A stretch of 62,485 nucleotides of DNA, filler included, from Globobulimina sp. (lineage: Eukaryota), in the NCBI GenBank assembly GCA_003354225.1. It is 40 parts of 40 records of this genome, joined end to end, with 100 filler letters (N's around TTAATTAATTAA, not from the genome) between each part and the next. Parts side by side here need not be neighbours in the genome. Positions count along the whole stretch, not along the records: positions 57,897 to 59,359 come from PIVH01016275.1; 39 more parts are not named here. One strand, 5' to 3'. Shown here piece after piece: positions 1 through 62,485 of this stretch. A model generated the notes under the pieces. It was not told the origin of the DNA, made no database searches, and saw only the letters and a list, made by a program, of their open reading frames with translations. The position numbers and the translations under genes are program-made. Position 1 is the first letter of the stretch, and each line of letters begins with the position of its first letter.

Positions 1-846
1 TGCTAATTCCATCTATTTTTAGTTCAGTTAAGGCAGATCATTCCAGGACCGGCCAACCACTCAAACATCAAGAGGATTAGCAGGGAGGCATATGATATCA
101 ATGCTCGATATCATATTGGGAAATGGCACAATATCGGCGCAGCTGTTCAATCGGACTATTCATATTTGGCGCCCAACCCTGCAGGATGTATCAACATGCA
201 CTGGCTGATAAGATACGGTGGGAATTGGCTCAGACGCCTGGGATGGCGTGATCTGTGACAAATTTGCCTACGACTGGACAGAATCATGCAGCCAATATGC
301 GAACTGGAAACCTGTGATCAGTGAGCTTGGCTCTCATGATCATTCGATTCTTGGGTCATCTTATTATACTGTTGCCTATTCTATTATTATTTTATGTATT
401 TTATAATGGCTTTTTAATGATGGACCTCAAGTAAAAAGGACTCTGGTATTCTTTGGTAAAACATTCGTATTTTATCTTAGTTTAGTTCTCATTTGAGCTT
501 TCATTTCATGCATTTGTTCCCGATTCTGCAGACACAATCATCACCATCCTAACAGTAGACCAAGTAGTTTTAGCTGTCTTTTCACCTGGATCCCCAGAGT
601 AGAACTCTCGGTGGAACCACTTGGCAGCTATTACCTGCTCATTAAGGTTTACTGTTACAGTGGTGGCAGCTAACTTGCATTGTTTTGTGTTATATATACA
701 GTCGTGTAAAACGATCCTGAAGGGGTCCGTACTTTGGTGAAACTTCCCATGCGGTTACACACAGCTGTACATCATAACAGACAAATAAGACAGTCAGTGC
801 ACAATCACCATATTCGAGTACATATAGTAACAACAGTGTATAAGTC

Positions 847-1466
847 ATGAAGTTAATATATTATGGAGAGACCACACCATCACATAAACAAGTGCACATA
901 TCCAACACATTACTTATAGTACAGGAACATGCTATGAATGAATGTGACACTGAGTCAAATAATGATTGTGGTATGACCGATTTACATGATCAAGTTTGTT
1001 TCAATGGCTGTTTAGTGCCCCATTTCGGTGAAGATGCTATGGATGAAACTCCCTCAATAGAACAATCAGAAGAATATGAGTCATGGGGACAAGTCTATCC
1101 ACTAGAATACGACATTGGCATGTTTCTTTGGTGTCAGGACAGAAAACAACAATTTCCACCAACCAGTTTTTATGATTTGCCAGACGCTCTGTTGCCCACT
1201 GTGCACAATTTCCCATATCCCAGATGGACAAGAGCCTACCAAACATGGCTTGAGGGAGGAGATCGTGATGCAGTCATGGAGACCTTTAATTATGGTGAGA
1301 TAAATATATATGATGTAGTCACTGATTATCAAACAGACACAGTATGGGCACAATACACAACATATGATGAGCCACAATACAAAAAATATGATCATGATTA
1401 TGTACCTTACAATACATTGTACAGTCTTGCAGTTACAACAGCGCCTGTTATTTTAGAGTATCAACA
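847..1466 (+). CDS. Hypothetical acidic/Tyr-rich protein, 3'-truncated
   Basis: About 206 open codons running to the contig edge; no recognised motif. Confidence 0.4.
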
Positions 1467-1566
1467 NNNNNNNNNNNNNNNNNNNNNNNNNNNNNNNNNN
1501 NNNNNNNNNNTTAATTAATTAANNNNNNNNNNNNNNNNNNNNNNNNNNNNNNNNNNNNNNNNNNNN
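1467..1566. other. Artificial contig-joining spacer (N44-TTAATTAATTAA-N44), first of 39; the last is at 60923-61022
   Basis: Identical 100-bp unit with stops in all six frames recurs every ~1565 bp; flanking content is unrelated and contig lengths fall from 1466 to 1463 bp. Confidence 0.99.
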
Positions 1567-1707
1567 GAATAAACAAAACACTGATAATTTTTTACATTGT
1601 CATCAAATTCATGAGAAATATTATATAAAATATTTATAGATTTAATGTTTTGTTGTTTGTGTGTTTTATAATTAGATGATGAGTTTAACAGTTTCCTGCA
1701 TCCAACA

Positions 1708-2577
1708 ATGCTCCGTGAAAGGCGTAATGTGGAGGCCTGGCTGAAAGAGAATGAGTTTGCGATAAAAGATTCGAAATGGTTTAATACGGCACCTGACGAA
1801 GAGTCCACTTTTTATAAATATTTTGAGAAACTTCCAGAATATTCGACAAAATTAAAACACTTAAAACTGTGTAAATTGTCGTGGAAAGACATTGATCCAT
1901 ATTATATTTTGGATGCTGCCTCGGTGAGAATTGCCCGTTTAATACGTCCGAATGCTGCAAATGACGGAGATGCTTTTTTAGATATTTTGGATATGTGCAG
2001 TGCGCCGGGCGGCAAATCATTGGTTATTATCTCGAATATGTTTGAAAAGAAGGTTCAGTGCAAAGTGACAATGAATGAGATGTCCTTTCAAAGAAGAAAA
2101 GTGCTGAAGTCTGTGGTGGATGCCTTCCTTCCACAGAATATTTGTGTGGAGCACTGTGTGTTGACCAGCATCGATGCAAAGTTATGGGGCTTGGCAGAAG
2201 CAAATAAATATTCGTACATTTTATTGGATGCGCCCTGTTCGTCGGACCGCCATTTATTGAAAGAACGGACGGAAATAAACAAATGGTCTCTGAAATCGTG
2301 TAAGAATTTATGCAAAACTCAGTTTGCTTTGCTGCGATCTGCATTGGACAGTGTGGTGATTGGTGGATATGTGATTTATGTGACGTGCACTATGAATGGC
2401 ATGGAAAATGACCAGTTAATCCACCAAATTCTAAAGAAAAGACCTGGCAAAGTTGAAATAACGCAGATAGCCTTAAACAATGCGGAAAAAACTGAATATG
2501 GCATGCAAATATTGCCTGATCGGTCTCCTTTTTATGAAGGACCATTATATGTTTGTTCATTGCGAAGAATATATTAA
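1708..2577 (+). CDS. RsmB/NOP2-family RNA m5C methyltransferase (NSUN3/NSUN4-like); probably the last exon, with an acceptor AG at 1674-1675
   Basis: Motif I LDMCSAPGGKS, motif IV LLDAPCS, motif VI YVTCT, END and C-terminal GPLY. Confidence 0.93.
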   Translation: MLRERRNVEAWLKENEFAIKDSKWFNTAPDEESTFYKYFEKLPEYSTKLKHLKLCKLSWKDIDPYYILDAASVRIARLIRPNAANDGDAFLDILDMCSAPGGKSLVIISNMFEKKVQCKVTMNEMSFQRRKVLKSVVDAFLPQNICVEHCVLTSIDAKLWGLAEANKYSYILLDAPCSSDRHLLKERTEINKWSLKSCKNLCKTQFALLRSALDSVVIGGYVIYVTCTMNGMENDQLIHQILKKRPGKVEITQIALNNAEKTEYGMQILPDRSPFYEGPLYVCSLRRIY

Positions 2578-3132
2578 AATAAGTGTGTCACGATTTGTGA
2601 TTTCAAAATATTTAGGACGTCGACTGTTAACTGCCAAATTGTCAGACATAATAAATTTACACGTTTCTCATAAATATTGCAGTTACACAAATACTTCCAT
2701 AGTTATCATACTGCTCTGCTCGATAGTTATTATTCGATATCATACGGTGTGGCCACAATTGCCTTAATGCACAAAAGAAGTATCGATATGATGATAAATA
2801 TTGTGAGCAAAATGGGTGTATCAATCGTGAAGAAGATCTGAACCATTTTATGTTTGAGTGTGGTAATTACGAAGATTACCGAGCGGAGATGATAGTATTT
2901 GTCGATAGAGTCTATATGGATACATATGGACATTCATTCAATTCAAATGAAAAGATTAGATTTATCTTGTTTCCATTTCAAAGTGATTTGATGGAACAAG
3001 AAATAAAAAGCGATATGACAGCAAGAAAAGAGNNNNNNNNNNNNNNNNNNNNNNNNNNNNNNNNNNNNNNNNNNNNTTAATTAATTAANNNNNNNNNNNN
3101 NNNNNNNNNNNNNNNNNNNNNNNNNNNNNNNN

Positions 3133-3747
3133 ATTATTATTCTTATTCTTATTCTTATTCTCTTTCTTTTCCATTGTTTGCACTCTTAATCCCATGCTAA
3201 AAAGATGAAATATTTGATGATGAAACTTATCAAATAAATGACAATAAAAATCAAATCGTTGATCATTATTATTATTATTTTCTTTCTTTTCTTCCTCTCT
3301 TTCATCATAATATCTTTTTAATTGATTACATTTTGAAATATCACATGTTATAAATGCATATTTATTTTTTAATTCTTTTTTAATTTCAATTAATTCATTA
3401 TTTGAGGAATGTTCTTTTAAAAAATGTGCAAAATCATCAATAAAATGTGTGTATGATTCATTACAAAATTCAATTAATATTTCTTGAGTTACTTTACTTG
3501 CATTCATTTGATTATTATTTATTAACACATTAAAATATTTTAAGCTCATTGTTAATCGCTGTAAATATGAGCAATTTGATATAATTTCATTCTTTAATTT
3601 ATTGCAATTTGTTGATATTTCTTCAAATATTTTAAGATCAATATGCATGGATTTATTATTAACATTATCATGTTTAGTTGTGTTGGATTTCGATTCGTTT
3701 AATATTTTGTTTGCCATGATGTGAGTTGTTGAATTAAGCTGAAACAC
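3133..3747 (-). CDS. Hypothetical Asn/Lys-rich protein, 3'-truncated
   Basis: About 205 open codons with a C-x4-C-x5-R / D-x2-H-x3-H pattern; no function assignable. Confidence 0.55.
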
Positions 3748-3943
3748 ATAAAATATATCAACATGATTGCGGTTAATGTAATAATACTTAACATGATTGT
3801 GTTGCTTTAAGACGTGGAGTTTATGTTTCTTGTGCTTGGTTTGCTTCTAGCTAACAAATAGTATGTTGCTTAAATAATATTTAGTTCTTAATTAGGTCAT
3901 TTCTGCACAAAAAGATGTTTTTACATCAAACGATCATACAATA

Positions 3944-4598
3944 ATGAGCACATTCATAATGTCAAACTCAGCTGCCAAGCGTCTCTCGACTCATTCTTTA
4001 CGCTACAAACCATTACAATATACCAGAATGTGTCATAGATCTATCAGCCATTCAATCTTTATACGGAATGCAAATTATTCAATGTGTCAAACAACAAAAT
4101 CGTTGAGGAATTGCTATAAATATCCATTTCATTCATCACCACGCCCTCTAGCGATGCCATTGCTGCCTGCACTTTTCGCCATGTCTAAGCCAACGATAAT
4201 ACTCATGACCAAAAGTTATTTTCTATTTGCAAACAAAATATAACATAAAAATTGCAATGGATATGCAGTTTTGCTCAAATTTGGACGACCAATGTTTTTG
4301 ATTTTGCGATGGATTTGGTTTTTTATCCCACGTCGATTCCGAAGCAAAGTAGAAACATTTTTCTACCATCGATATTTTAATAAATATTCCAAATGGAATT
4401 TCTATGCGTTTCTATCCACATTATGGGCGTTGGGCTTTTATTCATACTTTTCGAATTTAGAAGAAGTTCCATATTCATTCCGGCGCAGATTCTCTTACAT
4501 GAAAATGCAAGATTTGTATGAAGAATCCATGCAGGAAGCAACCGGACAATTAACTGCTTACAAAGACAAAATATTGCCCAGCTCACATCCGTTACACA
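3944..4598 (+). CDS. OMA1: OMA1-like M48 metallopeptidase, N-terminal part (2 exons; intron 4215-4268)
   Basis: Removing the 54-bp GT-AG intron joins the two ORFs in frame. Arg/Ser-rich presequence-like N-terminus, TM segment, then YFSNLEEVPYSFRRRF and ILPSSHP typical of OMA1. The HEXXH motif is not reached. Confidence 0.72.
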
Positions 4599-4893
4599 NN
4601 NNNNNNNNNNNNNNNNNNNNNNNNNNNNNNNNNNNNNNNNNNTTAATTAATTAANNNNNNNNNNNNNNNNNNNNNNNNNNNNNNNNNNNNNNNNNNNNAA
4701 TTTATATATGTTTTTTATTTTGAATTTGTATTATAATTAAATAATTAAATAAATTGTTATAGTTTTTTTATTTCTTGTTCATGCCATATATATGGAATGT
4801 GTAGTTTCATGCATGATATATGCGCATCCTTGCACAAAACAAGTACTTTTTGGAGGAAAAGTTTCCGTGTTTCTGTTATTTTTTCGGACTAAC

Positions 4894-6045
4894 ATGAGGT
4901 TTAGGATTGGAACTTTGAATGTTCATTGGGTTGTGCGGCCAAAGGGAATGGATCAATTTGTTAACTTAGTATTTGATAATAAATTGGATATATTGGTGAT
5001 CCAGGAAGGTCAAAGTGATGCAGTGCAGAAGTTTGTGAATAAATTGAATGAAAGTGAGAAAGAACAATCTGTGAATTCGATTTTTAAATGGAGCCATGCA
5101 TCGGCAATGCCATCATTTCTATGTAACTCCATCATATCAAGATATCCCATAATTGAACAACATACGGTATGTTGGGATTGGTTACAATACCAAAAGCATA
5201 AACATGTTGGTTCAAAAGAAAATAGATCTGCTGTTCTGGCAACAATAATGATTAAACAAGACATAAATGACAAAGATGAAGAGATTAAAACGCAACATAT
5301 CAATGATTGTACATGTATGATATCGATAATGTGCACTCATTTGGATCATATTGATGAAGATTGCAGATTGTTGCAAATAAATCATTTTTTGGATAATAAT
5401 TATAAGACACAAAGAAATGATAAAAATAAACAATATCCAGATATATTATGTGGTGATTTTAATAGTTTATTGCAAAGCGATTACACTATAAATGATTGGA
5501 ATAAAATCGCAGATATTCGGAGAAACACTAACTGGGAAACACCAAAAAATGAGTTAATGAGTAAATTGTTGTTAAATGATAATGATAAAATGGGATATTA
5601 TGATACGTTGGAAAGTTCATTGAAACAGACATTTTATGTCGAGAAATATTTAGAAAATGTAAATGATAAAAATAAAATGGAGTTTGCTGAATTTAATGAG
5701 AGAGTAAATCTGCCGAAATGGACAAGTTCCATGGCAAATAATGGTGGAAATGTATTTAATAAGTTTTTTAAAAATATGAATATAAAACATAAAAATAAGA
5801 ATGAGGAAAAAGAGCAAAGTAATGAGTTGGATGGGAAACTGAATGCAATGTTTTTTGAATATTTTAGCAAACGATGGGAAGCAACATGTCGGTTTCATAC
5901 AAGAATTGATTATATATTGGTTCTAAAACATTTATTGTCAAATAATAAATGGAGATTGATAGATTTTGGATTTCAAGATACAATCAAAACAGAGTTGACA
6001 GATCATAAATTATATTGGTGTGAGTTTGAGCTTGAATGCAATTAA
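4894..6045 (+). CDS. Endonuclease/exonuclease/phosphatase (EEP, DNase I-like) family protein
   Basis: TLNVH, LVIQE, CTHLD, LCGDFN, RIDYI and TDH motifs in order; likely start MRFRIGTLNV at 4894. Confidence 0.9.
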   Translation: MRFRIGTLNVHWVVRPKGMDQFVNLVFDNKLDILVIQEGQSDAVQKFVNKLNESEKEQSVNSIFKWSHASAMPSFLCNSIISRYPIIEQHTVCWDWLQYQKHKHVGSKENRSAVLATIMIKQDINDKDEEIKTQHINDCTCMISIMCTHLDHIDEDCRLLQINHFLDNNYKTQRNDKNKQYPDILCGDFNSLLQSDYTINDWNKIADIRRNTNWETPKNELMSKLLLNDNDKMGYYDTLESSLKQTFYVEKYLENVNDKNKMEFAEFNERVNLPKWTSSMANNGGNVFNKFFKNMNIKHKNKNEEKEQSNELDGKLNAMFFEYFSKRWEATCRFHTRIDYILVLKHLLSNNKWRLIDFGFQDTIKTELTDHKLYWCEFELECN

Positions 6046-6264
6046 CGCAAAAGAATTGAAGTAAAACAATTTTGTATCTTTTCAACAATTTCTTCGGTCA
6101 CTCTAATCCTGTATTAATGCTTGCAGACTGTGTTTGAGAATTGGAATTAATAAGCAATATTTATNNNNNNNNNNNNNNNNNNNNNNNNNNNNNNNNNNNN
6201 NNNNNNNNTTAATTAATTAANNNNNNNNNNNNNNNNNNNNNNNNNNNNNNNNNNNNNNNNNNNN

Positions 6265-7730
6265 GAGTCCGGCCGCATCGGCAATTAATTTCTTGCATCT
6301 GTTGCTAAATTGGATGGCATTTTCATCCTGTTTTATAGCCACCGGTTCCAAATAATGCACCTCCGCCACCATGGCCCATGAAGTCATAATGTCCACCAAA
6401 TGCATGCCAAATGATCGTTGCCTCGATATCCAATATGCGTCAATAAAGGAAGCATTATACTTTATGCCGACTGGACATATCTCGCAGTTTAAGGTGAAAG
6501 CACCTTTCTTAAATTGTATACAATATTCATTATTTACGCAGGTCCCTTCGGGGAATATCAATAAACGCGGTTTGTTGCTATCTAAAATATGCCCACGTAT
6601 ACGTTTCATGGCTAAGGCACGATCTTTTTGCTCCGATCGATTGAACCAGACACAATTCAAAGATTTCAAGAGTTCCGTCTGAAACCACAGTACTAAGGGA
6701 CGGCTAGATTGCAATTGGCCGACCACACAAAATGGCGTCATTTGCATTAACAACATCCAATCGACCATGGTCGTATGGTTCGAGACCTATTATGTGAAAA
6801 TATACACATTCTCTGGTTTAGCGACACAAAAATATCACATTTTGCTCACAAATGTGTTCAGGAAACAGCTGAAATGGAACATTTTGTTGGCAGTATAAAT
6901 CCGAGAAATTAAATGTGCGCAAAATATCAGATTTATACTGCACGCAAAGCACAAAACGGTTCATTTCTTTTTTTTGATCTAACAAATGAGCAATATGCTA
7001 AGCAATGTGTGCAAGGATAGGAAATATTTGTGCATCATACATATATTTGATTTGCTTTCCTTTTTGCAATGACTCCTTTGTACTCAATGACCGCTCCCCA
7101 AGAGGCTAAGATGAGTTTGGCGCAGAATTGCAAGGACCATAGTTCCCATTGGGATAATTTTTGTGGGTCATTGACGAATATTTTCTTCCAAATCCAAAAC
7201 TGCAACAAAGTTAATAATATGCTAATGGTCATAGTCAATAATCTGAACGGGAACAATATTAAATATCGAAACACAACGCCGATACTCCAAAGTATGAATA
7301 AATATGCATTGAAATTCCATGCTCTGCGCTCTGGTCTTTTGAAGCAAAGCGAAAAGTCATCATCGACTACCACTTGCATGCCGCCATTGATATTATCCAA
7401 AATATCGCCCAAATTGAATGATTTTTGCGGGTCAATGGATTGTTGCTGTTGGATTTGTTGCAAATAGGATTGTTCAATGTGGCGGTTTATGCGTAATGAC
7501 TGGGTGCCGCTGGCTGCCCCCAAGATAAAAGAGGAGGAGAGGTCTTCTTGTTGCAATGCTAGTGTCTTGTTTAGGGATTGTTGGATGGACATTCGACGAG
7601 GGGTCGAACTTCTTGGTTTTGTTGAGAAATTTAATTTTGATGGAGAAAGCACCGCATCGTCATCATCCTCGTGTGCTTGTTTGAGTTCTAGTACTTTGTC
7701 AATGTTGTCGTTTTCAACTGGTTCACTTGC
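6265..7730 (-). CDS. Glycerol-3-phosphate acyltransferase (GPAT3/4/9-like), partial; intron 6787-7040
   Basis: Splicing rebuilds QIYVSNHTTMVD (HX4D motif); WFNR, LIFPEGTCVNN and FKKGAF are present. Confidence 0.93.
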
Positions 7731-7830
7731 NNNNNNNNNNNNNNNNNNNNNNNNNNNNNNNNNNNNNNNNNNNNTTAATTAATTAANNNNNNNNNNNNNN
7801 NNNNNNNNNNNNNNNNNNNNNNNNNNNNNN

Positions 7831-8566
7831 GATTTTGAAATTTATCCTCAATTATTTGTTGCAAAAACGCTTTTATATCATCTGTTTTTTTGTCAATATG
7901 CTTCAAAACTATTTGAGTGTTTTGAGGCTCATCGGGTAGCGTTATAATCAGATTTCGTTTATTTGAGTTTGCAACAATTCTACTTTGATGCGCGTGCTGT
8001 TTTTGAATGTTAAATACATTCCGAATCTCTATCTCAATGTAGATTTTCAGCGAACTGCACTCCATAAATTCAGCAAATGGTAACACCGCTTCTCTGCAAT
8101 GTCTATAATTTTGATTGTTATAATCAAATTCTACGTTGGTTTGTTGTATTGACATTTGATTGAAATGCAACGTATAATTAATGAATACACTCGCCGCGTT
8201 TTCGGGTAATGCACATAATTGCAGTGCGACTTGAAATTCTGCTCCGTTTTTGCCTGTTTTGTTGGGAAAAAATCGTAAACACCACATGTTATTAAATACT
8301 TTGGACTCAAATGACGAGTTGACACTGCCACATTTCATTGCTTGTACAAATGAAAAGGGCACATTCCAGTTAAAACTTTGTATTTGGTCGCAACGAATTG
8401 TGTTTTGATAGTAATAATTATTATCATTGAGAATAATGCGTAATATCCGCAAAGTGAGTGTGAATTTTAATGCATATAAATTTAATTTTGTTACTTTCTC
8501 AGATGATACTACTCCGTCTCTCCATCGATACTCCGTATCTCGTTTATAATTTCTGATATTTGCCAT
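7831..8566 (-). CDS. Hypothetical protein with a MATH/TRAF-like beta-sandwich, 3'-truncated
   Basis: FNW...FESKVF..WCLRFFPN...LQL pattern resembles MATH domains. Confidence 0.5.
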
Positions 8567-8724
8567 TCTGTTTTATTGATGTTGAAATTATACCGCTGTA
8601 CAGGTTGTTGCTTTAATTGGCGAAGCACCTCCGTGAAATCAACAACAAAACTCTCATTGAAATGCATTCTGAAGCTGTACTAGCGAAAATCGTACATACA
8701 CAAGTAACATTATTTATATTTATT

Positions 8725-9296
8725 TTATTTTATATCCGGAGTTTGTGCTCCTTCAATTTGTTCCGTATTATAAGCAGTGGGAGCTGGGATATTTCGTGCA
8801 TACTCTTTTTGTTTTCGTCCAGTCAACGCATCAATTTGTTGAACCAAAACCATTTGATCTTTAAAATCATTAATCCCATACATCAACAAATCCACATTCT
8901 TGATCTGTTTCAAACCACTTCCGGTCAACGCAACTTTGCCCATTTCAATCTGTAAAATATTTTTATATTTTAAAAATCTGCCATTTGCCAAACCCATCAT
9001 CCATTCAATAATATTATTATAATCCCAATGTTGCCATTCATAAATATTCACTTTCTTTACAATCGTCATTTCATTCAATCGTTTTCCAATAATTTCTTTC
9101 CATTCTTTTGTAGAATTAATACATTGATTATATTTTGCTTCTAAACCATTCAAATTCTTTTGCAATCTTTGCATTGTCATCAAATCAAATTCTTTTAAAT
9201 TAACCATTGGCTTTACTCGATTCATTCCAATATTATTATTATTATCATTCATTGTATTAATAAACGAATTAAATGAAAATATATCACCACTACCAA
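8725..9296 (-). CDS. Coiled-coil plus C-terminal SAM-domain protein, 5'-truncated
   Basis: W-D-x3-I-x-W...G-x2-L...GI-x-D-F-K-D SAM-like signature, matching the paralogue at 53207-54025. Confidence 0.7.
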
Positions 9297-9832
9297 NNNN
9301 NNNNNNNNNNNNNNNNNNNNNNNNNNNNNNNNNNNNNNNNTTAATTAATTAANNNNNNNNNNNNNNNNNNNNNNNNNNNNNNNNNNNNNNNNNNNNTGCT
9401 CATTCGGCCGACGTTTGTTGTTGTACAAGTGATAATACACTTGATCATACTTTGATGTATGATCACGAGACTCGAACTCGAGTAACCTGCACTAAAAAAA
9501 AAGATCAAGATCGTTTTTATGCAATCCATTTGGCGCTACCTGTCGAAGCAGACGATCGTTGAAAAAAGTAGTGACTAGGTCAGCCAGACAACCACACAGC
9601 CAGACTGCCAGACAGGCAGATAGGCAGACAGCCAGCCAGACAGAAAAGTAGCGATCTCTCGTGTCACGTGCCTCAAGTGCATGTGCCTCAAGTGCATGTG
9701 ATCATACATATATGTATGATCACGTGGACAACCACACGGGTCGCCCGCATTATATAGGAACTCGTTTCTATAGCTTTGACCGTGTTACCGCTTAACGGTA
9801 CTATAATGCTTTCTATAATTTCCGACTATCCT

Positions 9833-10862
9833 GCAAGAATACTAAAATAGAAGAATATGTAACCAAGCTGAAAACCTGGTTCGCTTTGAGTATGGTATGA
9901 GTACAGCACCTACTGAGCGCGAGTATTGTTGCTGATGCATATCTATGTATATTAGAAGAATTTTTAAAAAATTCCACGGGGCTGAAGCATCTAATTGGTC
10001 AGAAATTTCGCGCATAAAGAAACTCCATGGACAATAAAGGCCAACCAAATACAAGCAATGAAATTAATGAATTAAATGAGAATGAATTGGGAATTGGGAT
10101 AAATTGAATTGTGAATAGAATAGAATTGTGATAAATTGAATTGGGCATCTCAATAGCTGGTATATGAATAAAACTGGGAAGGAAAATATGTTATAAATAA
10201 AATGTTAAAAGATAACATTTTATTAATAATGTTAAAAAAGTTTTTTGATGCATGATGAAATATGAAATAGAATTAGTGCATTTAACTGAATTGAAAGCAA
10301 AGTCGATAATTCAGTTGATTTTATCCGTCTACAGTCTATATTTAATTATTAGACTAATCGAATAAATGTTTAATTATATCAATCATATTTATGTTGAAAA
10401 GGATATAATACAGAATTACCTACATTTTTTAACCTTGATATCGTTGCTGGGCGAATACAATTGTACTGAATTAGTGACTTTGCTTTCGATTCAGTTAAAT
10501 GCACTAATTCTAATGTTAATTATAAGGTATATTAGTTTATTATGCTTGCGAGTATGTTTTTTTTAGAAATCTAAGCGATTAAATAAAGTTTTCGTTTTTA
10601 ACATTATATGAAAAACTTTAAAATGTTCACTAAGAATCCAATCAATTCACTAGATGAGCAAGAATACTAAAATAACAAGAATATGTAACCAAGCTGAAAA
10701 CCTGGTTATCTTTGAGTACCGTATGCGTACAGCACCTACCGAGCTCAGGTATTGTTGCTTATGTTTATCTATACATGATAGAAGAAATAGAGCAATAATT
10801 TATCTAAATTGTCAGAATTTTCTCACATAAAGAAACCCCATCGACAATAAAGGCGACTATCA
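9833..10862 (+). repeat. Two ~205-215-bp imperfect direct repeats (9833-~10050 and 10658-10862)
   Basis: Both begin GCAAGAATACTAAAATA..AAGAATATGTAACCAAGCTGAAAACCTGGTT and end near GACAATAAAGGC; starts are 825 bp apart. Confidence 0.9.
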
Positions 10863-11358
10863 NNNNNNNNNNNNNNNNNNNNNNNNNNNNNNNNNNNNNN
10901 NNNNNNTTAATTAATTAANNNNNNNNNNNNNNNNNNNNNNNNNNNNNNNNNNNNNNNNNNNNTAATTTCTATCAATTTAAAAGGTTTATTTGTTTCAATT
11001 ATAATTAAATTAATGATACATAGTGGAAGCAAATCATTTGCGAAATACAGTGAGCGGATAAATTGAGTTATTTGTGATTTTTTCAGCATTGTTTATGTCT
11101 CTTTCGATGATTTTTTGTGTTTCTTTTGTCCATTAATATTTACACAGTGTTGCATGTTGATTGTGGTGTATATCATAGATATTTGTTTGTGTTTATTGAT
11201 CCTTTTTTGTGTTTGACCCTTTTTTTTTGTTGCTTTGCCTTTGAGTTCAGGCACAGTTTATGTATTTGTCTGTGTTTACTTCTATATTTTATATCGATCT
11301 CGTTTTCTCGTTCAAATTTCGCATATAAAATCTTCAAAAACACTCAACTTCACTAGCC

Positions 11359-12187
11359 ATGAACGTACAAAAACCAGTTCATCGAACAGTACAGAGAATC
11401 ATCTCATTATCCCATAAATATCCAAGAACTCATTATTTCCTGCAACAAAAACATTTGTTATCCAATCTACCCAACTCACACAACCATCAAAACAAACAAC
11501 ACAACTTCACCAATAATGAATATGCAAAGATCTCAAACCATTCATTTGCAACTTCTCCATCAACAAACGACAAAAAGCAAAACAAGCGACCTTTATTGAA
11601 CCGATTCTTTCGTTTATTTGCAGTGGGACCGAAAATCAATTACATTTTGGAAAAATCTGGTAATTTCCATCCAAATCGTTTCTATAATTAATTATAACAA
11701 AAACACTAATTTTTTGATTGTATACGAATATTAAATACGATATATATAAATAGGAGCGATACAGAGTTATTCATTGATGAATTTAATATCGACATCGTCA
11801 GCATTGGCCATTTATTCATTTATCGGAATAACAACAATGAGTTATTTTAATATTGATACAACACCATTTGTCGGGTTATTTGGTGTTTGTGGCGCAGCGA
11901 TAGGATTTGGAATGAAAGATATTGCAAATAATTATGTCTGTGGTGTTGTTATGGCTTTGCAATCATTGTTCAAAAGAGGCGATGAAGTGACTGTGGCCAA
12001 TTCATATACAGGAATTGTACAAAAAATGAATTTGAGACACTTAGAATTGGAAACTATTCAGGATGACGAAAAGAAAATTGTTTTTATACCAAATAATGAT
12101 GTATTTGCAAAACCAATTATTATTCATCGCAAAATGCCTGTCACTGCACCGGATGCGATGGTTAATGACTCTGAGGGAAATCAATGA
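11359..12187 (+). CDS. MscS-family mechanosensitive channel, short form (2 exons; intron 11660-11753)
   Basis: GAAIGFGMKDIANNYVCGV (TM3), FKRGDEV, GIVQKMNLR and VFIPN; splicing joins a basic presequence-like N-terminus in frame. Confidence 0.88.
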
Positions 12188-12790
12188 ATAATGTGTTTTG
12201 TGTAAGTATACATTTTTGTGCACAGTCATCAACCAAGATAACTTTCAGGAAACCTAATTACTACGCGCATTATGAGCAAAAACGCGTTTTTTCGAGCGGA
12301 GAAAAGCAACATTTAATGTCTGCAAATATTTACATAAAAAAATATCATGATCATCAAAAAAAAAACAAGCACAAAAGAGCAGACAGACAAATGAAAGCAA
12401 AAAAAGAAAAAACAAACAAAAAAGGTGNNNNNNNNNNNNNNNNNNNNNNNNNNNNNNNNNNNNNNNNNNNNTTAATTAATTAANNNNNNNNNNNNNNNNN
12501 NNNNNNNNNNNNNNNNNNNNNNNNNNNCAATATGAAATTTATCCAATATTTATATGTAAAACAAACATAAATTACGTAATATTGGATAAATTGCATTATA
12601 TTGATTCAGATACCTTAAATTCGTCGTTTTTAAATTCATTATTGTTCAAATTTAGATTCAATACATCCAACTTTATCTGCGCAGCTATCGATTTATTAAT
12701 TATTACAGGTTCGGATCTATATTTTTGAAGCGCTTAATATAAACAACCAAACACAAAAAATTACAACAAAATAATTAAAACATTATATAA

Positions 12791-13992
12791 TTACTGTACT
12801 AAACCGGCAGTGCGTTTTTTGATGCTTTTTGATTTCCCAAAACTCTCTGAATTATTATCTTTCATTTTGGCTGTTATTGTTGGACTTGATAACTTATTAT
12901 GTTTCTCAGCATGTGCCACAACCATAACATCTCTTAATTTGCTGTTAGAACGGATATGGAATTGCGTAGCAAACGTATTACGTTTTGGCGTCGCAACGCG
13001 CGCGATATTGCTCATCGATGTATTGCCATTTTTTATGTTTTTATTACTTTTTATATTTGTGCAAGTCGGTGTGTTGTCAGTAGATGCCATCTCATCCTTA
13101 GTGACAGTGACAAAAACTTTACTGGAATCGCTCGGATTTGCAGTATGGAGAGGTATGTTATTATTGTATACAATGTCTGTGCGTTGCTCTTCAAATTGCA
13201 CCGTTTTTCGTGTGTTATTAAATAAATGCACAGCATCTGCAACTTCTTGATTATTATTACTAGAGTTTTGCACATGATTTGTATTATTTTTATTAAATGA
13301 AAACACCGAATGTAAGGACGGTGCATTGAAACCATTCATATCCAATGGATCATTTAAATATGGATCAATATTATAATTATTTAATTCGATACAATGTTTA
13401 ATATTTTTCTTATACGCAAACTTAACATATTTTTTTATCTTTTTCCACTTTGAATGTGATGATTTGGGGAAATATAACTGTAAAATTTCTTTGATATCAT
13501 CAATATTTATGCTGTAAAACTCGCTCCATGTTTTACATTGAATTCGTAACTTTCTTCGCTTAAACAATATTGCCGAATATTCACCACATACACTGCCACG
13601 CGACAACTCTGCCATTTCTTTGTGATTCTTATCGCATAGCACCGATCTGCCGGTTCTTTGTATATAGAATTCCTTCGCCATATCGCCGACATCATACAAT
13701 TTATATGATTGGTTGCATGAAATCGACTTCGTTTTGACTGCAATTAAACCAATTATAAAATCTGGCAGATTGATATATTGGTTTTTAAAGATATTCAATT
13801 GCTGCAAAAATTGCTTACAAACATAAGTATGAATATCGTGCTGCAGATAGGAAGGCAGTATATTTAATATCTCATTCTCTATAATTTTACAAAAAAAAAA
13901 AAGAAGCAACAAATTAAAAACAAAAAACAAAAAAACATAAAAACACACCATCGAAAACGTAATTGTACGTGCAATGATATCGGATATGTGTC
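12791..13992 (-). CDS. Cyclic-nucleotide-binding-domain ion channel (CNG/EAG/HCN-like), C-linker plus CNBD, partial; intron 13879-13948
   Basis: Spliced YVFDENEILNILPSYLQHDI C-linker; GDMAKEFY and GSVCGEYSAIL...RR CNBD features. Confidence 0.82.
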
Positions 13993-14941
13993 NNNNNNNN
14001 NNNNNNNNNNNNNNNNNNNNNNNNNNNNNNNNNNNNTTAATTAATTAANNNNNNNNNNNNNNNNNNNNNNNNNNNNNNNNNNNNNNNNNNNNTCCTCATT
14101 ACTGTCCATTTATCTTTCCAAGAATGTGAATTATTAAATTCTGGCGATTCCCTTTATTGTGAATATGGAGTCGGAACTTTCAAATCTTCTGAAAATTATC
14201 CTAATGTCACAAATATGGAATTTTTAAATATGTACTCAACCCCTAATTGTAATGTGACTATAATTCCTTCAATGGTTGAATATGTGCGTGTTACGCCGTT
14301 ACAATTTTGCAGTTGTTTGTGTTCCACATCAAATAAGTAAAAAAAGTGTAAATTAGTATGAATAAATTCGCCAATGCTACTTTCAGAACTAATACAAATT
14401 GCGAAAATGAGTATAAAGTGGAAAATTGTGCATTTGCAACAGCGGTGAGTGTGACATTTAAACAATCACTATTTATGGAATATTATTCAATATTAAATCA
14501 CTTTAGAGCACAGCTGCATCGACTACTACTACTATTGAAATTTCCGCTGACATACGTCCCATTTTACCAACCACCCAAAAAACCGTTATACAGATTCGTG
14601 AGGTACTTTTTTACTTTATTCGATTAAAATATTTACTGTTTATATAGTTAGCTTGATTATTTAATTTAGTAAGAACCGATCTTACTAAAAATAGATGACC
14701 CTATGTTTTAAGATTTGCTTTTTCTCTTTTCTAAGCTCAAAAGAACTGAAAATATTTCAAAACAAAAATATAAAAAATTACTTTTTTCTGAAACCCGTCA
14801 TGGGGTTGAACTTGGATTGGACTTGACCCACAACCAAACTGAACAACGTAACAACCAACTACTCCATTCGCACAAGTTGTAATATGGTCTCTAAAAAACG
14901 GATACATTGAGTATAGACCTTTTTCTACACATATATTTCAG

Positions 14942-15494
14942 AAATCTAATGATCTTCGGTCCAATGACCCCGCCCCGTTTATACATCCAGAGCAGCCATC
15001 TGTGCAGACAACCGATCAACCCCCAACACCACCATCTGTAAAGACAACCGATCAACCTCCAACACCACCCACGAGAAAACACATACATGGTAAAAAATTG
15101 TTTGTATATGTGAAAAAGTAGCTAAAATTTATAATTATGACAGCAAATAAATGTGGGAAAAAATGTCATAAAGACAAAAGAGCAACATGTGTAAGACATA
15201 ATGGAGATTACCACTGCAAATGTAAAAATAGACGATATTATACTGTTTTTGATAATGATGGAAACTTTACTAAATGCTCATATATGTAAGGAAATTGTAA
15301 AATGAATACCTACAATTCAGTTTTCAAAAATGCAACATTGCAGACATAATTTCTGTGGAAATTGGACACTACATGGCGTAAATTGTTCAAAGACAGGAGC
15401 GATTTGTGAAAATAGGACTAGCTATTACAAATGTAGTTGCATTGAAGGATATTTGGATAGGAGTCCTACTGGACAAAAAGGAATAATTTGTTAG
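14942..15494 (+). CDS. Small EGF-like-domain protein with Pro/Thr stalk (3 exons; introns 15090-15143 and 15286-15343); absent from the ORF track
   Basis: Manual splicing gives TTDQPPTPP repeats, CGKKCHKDKRATCVRHNGDYHCKC...C and FCGNW...NCSKTGAICENRTSYYKCSCIEGYLDRSPTGQKGIIC. Confidence 0.8.
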
Positions 15495-16877
15495 TACAAA
15501 AACTCATCATACAAGATAGATCATGCTTAGCATTTTTAGTTTGTTGCAACATTTTTCNNNNNNNNNNNNNNNNNNNNNNNNNNNNNNNNNNNNNNNNNNN
15601 NTTAATTAATTAANNNNNNNNNNNNNNNNNNNNNNNNNNNNNNNNNNNNNNNNNNNNTATACAAAAATCTGAAAGTTATACTTTTTTATAATGGTTGTGT
15701 AAAAGAACAAGTTTGATGAGTAATATACAATTATTTATATACAGTAAATATAACTGGTATAAAATTTAAAATTATTAAACATAAACAAATAATCCATTTT
15801 TTGATTTTTTGACTTTGCTGCAAATTTACATATTAATTACCAATTTTGTTATATATGTTATAGATTAAATATTTGTAAGTATTTTATTCACTGTTTTAAA
15901 ATACGTTACATAAAGTTTTTCTCTTTTTTCTTTTTTAATATTATACCAATATATACTTATTATTTTGTTTTTGTTTTTTTTGAGAAACTTTTCTTTTTTT
16001 TTCTCTTCTTTCTCCACCTTTTAACATTTATTTTCTTTTTTTTATATATATCTTTTGTTATGTTAGTTGGACACTGGTAATAAATGTAAAGTAACAATGC
16101 ATCACACTTTCTTTACATTTATTAAATAGAACAACTCCACTTGGTGTTAGCTTTTGCTTTAAACACGTCTTATTACAATTTATTGTTATGACGATTAAAC
16201 ACTGTCCCTATTTTGGGTAAAATCGAGTGTCTATTTAATTAAATTTGAAAGTGTCTTGTATTTAATACGCTCACACACCCCGTAAAAAAAAAAGATATAA
16301 AAGCTAATACTGAGGTGTTCGATAAGATCAGTGTCAAAAAAAAAACCTTTTCGAAAAGAGCAAAAAAATCAGTACTTATCGGAGAGCCCTAATGTCGACA
16401 AAATCATATGTTTGTAAAAAGGTACGATGAAGATACTAGTAACTTGCGTTTCTGTTTCTACGCAATTTTTATGTCACAGAAAATAAACTGCGTTAGTAAA
16501 AGCTCTACTCTATTAAACTTCTTTTACAATACAGATAAGATTATCATGAGCCATGATTCTCTACGTCGCAACCAAGAGTATATGGGATATGGTGCTTTGT
16601 CCGGATTATTCCGTGAATCACAAGCGCAGCCACCACATACCTACCAACGAGATTTAAATAGATTGCGTCAATGGCAACAAGCAAGTTCAGTGTCGTTTAT
16701 TTCCCCGCACAGCAACAACAATTTTTTTATTTAAATGCAGATGCAGAACGTGATACCATTCAGCACGAAATGTTCAAATATCTGTCTACCGCATTGCATG
16801 CCTTACAGCATGTTTTTATTTACAAACTGACGCCAAAATTCAATTTCTTAAAATCCAAATGTAAATCCATAACAAAT

Positions 16878-17122
16878 CACATGGACACTGCCTCTTTATG
16901 TGTCATCATATTTGCTTTATTCACCTTATCCATCATTTTCCTGTCACGATTTATCGTCGATTATGAAGATATAAACCATCTGTCTCCAATCGACAGCAAT
17001 ATCGCATCCAACATAGATATTATGATCAATCAGAATAAATCGACAGAAAATATTAATGCCCGGCCTCCTATCAATGATATTGTGGTCGAAGAATTTGATA
17101 CCATCGATAACTTATTTCAACC
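16878..17122 (+). CDS. N-terminus of a probable type II membrane protein, 3'-truncated
   Basis: DTASLCVIIFALFTLSIIFLSRF signal-anchor followed by a polar stem. Confidence 0.35.
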
Positions 17123-17222
17123 NNNNNNNNNNNNNNNNNNNNNNNNNNNNNNNNNNNNNNNNNNNNTTAATTAATTAANNNNNNNNNNNNNNNNNNNNNN
17201 NNNNNNNNNNNNNNNNNNNNNN

Positions 17223-18687
17223 AGATTGTGCCAATATTCATATCCATCCAATACGTACTTAACCATTACGGCGGAGCCAATAGCGACCGCAAAGGCGTTC
17301 TCTTCGAAATCGGCACTGGAGAGGGAAAGTCCGTGGTGGTCATACTGATGGCAGCTATGCAGTGTTTGTTATTTGATCAGGTCATCGACGTAACAACGAG
17401 CCAGACCTTATTGGCGGAGCGAGAAGCTGAAGAAAGCACGGAATTCTTCAAAATGTTAAGTTTAGGAAAGGATGGCGCGGCTTACATTGATCAGAATAGT
17501 TCGGAAGAGACTCGTTATGAAAATTATCGCGCAAAAGTTGTATATTCCACTGCACATAACTACGAATGTGATTTTTTACACAAAGAATCTGGCAAAAAAT
17601 CACAAATTGATTGTCGCGGAAATAGACAGTTTGCAGTAAACATTGTGGACGAAGTGGACAATTCCTTCATTGATTTAGCATTGCAATCCACGCAACTTTC
17701 ATCGCCAACGCCCGGATTCAAAGATATCAACAAAATTTTATTTATCATTTTTTCCAGAATGAGATATGCGATCTGCACATTGGGACGGCCGTACATTGTG
17801 GACGGTTCCTTGTATTTTATGCCTGTTTCAGCCACACACCATCAAATTGACATAATTTCGCAAATCGAACAAAGCATTGCCAAGAAGGTATGCGTTGGGA
17901 CGGTCATTGCAAACCAATTGTTGGTGTATTATAAAGATGAGAAAGAAAAAGCAATCGAGTTACTGAATGAATATGGATTAGTTACCAATGGTTTTAGTTA
18001 TAAGAAGTTAATTGGACGCATAAATCTGTTGAGAAAGGAAAATGGAAAGTTATTCCTGCAGTTAATATCAAATAAGTGCATATTCGGTATTACTACATTG
18101 GTTATGTCGAAAAGAGCGGACGTGACGAGCGGTAATGAAGAGGTTGACTTTTATTGTTATTTTCAAGACGGTGCTATGATAACAGATAATATTTCCGTGT
18201 GCGGCTTTGAAGGCTATGTAGCAATGCAATTAGTGGCCAGTTCTGATATCGATTGGAATCATTTAATGTGTATAATAAAATCCAATGATAATTCGTATGA
18301 GAAGTTAATTAAAGATAATACGCGTTGTGCATTGCATGCATATATTGCGAATTCTGCGGCGTTGCCCTCCTTTGTGAGCTGTGTAGTGACGGATAGATTG
18401 GATATATGGATTGATTCCTGTTGGACGGCGTTATTTTATTACCAAGAAAAAAGGGATTACATTGTGGAAGAGGATAGGAATAAAATATTAACAGTGGACC
18501 GCAATAATACCGGTTGTATTCAGCATAAAATGAAACTTCGTGACGGATTGCACGAATTTCTGCAAATTAAACATGGATTAAAAATGTCTACCATTGGCAC
18601 TGCGGCGAATATTGTCACACATTCGTTTTATTTCAATTTATTTGATCACATTTACGGATTAACGGGCACTTTGGGGGGCGACCGGGA
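17223..18687 (+). CDS. SecA-like DEAD-domain ATPase (divergent, non-canonical), internal fragment
   Basis: EIGTGEGKS (Walker A), DVTTS..LAERE, IVDEVD (Walker B), RDYIV, GLHEFLQIKHGL and GLTGT in SecA order. Confidence 0.88.
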
Positions 18688-18918
18688 NNNNNNNNNNNNN
18701 NNNNNNNNNNNNNNNNNNNNNNNNNNNNNNNTTAATTAATTAANNNNNNNNNNNNNNNNNNNNNNNNNNNNNNNNNNNNNNNNNNNNGGGGTTATCTTTT
18801 GGACAACACAAACAAACTTAAATTTTGCAATTTACAAAGTGAAAAAAGAAGAAAAAAATACAAAAATTATTTTAACAATGCAACAAGTAATCATTTATAC
18901 TATATATCACAGTACCAA

Positions 18919-20252
18919 TTACCACAATGGACACCACCCTAAATATGCTTGCGCCAAATTTTCATGCGACGTAGCTTGTAATATTAATTTATTCACTTGT
19001 TCATTCACAGTATATTCCCTCTTATCCATATCATAAAAATCTCTCCCTTTCAATTTCTGCGACACTCTTTTCAATACATCCACTGCCTTCTCATTCAAAT
19101 CCGAATTGGCGCCGCCCACTAACTGCGATATGAATGTCTTTGATAATAAGGTGCCAACCACTGCCTTCTCTGCAAAATCCACAGCACCCGATTTATTGGA
19201 AGAGTGCAACGAATTGTTATTATTGTTCTGATTGTTTTTATCGTTTTGCTGTTGCTGTTGTTCACCAATTCCTAATCTCCAATTAATCAACGGATCGTAG
19301 GCAAAGGCTTCCAACACTGCTTGGATGGACTCCTTATTCTCGCGAATTAGCCTCATGACCAACTGACAGGTGATCCGAAAGTTGCCCTCAATGCCGGATA
19401 TCTCCATCGCTTCCACCAACATTCTGGTTAAGCGGAAGGGAAACTTTTCGGGGAACTTATCCCTTTGCATCGCCACTTCGAAGCAATCCCCAAAGTCGAT
19501 ATGGATCAATTTGCCGGTAAACCGGTCCAACATGAAATTGCTCGGATGTCTGTCCCCGAGGCCCAGGATATAGCCCACCATCGACATCACCGCCAACGAC
19601 CGCGTATATTCCGTTCTTTTTTCCAACCAAATCTCCGCATTTGCCGATTTCAGCCACAACATTTTCGCCAAATCCTGGCCAGTCGTGTTCCGCAGCGCAT
19701 ATTCAAACACCTCCACTTTTTTCATCACCGGCAACTCGGCAAAGTCCGGCGCCATTTGCAGCATTAAGCGGTTCTCGATGTTGACCACAATCTTCTTGCT
19801 CTCGCGGTAGTCTTTGATCAATGCGTGGATGGTGTCGCAGTTTGGAACCCATTCCAAGATCCCCGTGGTGGGCGACAGCGGTATGATGGCATAGCCGCGA
19901 ATGAAGAGATCCTTTATCTTCGTAGAGATGTTATTGCTGAGCAACGTGTTGACCAATCCAAATAATTGCATCACCCGCTCATCCAAACGCAAATCCTCAT
20001 GGCCTTTCAACAAAAACGTATATTCCAAGCCATTGTTGCCTAAAATGCCCAGTCTCCGCGGTCTTTGCTTGGATTCCATCACTTTCAAAGTCCGCACAAA
20101 TCGATTGATCGATATCGTATCTCCGCGGGTTTTGTGCGCAGCGCTGTACGTTCCGGGCACGGCCAGTTCCAAATTGGCGGCATTTTCCAGATTGGGAGAG
20201 ATGTACTGCAGCTCCAAATAATTCAAGTTTGCCAAATTCTTATTGATATTCC
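18919..20252 (-). CDS. TOR: Target of rapamycin kinase, catalytic plus FATC domains (C-terminal fragment)
   Basis: [57 protein letters not shown] and [18 protein letters not shown]. Confidence 0.98.
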
Positions 20253-20352
20253 NNNNNNNNNNNNNNNNNNNNNNNNNNNNNNNNNNNNNNNNNNNNTTAA
20301 TTAATTAANNNNNNNNNNNNNNNNNNNNNNNNNNNNNNNNNNNNNNNNNNNN

Positions 20353-21183
20353 TATCATCAAAGCTGGGTCAATTTGATGATCTGAACGACCAATCATAAC
20401 ATACGCTGTATGGCCAGTATTACGCATTTTGCTGTTTTGCAAAATTAACTGAACGCCATGGAATGTATCCTGATTTACGGAGTTATTATTGGGAACAATG
20501 ATAAATTCACTTAAATCTGATGGATCTTTGATTTTATGAAATAAAATGATATCACATTTGCGAATACCATATGTATGATTATCTTTTTTGTACGGATGGA
20601 AAGTTTCTCCTATCCGTATACCAGTAACAGCCATAACATTCACAGCAACTAAACTCATTCGAATGTGCATACAAAAAGGATAAAAAATAACTTCTTCGCG
20701 AACAATCAAATAATGCTTTGCAGCCAAAATAAATTCCTTTGATGATTTATTTGCTTTGTAATATAAAAATTTGTTACAAACAATTCTGTTGAATCTAATT
20801 AAATGATCGCGGAGAAAAGGAATAGCTGAGTCGTTTGGATCTGATTTGTTTTGTCTTTTGCCATAATCCACCAAATTCATTAATGACGGATTAGTTGACC
20901 ATGATGTCGGAGTCATGGCTAATTTATTAAAATGATCCACAGCACATAATTTGTAGCGTACTGTGTTCCATTTATTCACTCTTTTACGAACCCACAGACA
21001 ATCAATCATCCAAACCATTAAAAATATATCTTTTGTCGGGAATTGAAGAAATTCTGATTTGGGTATATTGAGTCGAGACATCGTGTTACAAAATTCAAAA
21101 TAATTCGATGTGTATGTATCATCCGTCGAAAGTTTAATACCTCTCGACATCATCTGCTCTAAACCCAAAGCATGAACTGGCAA
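20353..21183 (-). CDS. Tyrosine recombinase (core-binding domain plus first catalytic Arg), 3'-truncated
   Basis: STDDTYTSNYFEF and TVRYKLCAVDHF helices, AVTGIRIGE (box I Arg), LQNSK and DPALMI. Confidence 0.8.
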
Positions 21184-21292
21184 TCTCTGCCATATATTGT
21201 GAGTATAATTTGAATTTCGTGCACGACCTAAAATGATTTGTATATACTAATAAGTTGTTAAAGTTGATTATAATATGTATTGTCAATGTAAA

Positions 21293-21817
21293 TCATAAAA
21301 ATGATATGTCTGGGTACTGGAAAGGAGTCGGTGCGTTGTCAAAATCTGTTAAATTACGTGATTTGCAATGTGATAGAAACTTAGCTATATCAAAACGTGA
21401 TAGATCATCAGCATATAAATTCTCTTTTGTTTTAATGTAATTAATTTTGACTCTTAACTTATATTCAAAACAAAACCAAACTGTCCAACGAATACAGTCC
21501 ATTAGAAACATATCGTCAGTATTCTTGCTAATAAATATTGATTCACAGTGTTGGTTATCACATCGGAGATTTATATTGATATTCGGATTGAAGAAATGCT
21601 GAAATGTATGCAATGCAGCAACAATCGCTAACGCTTCAAAGTGCGCAATATGTTGTTCTTGAGAATATAATATTGATTTATCTGAATCTAGATATTTATA
21701 ATAAATATCCATAAATTGTATTGGAACTGTATCAAATGACCAATGTCCATTGCAATAAGCACCAATACCAGGCTGCCAATTAGGTCTCTCTCCATTTGTC
21801 GCACCATCAGTATATAG
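21293..21817 (-). CDS. RNase H domain of the DIRS-type pol, 5'-truncated
   Basis: LYTDG...HIAHFEALAI...LRCDNQ...YIKTKENLYADDLSR gives the D-E-D-D tetrad. Confidence 0.88.
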   Translation of the reverse strand, partial: LYTDGATNGERPNWQPGIGAYCNGHWSFDTVPIQFMDIYYKYLDSDKSILYSQEQHIAHFEALAIVAALHTFQHFFNPNININLRCDNQHCESIFISKNTDDMFLMDCIRWTVWFCFEYKLRVKINYIKTKENLYADDLSRFDIAKFLSHCKSRNLTDFDNAPTPFQYPDISFL

Positions 21818-21917
21818 NNNNNNNNNNNNNNNNNNNNNNNNNNNNNNNNNNNNNNNNNNNNTTAATTAATTAANNNNNNNNNNNNNNNNNNNNNNNNNNN
21901 NNNNNNNNNNNNNNNNN

Positions 21918-22907
21918 CATTCGATTGATATAAAAATACTCAATAAAGGTAGAACAAGAAGATCGAATTACAATAAAACTATGGCAAATATGAATGAATC
22001 AAATGAATACATTAATGATGAACAAAAATTATCTGGTTTCGAAGAAGTTTATCAAAAAAATAATATTGATCCGTTATTATTAAATAATCCAACATTGTTT
22101 AAGATTTTAGAAGATGAAAGAACTAACCCAGATACGTGGGATAACTTACATGGTTGTAGAAAAGGACGACATGCATTTGAAGATAATTATAAAAATAAAC
22201 AAAAACAAAAAGAACCTGCATTATATCAGAGAACAGCAGGTCTATTAGGACATAAAACACAAGATAATTTTATTATATATTTAGAAGAGGAAGTGTATAG
22301 AGAAACACCAACAGGTGTTATTATGACTACAACCTCATTCTTCACTTCAAACCCAATCACTATTGACTTTGCAGAACGCATTAATGGCTGGGGGTATGAC
22401 ATGATGTGCTGTTTATATCCTCGTATGCGAACATTAATAAATTATAAATTATTACCACAGAGAGAGATTTCATTTTTGGTACAGATATTGGAATATTTAT
22501 TTGTAGACAGATTTCATGTCCAAACACATACTAATTCATTATGTCAAAAAGTTGGTGGGTTGTTGCATCCATTTTTAGCTAAGTTCAAAGGTATCTTGTA
22601 TGGTATTGAGTTAAAAAAAAACAATGATTCATGTTGTGAGCAACAATGGAAAGATACGAACAGAATACGTTTTGCAAAGGGTTTGAAAAGAAGCAACAGT
22701 TGTATTTATTGGTACGCATATCGCAAAAGACATAATAACAGAAACATGCGTAAACTACAGAAAGAAGGATATACATTTATTCCAATATCAGGAGTATCGA
22801 AGGTAAGAAACTTATCTCTGACGAAAACTACAACAGACTTACCATCTACATCAGATTTATTAACTCAATCTAAATATCAACAGCTCAAAGTGCCACGAAT
22901 ATTGTAG
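21918..22907 (+). CDS. KDZ (Kyakuja-Dileera-Zisupton) superfamily transposase, C-terminal part; frame is open to the contig edge
   Basis: RTAGLL...E, GYDMMCCLY, FVDRFHVQTHTNSLC and NDSCCEQQW match KDZ YD-x2-C, FH-x3-H-x4-C and EQ-x-W motifs. Confidence 0.78.
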   Translation, partial: HSIDIKILNKGRTRRSNYNKTMANMNESNEYINDEQKLSGFEEVYQKNNIDPLLLNNPTLFKILEDERTNPDTWDNLHGCRKGRHAFEDNYKNKQKQKEPALYQRTAGLLGHKTQDNFIIYLEEEVYRETPTGVIMTTTSFFTSNPITIDFAERINGWGYDMMCCLYPRMRTLINYKLLPQREISFLVQILEYLFVDRFHVQTHTNSLCQKVGGLLHPFLAKFKGILYGIELKKNNDSCCEQQWKDTNRIRFAKGLKRSNSCIYWYAYRKRHNNRNMRKLQKEGYTFIPISGVSKVRNLSLTKTTTDLPSTSDLLTQSKYQQLKVPRIL

Positions 22908-22932
22908 CTTGTTTTTTGAATCGTTTTCAGTA

Positions 22933-23016
22933 TACAGTAGTGTTCCCGATACGATGTACGTATAGTATCCAATAATTGACCAGTTAAACGTATATCTTAT
23001 CGGAAACACTACTGTA
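22933..23016. mobile_element. 80-bp MITE-like hairpin with 27-bp TIRs flanked by TA
   Basis: TACAGTAGTGTTCCCGATACGATGTACGT ... ACGTATATCTTATCGGAAACACTACTGTA pair at 26 of 29 positions around a 26-bp loop. Confidence 0.6.
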
Positions 23017-23034
23017 TTCAAAATTTCATTTTAA

Positions 23035-23382
23035 TTCAAGTGCATTCATTGTCACTCATTGTCAGTAGATATTCAAGTGCATTCATTTGTACTACAGTTT
23101 TCAAGTGCATTAGATATTCAAGTGTATTCATTTGAACTACCTAAAAGCTGAGCCTCACAATTGCACAAAAGCCTCAAAATTGCACATTTTAGAGATAGAG
23201 CTCACGGGAAATACTAAAAATGAAAAGCCTCAAAATTGCACATTTTAGAGATAGAGCTCATGAGAAATACTAAAAAAATGAAAAGCCTCAAAATTGCACA
23301 AAAGCCTCAAAATTGCACATTTTACAGATAGAGCTCACGGGAAATAATGAAAAGTCTCAAAATTGCACAAAAGCCTCAAAAT
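23035..23382 (+). repeat. Composite tandem repeats: TTCAAGTGCATT units, then a 19-bp AAAAGCCTCAAAATTGCAC unit interleaved with a near-identical ~37-bp unit
   Basis: Seen directly; about 7 copies of the 19-mer running to the contig edge. Confidence 0.9.
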
Positions 23383-23482
23383 NNNNNNNNNNNNNNNNNN
23401 NNNNNNNNNNNNNNNNNNNNNNNNNNTTAATTAATTAANNNNNNNNNNNNNNNNNNNNNNNNNNNNNNNNNNNNNNNNNNNN

Positions 23483-23769
23483 CGTCCATCAGAGATTTGC
23501 AAAAGGAGGATGAAATAGTTGTTATCCTCAACGAGAAACTTGGAAACCAAAAATCCTTATTACTGATGAGTGTTGCCACTACTAACCTCATCGTTTTGGA
23601 TTCCCGATCAACGCCTGCACGGAAAATTATGGATGCTGATTTGTTAGTGGAGGAGTTCAAACTCCCTTCTGTCCAGTTTGTTTTAAACAGATATGGTTAC
23701 TATCCAAATCTTATATCGGAATTGCTTAATTACTCAAAGAAACTTCTTAGAAAAGCAAAAAAACACTAG
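23483..23769 (+). CDS. C-terminus of a bacterial Wzc/GumC-like exopolysaccharide protein
   Basis: NLIVLDSRSTP...QFVLNR tail; ends 2 bp upstream of a flippase, with operon-like spacing. Confidence 0.5.
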
Positions 23770-23771
23770 TA

Positions 23772-24821
23772 ATGAAACATTTGCTTCAATCCATATTTAA
23801 CAACAATAAATCTCAAATACTGGCTGATCAAGCTGTGTTTAGTGGTAATAGCTTTTTTGTTACTATTTTGATGGCAAGGATACTAACGCCAACTGATTTT
23901 GGATTATATGCATCAATTGTTTTATTCATGTACTTAGTTATCAGTATTCTGAATGCCATTGTAATACAACCTCTGCAAGTCACCCTGGCCAAAATCAAGA
24001 ACGTAACCTCATATATTTCTTTTAGTCTTTGGGTCCAACTTTCGTCTATGGCATTAGTAATATTAATAGTTATAGCAATTATCAAATCTGACCTGTCATT
24101 TTTAGTCCATTATTCCCAACTAAGCCTGGGAATAATCCTTCTCACTTTTGGTTTTGTAATGCATGATTATTTTCGCAAACTTTTCCTGGCAAAAGCAAAT
24201 ATATTGCAAGCATTAATAATAGATATTATTAATGCTTCTATACACATATCCATATTGCTTATTGCCCTATTTATTTCAGATATTTCATTATCACATATTA
24301 TTATTTTGCTTGGACTTGGATATATTCCCTCTCTTTTACTAGGAGTGATTTTTATTAAACCTGTTCTTAATAATGGAATTCAATGGAAATCGTATGTTCA
24401 AATTCATTTCATACAATCAAAATGGCTGTTATTGACTGCATTGGTGCAATGGTGGTCGACAAATTTGTTTGTTGTGGTGTCAGGAATATTTTTAGGAATA
24501 GCAGCTTTGGGAGCGTTTCGACTTGTTCAATCAATTTTTGGAGTTTTGAATATGCTACTGCAAACATTTGAAAATTATGCACTACCACAAACATCCCGCC
24601 TTTTATTTTCTTCAATGGAAGAGGCTAGAGAATATCTCAAGCAGATAGGCATTAAAACATCTATTCTCTTTGGATTTGTTCTAATACTAATACTAATCTT
24701 TTCAAAATCAATAATCGTACTGGCAGGAGGAGAAAACTATTCTGACTATGCATTTGTTTCCAGAAATTATGTCAATAAAAGAATCTATGGCGATAATGAC
24801 TCGTTTGCATCTCAATTATAA
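23772..24821 (+). CDS. wzx: Bacterial polysaccharide flippase (Wzx/MOP family), probably C-terminally chimeric
   Basis: LADQAVFSGNSFFVTILMARILTPTDFGLYA, many TM helices, ALGAFRLVQSIFG; no introns; Bacteroidota-like style (inference). Confidence 0.85.
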   Translation: MKHLLQSIFNNNKSQILADQAVFSGNSFFVTILMARILTPTDFGLYASIVLFMYLVISILNAIVIQPLQVTLAKIKNVTSYISFSLWVQLSSMALVILIVIAIIKSDLSFLVHYSQLSLGIILLTFGFVMHDYFRKLFLAKANILQALIIDIINASIHISILLIALFISDISLSHIIILLGLGYIPSLLLGVIFIKPVLNNGIQWKSYVQIHFIQSKWLLLTALVQWWSTNLFVVVSGIFLGIAALGAFRLVQSIFGVLNMLLQTFENYALPQTSRLLFSSMEEAREYLKQIGIKTSILFGFVLILILIFSKSIIVLAGGENYSDYAFVSRNYVNKRIYGDNDSFASQL

Positions 24822-25047
24822 TTGGGTTTTGTCTGCTATAGGATTTTGTCTCATATTTGCAGGCATTATATATCTTAATAAAACATTGTTCCCAAGGATT
24901 ATTTATTACCAAAAACTGCTTGAAAAAGAAAGTATAACTGATGACTTNNNNNNNNNNNNNNNNNNNNNNNNNNNNNNNNNNNNNNNNNNNNTTAATTAAT
25001 TAANNNNNNNNNNNNNNNNNNNNNNNNNNNNNNNNNNNNNNNNNNNN

Positions 25048-26405
25048 CAATAGATATTCATATTGATATTAAGGAAAAATAAAAGTTGTTGATAATGATA
25101 GATGTCAGAATCTTGGAACTTTGATCCCATAAATTTAAAGAAATCAGCATATATATATATATAGAGGCTACACTTTGAGTCCTAAAATTCCTGATTAATT
25201 CCTTCAATCACACTTTGAGTATTACCGATGCGCAATTTACCTCCATCCCCAACCACTGCAGTCACAACTATTGAGCTAATTTGTTGTGGTGAGCGATTAA
25301 CTCCAAAAGTACATTAAATCCATACACTGCAGGATTCGTTAAGAACGTGTCTGTCAATATTTTATTTCTTCAGAAAACGGTGAGTGAAAACAATTGCAAA
25401 TGAAATCGAAAAGGAACGTTAACGATCCTGTAAGCTCTGTATATCTTTCAGAACCACCGATATGTTCAACTGTGATCACTAACTATGAATGTTGTTATTC
25501 TGTCAATAGATTTATAAACAATGAATCGAACATTTGTGAAAGAACCCATCAGTTTATAAATGATAAAATATTTACATTTGACGAAATATTAAATCCATTA
25601 TTAATTGTATTGAAGTATTACATCAGAGAGGATATAATAAACATTGATTTGTCAGATATAACATGTATCATAGCATTGTACTGTTTTCCAGCACATTGTG
25701 AAGACACATTGGAAGGAGTAAAACACTCAATTGCATATTATTTTGATTCACTTGTAATTGACAGTAACTGGGAATTTGATGATTGGACTATGTATCAAGG
25801 ACAACGATTGATAATATATGTGAGAAATACTTGTTTGATTGAAAGTGAAGCTTCAATATCGGTGAGTTATAGAGGTTACTGGGGACCGCGAGGTAATTCC
25901 CGTGAGGATCCACATGATTATATTGATGATTTGGATGATTTGGATGCTCGATATTTATGTTGTGGGCCAGGTGGAGGCAGTTTTGGTGGAGCAGGAGGCG
26001 GTGCCATTAAAATATTTGCAAATAAATTTATAAATAAAGGAGTGATTGAATCAAATGGTGGATGGGGAAGAATGGGCACTGCCCGCGGTGGTTCTGGCGG
26101 TAATATATGGATAAGATGTAATGTGTTCAAAAATATCGGAAGTATTAAAGCCGAAGGAGGGCAACAAGAATATGGTGGAGGTGGATATGGACTGAATGGT
26201 AATATTCATATTGATATAATAAGCAAAAACAAAAGTGTTAAATCCAGTGGATATGTTGATAACGATAAAATTAAACATTTAATGTCATAAATTTTAGATG
26301 TCAAAATCTTGGAACTTTGATCCCATAAATTTAAAGATCAGCACATATATTATATATATATATAGAAGTTGCACTTTGGTCATAAAATTCCTAATTCGTT
26401 CCTTT
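25048..26405 (+). repeat. Tandem gene duplication: the 3' end and downstream region recur with a ~1196-bp period
   Basis: TAGATGTCA.AATCTTGGAACTTTGATCCCATAAATTTAAAG at 25099 and 26295, each preceded by an ATATTCATATTGATAT coding-tail remnant. Confidence 0.85.
25400..26290 (+). CDS. Protein with a C-terminal Gly-rich repetitive beta-strand domain
   Basis: GGAGGGAIKI...NKGVIESNGG...GGSGGNIWI...NIGSIKAEGG repeats. Confidence 0.7.
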   Translation: MKSKRNVNDPVSSVYLSEPPICSTVITNYECCYSVNRFINNESNICERTHQFINDKIFTFDEILNPLLIVLKYYIREDIINIDLSDITCIIALYCFPAHCEDTLEGVKHSIAYYFDSLVIDSNWEFDDWTMYQGQRLIIYVRNTCLIESEASISVSYRGYWGPRGNSREDPHDYIDDLDDLDARYLCCGPGGGSFGGAGGGAIKIFANKFINKGVIESNGGWGRMGTARGGSGGNIWIRCNVFKNIGSIKAEGGQQEYGGGGYGLNGNIHIDIISKNKSVKSSGYVDNDKIKHLMS

Positions 26406-26612
26406 GTATTTTGAGTATTAATTCTCAGTGTGCTGGCAAATGATTATCTTATGATACTATATGATATCATGGAACATCCTGTGATATGCGATAATATTCT
26501 ATAATATCTTACNNNNNNNNNNNNNNNNNNNNNNNNNNNNNNNNNNNNNNNNNNNNTTAATTAATTAANNNNNNNNNNNNNNNNNNNNNNNNNNNNNNNN
26601 NNNNNNNNNNNN

Positions 26613-28043
26613 TTTATTTGCGAATATCAACAAGCCGGATAATGTCTCATGGTCATCTTGCATATTCCCTACGGATGACACATCAGAGTAGGTTTCGTTG
26701 AGTCCGTGCAAGCGAGCGTCACGCCCAAATATGGAGGATGGGATTGGTAGTTGTAACTGCTTATTATTGCTCTTACTTTTATTACTTTCCACTTGTTTCG
26801 TTTTGGTGTTGTTTTTCTTAGTTTTGGTGCTGTTTTTATTCTCCTTTTCTTCCTCTTCAGCCCTGCGTAAGGTTTGCAAGCGGGCAAAATTGTGGGTATC
26901 GACACTGGCATTGGCGCCGGCGTATAATTTCTCTCTTTCTTGCTGACAATTGTAAATGGCGACGGTTGGTTGGTGCGATACGGGGATGTCGTCCAACCAT
27001 TTAATGCAATCACATAATGAGGATATGATTTGATATCGGTTCGATTTCTCGCAATATGAACTATATTTGATTAATATTTCAATCATTTTCGTAGCTGGCC
27101 GTATCTTGTACAATTCAGCTGAAGTGGAGATACCTTTATATTTAACTGTATCCGCAATGGCTTTGGCGATGTCAATGGCATTCACGCCTGCTTTTTTACT
27201 GATGGTTTTTAATAATGTCAGGACATATTGTATATCATAGCGACGTATGTCCTGTTCGATTTGCCTGTTTTGTGTTTGTTTTTCGTTTTTATTGACGGAT
27301 TTGTGAATAGATGTAAATATGTATCTAAACTCAAGGGTGAAATGTAATTTGTCATTATTAAATCCCGCAATATGAGAACACAATAATTCAAATCCTTTCA
27401 TAGCAATTTGTCCAATATCGAGGGATGTTTTGTTATTATCATCAGATACTTTTTCTGCATCCATAGTGGCTGTGGTTGTATTTAATAATGACATTGATTT
27501 CGCAATATCCATTGGTCGTAAATTATATATAAATAATGACATTAATTCAGTAAATTTGGTATCGACCATTTGATTTTTATATGAATATTCAACGGCCAAT
27601 TTAAGTGTATCCAAAGCGTGATAAATAATTGTTTTCTCAGTGAAATGATTAACATTTGAGGTGCTCTTCATAAATGAATCTGATTTATATGATAATTGGC
27701 GTTCTTTCTTACTGTGATGCTTGTTCTTATGCGTATGCTTATGGTGCTGGCTATTTGTATTAAATGAATAATAATCAGATTCCATATGTTCTGATCTTCC
27801 GATTTTTATTAATAAGTCAAAGATGTCTGATAAACGCTGAAATGCAAAAAATCGATCTTGCACTGATTGTAATAAGGCTTTTAATGTTTGCATTGCGTAC
27901 ATTATATAATCCACATTGTTATGTTTAAAGCCTTCCAACAGTAACAATTGGCAACATTCTACGACATAGTCATCCATGTTTGATAGTACTTTGTTTTTAT
28001 TGTCATCCATACAAAATTGTATGATGCCTGAATAGGACTGCAT
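26613..28043 (-). CDS. Large alpha-helical (ARM/HEAT-like) protein fragment, possibly EFR3-like
   Basis: About 477 open codons of amphipathic helices; the family assignment is weak. Confidence 0.55.
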
Positions 28044-28177
28044 TGCATAACGTACTCGTAAATCATTTTGTTAAACANNNNNNNNNNNNNNNNNNNNNNN
28101 NNNNNNNNNNNNNNNNNNNNNTTAATTAATTAANNNNNNNNNNNNNNNNNNNNNNNNNNNNNNNNNNNNNNNNNNNN

Positions 28178-29642
28178 TTGGCAATTCGTAATTTGGTTTT
28201 ATTTAGCAGCGACTTCATGTGTGGATAATGTGAATTGGTACTATGATCAGTGGATTGGGCACCTAGTCTCGCATTGAAATCACCAATGACAAAGATATTG
28301 TCGCAGTTCGATTTCATACGTTGGATATCATTGGTTAAGGTGTTATAGAACTTACTGCTACGGCTTGCAAGACTGGCTTTGTATGGGCGTACATAATTTA
28401 TTGCAAGGTAAGTGGGTTTGGTGTTGGTGTCAAATTTAATTGAGAGCCATATTGTATTCATTCCTCTCGTTTTTTGTATCTTAACATTTGGTCAAAGGTA
28501 TAACTCCAAACCGCAGCATCGTTGACTAATTTCGGTGTAACAACCGACTCGCTCATATTTAAGGTGAAGGCTTCATCATTGAGAGGAGGAATGCGTAGCA
28601 ATGCCAGGAGGCCATTTAACGGAATATCAGTGTAAAAATCGCCATTATAATTACGGATAATGCACGCCGCGCCATAGATGGTATTCTGCAATTTATTATT
28701 ATAGCCGGTGGCAATTTGCTTTCTTAACATGAGGTCGGGGACATTTCTAATGGGTTTCAGACTTCCCGGCTTTGATTGCAACTGAACTCTGGTATCCATC
28801 CAATTATATCGCGGTGCCAGTAATTGTACGGTGATATCCTGGCCACGGAGCGCCATCACACCTTTTAACTCATCGTTTATCTGCAAGTCATAGCCCTCCA
28901 AGACTTTGACCAATCCTTTCTGGCCCGAATGCGGGAAATATGTATAATCTGCAAAGTTGGCCACTAACTGGCCATCTTCCGGGGTGACGAACGGCAAAAT
29001 TCGTCTGTCATCTTTGTCAATGGATTTAAATTTGGCCCATTTGTCACTGCGCAACACGCCTAAGGCTCGGATCCCAGGACCATAGAATTTGACTGGTTTT
29101 GCCACGATTATTGGCCGGTAATCTGCATTCCGCACTTTCTTGGGATATTGTGCCATTTTGCTGATGACTTTCTCATAATGCTTCTCTGTCAAATCATGCG
29201 CCGTTGTGTACGAATCAATCAATAAATTGTACGGCACATAGCCCAATGAATAGGGACCTTTCACCGTGCGATGTCGACGTAAATTCTGCAATAATGCCAC
29301 GCGTTCATTCCATCTTTTTGTATCGAATGTGTTCTTAACTTTTGGGCCAGGCTGTTTGTCAGAGCCCTCGACCCTCTGCTTCTTATTCACGCGATTTGAC
29401 TGTGTCTTAATGACAGCATTCTTTAACTGCAACGATGGCGATTGTTGCTGCATTGCTTCATTTTCTGCCAAGAATGCGCTGAAATTCCTGACAGCTTTTG
29501 GGTTGAACTGGACATGTTGTCGGATGGTGACATTCTGGGGAGCTACGTCTACGTCATAGCCACCAGCTTTCTGTAATACAGCAACAACACGGTCACAATC
29601 TAACTGTACCGTGTCAGTGGTCGTACCATCCATGGAATGGAT
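28178..29642 (-). mobile_element. Non-LTR retrotransposon fragment: ORF1-like frame (28458-29642) followed by a partial APE endonuclease (28178-28461)
   Basis: TIWLSI...INYVRP...IFVIGDFNARLG is APE-type; it lies downstream of a long basic ORF. Confidence 0.65.
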
Positions 29643-31489
29643 NNNNNNNNNNNNNNNNNNNNNNNNNNNNNNNNNNNNNNNNNNNNTTAATTAATTAANN
29701 NNNNNNNNNNNNNNNNNNNNNNNNNNNNNNNNNNNNNNNNNNACAGACGAATATGTACATATTAAATAACAATTTAATTCCGCACACCATTTACATCCGG
29801 CTTCACCGACATACATTGCATTGCGGTCGAATAGAAAGAAGGCTTTCAACGGCTAATTGCTTGGAGGCCAAATTATGAATCATCGCGGCGCTTCGCCATA
29901 AATACTATAAATTGCACAAGACGCCAATGAAGATTTAACCAGTCCCGGCGTATCAAAATATTCTTCCACGCCGTCAGTAATGGCTTGCAATCCGGCGGCA
30001 CCAACGGCCGCTTGTCATTTCACATGGCCATACAGACCGATTCATCACTTTGTCGCCACCAATCCATTTTGGCCTCGATTCATCACTTTGTGTCCATCGC
30101 ATTAATAATTTGCGTAATTATCTCCGAATCAACAGCAAAGTCGCGATGTGTTACAGATTAATATTGATTTGCTAAATTAGTAAAGCCGTTTTTTTGATGC
30201 GGGGTTGCTGCAGCTTACAATTAATAGCGTACTAAACCTTTTTGTAAATTGCAATTATCCATTTCGATCTAACGGATCGCCCATTAAATCGAATATTAAA
30301 TCTAAACCGCTTGCTTTTAATATCTCGACAATGACGTCGTTGTTATTTAATTTGGATGGACTGGAATAATTTGACGGGATTACGTTGTGCATTGCTGATG
30401 CAACTTCGTATGTATTGTAATGTTTCTTGTACTGTCCATTCTGTTAACACTTTTTGTTTTTGTTCTGCCATGCTCGAAAGTGAGTTTTTCGTCAGGTTTT
30501 AATATTTAAAATCAGCAAATACAATTCATTGGAGCTAGTTTTAAGAGAGACACCATGGTTGCACAGCGTTCAGATCTCAGCAGATCTAGTCAGCAGATGG
30601 TGGTTCATAATCTACGTTCCTATCATAGCATATACATAGATATTATTCCCAACCTACAATAAAGAAGAAATACAATATTTATTACAAGAGACAAATTATA
30701 TACAATGTTGTATGGTTTGTTGGATTTGCAATGTTGTCGGAAATCGTTCTTGTCAATAAGTTGAATAACGATCGACAGATTTGTTTTGAATATTAAACGT
30801 CAACGTTTTTTTATCAATTAATCCAGAACAACCGCATTATGTTAATTTATCAAATGCATCGAACCCAGACATTATAAGAGCAGAAACCAGACGAAGAAAC
30901 CCAGCATGATATGAATGTGATGGATTATCATTATATTAAATGACAAATGATACACTATCATGATAAATGTATTGAGTAAATCTTATTAATTATAATCCAG
31001 TTATTTGCAGTGAAACAGTTTTCGAAAAGAAAACCTACAGAACAATAATCCGATGATTATTGATTATTCGATCGTTTCTGTGTTCGTAGAATCAATATAA
31101 TTCGATGAATCTGACGATTAATTATTGTTACCAAAATAACAAAAACATAGCAGGTCTGAATCGTTTTTGTATTAAGTAAACCAGTGTAGATTTGTGTGTA
31201 CCGAATTNNNNNNNNNNNNNNNNNNNNNNNNNNNNNNNNNNNNNNNNNNNNTTAATTAATTAANNNNNNNNNNNNNNNNNNNNNNNNNNNNNNNNNNNNN
31301 NNNNNNNATTTTAAAATACACCAAATAAAGTGCTAAGTGTTTCAAGTTTATTACTACCAATTACTGATTTAGAACATTGTCCTAGTCACACTCCGAAGAA
31401 TGACAGTAATGGAGTGGCAAAGTGCAATTCTAAACTATGTGCAAAATGCATAAAACATAATATCACATTGACAAACACAATAATAATAA

Positions 31490-32772
31490 TCAAATGGTCG
31501 TATAAAAATCATTCAATAATTTCTTAAATTGGATAACAGAAGGAGGAGATTGAACCAGATTTATATTCATCATTGCACATAGTTCATTAATCATATTTGG
31601 CGCACGGTAAGAAAAACTTCTTTTTGCTATTTCTGTTTTAAATGGAGGTAAGGCCAATTTTGGTACTTGAGTAAATCTGGCAGAAGTACGGGTATTACTT
31701 ATAGCAATAGGAAATGTCAAATCAATGAATTCATTATCGACAAAAGTCTTGTATGCCATAATTTCAGTTCTTCGTTTTAATTCTGTATGAGCATCCAACC
31801 AGCCAAGCTTCTTTCTTGATTCGGATGCACGATCATATTTGCGAAGTCCAAACACTAATTTAGCACCAAAGTTTACGGCCCGCACTAACGTTTCTTCCAC
31901 ATAAGACTTTGGTGCTGCATGGACTACAGGGGAGGCATAAAATAGTTTCGGGAGTATCGTTGTTTCAATGGTTTTTACCAAAACTCTGCGCGGTAAGCAG
32001 TATTTGGCTCTTCTAAGTGCAAACAGTTCTTTTTTGCATTTTCCGGAAATAAAATTCAAATGTTGTTTGAAATTTAACTGATCGTCCATAATCACACCCA
32101 AATTCTTTGCTTTTGTAACAATTTCCAGTATTTCTCCATCAATCGAAAGCCCTTGATTAGCAACAACATTTCGTCGGTTTTGACTGGTACCAATGGAAAG
32201 GACTTGGGTTTTACTTCGGTTGTTTTTAAGTCCATTCATGTTGCACCATCTAATGATGTTATGTAGATCATATTCAAGGTTACGGTAGGCTTCATTTGTC
32301 TGTCCTGGTTTGTGTGAAAGACACAGTTGGATGTCATCAGCATATAGGGTAATTTTGCTGTGTTTTATAACTTTAGGGAGGTCGTTGATTGCAATTAAGA
32401 ACAGGAAGGGACCCAGATTCGATCCCTGGGGGACCCCAGTAGTAACAGGTAACATTTTGGAAATTTGGGTCCCAATTTTCACCCTTTGGGATCTATTTTG
32501 AAGATACGATTTGAACCAGTTTAAAGCTGTACCTTGAATTCCGTATCTGGCCATCTTTGCAAGTAGAATGGTATGGACCACACAATCAAAAGCTTTACTC
32601 ATATCCAGCAACACCAAGGTGGACATTAATTTATTTTCCATTGCTGAATATATAGAATCACAAACCTTTAACAGTGCTGTCTCTGTAGATTTTCCACTTA
32701 AAAAACCAAATTGACACTCTGATACAAATTGGACAGAATATGGGCGAATTTGATTGAAAACAAGAAGTTCCA
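31490..32772 (-). mobile_element. Non-LTR retrotransposon reverse transcriptase, 3' end (CR1/L2-like)
   Basis: QFGF, LDMSKAFD, GVPQGSNLGP, YADD, KNLGV and SFSYRAP; a short (TTA)n run follows the stop. Confidence 0.95.
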
Positions 32773-32903
32773 NNNNNNNNNNNNNNNNNNNNNNNNNNNN
32801 NNNNNNNNNNNNNNNNTTAATTAATTAANNNNNNNNNNNNNNNNNNNNNNNNNNNNNNNNNNNNNNNNNNNNACCACAACGACGACAAATAAAATACCTT
32901 TTT

Positions 32904-34124
32904 TCACATCTTCGTGTATAAATACGTGGTTATAACAGCGGGGAAATTGGTTTGCAGAGTCACGACATATGTTGGTGTGTTTGAAGGATTGTAAGTCGGT
33001 AAGTTTGTTGTTGATGATGTTGTATAAGTTGGTGCAGTAGATCTATATATAGCAGTTGGTGTTGTAGTTGGTATAGCAGTCGGTATTGCAGTGGGTAAGT
33101 TTGTCGGCGACGATGTTGTATCGGTTGGCGGCAATGTAGGCAATGATGATGGTGCATAACTAGGTGTATGCATACATATGGAATATTGATCCACGCAGCT
33201 CCATTCTGTATTGGATATGACACATGATTCTGAATAATCCGCCGTGCATAGTCTCCAGCATAAGTTGTTCCAATATAACCAGAGAAATCTATATCATCCC
33301 ATCCATTCTGTGCATAAAATACCAGTGTTCTCAACGGATCATTTGCGCCAAAAATACCAGAACTGATTCCTTGTATATAGCAATTTTTTTTATTATTGCC
33401 ATTAGAGCGAGCTGGACACCATATTTGTACGTTGGAACATGTGGATGGTCCAGCACAGCCCGTCAGAGCTAAACCAGAACTATCTGCGGCATCAAAATGA
33501 GAAACACTACAGCTGCCAGATCCATTGCCACAGTCGATGTAACAATTATGATCCACTGGACACTTAAGCTCTGATTCAGAACATCCCCATGAGGACGTAG
33601 AAGAACCGCAGGTGACGAAACAATCCGCATTTTGCGCGCACTCAATTTGTGCCGCGCTGCATGCAGCTACACCAATACATTGTAAATGTAAAGGAACATT
33701 CAATCCACCATCGATAATACTTTGTGTACATCCATAATAGCCACATACTATATTGCAGCTACTGTTTATCTCTCTTCTTGACAGTCGTTGCAATATCCAT
33801 CACAGATTACATTACAGTCCGCATTGACAGGGCAGTTAAGTGTGGAATAACGACAGGGCAGTTGATAGTGGTTGAGATGCATGATTGAGTATTATTGCAT
33901 AATGTATTACATTCATATCCTTCTTTGCAATTTAATGTGGAATATGAACATGTGTCATCTGCAATGCACAATATGCTGCATGCTTCATTTTGAATACAAT
34001 TTATTGTTTGGAAAGCACAGTTCTGCCGGCTGGTACAACTAATAATGTCAGCACAAACTGCCAATAAGCACATCTGTAGAAAATAAACGATCTGTGTAGC
34101 TGTTGAGGAGGAGGTTGAGAGCAT
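32904..34124 (-). pseudogene. Cys-rich secreted adhesin-like gene with PT-repeat stalk, broken by at least two frameshifts
   Basis: Signal peptide, repeated C-x4-5-C-x3-C modules and TxxPT repeats spread over three ORFs; duplicated AACTGCCCTGTC at ~33826-33863. Confidence 0.7.
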
Positions 34125-34933
34125 AGTTCAAGAGTTTTTTCCAAAGCAAATACTTAAAACATGTTTGTTTATTTTTTTGTAGGATTTCAGTAATATTTCT
34201 TTTTTTTGTATGTTCGAATTCCACTTTTCAAACACCAAACTTTTTTCCGATCATTCCAATCACAAAGAGACGCAACAATTATTTCATACGTTTCTTCATC
34301 GGGTTTTATTAATTTCTTCCATTGCTTGTACGCCGTCNNNNNNNNNNNNNNNNNNNNNNNNNNNNNNNNNNNNNNNNNNNNTTAATTAATTAANNNNNNN
34401 NNNNNNNNNNNNNNNNNNNNNNNNNNNNNNNNNNNNNGATTTTGATACTAAAAAGTTTATTCTACCTCAAGTCTTCCAAAAATTTGCTCTCTCAGTGTCC
34501 AATCCCACAATTACTGCCGGCCTAACATACCTATCAAAAAAGGTGTCATACCAGACAGCAATTGGGTTGTCATCCAACAGATCTACTTCTGGATCGACAA
34601 CAATGATCTTCCTAATAATTTCTCCGAATTTTCTTGACATGCCCTCTTGTTTCATGAAAAATTGCATTGGCGCAACTGCAAAGCAGTAAATAAAATGAAG
34701 TATTATAAAAAAAGAGCTTAAAAAATTTTCTTACTCAGGCATTGGATAAGTTTCACAATAATATTTTTTTTCATGATTGTTTTTGAATCCACAAATCCGA
34801 GTTGCTACAAGAACAAATAAGCCAAGTTTCGAAAATGTATGGAATTGTGTGGTTCATTGAAAAATTTAAATATTTTATGAATCATTTGAAAAATATTGAC
34901 AAAATTATCTGATTATCTGACTAAATTAGACAT

Positions 34934-35390
34934 AACTATGATAACAACATTGTTAATATAAGTAAGGTCACAAGATAGTAATCCTTACTATACATCGTGA
35001 CACTTAGAATACAACAACATTACAGGAAATCTCAGAATCTAATGAACACATCACAATAAATGCATCTGTAACTGGGTAAGATATTAAACTATGATAATAA
35101 ATCAATAGCGGCGTTATTAAGACCACGCGATAGTAAACGGTACTATACATCGTGATACTTAGAATACAATAACATTACAGGAAAACTCAGAATCTAATGA
35201 GCACATCGCAATAAATGCATCAGTAACTGAGTCAGATATTAAACTATGATAATAAATCAACAGCGTTGTTAGTAAGACCACGCGATAGTAAACGGTACTA
35301 TACATCGTGATACTTAGAATACAGTAACATTACAGGAAAACATAGAAATCTCATGAACACATCAATTAGACACATCAGTGACTGCATCAG
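34934..35390 (+). repeat. 155-bp tandem repeat, about 3 copies
   Basis: TACTATACATCGTGA at 34986, 35141 and 35296. Confidence 0.95.
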
Positions 35391-35621
35391 GCACATTGTA
35401 TTATTAGTGAAATTTGTCTCATCAACCCAGTTTATAATTATCACCGAGGAGTAAGGAGACACATAACTATAATCTGATTGGCTTATAATTTACTGATGTC
35501 CATTGTTGTGGTTTGAACTTGCATTGGATGCAATGCATCAATACAACTGATTAGAGTTTGGTTGCACATTAGTACACATGAGATTTCGCGTTTTAGCTGC
35601 GATTAACATGAAAATACATAA

Positions 35622-35864
35622 TTATCCAGGGAAATCAACCAAAATATGGAACTGAGAAACTGGAATTCGCCGAATTCCAGTTTGATCAACAAATTGAACA
35701 GCAAGAATACGGTAATATTCTTTCTCTTCAATGGACATCTGATCCCAAATATCACCAAAGTCGTCCCTGATGTAATCAGCGAAAGTTAAATCACCAATTA
35801 CATCGGCTGGAAACAGAAAAAACATTTTGGCGGCGGCCATAATATAACCACTGATTCTCATCAT
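35622..35864 (-). CDS. Small divergent HMG-box-like protein
   Basis: SGYI...FGDIWDQMSIEEKEYYRILA matches HMG helices 2-3 (W-x2-M-S-x-E-E-K-x2-Y). Confidence 0.55.
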   Translation of the reverse strand: MMRISGYIMAAAKMFFLFPADVIGDLTFADYIRDDFGDIWDQMSIEEKEYYRILAVQFVDQTGIRRIPVSQFHILVDFPG

Positions 35865-36002
35865 TATTGCTGAAAGTTATTTATTCTATCTCAAAAAATT
35901 CANNNNNNNNNNNNNNNNNNNNNNNNNNNNNNNNNNNNNNNNNNNNTTAATTAATTAANNNNNNNNNNNNNNNNNNNNNNNNNNNNNNNNNNNNNNNNNN
36001 NN

Positions 36003-37466
36003 ATTTGAAATTATTTTATTATCATTCTCGTTGAAACCAATCAATTTATCCCGTAAATCTTTATTTAATTTATTATATTGTGAGCGTATGAGATATATAT
36101 TGTTACCTTCCTTCATTTCATTGATTAAATTATGTATCATTCCCACAAATAATTGCAATAAATAATTTGGTATTTGATTTTTATAATATTGTATAAATAT
36201 ATTAAATGATTCATATTGATTATTATTATAATTTTATTTAACATATTTCTGAATTTTGGCATTGTTTCTATTTGTTGTTTATTATTATTCTTATTCTCAA
36301 CATCTTCATTTTCAATAACTTCAGTTATAAATTTATTATTTTTTGTGTTTCGTTGGCTTATTAAACTTCGAATTTTGGGTAATTTGTTTTCTTTTTTTTC
36401 TTGTTCTTTTGGTGTGTTATTATATGGAATAAATCTCAATAAACACTGTCGATGAGATAAAAACATATGATTTTTAACAAATACTTTTAAAATATTGAAT
36501 TCTTCGTTTTGTGTGTAACCAAAATATTCATTTTGTATTTGATTTTGAATATAATTATTATGTTTTTGTGAAATGCAAATATCATTTTTACATTTTGTGA
36601 TTAACAGATAATAATTCAATATATCATTCATATGATGTTTCTGAATATGATTAAAATCATTTATTGTCTCAATAATATTATATTTATTGCCTTCATTCTC
36701 AATACAAATGCAATTATTATACAAAGACACAAAATCAACCACCTTTTTATTTTTATTATTATTCACTTGATAATCAATAAAACATTGCTCAAACAGCTCA
36801 AATAAATAATTAATTCGCCTGATTGCTAAACATCGATAAGCATTATTCTCAGTACAATATTCCTCACAAATATTATCATTGATTGTAAACCATTTTAATC
36901 TGATTTTGCCATACAACTCATTTGAAACATTATTTTTATTATTATTTATTACAAATATATTTGAATTAATTTGTAATTGACGCACGTCTCTATCAATTGA
37001 TAACTTATTTAAAATATTATTATAAAATCGATTATATATTTCACAAAAATTAACAAAATCTGATTCCTGTTTTATAAATGCTTTTAATTTAATATTTATA
37101 AATTCTTGAAATAGGGAATAATGCATTTCATACAAATAATCTGTCAATTTTGCGTTTGATTGTTTTTTGAGAAATGGTAAAATTTTATCTCGAACAATTA
37201 TAAAACATATTTTTAATTTATTTTCAATTTCTGTCATATTATCATATTGGTTTAATGCAAAATATTCATCATATTGATTATTAAGTATTGCTCCAAATTT
37301 ATGTTTTGATATTGAGCCTGCTTTGCAATATCGATAAATATCATCCTTATAATCACTCCATTCATCATATTTGGATGGGAAACGAGTATAATGTATTTTT
37401 AATCGCGAACCAGATTTATCAATAATTGTTGCCGCATAATACATATCATTCCCACTATATCGGTGA
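36003..37466 (-). CDS. Tudor-knot/chromo-barrel domain protein fragment with an apparent frameshift near 36230
   Basis: YYAATIIDKSGSRLKIHYTRFPSKYDEW; the reading frame changes in an Asn-rich tract. Confidence 0.65.
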
Positions 37467-37690
37467 NNNNNNNNNNNNNNNNNNNNNNNNNNNNNNNNNN
37501 NNNNNNNNNNTTAATTAATTAANNNNNNNNNNNNNNNNNNNNNNNNNNNNNNNNNNNNNNNNNNNNGTGTACAATTTGTTGGAAGAAGTCGCATATATTT
37601 GCATGACTCGAAATCCGTAATAATAATCTAAATAATAAATGAGACTAAAAAAAAAGAAAGAAAAAAGCATGAACATAGAAGACTATAAAT

Positions 37691-38960
37691 CTATTTTAAG
37701 AGACTGTTATTTATTTTATGATGGCAAGCAAGCAACGATTGAAAATACAACGCTTTACAATCCTCCTCACTAAATGATAAAAACGAAGGCAAATTATCAA
37801 TCACCGTCCATTTCCGGATCCAATCCCTTGGATCATAGAACTCAATGTAACCCCAATCATCCTTAATATTCAGATTCCCCATATTTATATTTTTCTGCAC
37901 ATTGTCATTTTTCTCCTTCAATAACTGTTGCTGTTTCTTAATATATTCGTCGCCATACAAGCGACCATCATTGCCCACCACCACAATCACACCGTACCCA
38001 GAATTGATGAAAGGGTTCAAATCATGATACACAGCGCACGCCGGATAATATTTATGCGGATGGTTGGTATTCTTGAGCACATACCACTGGTTTTTATGTG
38101 CATCGTACTCCTCCACCGAAGTGGTCGTCTTCTTATTCCAGCCACCAATGATAACCATATTATTATTCTTCTCTTTCCACTCACACAAACCCGCACTGTT
38201 TCGCTTCACATTCAACGACGACAACTGCCGCCATTCCCGTTTATGGAAATTATACATTTCCACAAAACTCAAATCGCGTTCATTCCACCCACCAGCCACA
38301 AATAATTGTTCCTCGTGTTTGTTATTGGATTTATACAGTCCAACACTGGGACAATCTCGTCGATATTTCATGCCTCCACCCCCTAAATTATACCATTTCA
38401 ATTCTGGAGTGGGCGGAATTTCTAATTTCTCCTCGTTTGCGCGCAAATTCATATTACGCACATTGTAATAATGCGTCAACTTGGTGGTGGAGATTAAGTT
38501 TAATTGCTCCACTGAGCTCAACACCGCTTTCCGTTGGTGAGATTTCTCCTTTTTATTATCTTTCTGCTCCTTTTCAATCTCCGCCAATTGGTATTTTACA
38601 TCGGGTTTATCGATGGGTTCGCCGCCTACACACAATATGCCATGGATGTTGCTGTAAATTACGCGGTGATTAAAGCGTGGAATTAATAATTGCGGCAATT
38701 GGAACACCACATCGGTACCTAATTATATTTAACATTTAATATAAATATAAGCATAAATATATATTCATACCTAATATATTACATATGTTGGAGTTGTGCG
38801 ATGCGTTCAAACTGTCGCCGCCGATACGATACAAGATATTAAAAGTACAAATGCAATTATTTAAGGTGGCGACACAAGACGCAATGTGCTGCTCTTTCGA
38901 TTTCTGCGTAATGCCAATGATGCCATCAATGAATATATGTCAGCGTTGTCATCAGAACAC
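37691..38960 (-). CDS. Kelch-repeat protein, C-terminal part (intron 38719-38770; upstream limit uncertain)
   Basis: Repeated GG...VE-x-Y...W Kelch units (LFVAGGW, VEMYNFHKREW, IIGGW, VEEYDAHKNQW). Confidence 0.88.
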
Positions 38961-40947
38961 TAAAATTATAATTTAAAAATTAGCAGGTTGTCCGTCAATG
39001 CACGTTTTTCCGTCTCAGATCTGTGGTATANNNNNNNNNNNNNNNNNNNNNNNNNNNNNNNNNNNNNNNNNNNNTTAATTAATTAANNNNNNNNNNNNNN
39101 NNNNNNNNNNNNNNNNNNNNNNNNNNNNNNTTATAATTACAAAGAAGCTCTAAAAACAAATTTTCCTGAATATCTGACAAAGTTCCAAATCTGACAAAGA
39201 TTCAATTCAGGGTCCAATTTCGACCCTCAGAATTTTTCCAGGCCGAATTGATTTAATACCAGCTTACTTTAAAAAATGGAGAATGGGATACCTTTTTCAC
39301 TTTTTGGCCATTCTTGGTTGTGTATACGTGTAATGTAGGGTTGGCGAATTTGCCATAAGTAAAGATATGTTGTTTCCGATTGGACCCAAACTTTTTTTGG
39401 GATCTAGAGACATCAAGAATTTGATATTTTTGGTAATTTTATCATGGTAACCATAATATGCGAGTTTTTTTGAAATGGTCCACCAACCAACATAAGTAAG
39501 AAAGAGTAACGCTATACATATATGAATGTTTGGGGTTCCCAACGCGCATGAAATGAAACAAAAATCAGCAAAAACTTCCAGTCTGATTTTTTGAATGGAC
39601 TTGAGTATTATCATAACAACATGTATTTGGATTAATACAAGTCGATAAGGTATAAATACTATAATATACCTATGACTGGAATATTATTCTAATCTAAGTG
39701 AATATCATTTATATGCAATACCAAAAGAAATGAGATTTAAAATCTAATTGTAAGACATGCATGGTATCTAAGTACTAGGATTCTATTCTAATGATAAAAA
39801 TCTCTTTCTGTTGAGAAAGATCGGATTAGAGTAGTCAAACATTATTCTAATCTCTATGATCAAAGTGGTGTCATTGAGTTCCATACAGATCATCCATACA
39901 TGATAAAAGTGGGTAAATTCTTGTTATTTGCAGGAGATTTATATCACAGTCTGTGGAAGAAACCAACTGTCCATAAAACGAGTGCTGCAAATCTTGATGA
40001 TCTAGGGAATTACCCAACCAAACTGATTATTATTAGTGATATTACAGATTATATCACAGAGTGGGGAAGTACCCAGATTAGATACCCGACAGATCACAAC
40101 TGATAAATTGTAGACAATATCTCAGTACAGTGAAATAAATGCTCATCTACACATATTACATTACAAACTCACAAAATATATTGTAAATTGTATTTACTAG
40201 CACTTCCCAGGGTATGTCTGTACATTACAATTAAATTAAATTAGCTAATAAAATCTTTGCTACATCATTTCTCAGATATTTATTCTAAAGGTGGTGAATT
40301 TTGCAATGAAATTAAATTAAACAAAAAATGTTAAGTATTATAATATCATTGATATTATCATCAACAAGTTCAAACCCGCCGCCAAAACTCTTGAATGCAG
40401 CAACCAAAAATAATGTGACTGTTGGCTGCAACTGGGCCAAATGATTACGTTTTTAATAAGAAGATATTTAGTTGATTGTTTTCGACTGATGGACTTGTGA
40501 ACACTCTTTTATTATTATTTTTATATTGTTTTGACAAGTGAACCATATTTGTTGGAGCTGGCTATAAACGTTATGCGGTGTATTCACTTTATTTNNNNNN
40601 NNNNNNNNNNNNNNNNNNNNNNNNNNNNNNNNNNNNNNTTAATTAATTAANNNNNNNNNNNNNNNNNNNNNNNNNNNNNNNNNNNNNNNNNNNNAATTTG
40701 CCACATGTTTCTTGATTTCAATGTCCTTGAAATATTGTCACACAAAATGCGAGATTTTACTTGTCTATGTTGATCAGCTGTTTTTTTGTTGTCCTTGCAC
40801 TCAACGATATATTCAAAAAGAGAACCACCCCCCTTTGTATACCAAAAATTCATTTATAATTTGTTCTGCCTTTGTTCTGGATTTGCAAAGCGTTCTCAGC
40901 TAATTGAATAAAATGTATACAAGCACTTAAAAAAAAACAGTCTAACC

Positions 40948-42084
40948 ATGGCTGAACAAACAGATTCCAAGAGAGAAAACGAAATTGAACTTGTGCAAGC
41001 TGTTGATGACGGCCACATATACATGGTGATAAATGCGTTGGTAAAATTGAAGGTTTGTATAGGTGTTGACTGATGCATGCAATAACTCTCAATTACAATG
41101 TCAAAGTACCCAGGATCAAGAGATCGTGATGGTGTGGAGACACCCACAATTGTTGGCGAATCAATTGAAACCCTGTCTAGATCATTTGCCAAAGCAATAA
41201 ACGATATAGCAAATAAAAAATTTGGTTATGATTATCGAGCAGCAGCCACGTCACAAGCAGCCACGTCACAGGCTACAAATTTCGAGCAAATGGCAATATC
41301 GTATCAAAGTGCTAATGATTTGAATTGTGTGCGTCTTTATATGGATGAATTTAAATCAATGGATAATTGTAAATATATGGCAAGAGCATTAATCTTATTT
41401 ATTGTAAAAACATATTTTGAGGGTAACAAACAAAGAGCGGAAGAGTTACTCAAAACAGATGCGATATATCCATATTTTCAAAAAATGCGAAAGATGGAGC
41501 GAAAAGATGCAAAGATTACTAAAATGTATGAAAAACATGCAAAGCAGTTTTACGATGTCACTGCAATCCCAAAAATAGATCCCAAGAAACAATTGGAATC
41601 TTTTGCGCGAGCACGTGAAAATACAATGTATGAATCGAGTAACTTAACAGCATTAACATCTGCGTATGAAACATATATATTAACAGCATCGTTAATATTT
41701 GGATTCAGTGTATCATTGGCCAGTGCATATTCAAGTGATGAGTTATTTAATAATAACGTGACATTGTATTTATTTCAAATATCAATATCTTTCTGCATTT
41801 CATCATCGTTTATTACATTAATGATTTTATCATTGAACATTGTTGGAATTAATAGATATATTGGTTTGGATAAAATACACGAAGCAAAACTATATTTATC
41901 AGAAACATATTATCCAAGAAGACTTGCAAGAATATCCTTTGTATTGTGTCTAGTTTCCTTTTTAACGAGTTTGTCCTTTTTATTTTTGAATGGTTTACCA
42001 ACTCCAATTGCAAGTATTAATATTGTTATATTAGTAGTGGGAGTTGCTATTGTTGTTGTTGTGAAATATAAATATAAATTATGA
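40948..42084 (+). CDS. Four-TM membrane protein with a soluble N-terminus (probable intron 41053-41106)
   Basis: Four hydrophobic segments beginning LTASLIFGFSV; a 54-bp phase-0 GT-AG intron removes two in-frame stops. Confidence 0.7.
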
Positions 42085-42258
42085 CTGCTGAAACCTATTA
42101 GGTTGTAACCAGCTGGTTGCAACGCGTGATGTGACCTTTTTTTGTGTTAACATTTTTTNNNNNNNNNNNNNNNNNNNNNNNNNNNNNNNNNNNNNNNNNN
42201 NNTTAATTAATTAANNNNNNNNNNNNNNNNNNNNNNNNNNNNNNNNNNNNNNNNNNNN

Positions 42259-43499
42259 TGATTTTTGCAACAACAAATCCGCGACATACATCAATGAGTG
42301 CTTCACCGTATCATTCAAATGGATTCTTTTTTTCTTCTCCTTAACGGGTCGAAACTTTCTCTGCCTCCGCCGATCGAACATGTTGTCATGGCACATTGCG
42401 GTGTTCCCCAACGACTGGATCCTGCTCTGTCCATTCATCATAGCCACACGACTCAGACCGCCAAAATTCTTATGTCTCCGACGTTGCCGCGCGGATTTTC
42501 GGTGCAATTTATCCTTTCTATATTCCTTAAACAACGTAGTATCGACGGTAGTGCTGTTATTATTTGTTTTATTGTGTAGCATGAACATAGACTCTGCATC
42601 TTCCATTTTGAAAAACTGATAAAATATATCCATTAACAAAAACTGAATCTTTTCGCATTCTTCGTAGATGTTGGTGCTTAATTCCACCAATACGTCCATG
42701 ACACATTCTTCTTTGAAGGCCAATATGGCGCGATCCTGCAGAAAGTCATCACATTCTATGCGATTGGGTATGGATAAGATGTTCCTTAATAGACACAAAT
42801 ATAGCTCCAATAAGTCGATATCCATCTCGCTGCGCTCGCTATTATTGGGTTGGTGCGTTTTGTGCGGAGGGTGGCGGAAAAAGATATGTTTAACTCCGGA
42901 TCGAGATCGATGGAACAATCACCCATTAAAATAATAATTTGCATCAAGACGGTGTTGTCAATCAAACATTTTTTGAATGTTTGTTGGTATTCTAGGAAGT
43001 GTTGGTATTTGCTGTAATTGACATAATTGTCGACGGTGTTGTTGGTGTTGTAGGTTAAGGGGAAAGTAAAACGAGTAAACATTTTGATTAGACACTGTAC
43101 GATACGCAATAATGGCTTTGCGTTGGCACTTTCTAAGCCGTATTTGATGATGTCTTGCATACATTGTTTAAAACATGGCACCAATTTGTTGGACATCACC
43201 ATGAACTCACCGCATTTGTTGAATATTTCATTATTATCCGTGTCATCGTCAAAGTCTTTGGTGCGTCTGTTTTTTATGTATTCGGTGCGTAATAAATATT
43301 CTAGCCGGGGTATGGCCGACGAATAATATTCGCCACGGATAAATATGGTATTTCCTGAATCATCAATGATGCCGATTGCGGACACTAATGTTGCGATTTC
43401 TTGGGAGAAATCTGCAGATTTCGCATTGTTTAGTTCGTCGATATCATTGAATTCGTCGATTTCTTCTTCATTGATATCTTCTTCGTTGTCAACTTCCAT
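42259..43499 (-). CDS. TIMELESS: Timeless/Tof1 homologue, N-terminal part (intron 42839-42894)
   Basis: LVSAIG...LEYLLR, TRFTFP and YQQTFK; splicing gives DERSEMDIDLLELYLCLLRNILSIP; RHKNFGG. Confidence 0.88.
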
Positions 43500-44341
43500 G
43501 GACTGAGTAGGGATTTTCGGAGCGTGAGTAGCATTTACTTGCTTACATTTTAAATGATGGCATGTAGAGAATAATATTATTTTTATGTTGTGAGTAAATG
43601 AGTAATAAAACTGTTTAATATTAATTAATATGTCAATAATACAAAATATAGAAAAAAAATTACGGAAAACTTATTAAAAAAATAGTAATAATATAAACAT
43701 TGGGAACAAAACACAAATGAAANNNNNNNNNNNNNNNNNNNNNNNNNNNNNNNNNNNNNNNNNNNNTTAATTAATTAANNNNNNNNNNNNNNNNNNNNNN
43801 NNNNNNNNNNNNNNNNNNNNNNCCCCCCCCCTTGTGCCACCAACCTGTTACCTGTATCCTAAAAAAAAAAGTCTTTATGCAGAATATACGATAACAGCGA
43901 CTGTTCCAAATTAATATAACTCCTAAAAACATATATTTTTTTTACATTAATCATTTTTGCAACATGAGAAACTATTTGCTGTCATTATCTCTGTTACCAC
44001 TCATCTCTTGCATTGGACTATCCATCATTACCAATGAAACGAAACGAAACTAAGCCAAAAAAGTTAATTGAAGAATTTGGATTTTGGAGAATGGAGACGA
44101 CTTTTATTTCTTATATTTTCTTCTCTTATTGTTGCGATTTTGCGGATTTCAAACCTATTCATCTTCAAATATTTCTAAAGTACAGTATAACATAAAAAAC
44201 CTGAAACGGTGAAACCTTAATAACACATAATCACAATCACACATAAAAATAAGCTAATGAAAAAAAAAGAACATGAAAAAAAACAAAGAACAATTGTTTT
44301 CGTACTGATTCAAACGTTATTTGTTCGGTTATCAGTACAAA

Positions 44342-45286
44342 TTAATTAATTTTAAAATTATACAAAATATTTGCTATCGTTTTTACAATCAATGATGGAA
44401 TATTCTTTATTGCGCTCGCTCTTTCAGTTATTTTTGGCATTTTATTGAATGTCATATGTGGCAATAATGGAAAGTTATAATATAAATTGCCGTCAACAAC
44501 AATCAATTTCGTTTCTTTTGTATTTATTATTTGTGTCCTATTTGATTTGCCAATATTTATCCCCTCATTTGATTTGTATATAAACTTTGAAATATATCCA
44601 TAAATTAAGTATTTCGATGTGTATTCCTTCATTGCTTTCTTAAAATCGTTAAATGATAATTTACCACAATTATTATCAAAATCCCACTCTTTCATCATAC
44701 ATTTTATTTCATTCAAATTGAGATTCCCACCAAAACGCAATTGTATCTGCTCAGCCTCAATAAATTCATTTAAATCATCCGTATGAAACAACTGATTAAT
44801 ATATTTATCATCACATAACAATTTCCTATGCCATAAATATTTAAATTCATCAAAATCAACAGTTCCATCTCCAGTTAGATCCGCATTTTTAACTATTTTG
44901 AGTGCCTGATAGTTTGCCATTTTTTCATCGTATCCAATATCTAATAACAACGTTTCAAACTGTTTCTCATTTAAAAATCCATCATTGTTCCTATCCAAAC
45001 GCTTAAAATGCATCAATATTTTCGAAGTGTCATCAACATGTTTGCAATGATTACATGTATGTTTTATAATAAGTTGCTTTAATTTACTTTGGTATCCATA
45101 TTGTGTCAGATTCAAAACCGTACAAACTTCATTATTTAACTCTATATCCGCAGAAGCAATACATTTAATCCACGGATGTCTCAAAGCTTCATCAATCTGC
45201 AGCCTTTCATATGGGTTTTTATCTAAAATTTTGTAAATAAAATCTCGAAATCCATCCGATATCTCAGCTGGAACTGTCAAATTATC
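44342..45286 (-). CDS. Calcium-dependent protein kinase (CDPK-like): end of the kinase domain plus EF-hands
   Basis: DFIYKILDKNPYERL...ALRHPW, junction, and EF-hands DRNNDGFLNEKQ, DLTGDGTVDFDE and DFDNNCGKLSFND. Confidence 0.88.
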   Translation of the reverse strand, partial: DNLTVPAEISDGFRDFIYKILDKNPYERLQIDEALRHPWIKCIASADIELNNEVCTVLNLTQYGYQSKLKQLIIKHTCNHCKHVDDTSKILMHFKRLDRNNDGFLNEKQFETLLLDIGYDEKMANYQALKIVKNADLTGDGTVDFDEFKYLWHRKLLCDDKYINQLFHTDDLNEFIEAEQIQLRFGGNLNLNEIKCMMKEWDFDNNCGKLSFNDFKKAMKEYTSKYLIYGYISKFIYKSNEGINIGKSNRTQIINTKETKLIVVDGNLYYNFPLLPHMTFNKMPKITERASAIKNIPSLIVKTIANILYNFKIN

Positions 45287-45689
45287 NNNNNNNNNNNNNN
45301 NNNNNNNNNNNNNNNNNNNNNNNNNNNNNNTTAATTAATTAANNNNNNNNNNNNNNNNNNNNNNNNNNNNNNNNNNNNNNNNNNNNGTTGGATCCATTTA
45401 TGGTCAATGATGTCAATTTAGAAAAAGATATTATTGTTTTAGGAAATATGTATGGATATAATTTACAAAGATGGTGCTCATTTTGTATTCAACCAAAATC
45501 AGTAAAGCGTGAATATTGGAATGTTGAAGATGAAAGTGACATTTTCTTCCAAAAAAGTGAGCAAAATATGCCTGTCAAAAGACTCAAAGCTAAAAAGCAT
45601 CAGCAACCGCGTAGATATGTTCTAAATTGAATTTAATTGATTTACAAATCGTTTCCAGACACAAACTTTCTACCAGCCATTTGGACACT

Positions 45690-46450
45690 TTGATGCATTT
45701 TTGGAGTGTTTTTGCATCAATAATGCAATATTTTTATTTTTTTGCATCAATGATTATTTTATTTGCATTTTTGATGAGAAATGTTCACTTTTTTGCATTT
45801 ATGCATTTTTGTTTTGCATCAATATTTTTTGTTTTGCATCAATATTCATTTTTATTTTCATCAATGCTTTTATTTTTTGCATTTTTCGCAAATATGATTT
45901 TTTTATATTCTCGATGCAAATATGTAATCATTTTGATGATGAATTGCAGATATTTTGCATCGAAGCGTGTACATATATGAATAATTATTCATTTTGATTG
46001 TTCAGATCAAACACATTTTTTCATCAACTCAAACACATTTTTTCATCAAACACATTTTTTCATTGGATGATGGCTGCTGTTCAAAAATTTAATTTTTCAT
46101 TGCATTGCATTGTATTGAATGCAAATTTCATAAACTTTGTATTTCTTGTTTTATCTTTCGAAACAAACCAATACTTATACATAATCATATTTGCAACAAT
46201 AGACTCATGGGTTGTGTTTGAAAATGTTTGAAAAAATTGGTATTGAAAGCAGTTGGTATCAATAAAGTAATATATTCGGTCATTGCATAACATATTCAGA
46301 ACACGAACACGAACACGAACAAAAATAGAACATAAACCAGAACACGAACAAATACAGAACATATCAAATAAAACAGACCATAAAGCAGAACATAAAGCAG
46401 AACATAAAATAGAACATGAAATAGAACATCAATAAAATATAACAGAACAT
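45690..46450. repeat. Low-complexity and minisatellite tracts (TTTGCATCAAT-like; GAACAC/AGAACAT-like)
   Basis: Seen directly; the overlapping Phe-rich ORFs are by-products of the repeats. Confidence 0.75.
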
Positions 46451-46950
46451 ATCATATTTGCAGAATATGGCATATATTTTGGAGCTGATCACGTGGAGTA
46501 AGTAGACCGCTCATTACTGAACCCATAGTGGAACCATCTCAGAACCATAGCCGAACCAAGAGCATAACATTAATCAGAACACAAATCGGAACCGCGCAAA
46601 GTTCTAGAACTGCGACATGACATTGGCAAAAACTGCAACTCGAGGGCGAAAACCTCCTTGACAATGTCACAGTCGTGGACGGCAGTTTAATCGACTGCAT
46701 GCATTCGAGATCATACGTGAAATATGTGTACATACCCTGCTCATGCATACATACCGCTGACACATGCATACCGTGCAGCATCAAATCCATACTGACCATA
46801 CCATATCCATATCCATACATACCAGCCACCTAGCTATCATCACATACCTTNNNNNNNNNNNNNNNNNNNNNNNNNNNNNNNNNNNNNNNNNNNNTTAATT
46901 AATTAANNNNNNNNNNNNNNNNNNNNNNNNNNNNNNNNNNNNNNNNNNNN

Positions 46951-47902
46951 CACAACAAAAACAACTTGTCACAACAAATAAAATTATCCAAATTAGGCCC
47001 AAAATAGCAGCGTATATTAAAAAACAAAACAATAAAAACAACAATAATAAAATTTTAGCCCTAATAATAGGTAAAGAAATCAAAGACGGCTCCTGGGTAC
47101 AACTTGGAAAAAACAGCTATTTTAACCGAATATGCTCAGCGCCATTAGAAGGAGTACGTATTTTCGCATATATATATACACAATTACACATATAAAATTT
47201 GTTTAAAATTATTTGCTTATTTAACATAATATGTATACAGTTCCTCTATGAAATTTGCCGTTACATCCAAGGAGATAATGTGGAGGCTTGCGTATCGATG
47301 CACCAACTCTGTTGTTGGAGTCATATGCATTACGAGGATTTTATCGTAGATGGTCGGAAACGCGCGTTCTCGTTCAATATTAGCGAAGCCTTATTAAAAG
47401 GAATGGATCCAAATATTAACATCACTACACCCGAGATATACCACCATGTGATGTCCTCTATTTTGAAGGACAAAAAAATTTACTTGCTGCTGTATATTGA
47501 TGGAGAGAGGAAATTCAAATTGCAACTACATAGCAGAGAATTTGAAATGATAAAAAAGGACATAACGCGCAGTGGATATCACGTATGTACATACCATATA
47601 TTTCAGAAAGTCGAAAAACGTCTGAGTCATTATCGTGTGACCATGTTTTCAAAAACAGTCAGGTGGAGTGGAGCGCGTTTCGTATGCGGAGGTGCTTAAA
47701 CTGAGAGCGAAGGAGGATGCGAGAGTAGAGGTTACTATTTGCGCAGCGGTGCCGACGCGAAATCCAAAATTCCCAAATAGGACATTTTGTACAGGCTTTG
47801 GGTTTTTGGACAATGGCTATTGTCTTAGGCAGAATCTGTATCTGCACGCGAACTTTCTGACAGAGGCGAGGATACGGTTGAGGCAGCTCAGAAATTCTCG
47901 AG
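46951..47902 (+). CDS. Uncharacterised spliced gene fragment (intron ~47154-47240) with a frame change near 47665
   Basis: GGA|GTACGT donor and ATACAG acceptor join open frames; no family recognised. Confidence 0.4.
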
Positions 47903-48514
47903 GTAATATATTTATATTTATATATAGTGTACAAATAGCATTTTGTTTTGTGTTTAGTATCAAAAGTTAAATTAGCAGTTTCTGTCAGCAATGAAGGATT
48001 CGCTACATATCCGTCGGAATATGTTTTAATGGATGAAAATATATCCGGTATAGCGGCAAACACAAATAATTATAGTGCTCCATCATTACCAATATTTGAT
48101 ATCGATTCAAATGATCTCGCGTCCGTTTCGTCGATTTTTCCAACAGGTATATTATATATATTTTGTCTACAAAACATACGTTAAAATACATATTTATATG
48201 CAGTAAACTCGACAATTACATCACCAACATATTATTCGCAGAGTCATTATAATAATTGGTCGACTGCATCTTGTTTCGGTTCATTTGGTCCACAGCGACA
48301 TGCAACACCACCCATAATATCACGTCATCATACTTTATCTCCGGCGACACCGGACATATTCCCCATAATTCCTGCATTTCCAGGTACGTAATATAACTGT
48401 TTCTGTTTTTATATNNNNNNNNNNNNNNNNNNNNNNNNNNNNNNNNNNNNNNNNNNNNTTAATTAATTAANNNNNNNNNNNNNNNNNNNNNNNNNNNNNN
48501 NNNNNNNNNNNNNN

Positions 48515-49978
48515 ACAAAGTGAATTTTGGACGATATTTGTTTACGGGGCCTGGCTCCTTTTGGCCGAATATTAAATTGAGACTGAATGGGCGTAATAGG
48601 ACGCGGTGTGTCCGTGAAAGCGCCGCCATTCTCCTCCCCCACTCCAATGGGAGAAGGTGGCTGTGCTTGCTTTGTGATTTTGGGCTGTGTCACTATACTT
48701 TTTGTCGCAATTTTGGGCGAAGTGACCGACGCTTTATTTACATGTATATGTGGCGGCAGTGACTGCGCCAACGGCGATAGTCCTATATTGGCGTTATTAT
48801 TATTGTGACCATTCACGTCCGGCGATGGATAGACAAATGGCTTCGAATTCGTATTGCCTTTCAACGGCGACGCAGTAGTCTTGCTGTTGCTGTTCAGGTT
48901 ATTCCCGCCGGAGCTGCCCGCAGAACCGGCCAAATTATTATAGCTATTGCTGAAGTAATTGGGTTGGATGTAATCGTCAATGGCAGCCGGTGTATTTGGC
49001 CCAGACTTGGATAATGAGTGATATTGCTGCGATTTTTCCTCATCTTCGTCAGTTTGCCATTCTTCGTCATCCGAGCTGTATATCATACTCTCGTCTTTCA
49101 GGTCTTTATCGTCGTTGATATTCCTTTTGTAAGCCTGCGTTTTGGCGTCTTCGTTGATTGAGGTATCTATGTACAAAACCAATGGTTTCCTCACAGTTTC
49201 CAGTGTGAACAAACGAAATACAAATAAAATACCGTCGTCCTGCCACGAGACATGCAGTATATTCCGCGGTGAGTCGATGGCTCTGGTGGCCAAATGGCGC
49301 AATATCGGCGCAGGTTTGTGCTGTCTTTTTCTGATGTTGCTCCACGTAAAGTGGTAATCTTTGTTTTTTTTGTTGCAGATGCACTCGAAAAAGGGGTGAT
49401 GCATAATCTCCTCCACGCCGTAGTACTTTTTGCTTTTCTTCTTATTGGACTGCAACGGCTTGGAACAGCCCAATCTGTCCTCCCTTCGCGTGATCAACTT
49501 CGTGATTAGATCTTTTGTGATGGGGTCGATTTCAAAGTCGATCTGTCCGAATAGGGTCTCGTGCGTAATGGGGCCGCATATCTCATTACAGACTTCTTCG
49601 CGACTGCCCATAAACGGCGGTTTGCCCACAATCAAATGGTAGATCAGCACACCTAATCTCCACCAATCCGACTTCATATCGTCCACCTCATACAATAGAA
49701 ACTCAGGCGGTGCATAGCAGAGCGGCCCGCTGCGATAAATGGGGAAATCTTTGCTGTTTGGAATGGCAAATCCGAAATCCGTCAAAATAATGTGCGATTT
49801 GTGTGAGATGTAAATAGTTTCCGGGCTCAGATTGGGGAAATTAAAGTTGTTTTTGTGCAAATATTGCAGGCCGCAGATGACTTCGGCGACCAATATCCGG
49901 ACGCTCGTCACGCTCACATTCCTGAATAAGTGCAGACAATTGGTCAGACAGCCATTGCTGGGGCAATTATACGCGCTC
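48515..49978 (-). CDS. AGC-group-like protein kinase domain with a degenerate catalytic loop (probable pseudokinase) and a low-complexity tail
   Basis: AEVICGLQYLH, LTDFG, YAPPE, DWWRLG, EDRLG and HHPFF; the HRDLKPEN position reads FPNLSPET. Confidence 0.85.
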
Positions 49979-50078
49979 NNNNNNNNNNNNNNNNNNNNNN
50001 NNNNNNNNNNNNNNNNNNNNNNTTAATTAATTAANNNNNNNNNNNNNNNNNNNNNNNNNNNNNNNNNNNNNNNNNNNN

Positions 50079-51098
50079 TTTCATCAGCTTCCTCTGATTC
50101 AAACCATTTACATTTACCATTATTTGCAAAGGAAATACTTTGATTACATTTATTGATTAAAGACGTATTTTCATTTTTTAATTTAGATATCGTTGATTTA
50201 TATTTTTTATTTTCTTGAATGGTTTGCTTTCGACTTTTTCGTTCTTGTTCTAATAATTTTTGTAATATTTTTACAGTATTCATTTTTTGAGATAATTCTT
50301 GCATCAATGTCATATATTTGTTGCTCATCTCTGCCATTTGTTGTTCATAATTTTTAATATCAACGCCCAATTTTTCAATCATTAAATCTTCGTCATCAAA
50401 TTCAGTGTAGTCAGCATTTTCATTTACATTTTTATCATTATATTCTTTATCGACAATGCTTGCAAAGTTGCTTATTTTTGCAAGTATTTTCTTATACGTT
50501 TTTTCATTAATTAATAAATCAATCCTTATTTTTAAATTGTTGTTCTTATCAATCATATTTTGAACCGCTGCTTTATTTGCTGCGGATTTAACATTTTGTA
50601 ATTGCTTAAATAAAATTTCTTGCATGTTTGATGTACAATTTATTTTACTTTGGGTTTGTTCAATTTGCTTTAATTTGATATTTTTAATACGCTCAATACT
50701 TTGGGGATATTGTCTTTTTAATCCACAAAATATATTATCAAATTTATCCAATTCATTTAATTGTCGCTCCATTTTCTCCATTGCCAATTCTTCATCTTCT
50801 GTGATGACATGATATCTGTGGTTTAATATCATGTTATTCATATATGGCAATTATCAGAGTATACATACTTATGCATCTTATTGACAGCATTCATAATATT
50901 CGGGAACAGATGTGCTTTGCCAAATAATTGTGGATCACTCATCAAACCTTGCAATTCCTTTGATGACATTGATAAAGACTGCGGTTTGACTGCCTCATGT
51001 TTGATAAACAAATCTTTAACATCTTCCAATCCGTTCTTATTGATCCACGCGTCGAAATTGAATGCTGTGCCTTCACCTTCAGTACTTGTGTGCAGCAT
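50079..51098 (-). CDS. SAM-like N-terminus plus coiled-coil protein (intron 50816-50868), 3'-truncated
   Basis: FDAWINKNGLEDVKDLFIKH; a 53-bp GT-AG intron joins the two ORFs; heptad-rich tail. Confidence 0.7.
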
Positions 51099-51642
51099 GT
51101 TTTAGGATTGAGTTTAAGTAAATATTTAAATTTACAACATCAAAACTTTTTCTTTAATGCTAACAACTCAAATTTTCGGATTTCGTGACTGGTGGTTGTT
51201 GCGGTTGGAATAAGCCGTGTATGGCTGGTAGGAGATATTAGCGAGGAAGTGAGCCATTAATCGCAATCCATAGAAAATAGTGGGTGATAGCTCAATGAAT
51301 ATTTGGGTTCAAATCCCAATCGTCAAACTTAAGGTTTCTATTTTATATGGTGTGCATACTTTAGAATAGGATCTGTTTGAAACGCATTGTTTTTAAAATT
51401 ACAGTTTGAATTCAAAACATTTCGTTTTTGAAACACTGCCTGTTTATAGCCTATGGGCGTATGAATGTAATTTATGTAACATCACGAATTTAAAACATCA
51501 TGAGTTTAAAATAAGATCTTTAAATCAAAAATTTCCAAAAGGNNNNNNNNNNNNNNNNNNNNNNNNNNNNNNNNNNNNNNNNNNNNTTAATTAATTAANN
51601 NNNNNNNNNNNNNNNNNNNNNNNNNNNNNNNNNNNNNNNNNN

Positions 51643-53106
51643 GTATGATAGCACAGCAAGCGTTTGCTGCCCAGGCCAATGCGAATATGGCCAATGTAGC
51701 CGCAGCTCCGATGGGCGCTGTCAATTTGAACAGCAACACGTTTGATTATAGTCGCGATTTTGATAATAATGGACTGGTTTACTTCTTAGGCACGAAGTGT
51801 AACACTTCGCAGTGGCAGAATCCGGCGCAGTTAGGCTTTGTAGGCATACGGCATAGCGGTTTGATGCACGATTCTACGCCGGCTCATTGCGTGCTTGGTC
51901 GTAGGAGCACGCGCTGTGTGACCAAACCATTGAAGCATGCGTGGATTGTGATTGATTTCAATGACTATGTGATTAAGCCCACACGTTATACATTGCGACA
52001 TTATGCGTCGTGGGATACGGAAGCTTTACGTAATTGGAGGTTGGAAGGCTCGTTTGATGGGGAGACGTGGACACTGTTACGGGAGCATCATAACGATGAA
52101 TCATTGCGCTTTAAAGGACAGTCGCATTCCTGGTTATTGCGAGGTGTCAACGCATATTATTCACAGTTTAGGCTGTTTCAATTTGATAAGAACAGCAACA
52201 ATCATTATTATTTGGCTTGCTCTGGCTTTGAGATTTATGGCAGTGTTTTGCGGCAAAATCATGCCATTACTTGGGATGAATGGCCCCGCAATAAATCCAA
52301 ACATTTGACAGTGAATCGGATCAAAAACTCAGTGACCAATGACGGCTCTGATGATACCTGGCAAAGTGTCAAAGCGCGCCAACCGTTGCAGTATGACCCC
52401 AATGGGCAGAATTAGTTTTGTGTATTGGTGGAACGGTCGCAGAATACGTCCAATTCGTGGAAGTTTATGACCGGAATAGCACCGGATGAGTTCACCTGCA
52501 GTGGCAGTCGGCAATGGTTAGGTTCGCAGAAATCGTATGCGTATATTGGCGGCACTGGCGGCAAATGCTATGATAATACGAAGTCGATCTCGTATGGCTC
52601 GAAATGGGGGGCTAAACGGGGCGATTTGGTGCAGGTCAGATCGAATCATAAAACCAAGCGGATTGAGTATATTTTGAATGGGAAATCGCAAGGCGTTGCC
52701 TTTACGAATTATAATCCGAACGGAGCGAATATGTTTGCTGCGGCGAGTATTACTGCAACAGGCTCGAGGTTGAGGTTGATGGAGCTCGTAACACCACGGA
52801 GTAAGCCGCCTGCAAATGTGAATAATGCCAATATGGCGCCACAAATGATGATGAATATACCGCCGATGAATATGAATATGCCGCAACCGCCGCCGCCGGT
52901 GAATGTTAATAAGGGGATAAAGTATGGCTGGGATCAGAATTTAAAATCGCAGCACTTGGCGATATTCCCAGACGGTGTGACAGTGACTAATAAGGGTTCG
53001 AATGATATTATTAATGACATTAAGACCTCGAATCAGTGGAAGTATATCTTTGGTGTCGTGCCGGTGTCCTTTGACCCAAAGCGGACGGCGTGGTTAGGCT
53101 CACAGA
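51643..53106 (+). CDS. HECTD1-type galactose-binding/discoidin-like domain plus tandem SPRY/B30.2-like domains; one in-frame TAG at 52413-52415
   Basis: DFDNNGLVYFLGT..WQNPA, YTLRH, ALRNWRLEGS and LACSGFEIYG; SPRY-like YILNGKSQGVAF. The two ORFs share one frame. Confidence 0.82.
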
Positions 53107-53206
53107 NNNNNNNNNNNNNNNNNNNNNNNNNNNNNNNNNNNNNNNNNNNNTTAATTAATTAANNNNNNNNNNNNNNNNNNNNNNNNNNNNNNNNNNNNNN
53201 NNNNNN

Positions 53207-54025
53207 TATTTTCATTCAAGTTTATTGAGTAAAAATGGGAAATCTGTTGCTATCTTTGGTGGAATGAGGGGTGACTTAAAATATACATAGAAGATATATT
53301 TATATGATGTGGAAACTGAAGAAATCAAAGAATCGCATATTGAATGTCCAAGCCATTATTGTGCATTCCGATCGATACTAATTAATGAACAGATTCATTT
53401 GGTACAATGTGGTGCAACATCGGATTTTAAACATTTTTGTATTTCAAGCAATGATATTTTTGACACAGAAAATGATGATGATTTTAAGAATGATGGTATC
53501 AATAAAATGAATATTTCCAATGAATTTATCATTAAAAATGAAGCATTGAATCACGAAAATATGACATTAAAATATGAAAATAAAAAATTAAGGAATGATT
53601 TGAAAATATCAGAATCTGCAAAATACGAATTGCGCAAAATGAATAATAAATTAATGGATGATTTTAAAGAGTTAGAACTTTCAAGAAATGCATATAAATT
53701 AAAATATGAATCATTGAAAAAAGAATTAAAAATGGATGCTGCAAATTATTTAAATTGGGATTGTGATGATATTGTAAATTGGATCAGAAACATTGATCAT
53801 TCGCGATTTCAAAAATATGAACATAAATTAAGAGAAAATATGAAAACGGAAAATGTTGATGGACAGTGTTTAAATGAAATTGAAATTAATGATATTCATC
53901 GATTTGGTATTCATGATTTTAAAGATAAAAAATATTTGATGAGACAAATCAAAATGTTAACAAAAATGGACGATTCACAAAATAATAATAACAATAACAA
54001 TAATATTCAATCTGAAGGTCAATGA
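53207..54025 (+). CDS. Kelch-like remnant plus coiled-coil plus SAM-domain protein, 5'-truncated
   Basis: AIFGG...IYLYDVET upstream; NWDCDDIVNWI...VDGQCL...FGIHDFKD SAM motif. Confidence 0.72.
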
Positions 54026-54157
54026 TATACTCAAAATATATAAAATAAAACCAAACCTCTTATGTAAAATTTTTTTAACTGCACAGTGATCTATCATTGC
54101 ATACTAAAACATGAACGACAATGATTATAAAACGACTTATATACATCATTACACTCT

Positions 54158-54499
54158 TTATCCTCTTTCTTCAATGCAATGAACAGGTCCATTATCTTCA
54201 TGTCCTTTTACTTTTTGTGCAGAATTTCCGCAGTGTCTATAATGCCATTTTTTTATATTTGTTATTTCAATGCATCCGTAAAAATGATTTGCTGTCGAAC
54301 AGCGGAAAAATAATGCTTCGCTATAAAAGTATTCAACAGCATAATATCCTCCACCTTTATTCATCCTTACTCGATATTCTTTATTTTTATTAAATGCATT
54401 CCCTGTAAATATTTTCCAGCTCATTTGATGTTTATATTCATTGAATTCTCTTCTTAAATTTGCTAATTCCTGTCGTAACAATGATACTTCATCATTCAT
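54158..54499 (-). CDS. Hypothetical small protein with an N-terminal coiled coil
   Basis: 113-aa ORF convergent on the SAM gene; no family recognised. Confidence 0.45.
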   Translation of the reverse strand: MNDEVSLLRQELANLRREFNEYKHQMSWKIFTGNAFNKNKEYRVRMNKGGGYYAVEYFYSEALFFRCSTANHFYGCIEITNIKKWHYRHCGNSAQKVKGHEDNGPVHCIEERG

Positions 54500-54770
54500 T
54501 TTGTTATCATCTGTATCAATACTGTTATGTTTGATGGTTCAGCCATGGTTCACCACTCAAAAACACCAAAAACAAAACCTTTCCACTAACTTCCTTTACA
54601 ATAGGGTTTTTGCTTTTAGTTCATTTCTTCAATGAACGCTTTGATAATTGAAGAAAAAAAAACTTTTGTCNNNNNNNNNNNNNNNNNNNNNNNNNNNNNN
54701 NNNNNNNNNNNNNNTTAATTAATTAANNNNNNNNNNNNNNNNNNNNNNNNNNNNNNNNNNNNNNNNNNNN

Positions 54771-55299
54771 AGAAACGAATTGCTTCTCAGCACGGAATTC
54801 GCTCCAATTGTGACAGGCTTGATGACAAGGCCTGCATGCGTCAACTGGGAGGGCTGGATCAATGCGTTGTCTTCAACGAGCACATTGTCGCCAATGGTGA
54901 TGCAATCGAAATCACTTACGGAAAGCGTTTTTATGTGCACATTCTGGCCGATTCTGATTACCAGGCACTTATAGAAAAAGCCGAGCCAGGGGGTCTTCTT
55001 GAGAAGAATCAATAGGGGCCAGCAGGTGATGTTCAGGAATTCGAATAAACGGGCAACACTCCACCAGCGATAATAATAGGGCCCAAAAATGGGATATACG
55101 CCGGGCCTGAAGCGTCCGATGATCACCCACTTGAGCAATACGACGGCGCACAGCAACAACAGGAATGTCATCACGGCGTAAAGCGGCAGCAAGAATAGGT
55201 TCGGCCCGTGGCCGATGGCCGTGGAGACCATACCGTACGCCTGAATAATGGTCGTCAACGAGCCTGCAATCAGAAACGGCAGACACAGCACAAGCGCAT
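54771..55299 (-). CDS. Pls/PosA-family (epsilon-poly-L-lysine synthetase-like) NRPS terminal TM plus left-handed beta-helix module; apparent exon
   Basis: TM pair, then LKWVIIGRFRPGVYPIFGPYYYRWW, FYKCLVIRIGQNVHI, ITIGDNVLV and PVTIGANSVL. Confidence 0.8.
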
Positions 55300-56333
55300 C
55301 TTTTTGATTTTTTTTGATTAGTTTGCATTATCCACGGAAATGTGACAAGGTGATATCCTTTTTATTAGTCAGAAATTTCGTGAATTTTCTATTTTGGATG
55401 GTTTTTGAAAGAATTATTTTAAGCAATGTATGTATGTACGTTAATCATTCTGTTTTTACCTTTTTATGATGATTTTTCAATCTATGATTATACTCTGATT
55501 ATTCATGATAGGTACTTCTGATCGATTGCTTTTTATTCAAATTCATTCCTTTTTTATTTTAAAATATTTGCTAAAAAAAGTTGTTGTTTTTTATAAATAG
55601 ATGGCATTGGCGGTCCGCAAATATTAAGTTAGTAATTTTCTATATAAATATATATATTGACAGTGATGAGAAGAATATGTAACAGAGATATTAATAATTA
55701 TCAAATGTTGATTATTAAATTTCGGAATGCGATATCTGACCTTTTTTTTGCTTTTATTGCCTATTTCTAGATGTCTTCACACTGTTTAATGTTTTATTAT
55801 ATATTTAGTGCAGCAGCCATATGCATGAACATACATTGCTTATTATAATCTGTGACAAAATGCAGGTACATAGATACATGTCCTCCTTCTCCTTTTTTAT
55901 TTGTTTACTGATGAAATCATCGCTGCCCAGCTGTTTCTAGAATGACCAAATAATTAATGGTTGTATGTAGAGACTGATGTTCATACCATACAAATCTGAA
56001 ACACCTATTCCATTTATTCTGCTCTCCACATTCCCTCAATGCGTATTATTAAATTAATTAAATGTTTTGTTGTGATTTTAAAGGTGGAAAATAGGAATTA
56101 AATGGATTTATTTCCAAAGTTAAGATTATTTTTGCATTTCTATTTCTGTTTAAAATGATGATAATTTCTTTTCAATTTCAGATACATCTGATATCTATAA
56201 ATGATGTATAACATATCCTGGTTAGTCTGAACANNNNNNNNNNNNNNNNNNNNNNNNNNNNNNNNNNNNNNNNNNNNTTAATTAATTAANNNNNNNNNNN
56301 NNNNNNNNNNNNNNNNNNNNNNNNNNNNNNNNN

Positions 56334-57796
56334 TGGTATCAAGAATTAGTCGCTAAAACGACCGATGTAATCAATGAAATGTCAGCGATTTATAAAGCTA
56401 CAAATTGGGGTGGTTCAGTTGGAGGAACCAACAGTATCAGGTATTTTTTTTCCTTTTACAGGTTAGGAATACAAAATAAATGAATAAAAATAAAAAAATA
56501 GTATCGTTTTCGCCGGAATTCATGTAATTTTTGAGTTTACCGGTGATTATTTATCATTGAAGCCAAGAAAATTATATTCAAATTGCCCTTTAAGTAGCAA
56601 TGCCTTTGATGATTCAGATGAGTGCGCCATTGATGGCAATGCTTGGTTAGGTACATGCAAATCGTGGGTGAGCCAATATTTAGACTTCTCGACGTTTGAC
56701 AATGTACAATTTGTGACTGATATGCGGTTTGCATGGACGAGAAGTGGTAGCTCAACCAGCAGAAGTTAAGTGATTCCGTGTGCTTTTGTAATATGTCATA
56801 TGTGCAATTAACATGTAATGTTTTTTGTGTTTTTGGTGTGAAGCTTTGGGATGGGGTTATATAGGAACTGTTTGTGGATCATCATCAGTGGCGGATATCT
56901 CTGTTGTCCCAGAAATGGGCAGTGAAGTCAGAACAATGGCGCATGAATTAGGTACACTCTTTCACTCAAAAAAAAAAAAAAAACTTCGCTTGACTTGCAC
57001 CATGTCTCACATTTTTAAAACGAAGGCCATAATTTTGGAATGCACCATGACGGACAATCTGGTGAAGGTTCATCATGTGCAGCGAACGCAGGCTTAATGG
57101 GCTATAGTGACGGCACAGGATTTAGTTCATGTTCCAAGGCGTCCATGCAAACATTTTTCAACAGTCAAAACGGTTTAACTTGCATTGGTTCAGGCTGGCC
57201 AAGGACTTTCGCCACTAATTATGACGACGGCGCCACAGCCGAACCAACCACACCTCGGCCAACGCCACGTCCAACACCGCGGCCCACACGTGGTCCCACC
57301 CGCGGCGGCCAAACCGCAGAGCCAACTCGAGCGGTTACACCAGGTCCAACCGATGGTGTTACGCCAGGACCCACCCGGAGTCCCGTGGAAAGTGCCGGTT
57401 GCGTCAGAATAAGCGGCATCGATACTAATTATTATGATGGCTCCTATAACGAATTGGCAGAGTTACATAACGGAGCGGCAGTGTATGAATTAAGCTCTCG
57501 TAGCGGACAAACTGTCTACGTTTACAAGCCCTCAACGAATAGCTATTGGAACGGCGTCAATCCCGCCTGGGTCTGGGGTAATTCCATTGGTAGTAATTCT
57601 ATCTCAGTATATTGTGCACAAAGTGACATCATGTCCTGCGGCGGTGAGTTTATGCGGTATACCTCGTCCGGATGGGTTTACTATCCCTCCTCCGCTATAG
57701 ATACGGAGTGTGGCTCTGGTTCCAGTTCTGGCGGAGACGCGTTTGCCTGTCCTGGTATCGATCGTCACGACGTTGATCAGACCCAGGACGATCAGG
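56334..57796 (+). CDS. M12B reprolysin/ADAM-like zinc metalloprotease with Pro/Thr linker (introns 56441-56501, 56765-56843, 56952-57025)
   Basis: Splicing rebuilds AHELGHNFGMHHD, the Met-turn (GLMG) and FSSCS; upstream GWGYIGTVC. Confidence 0.9.
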
Positions 57797-57898
57797 NNNN
57801 NNNNNNNNNNNNNNNNNNNNNNNNNNNNNNNNNNNNNNNNTTAATTAATTAANNNNNNNNNNNNNNNNNNNNNNNNNNNNNNNNNNNNNNNNNNNNCA

Positions 57899-58522
57899 CA
57901 CGAAAGAATACAAAGAGATAACTTGAATGTTATTTTCTTGATTCTGGAGCAAAATTTTGATTTAAGGAGAGATTTATCCGTTGATCAATTGATTGGATTC
58001 CATCGCATTGCCATCAAATATAACTATGATGATAATATAAAGAGGACACAGCACGAAATATGGTCAATTTTGGAGGATATAGATAAAAAGAAAAAAATTA
58101 AATTGAATGTTGTGTCTTATTTCAGATTGAATGGCGAATTACATTCAATTTCCACTGGATATGATGCTGGAGAAAAATGTAAATTTAATTCAAATGATAA
58201 AGTGAGCAGTTTAATGAAACAAATTGATTTCAATATAAATACATCGATTTGCCCAGAATTATCGTCAGAAATTGCGAGACAAACACATTTAAAAAGCCAT
58301 TCAGAAAAGAAAGCATTGGCGATAATGTTGAGGCACTCAGAACAATCAATATCATCAAATGATAAAAATATCAAAATTAAAGTAACAATGAGAATGTGCC
58401 AAGACTGTCATGAATTCTTTTGTCAGGTATCCAAAAAATATAATAAATATACCATTCAATGTGTTGATCCTAAAGGGATCCATAATTTTAAAAATGGTAT
58501 TTGTTATTTATGCAACCATTGA
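57899..58522 (+). CDS. DYW-type cytidine deaminase domain (C-terminus of a probable PPR-DYW protein), 5'-truncated
   Basis: PG-box-like SYFRLNGELH, HSEKKALA, IKIKVTMRMCQDCHEF and D-x3-HNFKNGIC-x2-C. Confidence 0.88.
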   Translation, partial: HERIQRDNLNVIFLILEQNFDLRRDLSVDQLIGFHRIAIKYNYDDNIKRTQHEIWSILEDIDKKKKIKLNVVSYFRLNGELHSISTGYDAGEKCKFNSNDKVSSLMKQIDFNINTSICPELSSEIARQTHLKSHSEKKALAIMLRHSEQSISSNDKNIKIKVTMRMCQDCHEFFCQVSKKYNKYTIQCVDPKGIHNFKNGICYLCNH

Positions 58523-58672
58523 AATATACGCCTTGTGGCAAAGCCTTTCATTGAAACATTCATATCCATCTTTCAAATCTTATTAAAGGATGTTTTCAAA
58601 CTAAAAAGCATCAGATTAACTTTGCGCAACCAAAAATACAAGAATACCAACAAAACATATCACAAACAACAC

Positions 58673-59359
58673 TCAAGATATAAGTTGTTTCATTTCGTTG
58701 TATAATGGTTGATAATTATTTGCTAATGCATATTGTAATGAATTTTTACCATTTACTTTATCCTTTTGTGACAAACATTTTTTAATATCTTCAATATTCA
58801 GATTATTAATTTTACCATACTCACATAACATTTTTAAGATATTAACTCGTGCACATTGCATTTGTGATGCATTTGTTACAGCATTTGACATTACACTTTG
58901 TGATAAACTTAAAAATACATTGTTATATTTACCATCAATTTGTTTACTCATAAATAACAAATTCAAATTCTCCATTTTATTTCCTTTTACATTCTGATTA
59001 AATAAAAATATATCAATTGCTTTATCAAAACAACATCTACATAATAACCACAATATACATTCTGATTTACTTACTGTTAATTCACGTAAAATATGTGTAT
59101 TACAATCAATATAATAATCCATTAAATCACTATCAAATATCAAACCATTTTGCATTAATTCTTGAAACAATTTCAATGTAAATTCTTCAACGCATTCATT
59201 TTGATAAATTGTTTTAAAATGTAATAAACTTAATTGATAAACAAATTGTTGAGTATATTGCTTCCAATCCAATAATTTTAATATTTTAATAATCCATTGT
59301 AATACCATTCGTTTTGTTTTCTCTCGACGAACATTTACTAATTTTGACAACATTTCACT
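58673..59359 (-). CDS. Helical protein C-terminus with an ankyrin-like final repeat
   Basis: KDKVNGKNSLQYALANN; convergent on the DYW gene. Confidence 0.55.
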   Translation of the reverse strand, partial: SEMLSKLVNVRREKTKRMVLQWIIKILKLLDWKQYTQQFVYQLSLLHFKTIYQNECVEEFTLKLFQELMQNGLIFDSDLMDYYIDCNTHILRELTVSKSECILWLLCRCCFDKAIDIFLFNQNVKGNKMENLNLLFMSKQIDGKYNNVFLSLSQSVMSNAVTNASQMQCARVNILKMLCEYGKINNLNIEDIKKCLSQKDKVNGKNSLQYALANNYQPLYNEMKQLIS

Positions 59360-59685
59360 NNNNNNNNNNNNNNNNNNNNNNNNNNNNNNNNNNNNNNNNN
59401 NNNTTAATTAATTAANNNNNNNNNNNNNNNNNNNNNNNNNNNNNNNNNNNNNNNNNNNNACGACTTCAATTAAATAGCACCGAAGTGGGACGCCTGAGGA
59501 GTTGGAGCTTTAGGAAAAATCCTTATAAATCGGTTCTGGGCCAGGGAATTGGGACCCGTCGTCGTCCCAAAGGAATGGGATTATGCCGCTGCAAGCATGC
59601 GGAATTCGGAAACAAAAAAAACAGGGCCGATAATCAGCCCTGCTATTGTTTTCTATGGATTTACCCCTATCGGTGCATTAGGTAT

Positions 59686-60922
59686 TTATTTGTGGAACAA
59701 CTTTTTGCGCCCATTGATACTCGCATCGTTCACCAATTTGCCGCATATTTTGTGTGTATTGAATTGAAATTTAAAGCATTCGATGCCAAACATATAATTG
59801 TCATTATCCAAAGGCGTGGTGCCATAATATCGAATACGCGCTAAATCCAATTTTTTGGTATCACCAATCTTTAATGAGGCTTGCACGACATCTCCGACTC
59901 GATATTTACGATGCTTTTTTTTAACATTTGTGATTTCCTCATCAATGCTCTCCGACGTCGAGCTATATCGCTTGTTTTTCTTTTTTTTTTCGTTATATAT
60001 TCGACCCAGTCGTTACTTATTTTTTTGGCTGTTATGACTATTTATATTCTCTTGGGTCAAGGCCTCAAAATAGTCGCTATTCGCTCTCTTTTTATCCTTA
60101 CTTTTGTGCCGTGCGTGCACTGTTTAATTGATTTAGATTTTCGATCATTATAAACAGCAAAGAAACGTATAAAACAAGGCATAAATGCAAAAAAGACAGA
60201 CCTGGCACATAGATATTACTGCTATGCCTCGGTTTTGCTATGGATTCGTCGGCATTTTGTACAGAGTCCTTACGTTTCTTCATATGTTTAGATGGCGGCG
60301 GCTTTACTTTTTTCTTCCTCCTTCGCCGCGTACCCCGCATAATTGAGCTTGGATCGGCGGATAAGGCACGTCTCACTTTCTGTGGCTTCAGTTTGCTTTT
60401 CTTCCTTTTTTTAGATTTCTTATGCGTTCGTTTGGCTTTTTCGTGGTCACTCTCATCCTCCGCACTCTTCATTTTCTTCAGTTTGTGTCCATGTCGATGT
60501 CGTTTGTGTTTGTATTTGTTTTTGCGTTTATTTGGACTGGATTTGCACGAATTTAGTTTTAATTTCTCATTGCTGTCACTGCTGTCACTGCTTTCTATCT
60601 GTACGTGATTGCTGCTGCTATTTATATTTATGTGCATAGTGTTTCTGTTTAGATTCACTAAATCCGATGAGTCCGACGACATTGTTTCCACTTGCAATAA
60701 TTGACTAAAATGATGCGCTCGCTTCTTACCATTCGGATTGCTATTTTTGGGCATTTTTTTAAATGATTTTGTGGCGGATTCATACGGTGATTTGTTGTGG
60801 GTAAAAGATGAGCGTTTAATGTTGAGTGAGACTGGCGAGGATTGGTTTTTTTTCCGTCGATTTGTATTTATTATGTTATGAGTCAGGTCATTTGGCTTTG
60901 GCTTATTATTTTCGACTGAGTC
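59686..60922 (-). CDS. Lys/Ser-rich protein with a CAP-Gly-like domain; spliced and possibly disrupted
   Basis: YRVGDVV...ARIRYYGTT...FGIE...NDASINGRKKLF resembles CAP-Gly; exon structure only partly resolved. Confidence 0.5.
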
Positions 60923-61429
60923 NNNNNNNNNNNNNNNNNNNNNNNNNNNNNNNNNNNNNNNNNNNNTTAATTAATTAANNNNNNNNNNNNNNNNNNNNNN
61001 NNNNNNNNNNNNNNNNNNNNNNTTTGCAAAACCACACGCATTATGTAGGCATATTTGTGAATGGATTGAAAAACAATTGCCTAAATCTTGCAAATTGTGA
61101 CATTTTTAAGTTTTTTTCTGATTTCAAAAACACAAACACTTTTAATCCCCTCGATTCGAGGTGTTTACATTGATCAATTGAAACAATCACATAATGAATT
61201 GATCGGAATTGAATCCTTGAATTCAAACTACAATTTACAACACACCCAACATCACACACACAAACTTCGAATAGTCTCTATAGTCCATATAGTCTCTATA
61301 GTCTCTATTATAAATAGCTCCAATCCAATCAAAAAATGGTTAATTATCTCTATTCAACCACACTATTTTATTGCGATAACATGTAAAACCTGCAACAAAT
61401 AACATTACAATTCAACAAAGGCTCAACAA

Positions 61430-62485
61430 TTGTTCGAAAATGAGCAAAGTTCTGATGGTGAAAAGCCAGCCCTACGAAAGCAAGGCAAAGTAACAAGTTG
61501 TGCCCAAGTCGAGAACGGCTCAGATGCAGTGACATTAAACGGACAAATAAGAATACTCCACGACAATAATAGTCCCTATGATGAATTTGAACAGAAAGAG
61601 ATTTTTTTTTATGCCGCAATTAAATTACAACTGGAAATCAATGATTTAATTAGCTTTGAAATCTCGTATTTTGATGATGGCCGACCCTACGCAAACAATA
61701 TAAAAATAGTCAAATACAGCGGTATAAGACATACTGCTCACATCGAAGCATTATCTGCCGACATATTCCAATGTTCTGTATTCACCAACAACCAAAGCAT
61801 CAATGTATGATATCTTCGATTTCCCTCTCACGCAAATTCGCTCACAAATAAGCAAATAAACCGTACCCAAACAGGTGGGCGTGGACGGTCAATATTGTGT
61901 CAATGCAGTACACGATGCTCTTTGTCATGGATCACAGATTGAATTCTCTTTGGACCACGACGACGAACGTCGCAATTTATGGACCGCCAAACGAATCATT
62001 TTATTAAACAAGAAAAAGAAAAGGAAATATGACATTGATGTGGATGACACCATACACGATTTAGTTGACATTAACTTGGGACAAATGCATGACAACTCCA
62101 TCATGGATCGCATTCCTATCAGCAACCGACCACAACAACGAGAGGAGGAACACAAACTCGATCCCAATGACCGCTATTTAATCGCAAACAACCCCGCGGA
62201 CATTGTATGGATTGAAACGAATGAGCGCAAGTATAAAACCACCAAATCCTCCATCAACTATGATATGCGCATTTATATTGATGTGCCTTTTGAAGCGGAC
62301 GATGCGTTGCGAGAAGGCAGCAAAAAATTGAATGAGTTGCGTCCGCTGAACCAATTTGACCGCGTCTCTGATATGCGGCGACAAGAAATCATCCGCACGC
62401 AGCAGAAATGTATCTTTTTATGGCTTCGCTATTGGTGCTGCAAAATTATCCAACGCCGCACCGCCTTGCCTTCATTCATCAAATT
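61430..62485 (+). CDS. Protein with N-terminal cold-shock/OB-fold-like domains (intron 61805-61874), 3'-truncated
   Basis: QGKV...GQI...EIFF...LEINDLISFEI...GRPYANNI; after splicing the frame stays open to the window end. Confidence 0.6.

What the first reader, a model, noticed from the sequence alone, without database searches (positions are those of the whole stretch)
57899..58522. DYW-type cytidine deaminase (RNA-editing enzyme family) in a non-plant, protist-like genome, with a non-DYW tail
Seen: HSEKKALA (58298-58321) supplies the HxE zinc ligand and catalytic Glu, and CQDCH (from 58397) supplies CxxC. A PG-box-like SYFRLNGELH and a second-zinc-like HNFKNGICYLC are also present, but the protein ends CNH* rather than CSCxDYW. 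Known: DYW domains on PPR proteins catalyse organellar C-to-U editing in land plants and occur patchily in other eukaryotes such as Naegleria. Inference: this AT-rich contig, with a convergent ankyrin-like gene, points to an uncharacterised organellar editing system or a repurposed deaminase in the host protist. The region upstream of the PG box does not look like canonical E1/E2 motifs.
Basis: partly seen in the sequence, partly recalled or inferred. Interest (0 to 1): 0.8.

Follow-up and report, generated by a model that had tools for sequence, protein, structure and literature searches.

The report
Foraminifera-type PPR-DYW RNA-editing deaminase fragment
This is the intact tail end of a plant-like RNA-editing enzyme gene whose closest named relatives come from foraminifera, in a lineage-specific form that lacks the name-giving DYW ending, which hints that these protists may edit their mitochondrial RNA.

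Summary
The frame 57899-58522 (+) encodes 207 residues that pass Pfam DYW_deaminase (42 bits, cutoff 24), and every motif sits at the stated coordinates. The window is 40 unrelated ~1.46-kb contigs joined by artificial linkers. The ORF runs off the start of its contig (57897-59359), so about 750-950 upstream residues are missing.

Relatives at 46-60% identity are 680-1150-aa proteins with PPR arrays and a C-terminal DYW domain. Every organism-named one is from the foraminifera Nonionella stella or Bolivina argentea. The window sequence sits inside that clade (support 99/96), and grouping it with plant-type sequences is rejected (p-AU 6e-5).

The AlphaFold model (pLDDT 92.8) superposes on a plant-type PPR-DYW/RNA complex from the E motifs to the last residue (Z 18.6). 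The catalytic Glu and all seven zinc ligands are invariant. The odd tail is a clade trait, not a truncation:
- The end reads G-x-C-x-x-C plus 1-2 residues, not CSCxDYW.
- The conserved Trp is absent.
- The PG dipeptide is absent.
- The plant autoinhibitory Lys is Val.

Most likely role: organellar C-to-U editing factor (inferred, untested). Rhizarian DYW domains are already in print (paradinids 2025; a 2026 survey counts 31). I found no foraminiferal report. Verdict: a new variant of a known kind.

The parts
57897..59359 (.). The 1463-bp contig that holds the finding. It is flanked by artificial N/TTAATTAATTAA linkers. GC 0.267.
57899..58522 (+). 5'-open ORF of 207 codons plus a TGA stop. It is the C-terminal part of a PPR-DYW-type protein (P0001).
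57899..58096 (+). Residues 1-66: helical hairpins (H6-19, H22-25, H28-40, H45-65). They are structurally equivalent to the end of E1 plus E2 of plant PPR-DYW proteins.
   Evidence: Model. VIA-align model 4-207 against 9kfx_A 420-609, Z 18.6. E1/E2 residue numbers of 9kfx. hhalign. No Pfam E-motif.
58115..58159 (+). PG-box-like beta-hairpin SYFRLNGELHSISTG (residues 73-87). The P-G dipeptide itself is replaced (K-L-N-V here, K-[TS]-N-V in relatives).
58142..58297 (+). 52-residue insert H82-S133 in the place of the DYW-specific gating domain (OTP86 H837-G891).
58298..58306 (+). H134-S-E136: a Zn1 ligand and the catalytic glutamate.
   Evidence: Invariant in 59 of 59 aligned sequences.
58382..58384 (+). 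V162, at the position of the plant autoinhibitory lysine (OTP86 K915).
   Evidence: Alignment to 7o4e. Column make-up V 35, K 14 of 59. Role of K915.
58397..58411 (+). C167-Q-D-C170-H171: two Zn1 ligands and the first Zn2 ligand.
58481..58513 (+). H195-N-F-K-N-G-I-C202-Y-L-C205: the remaining Zn2 ligands, with C-x-x-C spacing where plants have C-x-C.
58514..58522 (+). Tail N-H followed by a TGA stop. There is no D-Y-W and no Trp.
58673..59359 (-). Convergent neighbouring ORF (226-228 codons). It is open at the contig end and its function is unresolved. It is not part of the deaminase gene.

Best explanation
The ORF is the last ~200 residues of a nuclear gene for a PPR-DYW protein. It comprises an E-motif-like helical linker and a complete DYW-type zinc cytidine deaminase domain. 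It belongs to a subfamily whose only organism-named members are foraminiferal (Rhizaria).

Inferred mechanism, by analogy with plant and heterolobosean PPR-DYW factors:
1. The missing N-terminal part carries an import signal and a PPR array that binds a specific organellar (mitochondrial) RNA just 5' of a target cytidine.
2. The E-like hairpins and the DYW domain form the pocket for the nucleotides around the site.
3. Zn1, held by H134, C167 and C170, activates water, and E136 shuttles the proton, turning C into U.
4. A second, structural zinc held by H171, H195, C202 and C205 staples the C-terminal strand to the catalytic helix.

In this subfamily the last two cysteines are spaced C-x-x-C, and the chain stops 1-2 residues later. 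The DYW tripeptide with its Trp is gone. The plant autoinhibitory Lys is Val, so regulation of the 'gate' probably differs.

Shown here: family membership, fold, conservation of all ligand residues, PPR arrays in relatives, and phylogenetic placement. Inferred: zinc binding, catalytic activity, organellar location, C-to-U editing, and that the host is a foraminiferan.
For: - Pfam DYW_deaminase scores 42 bits against a cutoff of 24.
- The AF2 model has pLDDT 92.8.
- VIA-align scores: Z 18.6 (rmsd 3.4, 182 aligned, model 4-207) to the synthetic PPR-DYW/RNA complex 9kfx; Z 15.8 and 15.3 to the OTP86 DYW domain; 15.1 to DYW1; 12.3 to SsdA; 7.8 or less for other deaminases. Foldseek agrees.
- H134, E136, C167, C170, H171, H195, C202 and C205 are invariant in 59 of 59 sequences. 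They map one-to-one onto the OTP86 Zn1 and Zn2 ligands and E894 (passages read).
- Precomputed Pfam lists PPR families in 10 of 13 longer relatives.
- My own scan finds PPR above the curated cutoff in 5 of 10 relatives.
- hhalign of foram-type against plant-type full-length profiles gives probability 100%, E 1.8e-57, 561 columns.
- Relatives align to the window from their residues ~755-960 onward.
- 11 of 30 looked-up relatives are named N. stella or B. argentea. None of the 30 carries another organism's name.
- In the tree, the window lies in a 19-row clade with 8 named foraminiferal rows, support 99/96.
- All 5 differences in a related 282-nt contig over the deaminase core are third-codon positions, and 4 are synonymous. 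That contig's depth is only 2.8.
- The DYW region has 0 differences in contigs of runs from two studies.
- Several full-length relatives start with basic, acid-poor N-termini, for example P0016 with 7 K+R and 0 D+E in its first 45 residues.
Against: - The gene is cut at the contig end, so PPRs and a targeting signal are not seen for this copy.
- No other contig of the window matches PPR arrays of nine full-length relatives at E<=1e-2.
- The terminal Trp is absent from the whole clade. Takenaka et al. report it as essential in DYW1 and PpPPR65.
- 4 of 10 scanned relatives (ENA proteins of 489-528 aa) show no Pfam PPR.
- No organellar DNA/RNA comparison exists for any foraminiferan in what I could search.
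- In Naegleria and Acrasis, DYW proteins far outnumber known editing sites, so other roles are possible.
- The host is unverified. No genome is held. GC3 of ORFs on other contigs ranges from 0.15 to 0.60, so the assembly may be mixed. A TOR-kinase marker gave no taxonomic signal.
Confidence: 0.65

Rival explanations
1. It is a genuine PPR-DYW protein whose job is not C-to-U editing. It might act in RNA cleavage, stabilisation or splicing, or work outside the organelle, with the deaminase fold retained.
For: - In Acrasis (12 DYW proteins, 2 sites) and Naegleria (11 proteins, 2 sites) the authors propose other roles (passages read).
- The Trp that is essential for editing in two plant factors is missing.
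- No editing has been reported for foraminifera in my searches.
Against: The catalytic Glu and all Zn1 ligands are invariant in 59 of 59 sequences, including the whole CxxC clade. That is hard to explain without selection on catalysis.
Confidence: 0.15
2. The contig and the EukProt relatives come from an organism that travels with foraminifera (prey, symbiont or parasite) or from another protist lineage, not from a foraminiferal nucleus.
For: - The assembly looks heterogeneous: GC3 runs from 0.15 to 0.60 among ORFs, and a bacterial or plastid-type SecA_DEAD ORF sits on another contig.
- The window's organism could not be identified.
Against: - The family appears in two different foraminiferal species' EukProt sets, with nine looked-up entries in N. 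stella alone.
- The window groups with the foraminiferal rows.
- A plant origin is rejected: ΔlnL 133, p-AU 6e-5.
Confidence: 0.12
3. It is an inactive relic. The loss of the DYW tripeptide and the altered zinc knuckle destroyed catalysis, and the domain now serves only as a structural or RNA-binding module, like plant E+ or truncated forms that need a partner.
For: - Trp960 and an intact DYW motif matter for stability and activity in plants.
- The P-G dipeptide and K915 are also changed.
Against: - All eight catalytic or ligand residues are invariant.
- The model is confident to the last residues (block pLDDT 91-98 from residue 161).
- The CxxC end is shared by 26 clusters and arose once on the tree, which indicates a stable, selected form.
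Confidence: 0.08
4. It is a bacterial-type polymorphic toxin deaminase (SsdA-like) acquired by a eukaryote or carried by a contaminating bacterium.
For: SsdA is found by sequence (E 1.8e-4) and by fold (Z 12.3). The Atlas feature search lists bacterial toxin-deaminase clusters at a score of 0.77, which is a lead only.
Against: - Plant DYW structures score clearly higher (Z 15-18.6), and the match includes the E-motif linker.
- Close relatives are PPR fusions of 680-1150 aa.
- The contig is AT-rich with eukaryote-like neighbours.
Confidence: 0.02

Closest known systems
Land-plant PPR-DYW editing factors (OTP86, DYW1, PpPPR56/65; structures 7o4e/7o4f, 7w86, 9kfx)
   Same: - The same Pfam family and the same fold, including the gating-domain-length insert and an E2-like linker.
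- The same HxE...CxDCH signature and the same four Zn2 ligand residues.
- PPR arrays in full-length relatives.
   Different: - No DYW tripeptide and no Trp.
- The last two Cys are spaced CxxC, not CxC.
- No P-G dipeptide at the PG box.
- Val in place of the autoinhibitory Lys915.
- E motifs are not recognised by Pfam.
- It lies across a 98-supported branch from the plant-type clade.
Protist, fungal and rotifer PPR-DYW proteins (Naegleria, Acrasis, Physarum, Acanthamoeba, Malawimonas, bdelloid rotifers, Agaricales; paradinid Rhizaria)
   Same: Non-plant PPR-DYW families with lineage-specific expansion. They are linked to mitochondrial C-to-U editing in Naegleria, Acrasis and paradinids (passages read).
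   Different: - None of the passages I read names Foraminifera.
- The Acrasis proteins are said to keep the PG box.
- Paradinid and fungal domains share a deletion of their own.
- I could not place those named sequences in my tree, because the libraries gave no names for them.
The 31 rhizarian DYW domains of the 2026 MBE survey (PMC13386178)
   Same: These are DYW domains found in Rhizaria. The authors note that the PG box and the DYW tripeptide vary in non-plants (section 7 read).
   Different: The species and sequences are only in supplementary tables, which I could not open. Whether foraminifera or this CxxC form are among them is unknown to me.
SsdA / BaDTF2 bacterial toxin deaminases (7jtu, 9c63)
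   Same: A related deaminase core, with a similar C-terminal region.
   Different: They score lower (Z 12 against 15-18.6). They have no PPR or E linker. They are secreted toxins rather than RNA-guided editing factors.

Membership tests
DYW deaminase domain (Pfam PF14432) | Profile match above the curated gathering score | tested here: met
   42 bits against a cutoff of 24, E 8.2e-11, residues 126-203.
DYW deaminase domain | Catalytic zinc signature HxE(x)nCxxC (OTP86 H892, E894, C920, C923) | tested here: met
   H134, E136, C167 and C170 are present and invariant in 59 of 59 sequences.
DYW deaminase domain | Four ligands for the second, structural zinc (OTP86 H924, H947, C954, C956) | tested here: met
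   H171, H195, C202 and C205 are present and invariant in 59 of 59 sequences, but spaced CxxC instead of CxC. Metal binding itself was not testable.
DYW deaminase domain | C-terminal D-Y-W tripeptide, especially the conserved Trp (OTP86 W960) | tested here: not met
   The protein ends C-N-H. Of the 26 CxxC-type relatives, 13 have one residue after the last Cys and 4 have two.
DYW deaminase domain | PG box (PGxSWIEVxGxxHxF) | tested here: inconclusive
   The hairpin S-Y-F-R-L-N-G-E-L-H-S-I aligns with the plant box and forms two strands in the model. The P-G dipeptide is absent here and in the clade. The consensus is quoted.
DYW deaminase domain | Gating domain inserted in the deaminase fold | tested here: met
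   A 52-residue insert H82-S133 is present. 125 residues of the 136-residue OTP86 chain superpose at Z 15.8 over model 70-207.
DYW deaminase domain | DYW-specific autoinhibitory lysine (OTP86 K915) | tested here: not met
   It aligns with V162. The column is V in 35 and K in 14 of 59 sequences.
PPR-DYW editing factor | PPR array N-terminal to the DYW domain on the same polypeptide | tested here: inconclusive
   The contig ends 207 codons before the stop. No extension was found in laid contigs or metagenome scans. 10 of 13 longer relatives carry PPR families, and 5 of 10 do in my own scan.
PPR-DYW editing factor | E1/E2 helical motifs linking PPRs and DYW | tested here: inconclusive
   No Pfam E-motif appears at E<=1 or in 10 relatives. 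Model residues 4-66 superpose on 9kfx 420-474. hhalign aligns the stretch with the plant E2 consensus at low column confidence.
PPR-DYW editing factor | Organellar targeting and C-to-U editing of organellar transcripts in the host | not testable with these tools
   The N-terminus is missing. No organellar DNA/RNA pair was available, and no RNA holder was listed.
SsdA-like bacterial toxin deaminase | Delivery or toxin-module architecture, and a closest fold match to SsdA | tested here: not met
   Relatives are PPR fusions. SsdA scores Z 12.3, below plant DYW at Z 15-18.6.
DYW:KP (reverse, U-to-C) variant of hornworts, lycophytes and ferns | KP-type PG box and its own C-terminal signature (recalled, and mentioned) | not tested

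The most novel reading that the evidence does not exclude
Foraminifera carry an expanded, previously undescribed subclass of PPR-DYW editing enzymes. The structural zinc is closed by a C-x-x-C knuckle, and the DYW tripeptide, the essential Trp and the autoinhibitory Lys are dispensable. On this reading, foraminiferal mitochondrial transcripts undergo substantial, so far unnoticed C-to-U editing by a deaminase that is regulated differently from, or less tightly gated than, the plant one.
Probability: 0.3. Interest if true: 0.65.

Novelty: new variant of a known kind. Interest (0 to 1): 0.5.

Why it matters
If these proteins edit mitochondrial RNA, the protein sequences inferred from foraminiferal mitochondrial DNA would be partly wrong at edited sites. 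That includes the COI barcodes and the recently published retarian mitogenomes. Oddities such as the conserved cox1 frameshift in Miliolida show that post-transcriptional fixes do occur there.

For the enzymology, a natural DYW domain that keeps all catalytic and zinc ligands while lacking three plant hallmarks is a ready-made test of what those elements do. The three are the Trp, the C-x-C spacing and Lys915. It could also give a shorter or differently regulated module for designer PPR editors.

It also adds a data point to the debate on whether non-plant DYW genes spread by horizontal transfer.

Tried and rejected
- Whole-genome tools: no genome is held for this window. Paralogue counts and organelle contigs were therefore out of reach.
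- Extending the gene 5': laid contigs begin at 57941 (X1) and 57968 (X2), so no extension was found. A single-protein metagenome scan found no relative. The alignment scan gave 22 loci. The best (L001, 67% identity) is itself cut at its contig start, and L002 is a CSC-type relative.
- Expression: no RNA holder is listed for the contig. Runs X6 and X7 are only guessed to be RNA, so nothing is claimed about transcription.
- Organism identification: a TOR-kinase ORF (18922-20250, -) gave 54-60% identity to eukaryotes of all kinds among the full-coverage hits.
- Earlier notes of this scan: nothing was found by place or by sequence.
- Atlas on P0001: the best score was 0.77, to bacterial deaminase clusters, which is a lead only.
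- Downstream ORF: no Pfam or NCBIfam family was found. Atlas recognition was 1937, below the 2300 mark, with 0.95-0.97 hits to bacterial clusters, some carrying Ank_2. The single-sequence AF2 model was unusable at pLDDT 42.8, so no fold search was run. 'Ankyrin-like' is neither confirmed nor excluded.
- A badly posed tree test: forcing all CxxC rows against all other rows was rejected (p 2.9e-9). The cause was that fragments with unreadable ends sit inside the clade. With those 6 rows left free, the 28 CxxC rows are already one side of a branch against the 21 CxC rows (93/87).
- Literature:
  - Searches for 'DYW'+'foraminifera' (2 papers), 'DYW'+'Reticulomyxa' (1), 'pentatricopeptide'+'foraminifera' (13; one listed, none on the topic by title or abstract), 'PPR-DYW'+'Retaria' (0) and 'Nonionella'+'PPR' (1, unrelated) found no report of foraminiferal PPR-DYW.
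  - One search was too loose and uninformative.
  - The 2013 survey (PMC3858438) is not held.
  - Supplementary tables of PMC13386178 could not be opened and may list foraminiferal sequences.

Full report
**What the window is.** The 62,485-base window is not one stretch of genome. It is 40 contigs of 1463-1466 bp, sorted by length and joined by N44-TTAATTAATTAA-N44 linkers. The finding lies in contig 57897-59359 (GC 0.267). No whole genome is held for the window. ORFs on other contigs differ widely in third-position GC, from 0.15 to 0.60, while the DYW ORF is at 0.28. Neighbouring contigs therefore say little about this one, and the assembly may hold more than one organism.

**The observation.** The frame from 57899 is open from the contig's first bases to a TGA at 58520-58522 and gives 207 residues (P0001).
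- Pfam DYW_deaminase matches at 42 bits against a cutoff of 24, E 8.2e-11. NCBIfam has nothing.
- Against PDB sequences, the best hit is the OTP86 DYW domain (E 7e-6, query 73-203). The next hits are the bacterial toxin deaminase SsdA, DYW1 and a synthetic PPR-DYW.

**Relatives and architecture.**
- The word-indexed search found 5 relatives of similar length and 13 longer ones, mostly 46-60% identical. Ten of the 13 longer ones (681-1151 aa) have precomputed PPR families plus a C-terminal DYW domain.
- In my own Pfam scan of 10 relatives, PPR families pass their cutoffs in 5. One further protein (P0040) has a sub-threshold PPR match. Four ENA proteins of 489-528 aa show only the DYW domain. 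No E-motif family is called in any of them.
- The exhaustive HMMER search of 1.84 billion representatives found 123 proteins at E<=1e-3, 50 at E<=1e-10 and 16 at E<=1e-30.
- Local tblastn of nine full-length relatives against the window hits only this locus. The hits start from the relatives' residues ~755-960, so about 750-950 residues are missing upstream.
- Profile-profile comparison of foram-type and plant-type full-length alignments gives probability 100%, E 1.8e-57 over 561 columns.

**Whose gene?**
- Of 30 relatives looked up by exact sequence, 11 carry EukProt accessions of the foraminifera Nonionella stella (9) or Bolivina argentea (2).
- 17 have no name (ENA or Logan).
- 2 are JGI 'pentatricopeptide repeat protein' entries of the plant-like kind.
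- I take the EukProt sets to be transcriptome-derived. That is from recall, not from a call.

**The tree.** I built a tree from 55 of the 137 proteins then in hand.
- I kept only rows that cover nearly the whole 141-residue domain, and dropped one duplicate.
- P0014, which I did not look up, was labelled Nonionella because its domain is identical to that of P0013, which I did look up.
- The window sequence falls in a clade of 19 rows: 8 named foraminiferal, 9 unnamed, 1 fragment and itself. Support is 99% ultrafast bootstrap and 96% SH-aLRT.
- A tree forcing the window together with the 11 plant-type DYW-ending rows is worse by 133 log-likelihood units (p-AU 6e-5).
Still, the host is a foraminiferan only by this family's own evidence.

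**The tail is a clade character.** I classified the ends of the 123 exhaustive hits.

| End type | Number of 123 |
|---|---|
| G-x-C-x-x-C | 26 |
| C-x-C | 68 |
| Other | 9 |
| Too fragmentary to read | 20 |

- Among ranks 1-25, all 19 readable ends are CxxC.
- From rank 76 on, no end is CxxC: 38 are CxC, many of them CSCxDYW, and the other 10 are of another kind or unreadable.
- After the last Cys, 13 of the 26 CxxC proteins have one residue and 4 have two, like the window's N-H.
- On the tree, the 28 CxxC rows form one side of a branch against the 21 CxC rows (93/87), which is a single change.
- One N. stella protein (P0074) has a CxC end, so foraminifera are not uniform in this.

**Structure.**
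- With a 59-sequence alignment, AlphaFold2 gives pLDDT 92.8 and pTM 0.84.
- The model has four helices (residues 6-65), a beta-hairpin at the PG-box position (72-85), a 52-residue insert, the HxE helix (135-149), the CxxC helix (168-180) and the closing strands.
- Foldseek's best match is the synthetic PPR-DYW/RNA complex 9kfx (E 2e-10), followed by OTP86, SsdA and DYW1.
- VIA-align gives Z 18.6 (rmsd 3.4, 182 residues, model 4-207 against chain 420-609) for 9kfx, 15.8 and 15.3 for OTP86, 15.1 for DYW1, 12.3 for SsdA and 7.8 or less for all other deaminases.
- In 9kfx, E1 and E2 span about residues 408-474 (passages).

**Residue map.** The reference is Takenaka et al. 2021 (PMC7611903, passages read).

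| OTP86 element | Window equivalent | Status |
|---|---|---|
| Zn1 ligands H892, C920, C923 | H134, C167, C170 | Invariant in 59 of 59 |
| Catalytic E894 | E136 | Invariant in 59 of 59 |
| Zn2 ligands H924, H947, C954, C956 | H171, H195, C202, C205 | Invariant in 59 of 59 |
| W960 (flanks Zn2; essential in DYW1 and PpPPR65) | none | Absent |
| K915 (DYW-specific lysine that pairs with E894 in the autoinhibited state) | V162 | Column is V in 35 and K in 14 of 59 |
| PG dipeptide | K-L-N-V here, K-[TS]-N-V in relatives | Replaced |

The invariance counts come, the K915 alignment, and the PG replacement.

**Is the gene alive?**
- Contigs of runs from two studies carry 57968-58548 with no difference. 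The best holder may be the source sample, so this is at most one independent confirmation.
- A 282-nt contig from a third study differs at 5 places, all of them third-codon positions. Four are synonymous and one is M106I. Its depth is only 2.8.
- Short diverged pieces matching 58233-58270 in X1 and X2 look like paralogues.
- The convergent neighbour shows 13 synonymous and 10 non-synonymous differences to contigs that run about 630 nt beyond the contig end, so that gene is longer than 228 codons.

**What is known.**
- PPR-DYW proteins outside plants are established for Naegleria, Acrasis, Physarum, Acanthamoeba, Malawimonas, bdelloid rotifers and some fungi (passages).
- In Rhizaria, a 2025 paper reports PPR-DYW with C-to-U and A-to-I editing in paradinids. 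It states that C-to-U editing had never been reported in rhizarians before (passages).
- A 2026 survey counts 31 rhizarian DYW domains and remarks that the PG box and tripeptide vary in non-plants (section 7 read). The species are only in supplements that I could not open.
- The retarian mitogenome paper does not mention PPR proteins. It notes a conserved cox1 frameshift and a split nad1 (passages).
- My searches found no report of foraminiferal PPR-DYW.

**Verdict.** This is a real, intact 3' part of a PPR-DYW gene of a foraminifera-associated subfamily with a distinctive ending. It most likely encodes an organellar C-to-U editing factor, but catalysis, location and targets are untested. It is a new variant of a known kind, of moderate interest.

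Noticed in passing
whole window; linkers e.g. 57797-57896: The window is 40 contigs of 1463-1466 bp, sorted by length and joined by N44-TTAATTAATTAA-N44 linkers. ORFs or 'genes' that appear to cross these joins are artefacts.
   Followed up: yes
17225-18685 (+): A 487-codon ORF fills a whole contig and matches the SecA DEAD-like domain (94.9 bits), with the match spread over residues 22-482. SecA is a bacterial or plastid-type protein, so this may be a contaminant, an organelle-derived gene or a transfer.
   Followed up: no
18922-20250 (-): This is the C-terminal PI3/PI4-kinase plus FATC end of a TOR-type kinase. It is 54-60% identical to TORs from all eukaryote groups among the full-coverage hits. 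Its GC3 is 0.605, very unlike the DYW contig's 0.28.
   Followed up: partly
31493-32770 (-) and 4753-6042 (+): A reverse-transcriptase ORF (RVT_1, 90.7 bits) and an endonuclease/exonuclease/phosphatase ORF (24.8 bits) lie on separate contigs. They are probably pieces of non-LTR retrotransposons.
   Followed up: no
56825-57796 (+): '...MAHELG' is in one frame and 'HNFGMHHDG...' in another about 30-60 bases on. Read from recall, this looks like a metzincin zinc motif split by a short intron or frameshift. A Pro/Thr-rich linker (TPRPTPRPTPRPT) follows.
   Followed up: no
58613-59359 (-): Contigs of two runs from a third study cover the convergent neighbour at about 96.5% identity. They stop 56-60 nt past its stop codon and run about 630 nt beyond the contig's end, so this gene is longer than the 228 codons seen here.
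   Followed up: partly
58233-58270: Short contig pieces in runs X1 and X2 match only this conserved stretch, with 3-4 differences, and then diverge. One loose end reads like another DYW domain. These are likely paralogues in the same samples.
   Followed up: partly
L002:397-1927: A metagenome relative with a C-S-C-S-C-P end has its helical-repeat part split into two ORFs (397-906 and 953-1927). This suggests a short intron or a frameshift.
   Followed up: no
P0074 (N. stella, 902 aa): One Nonionella DYW protein has a C-x-C end with a long basic tail, so foraminifera seem to hold more than one DYW subtype.
   Followed up: no
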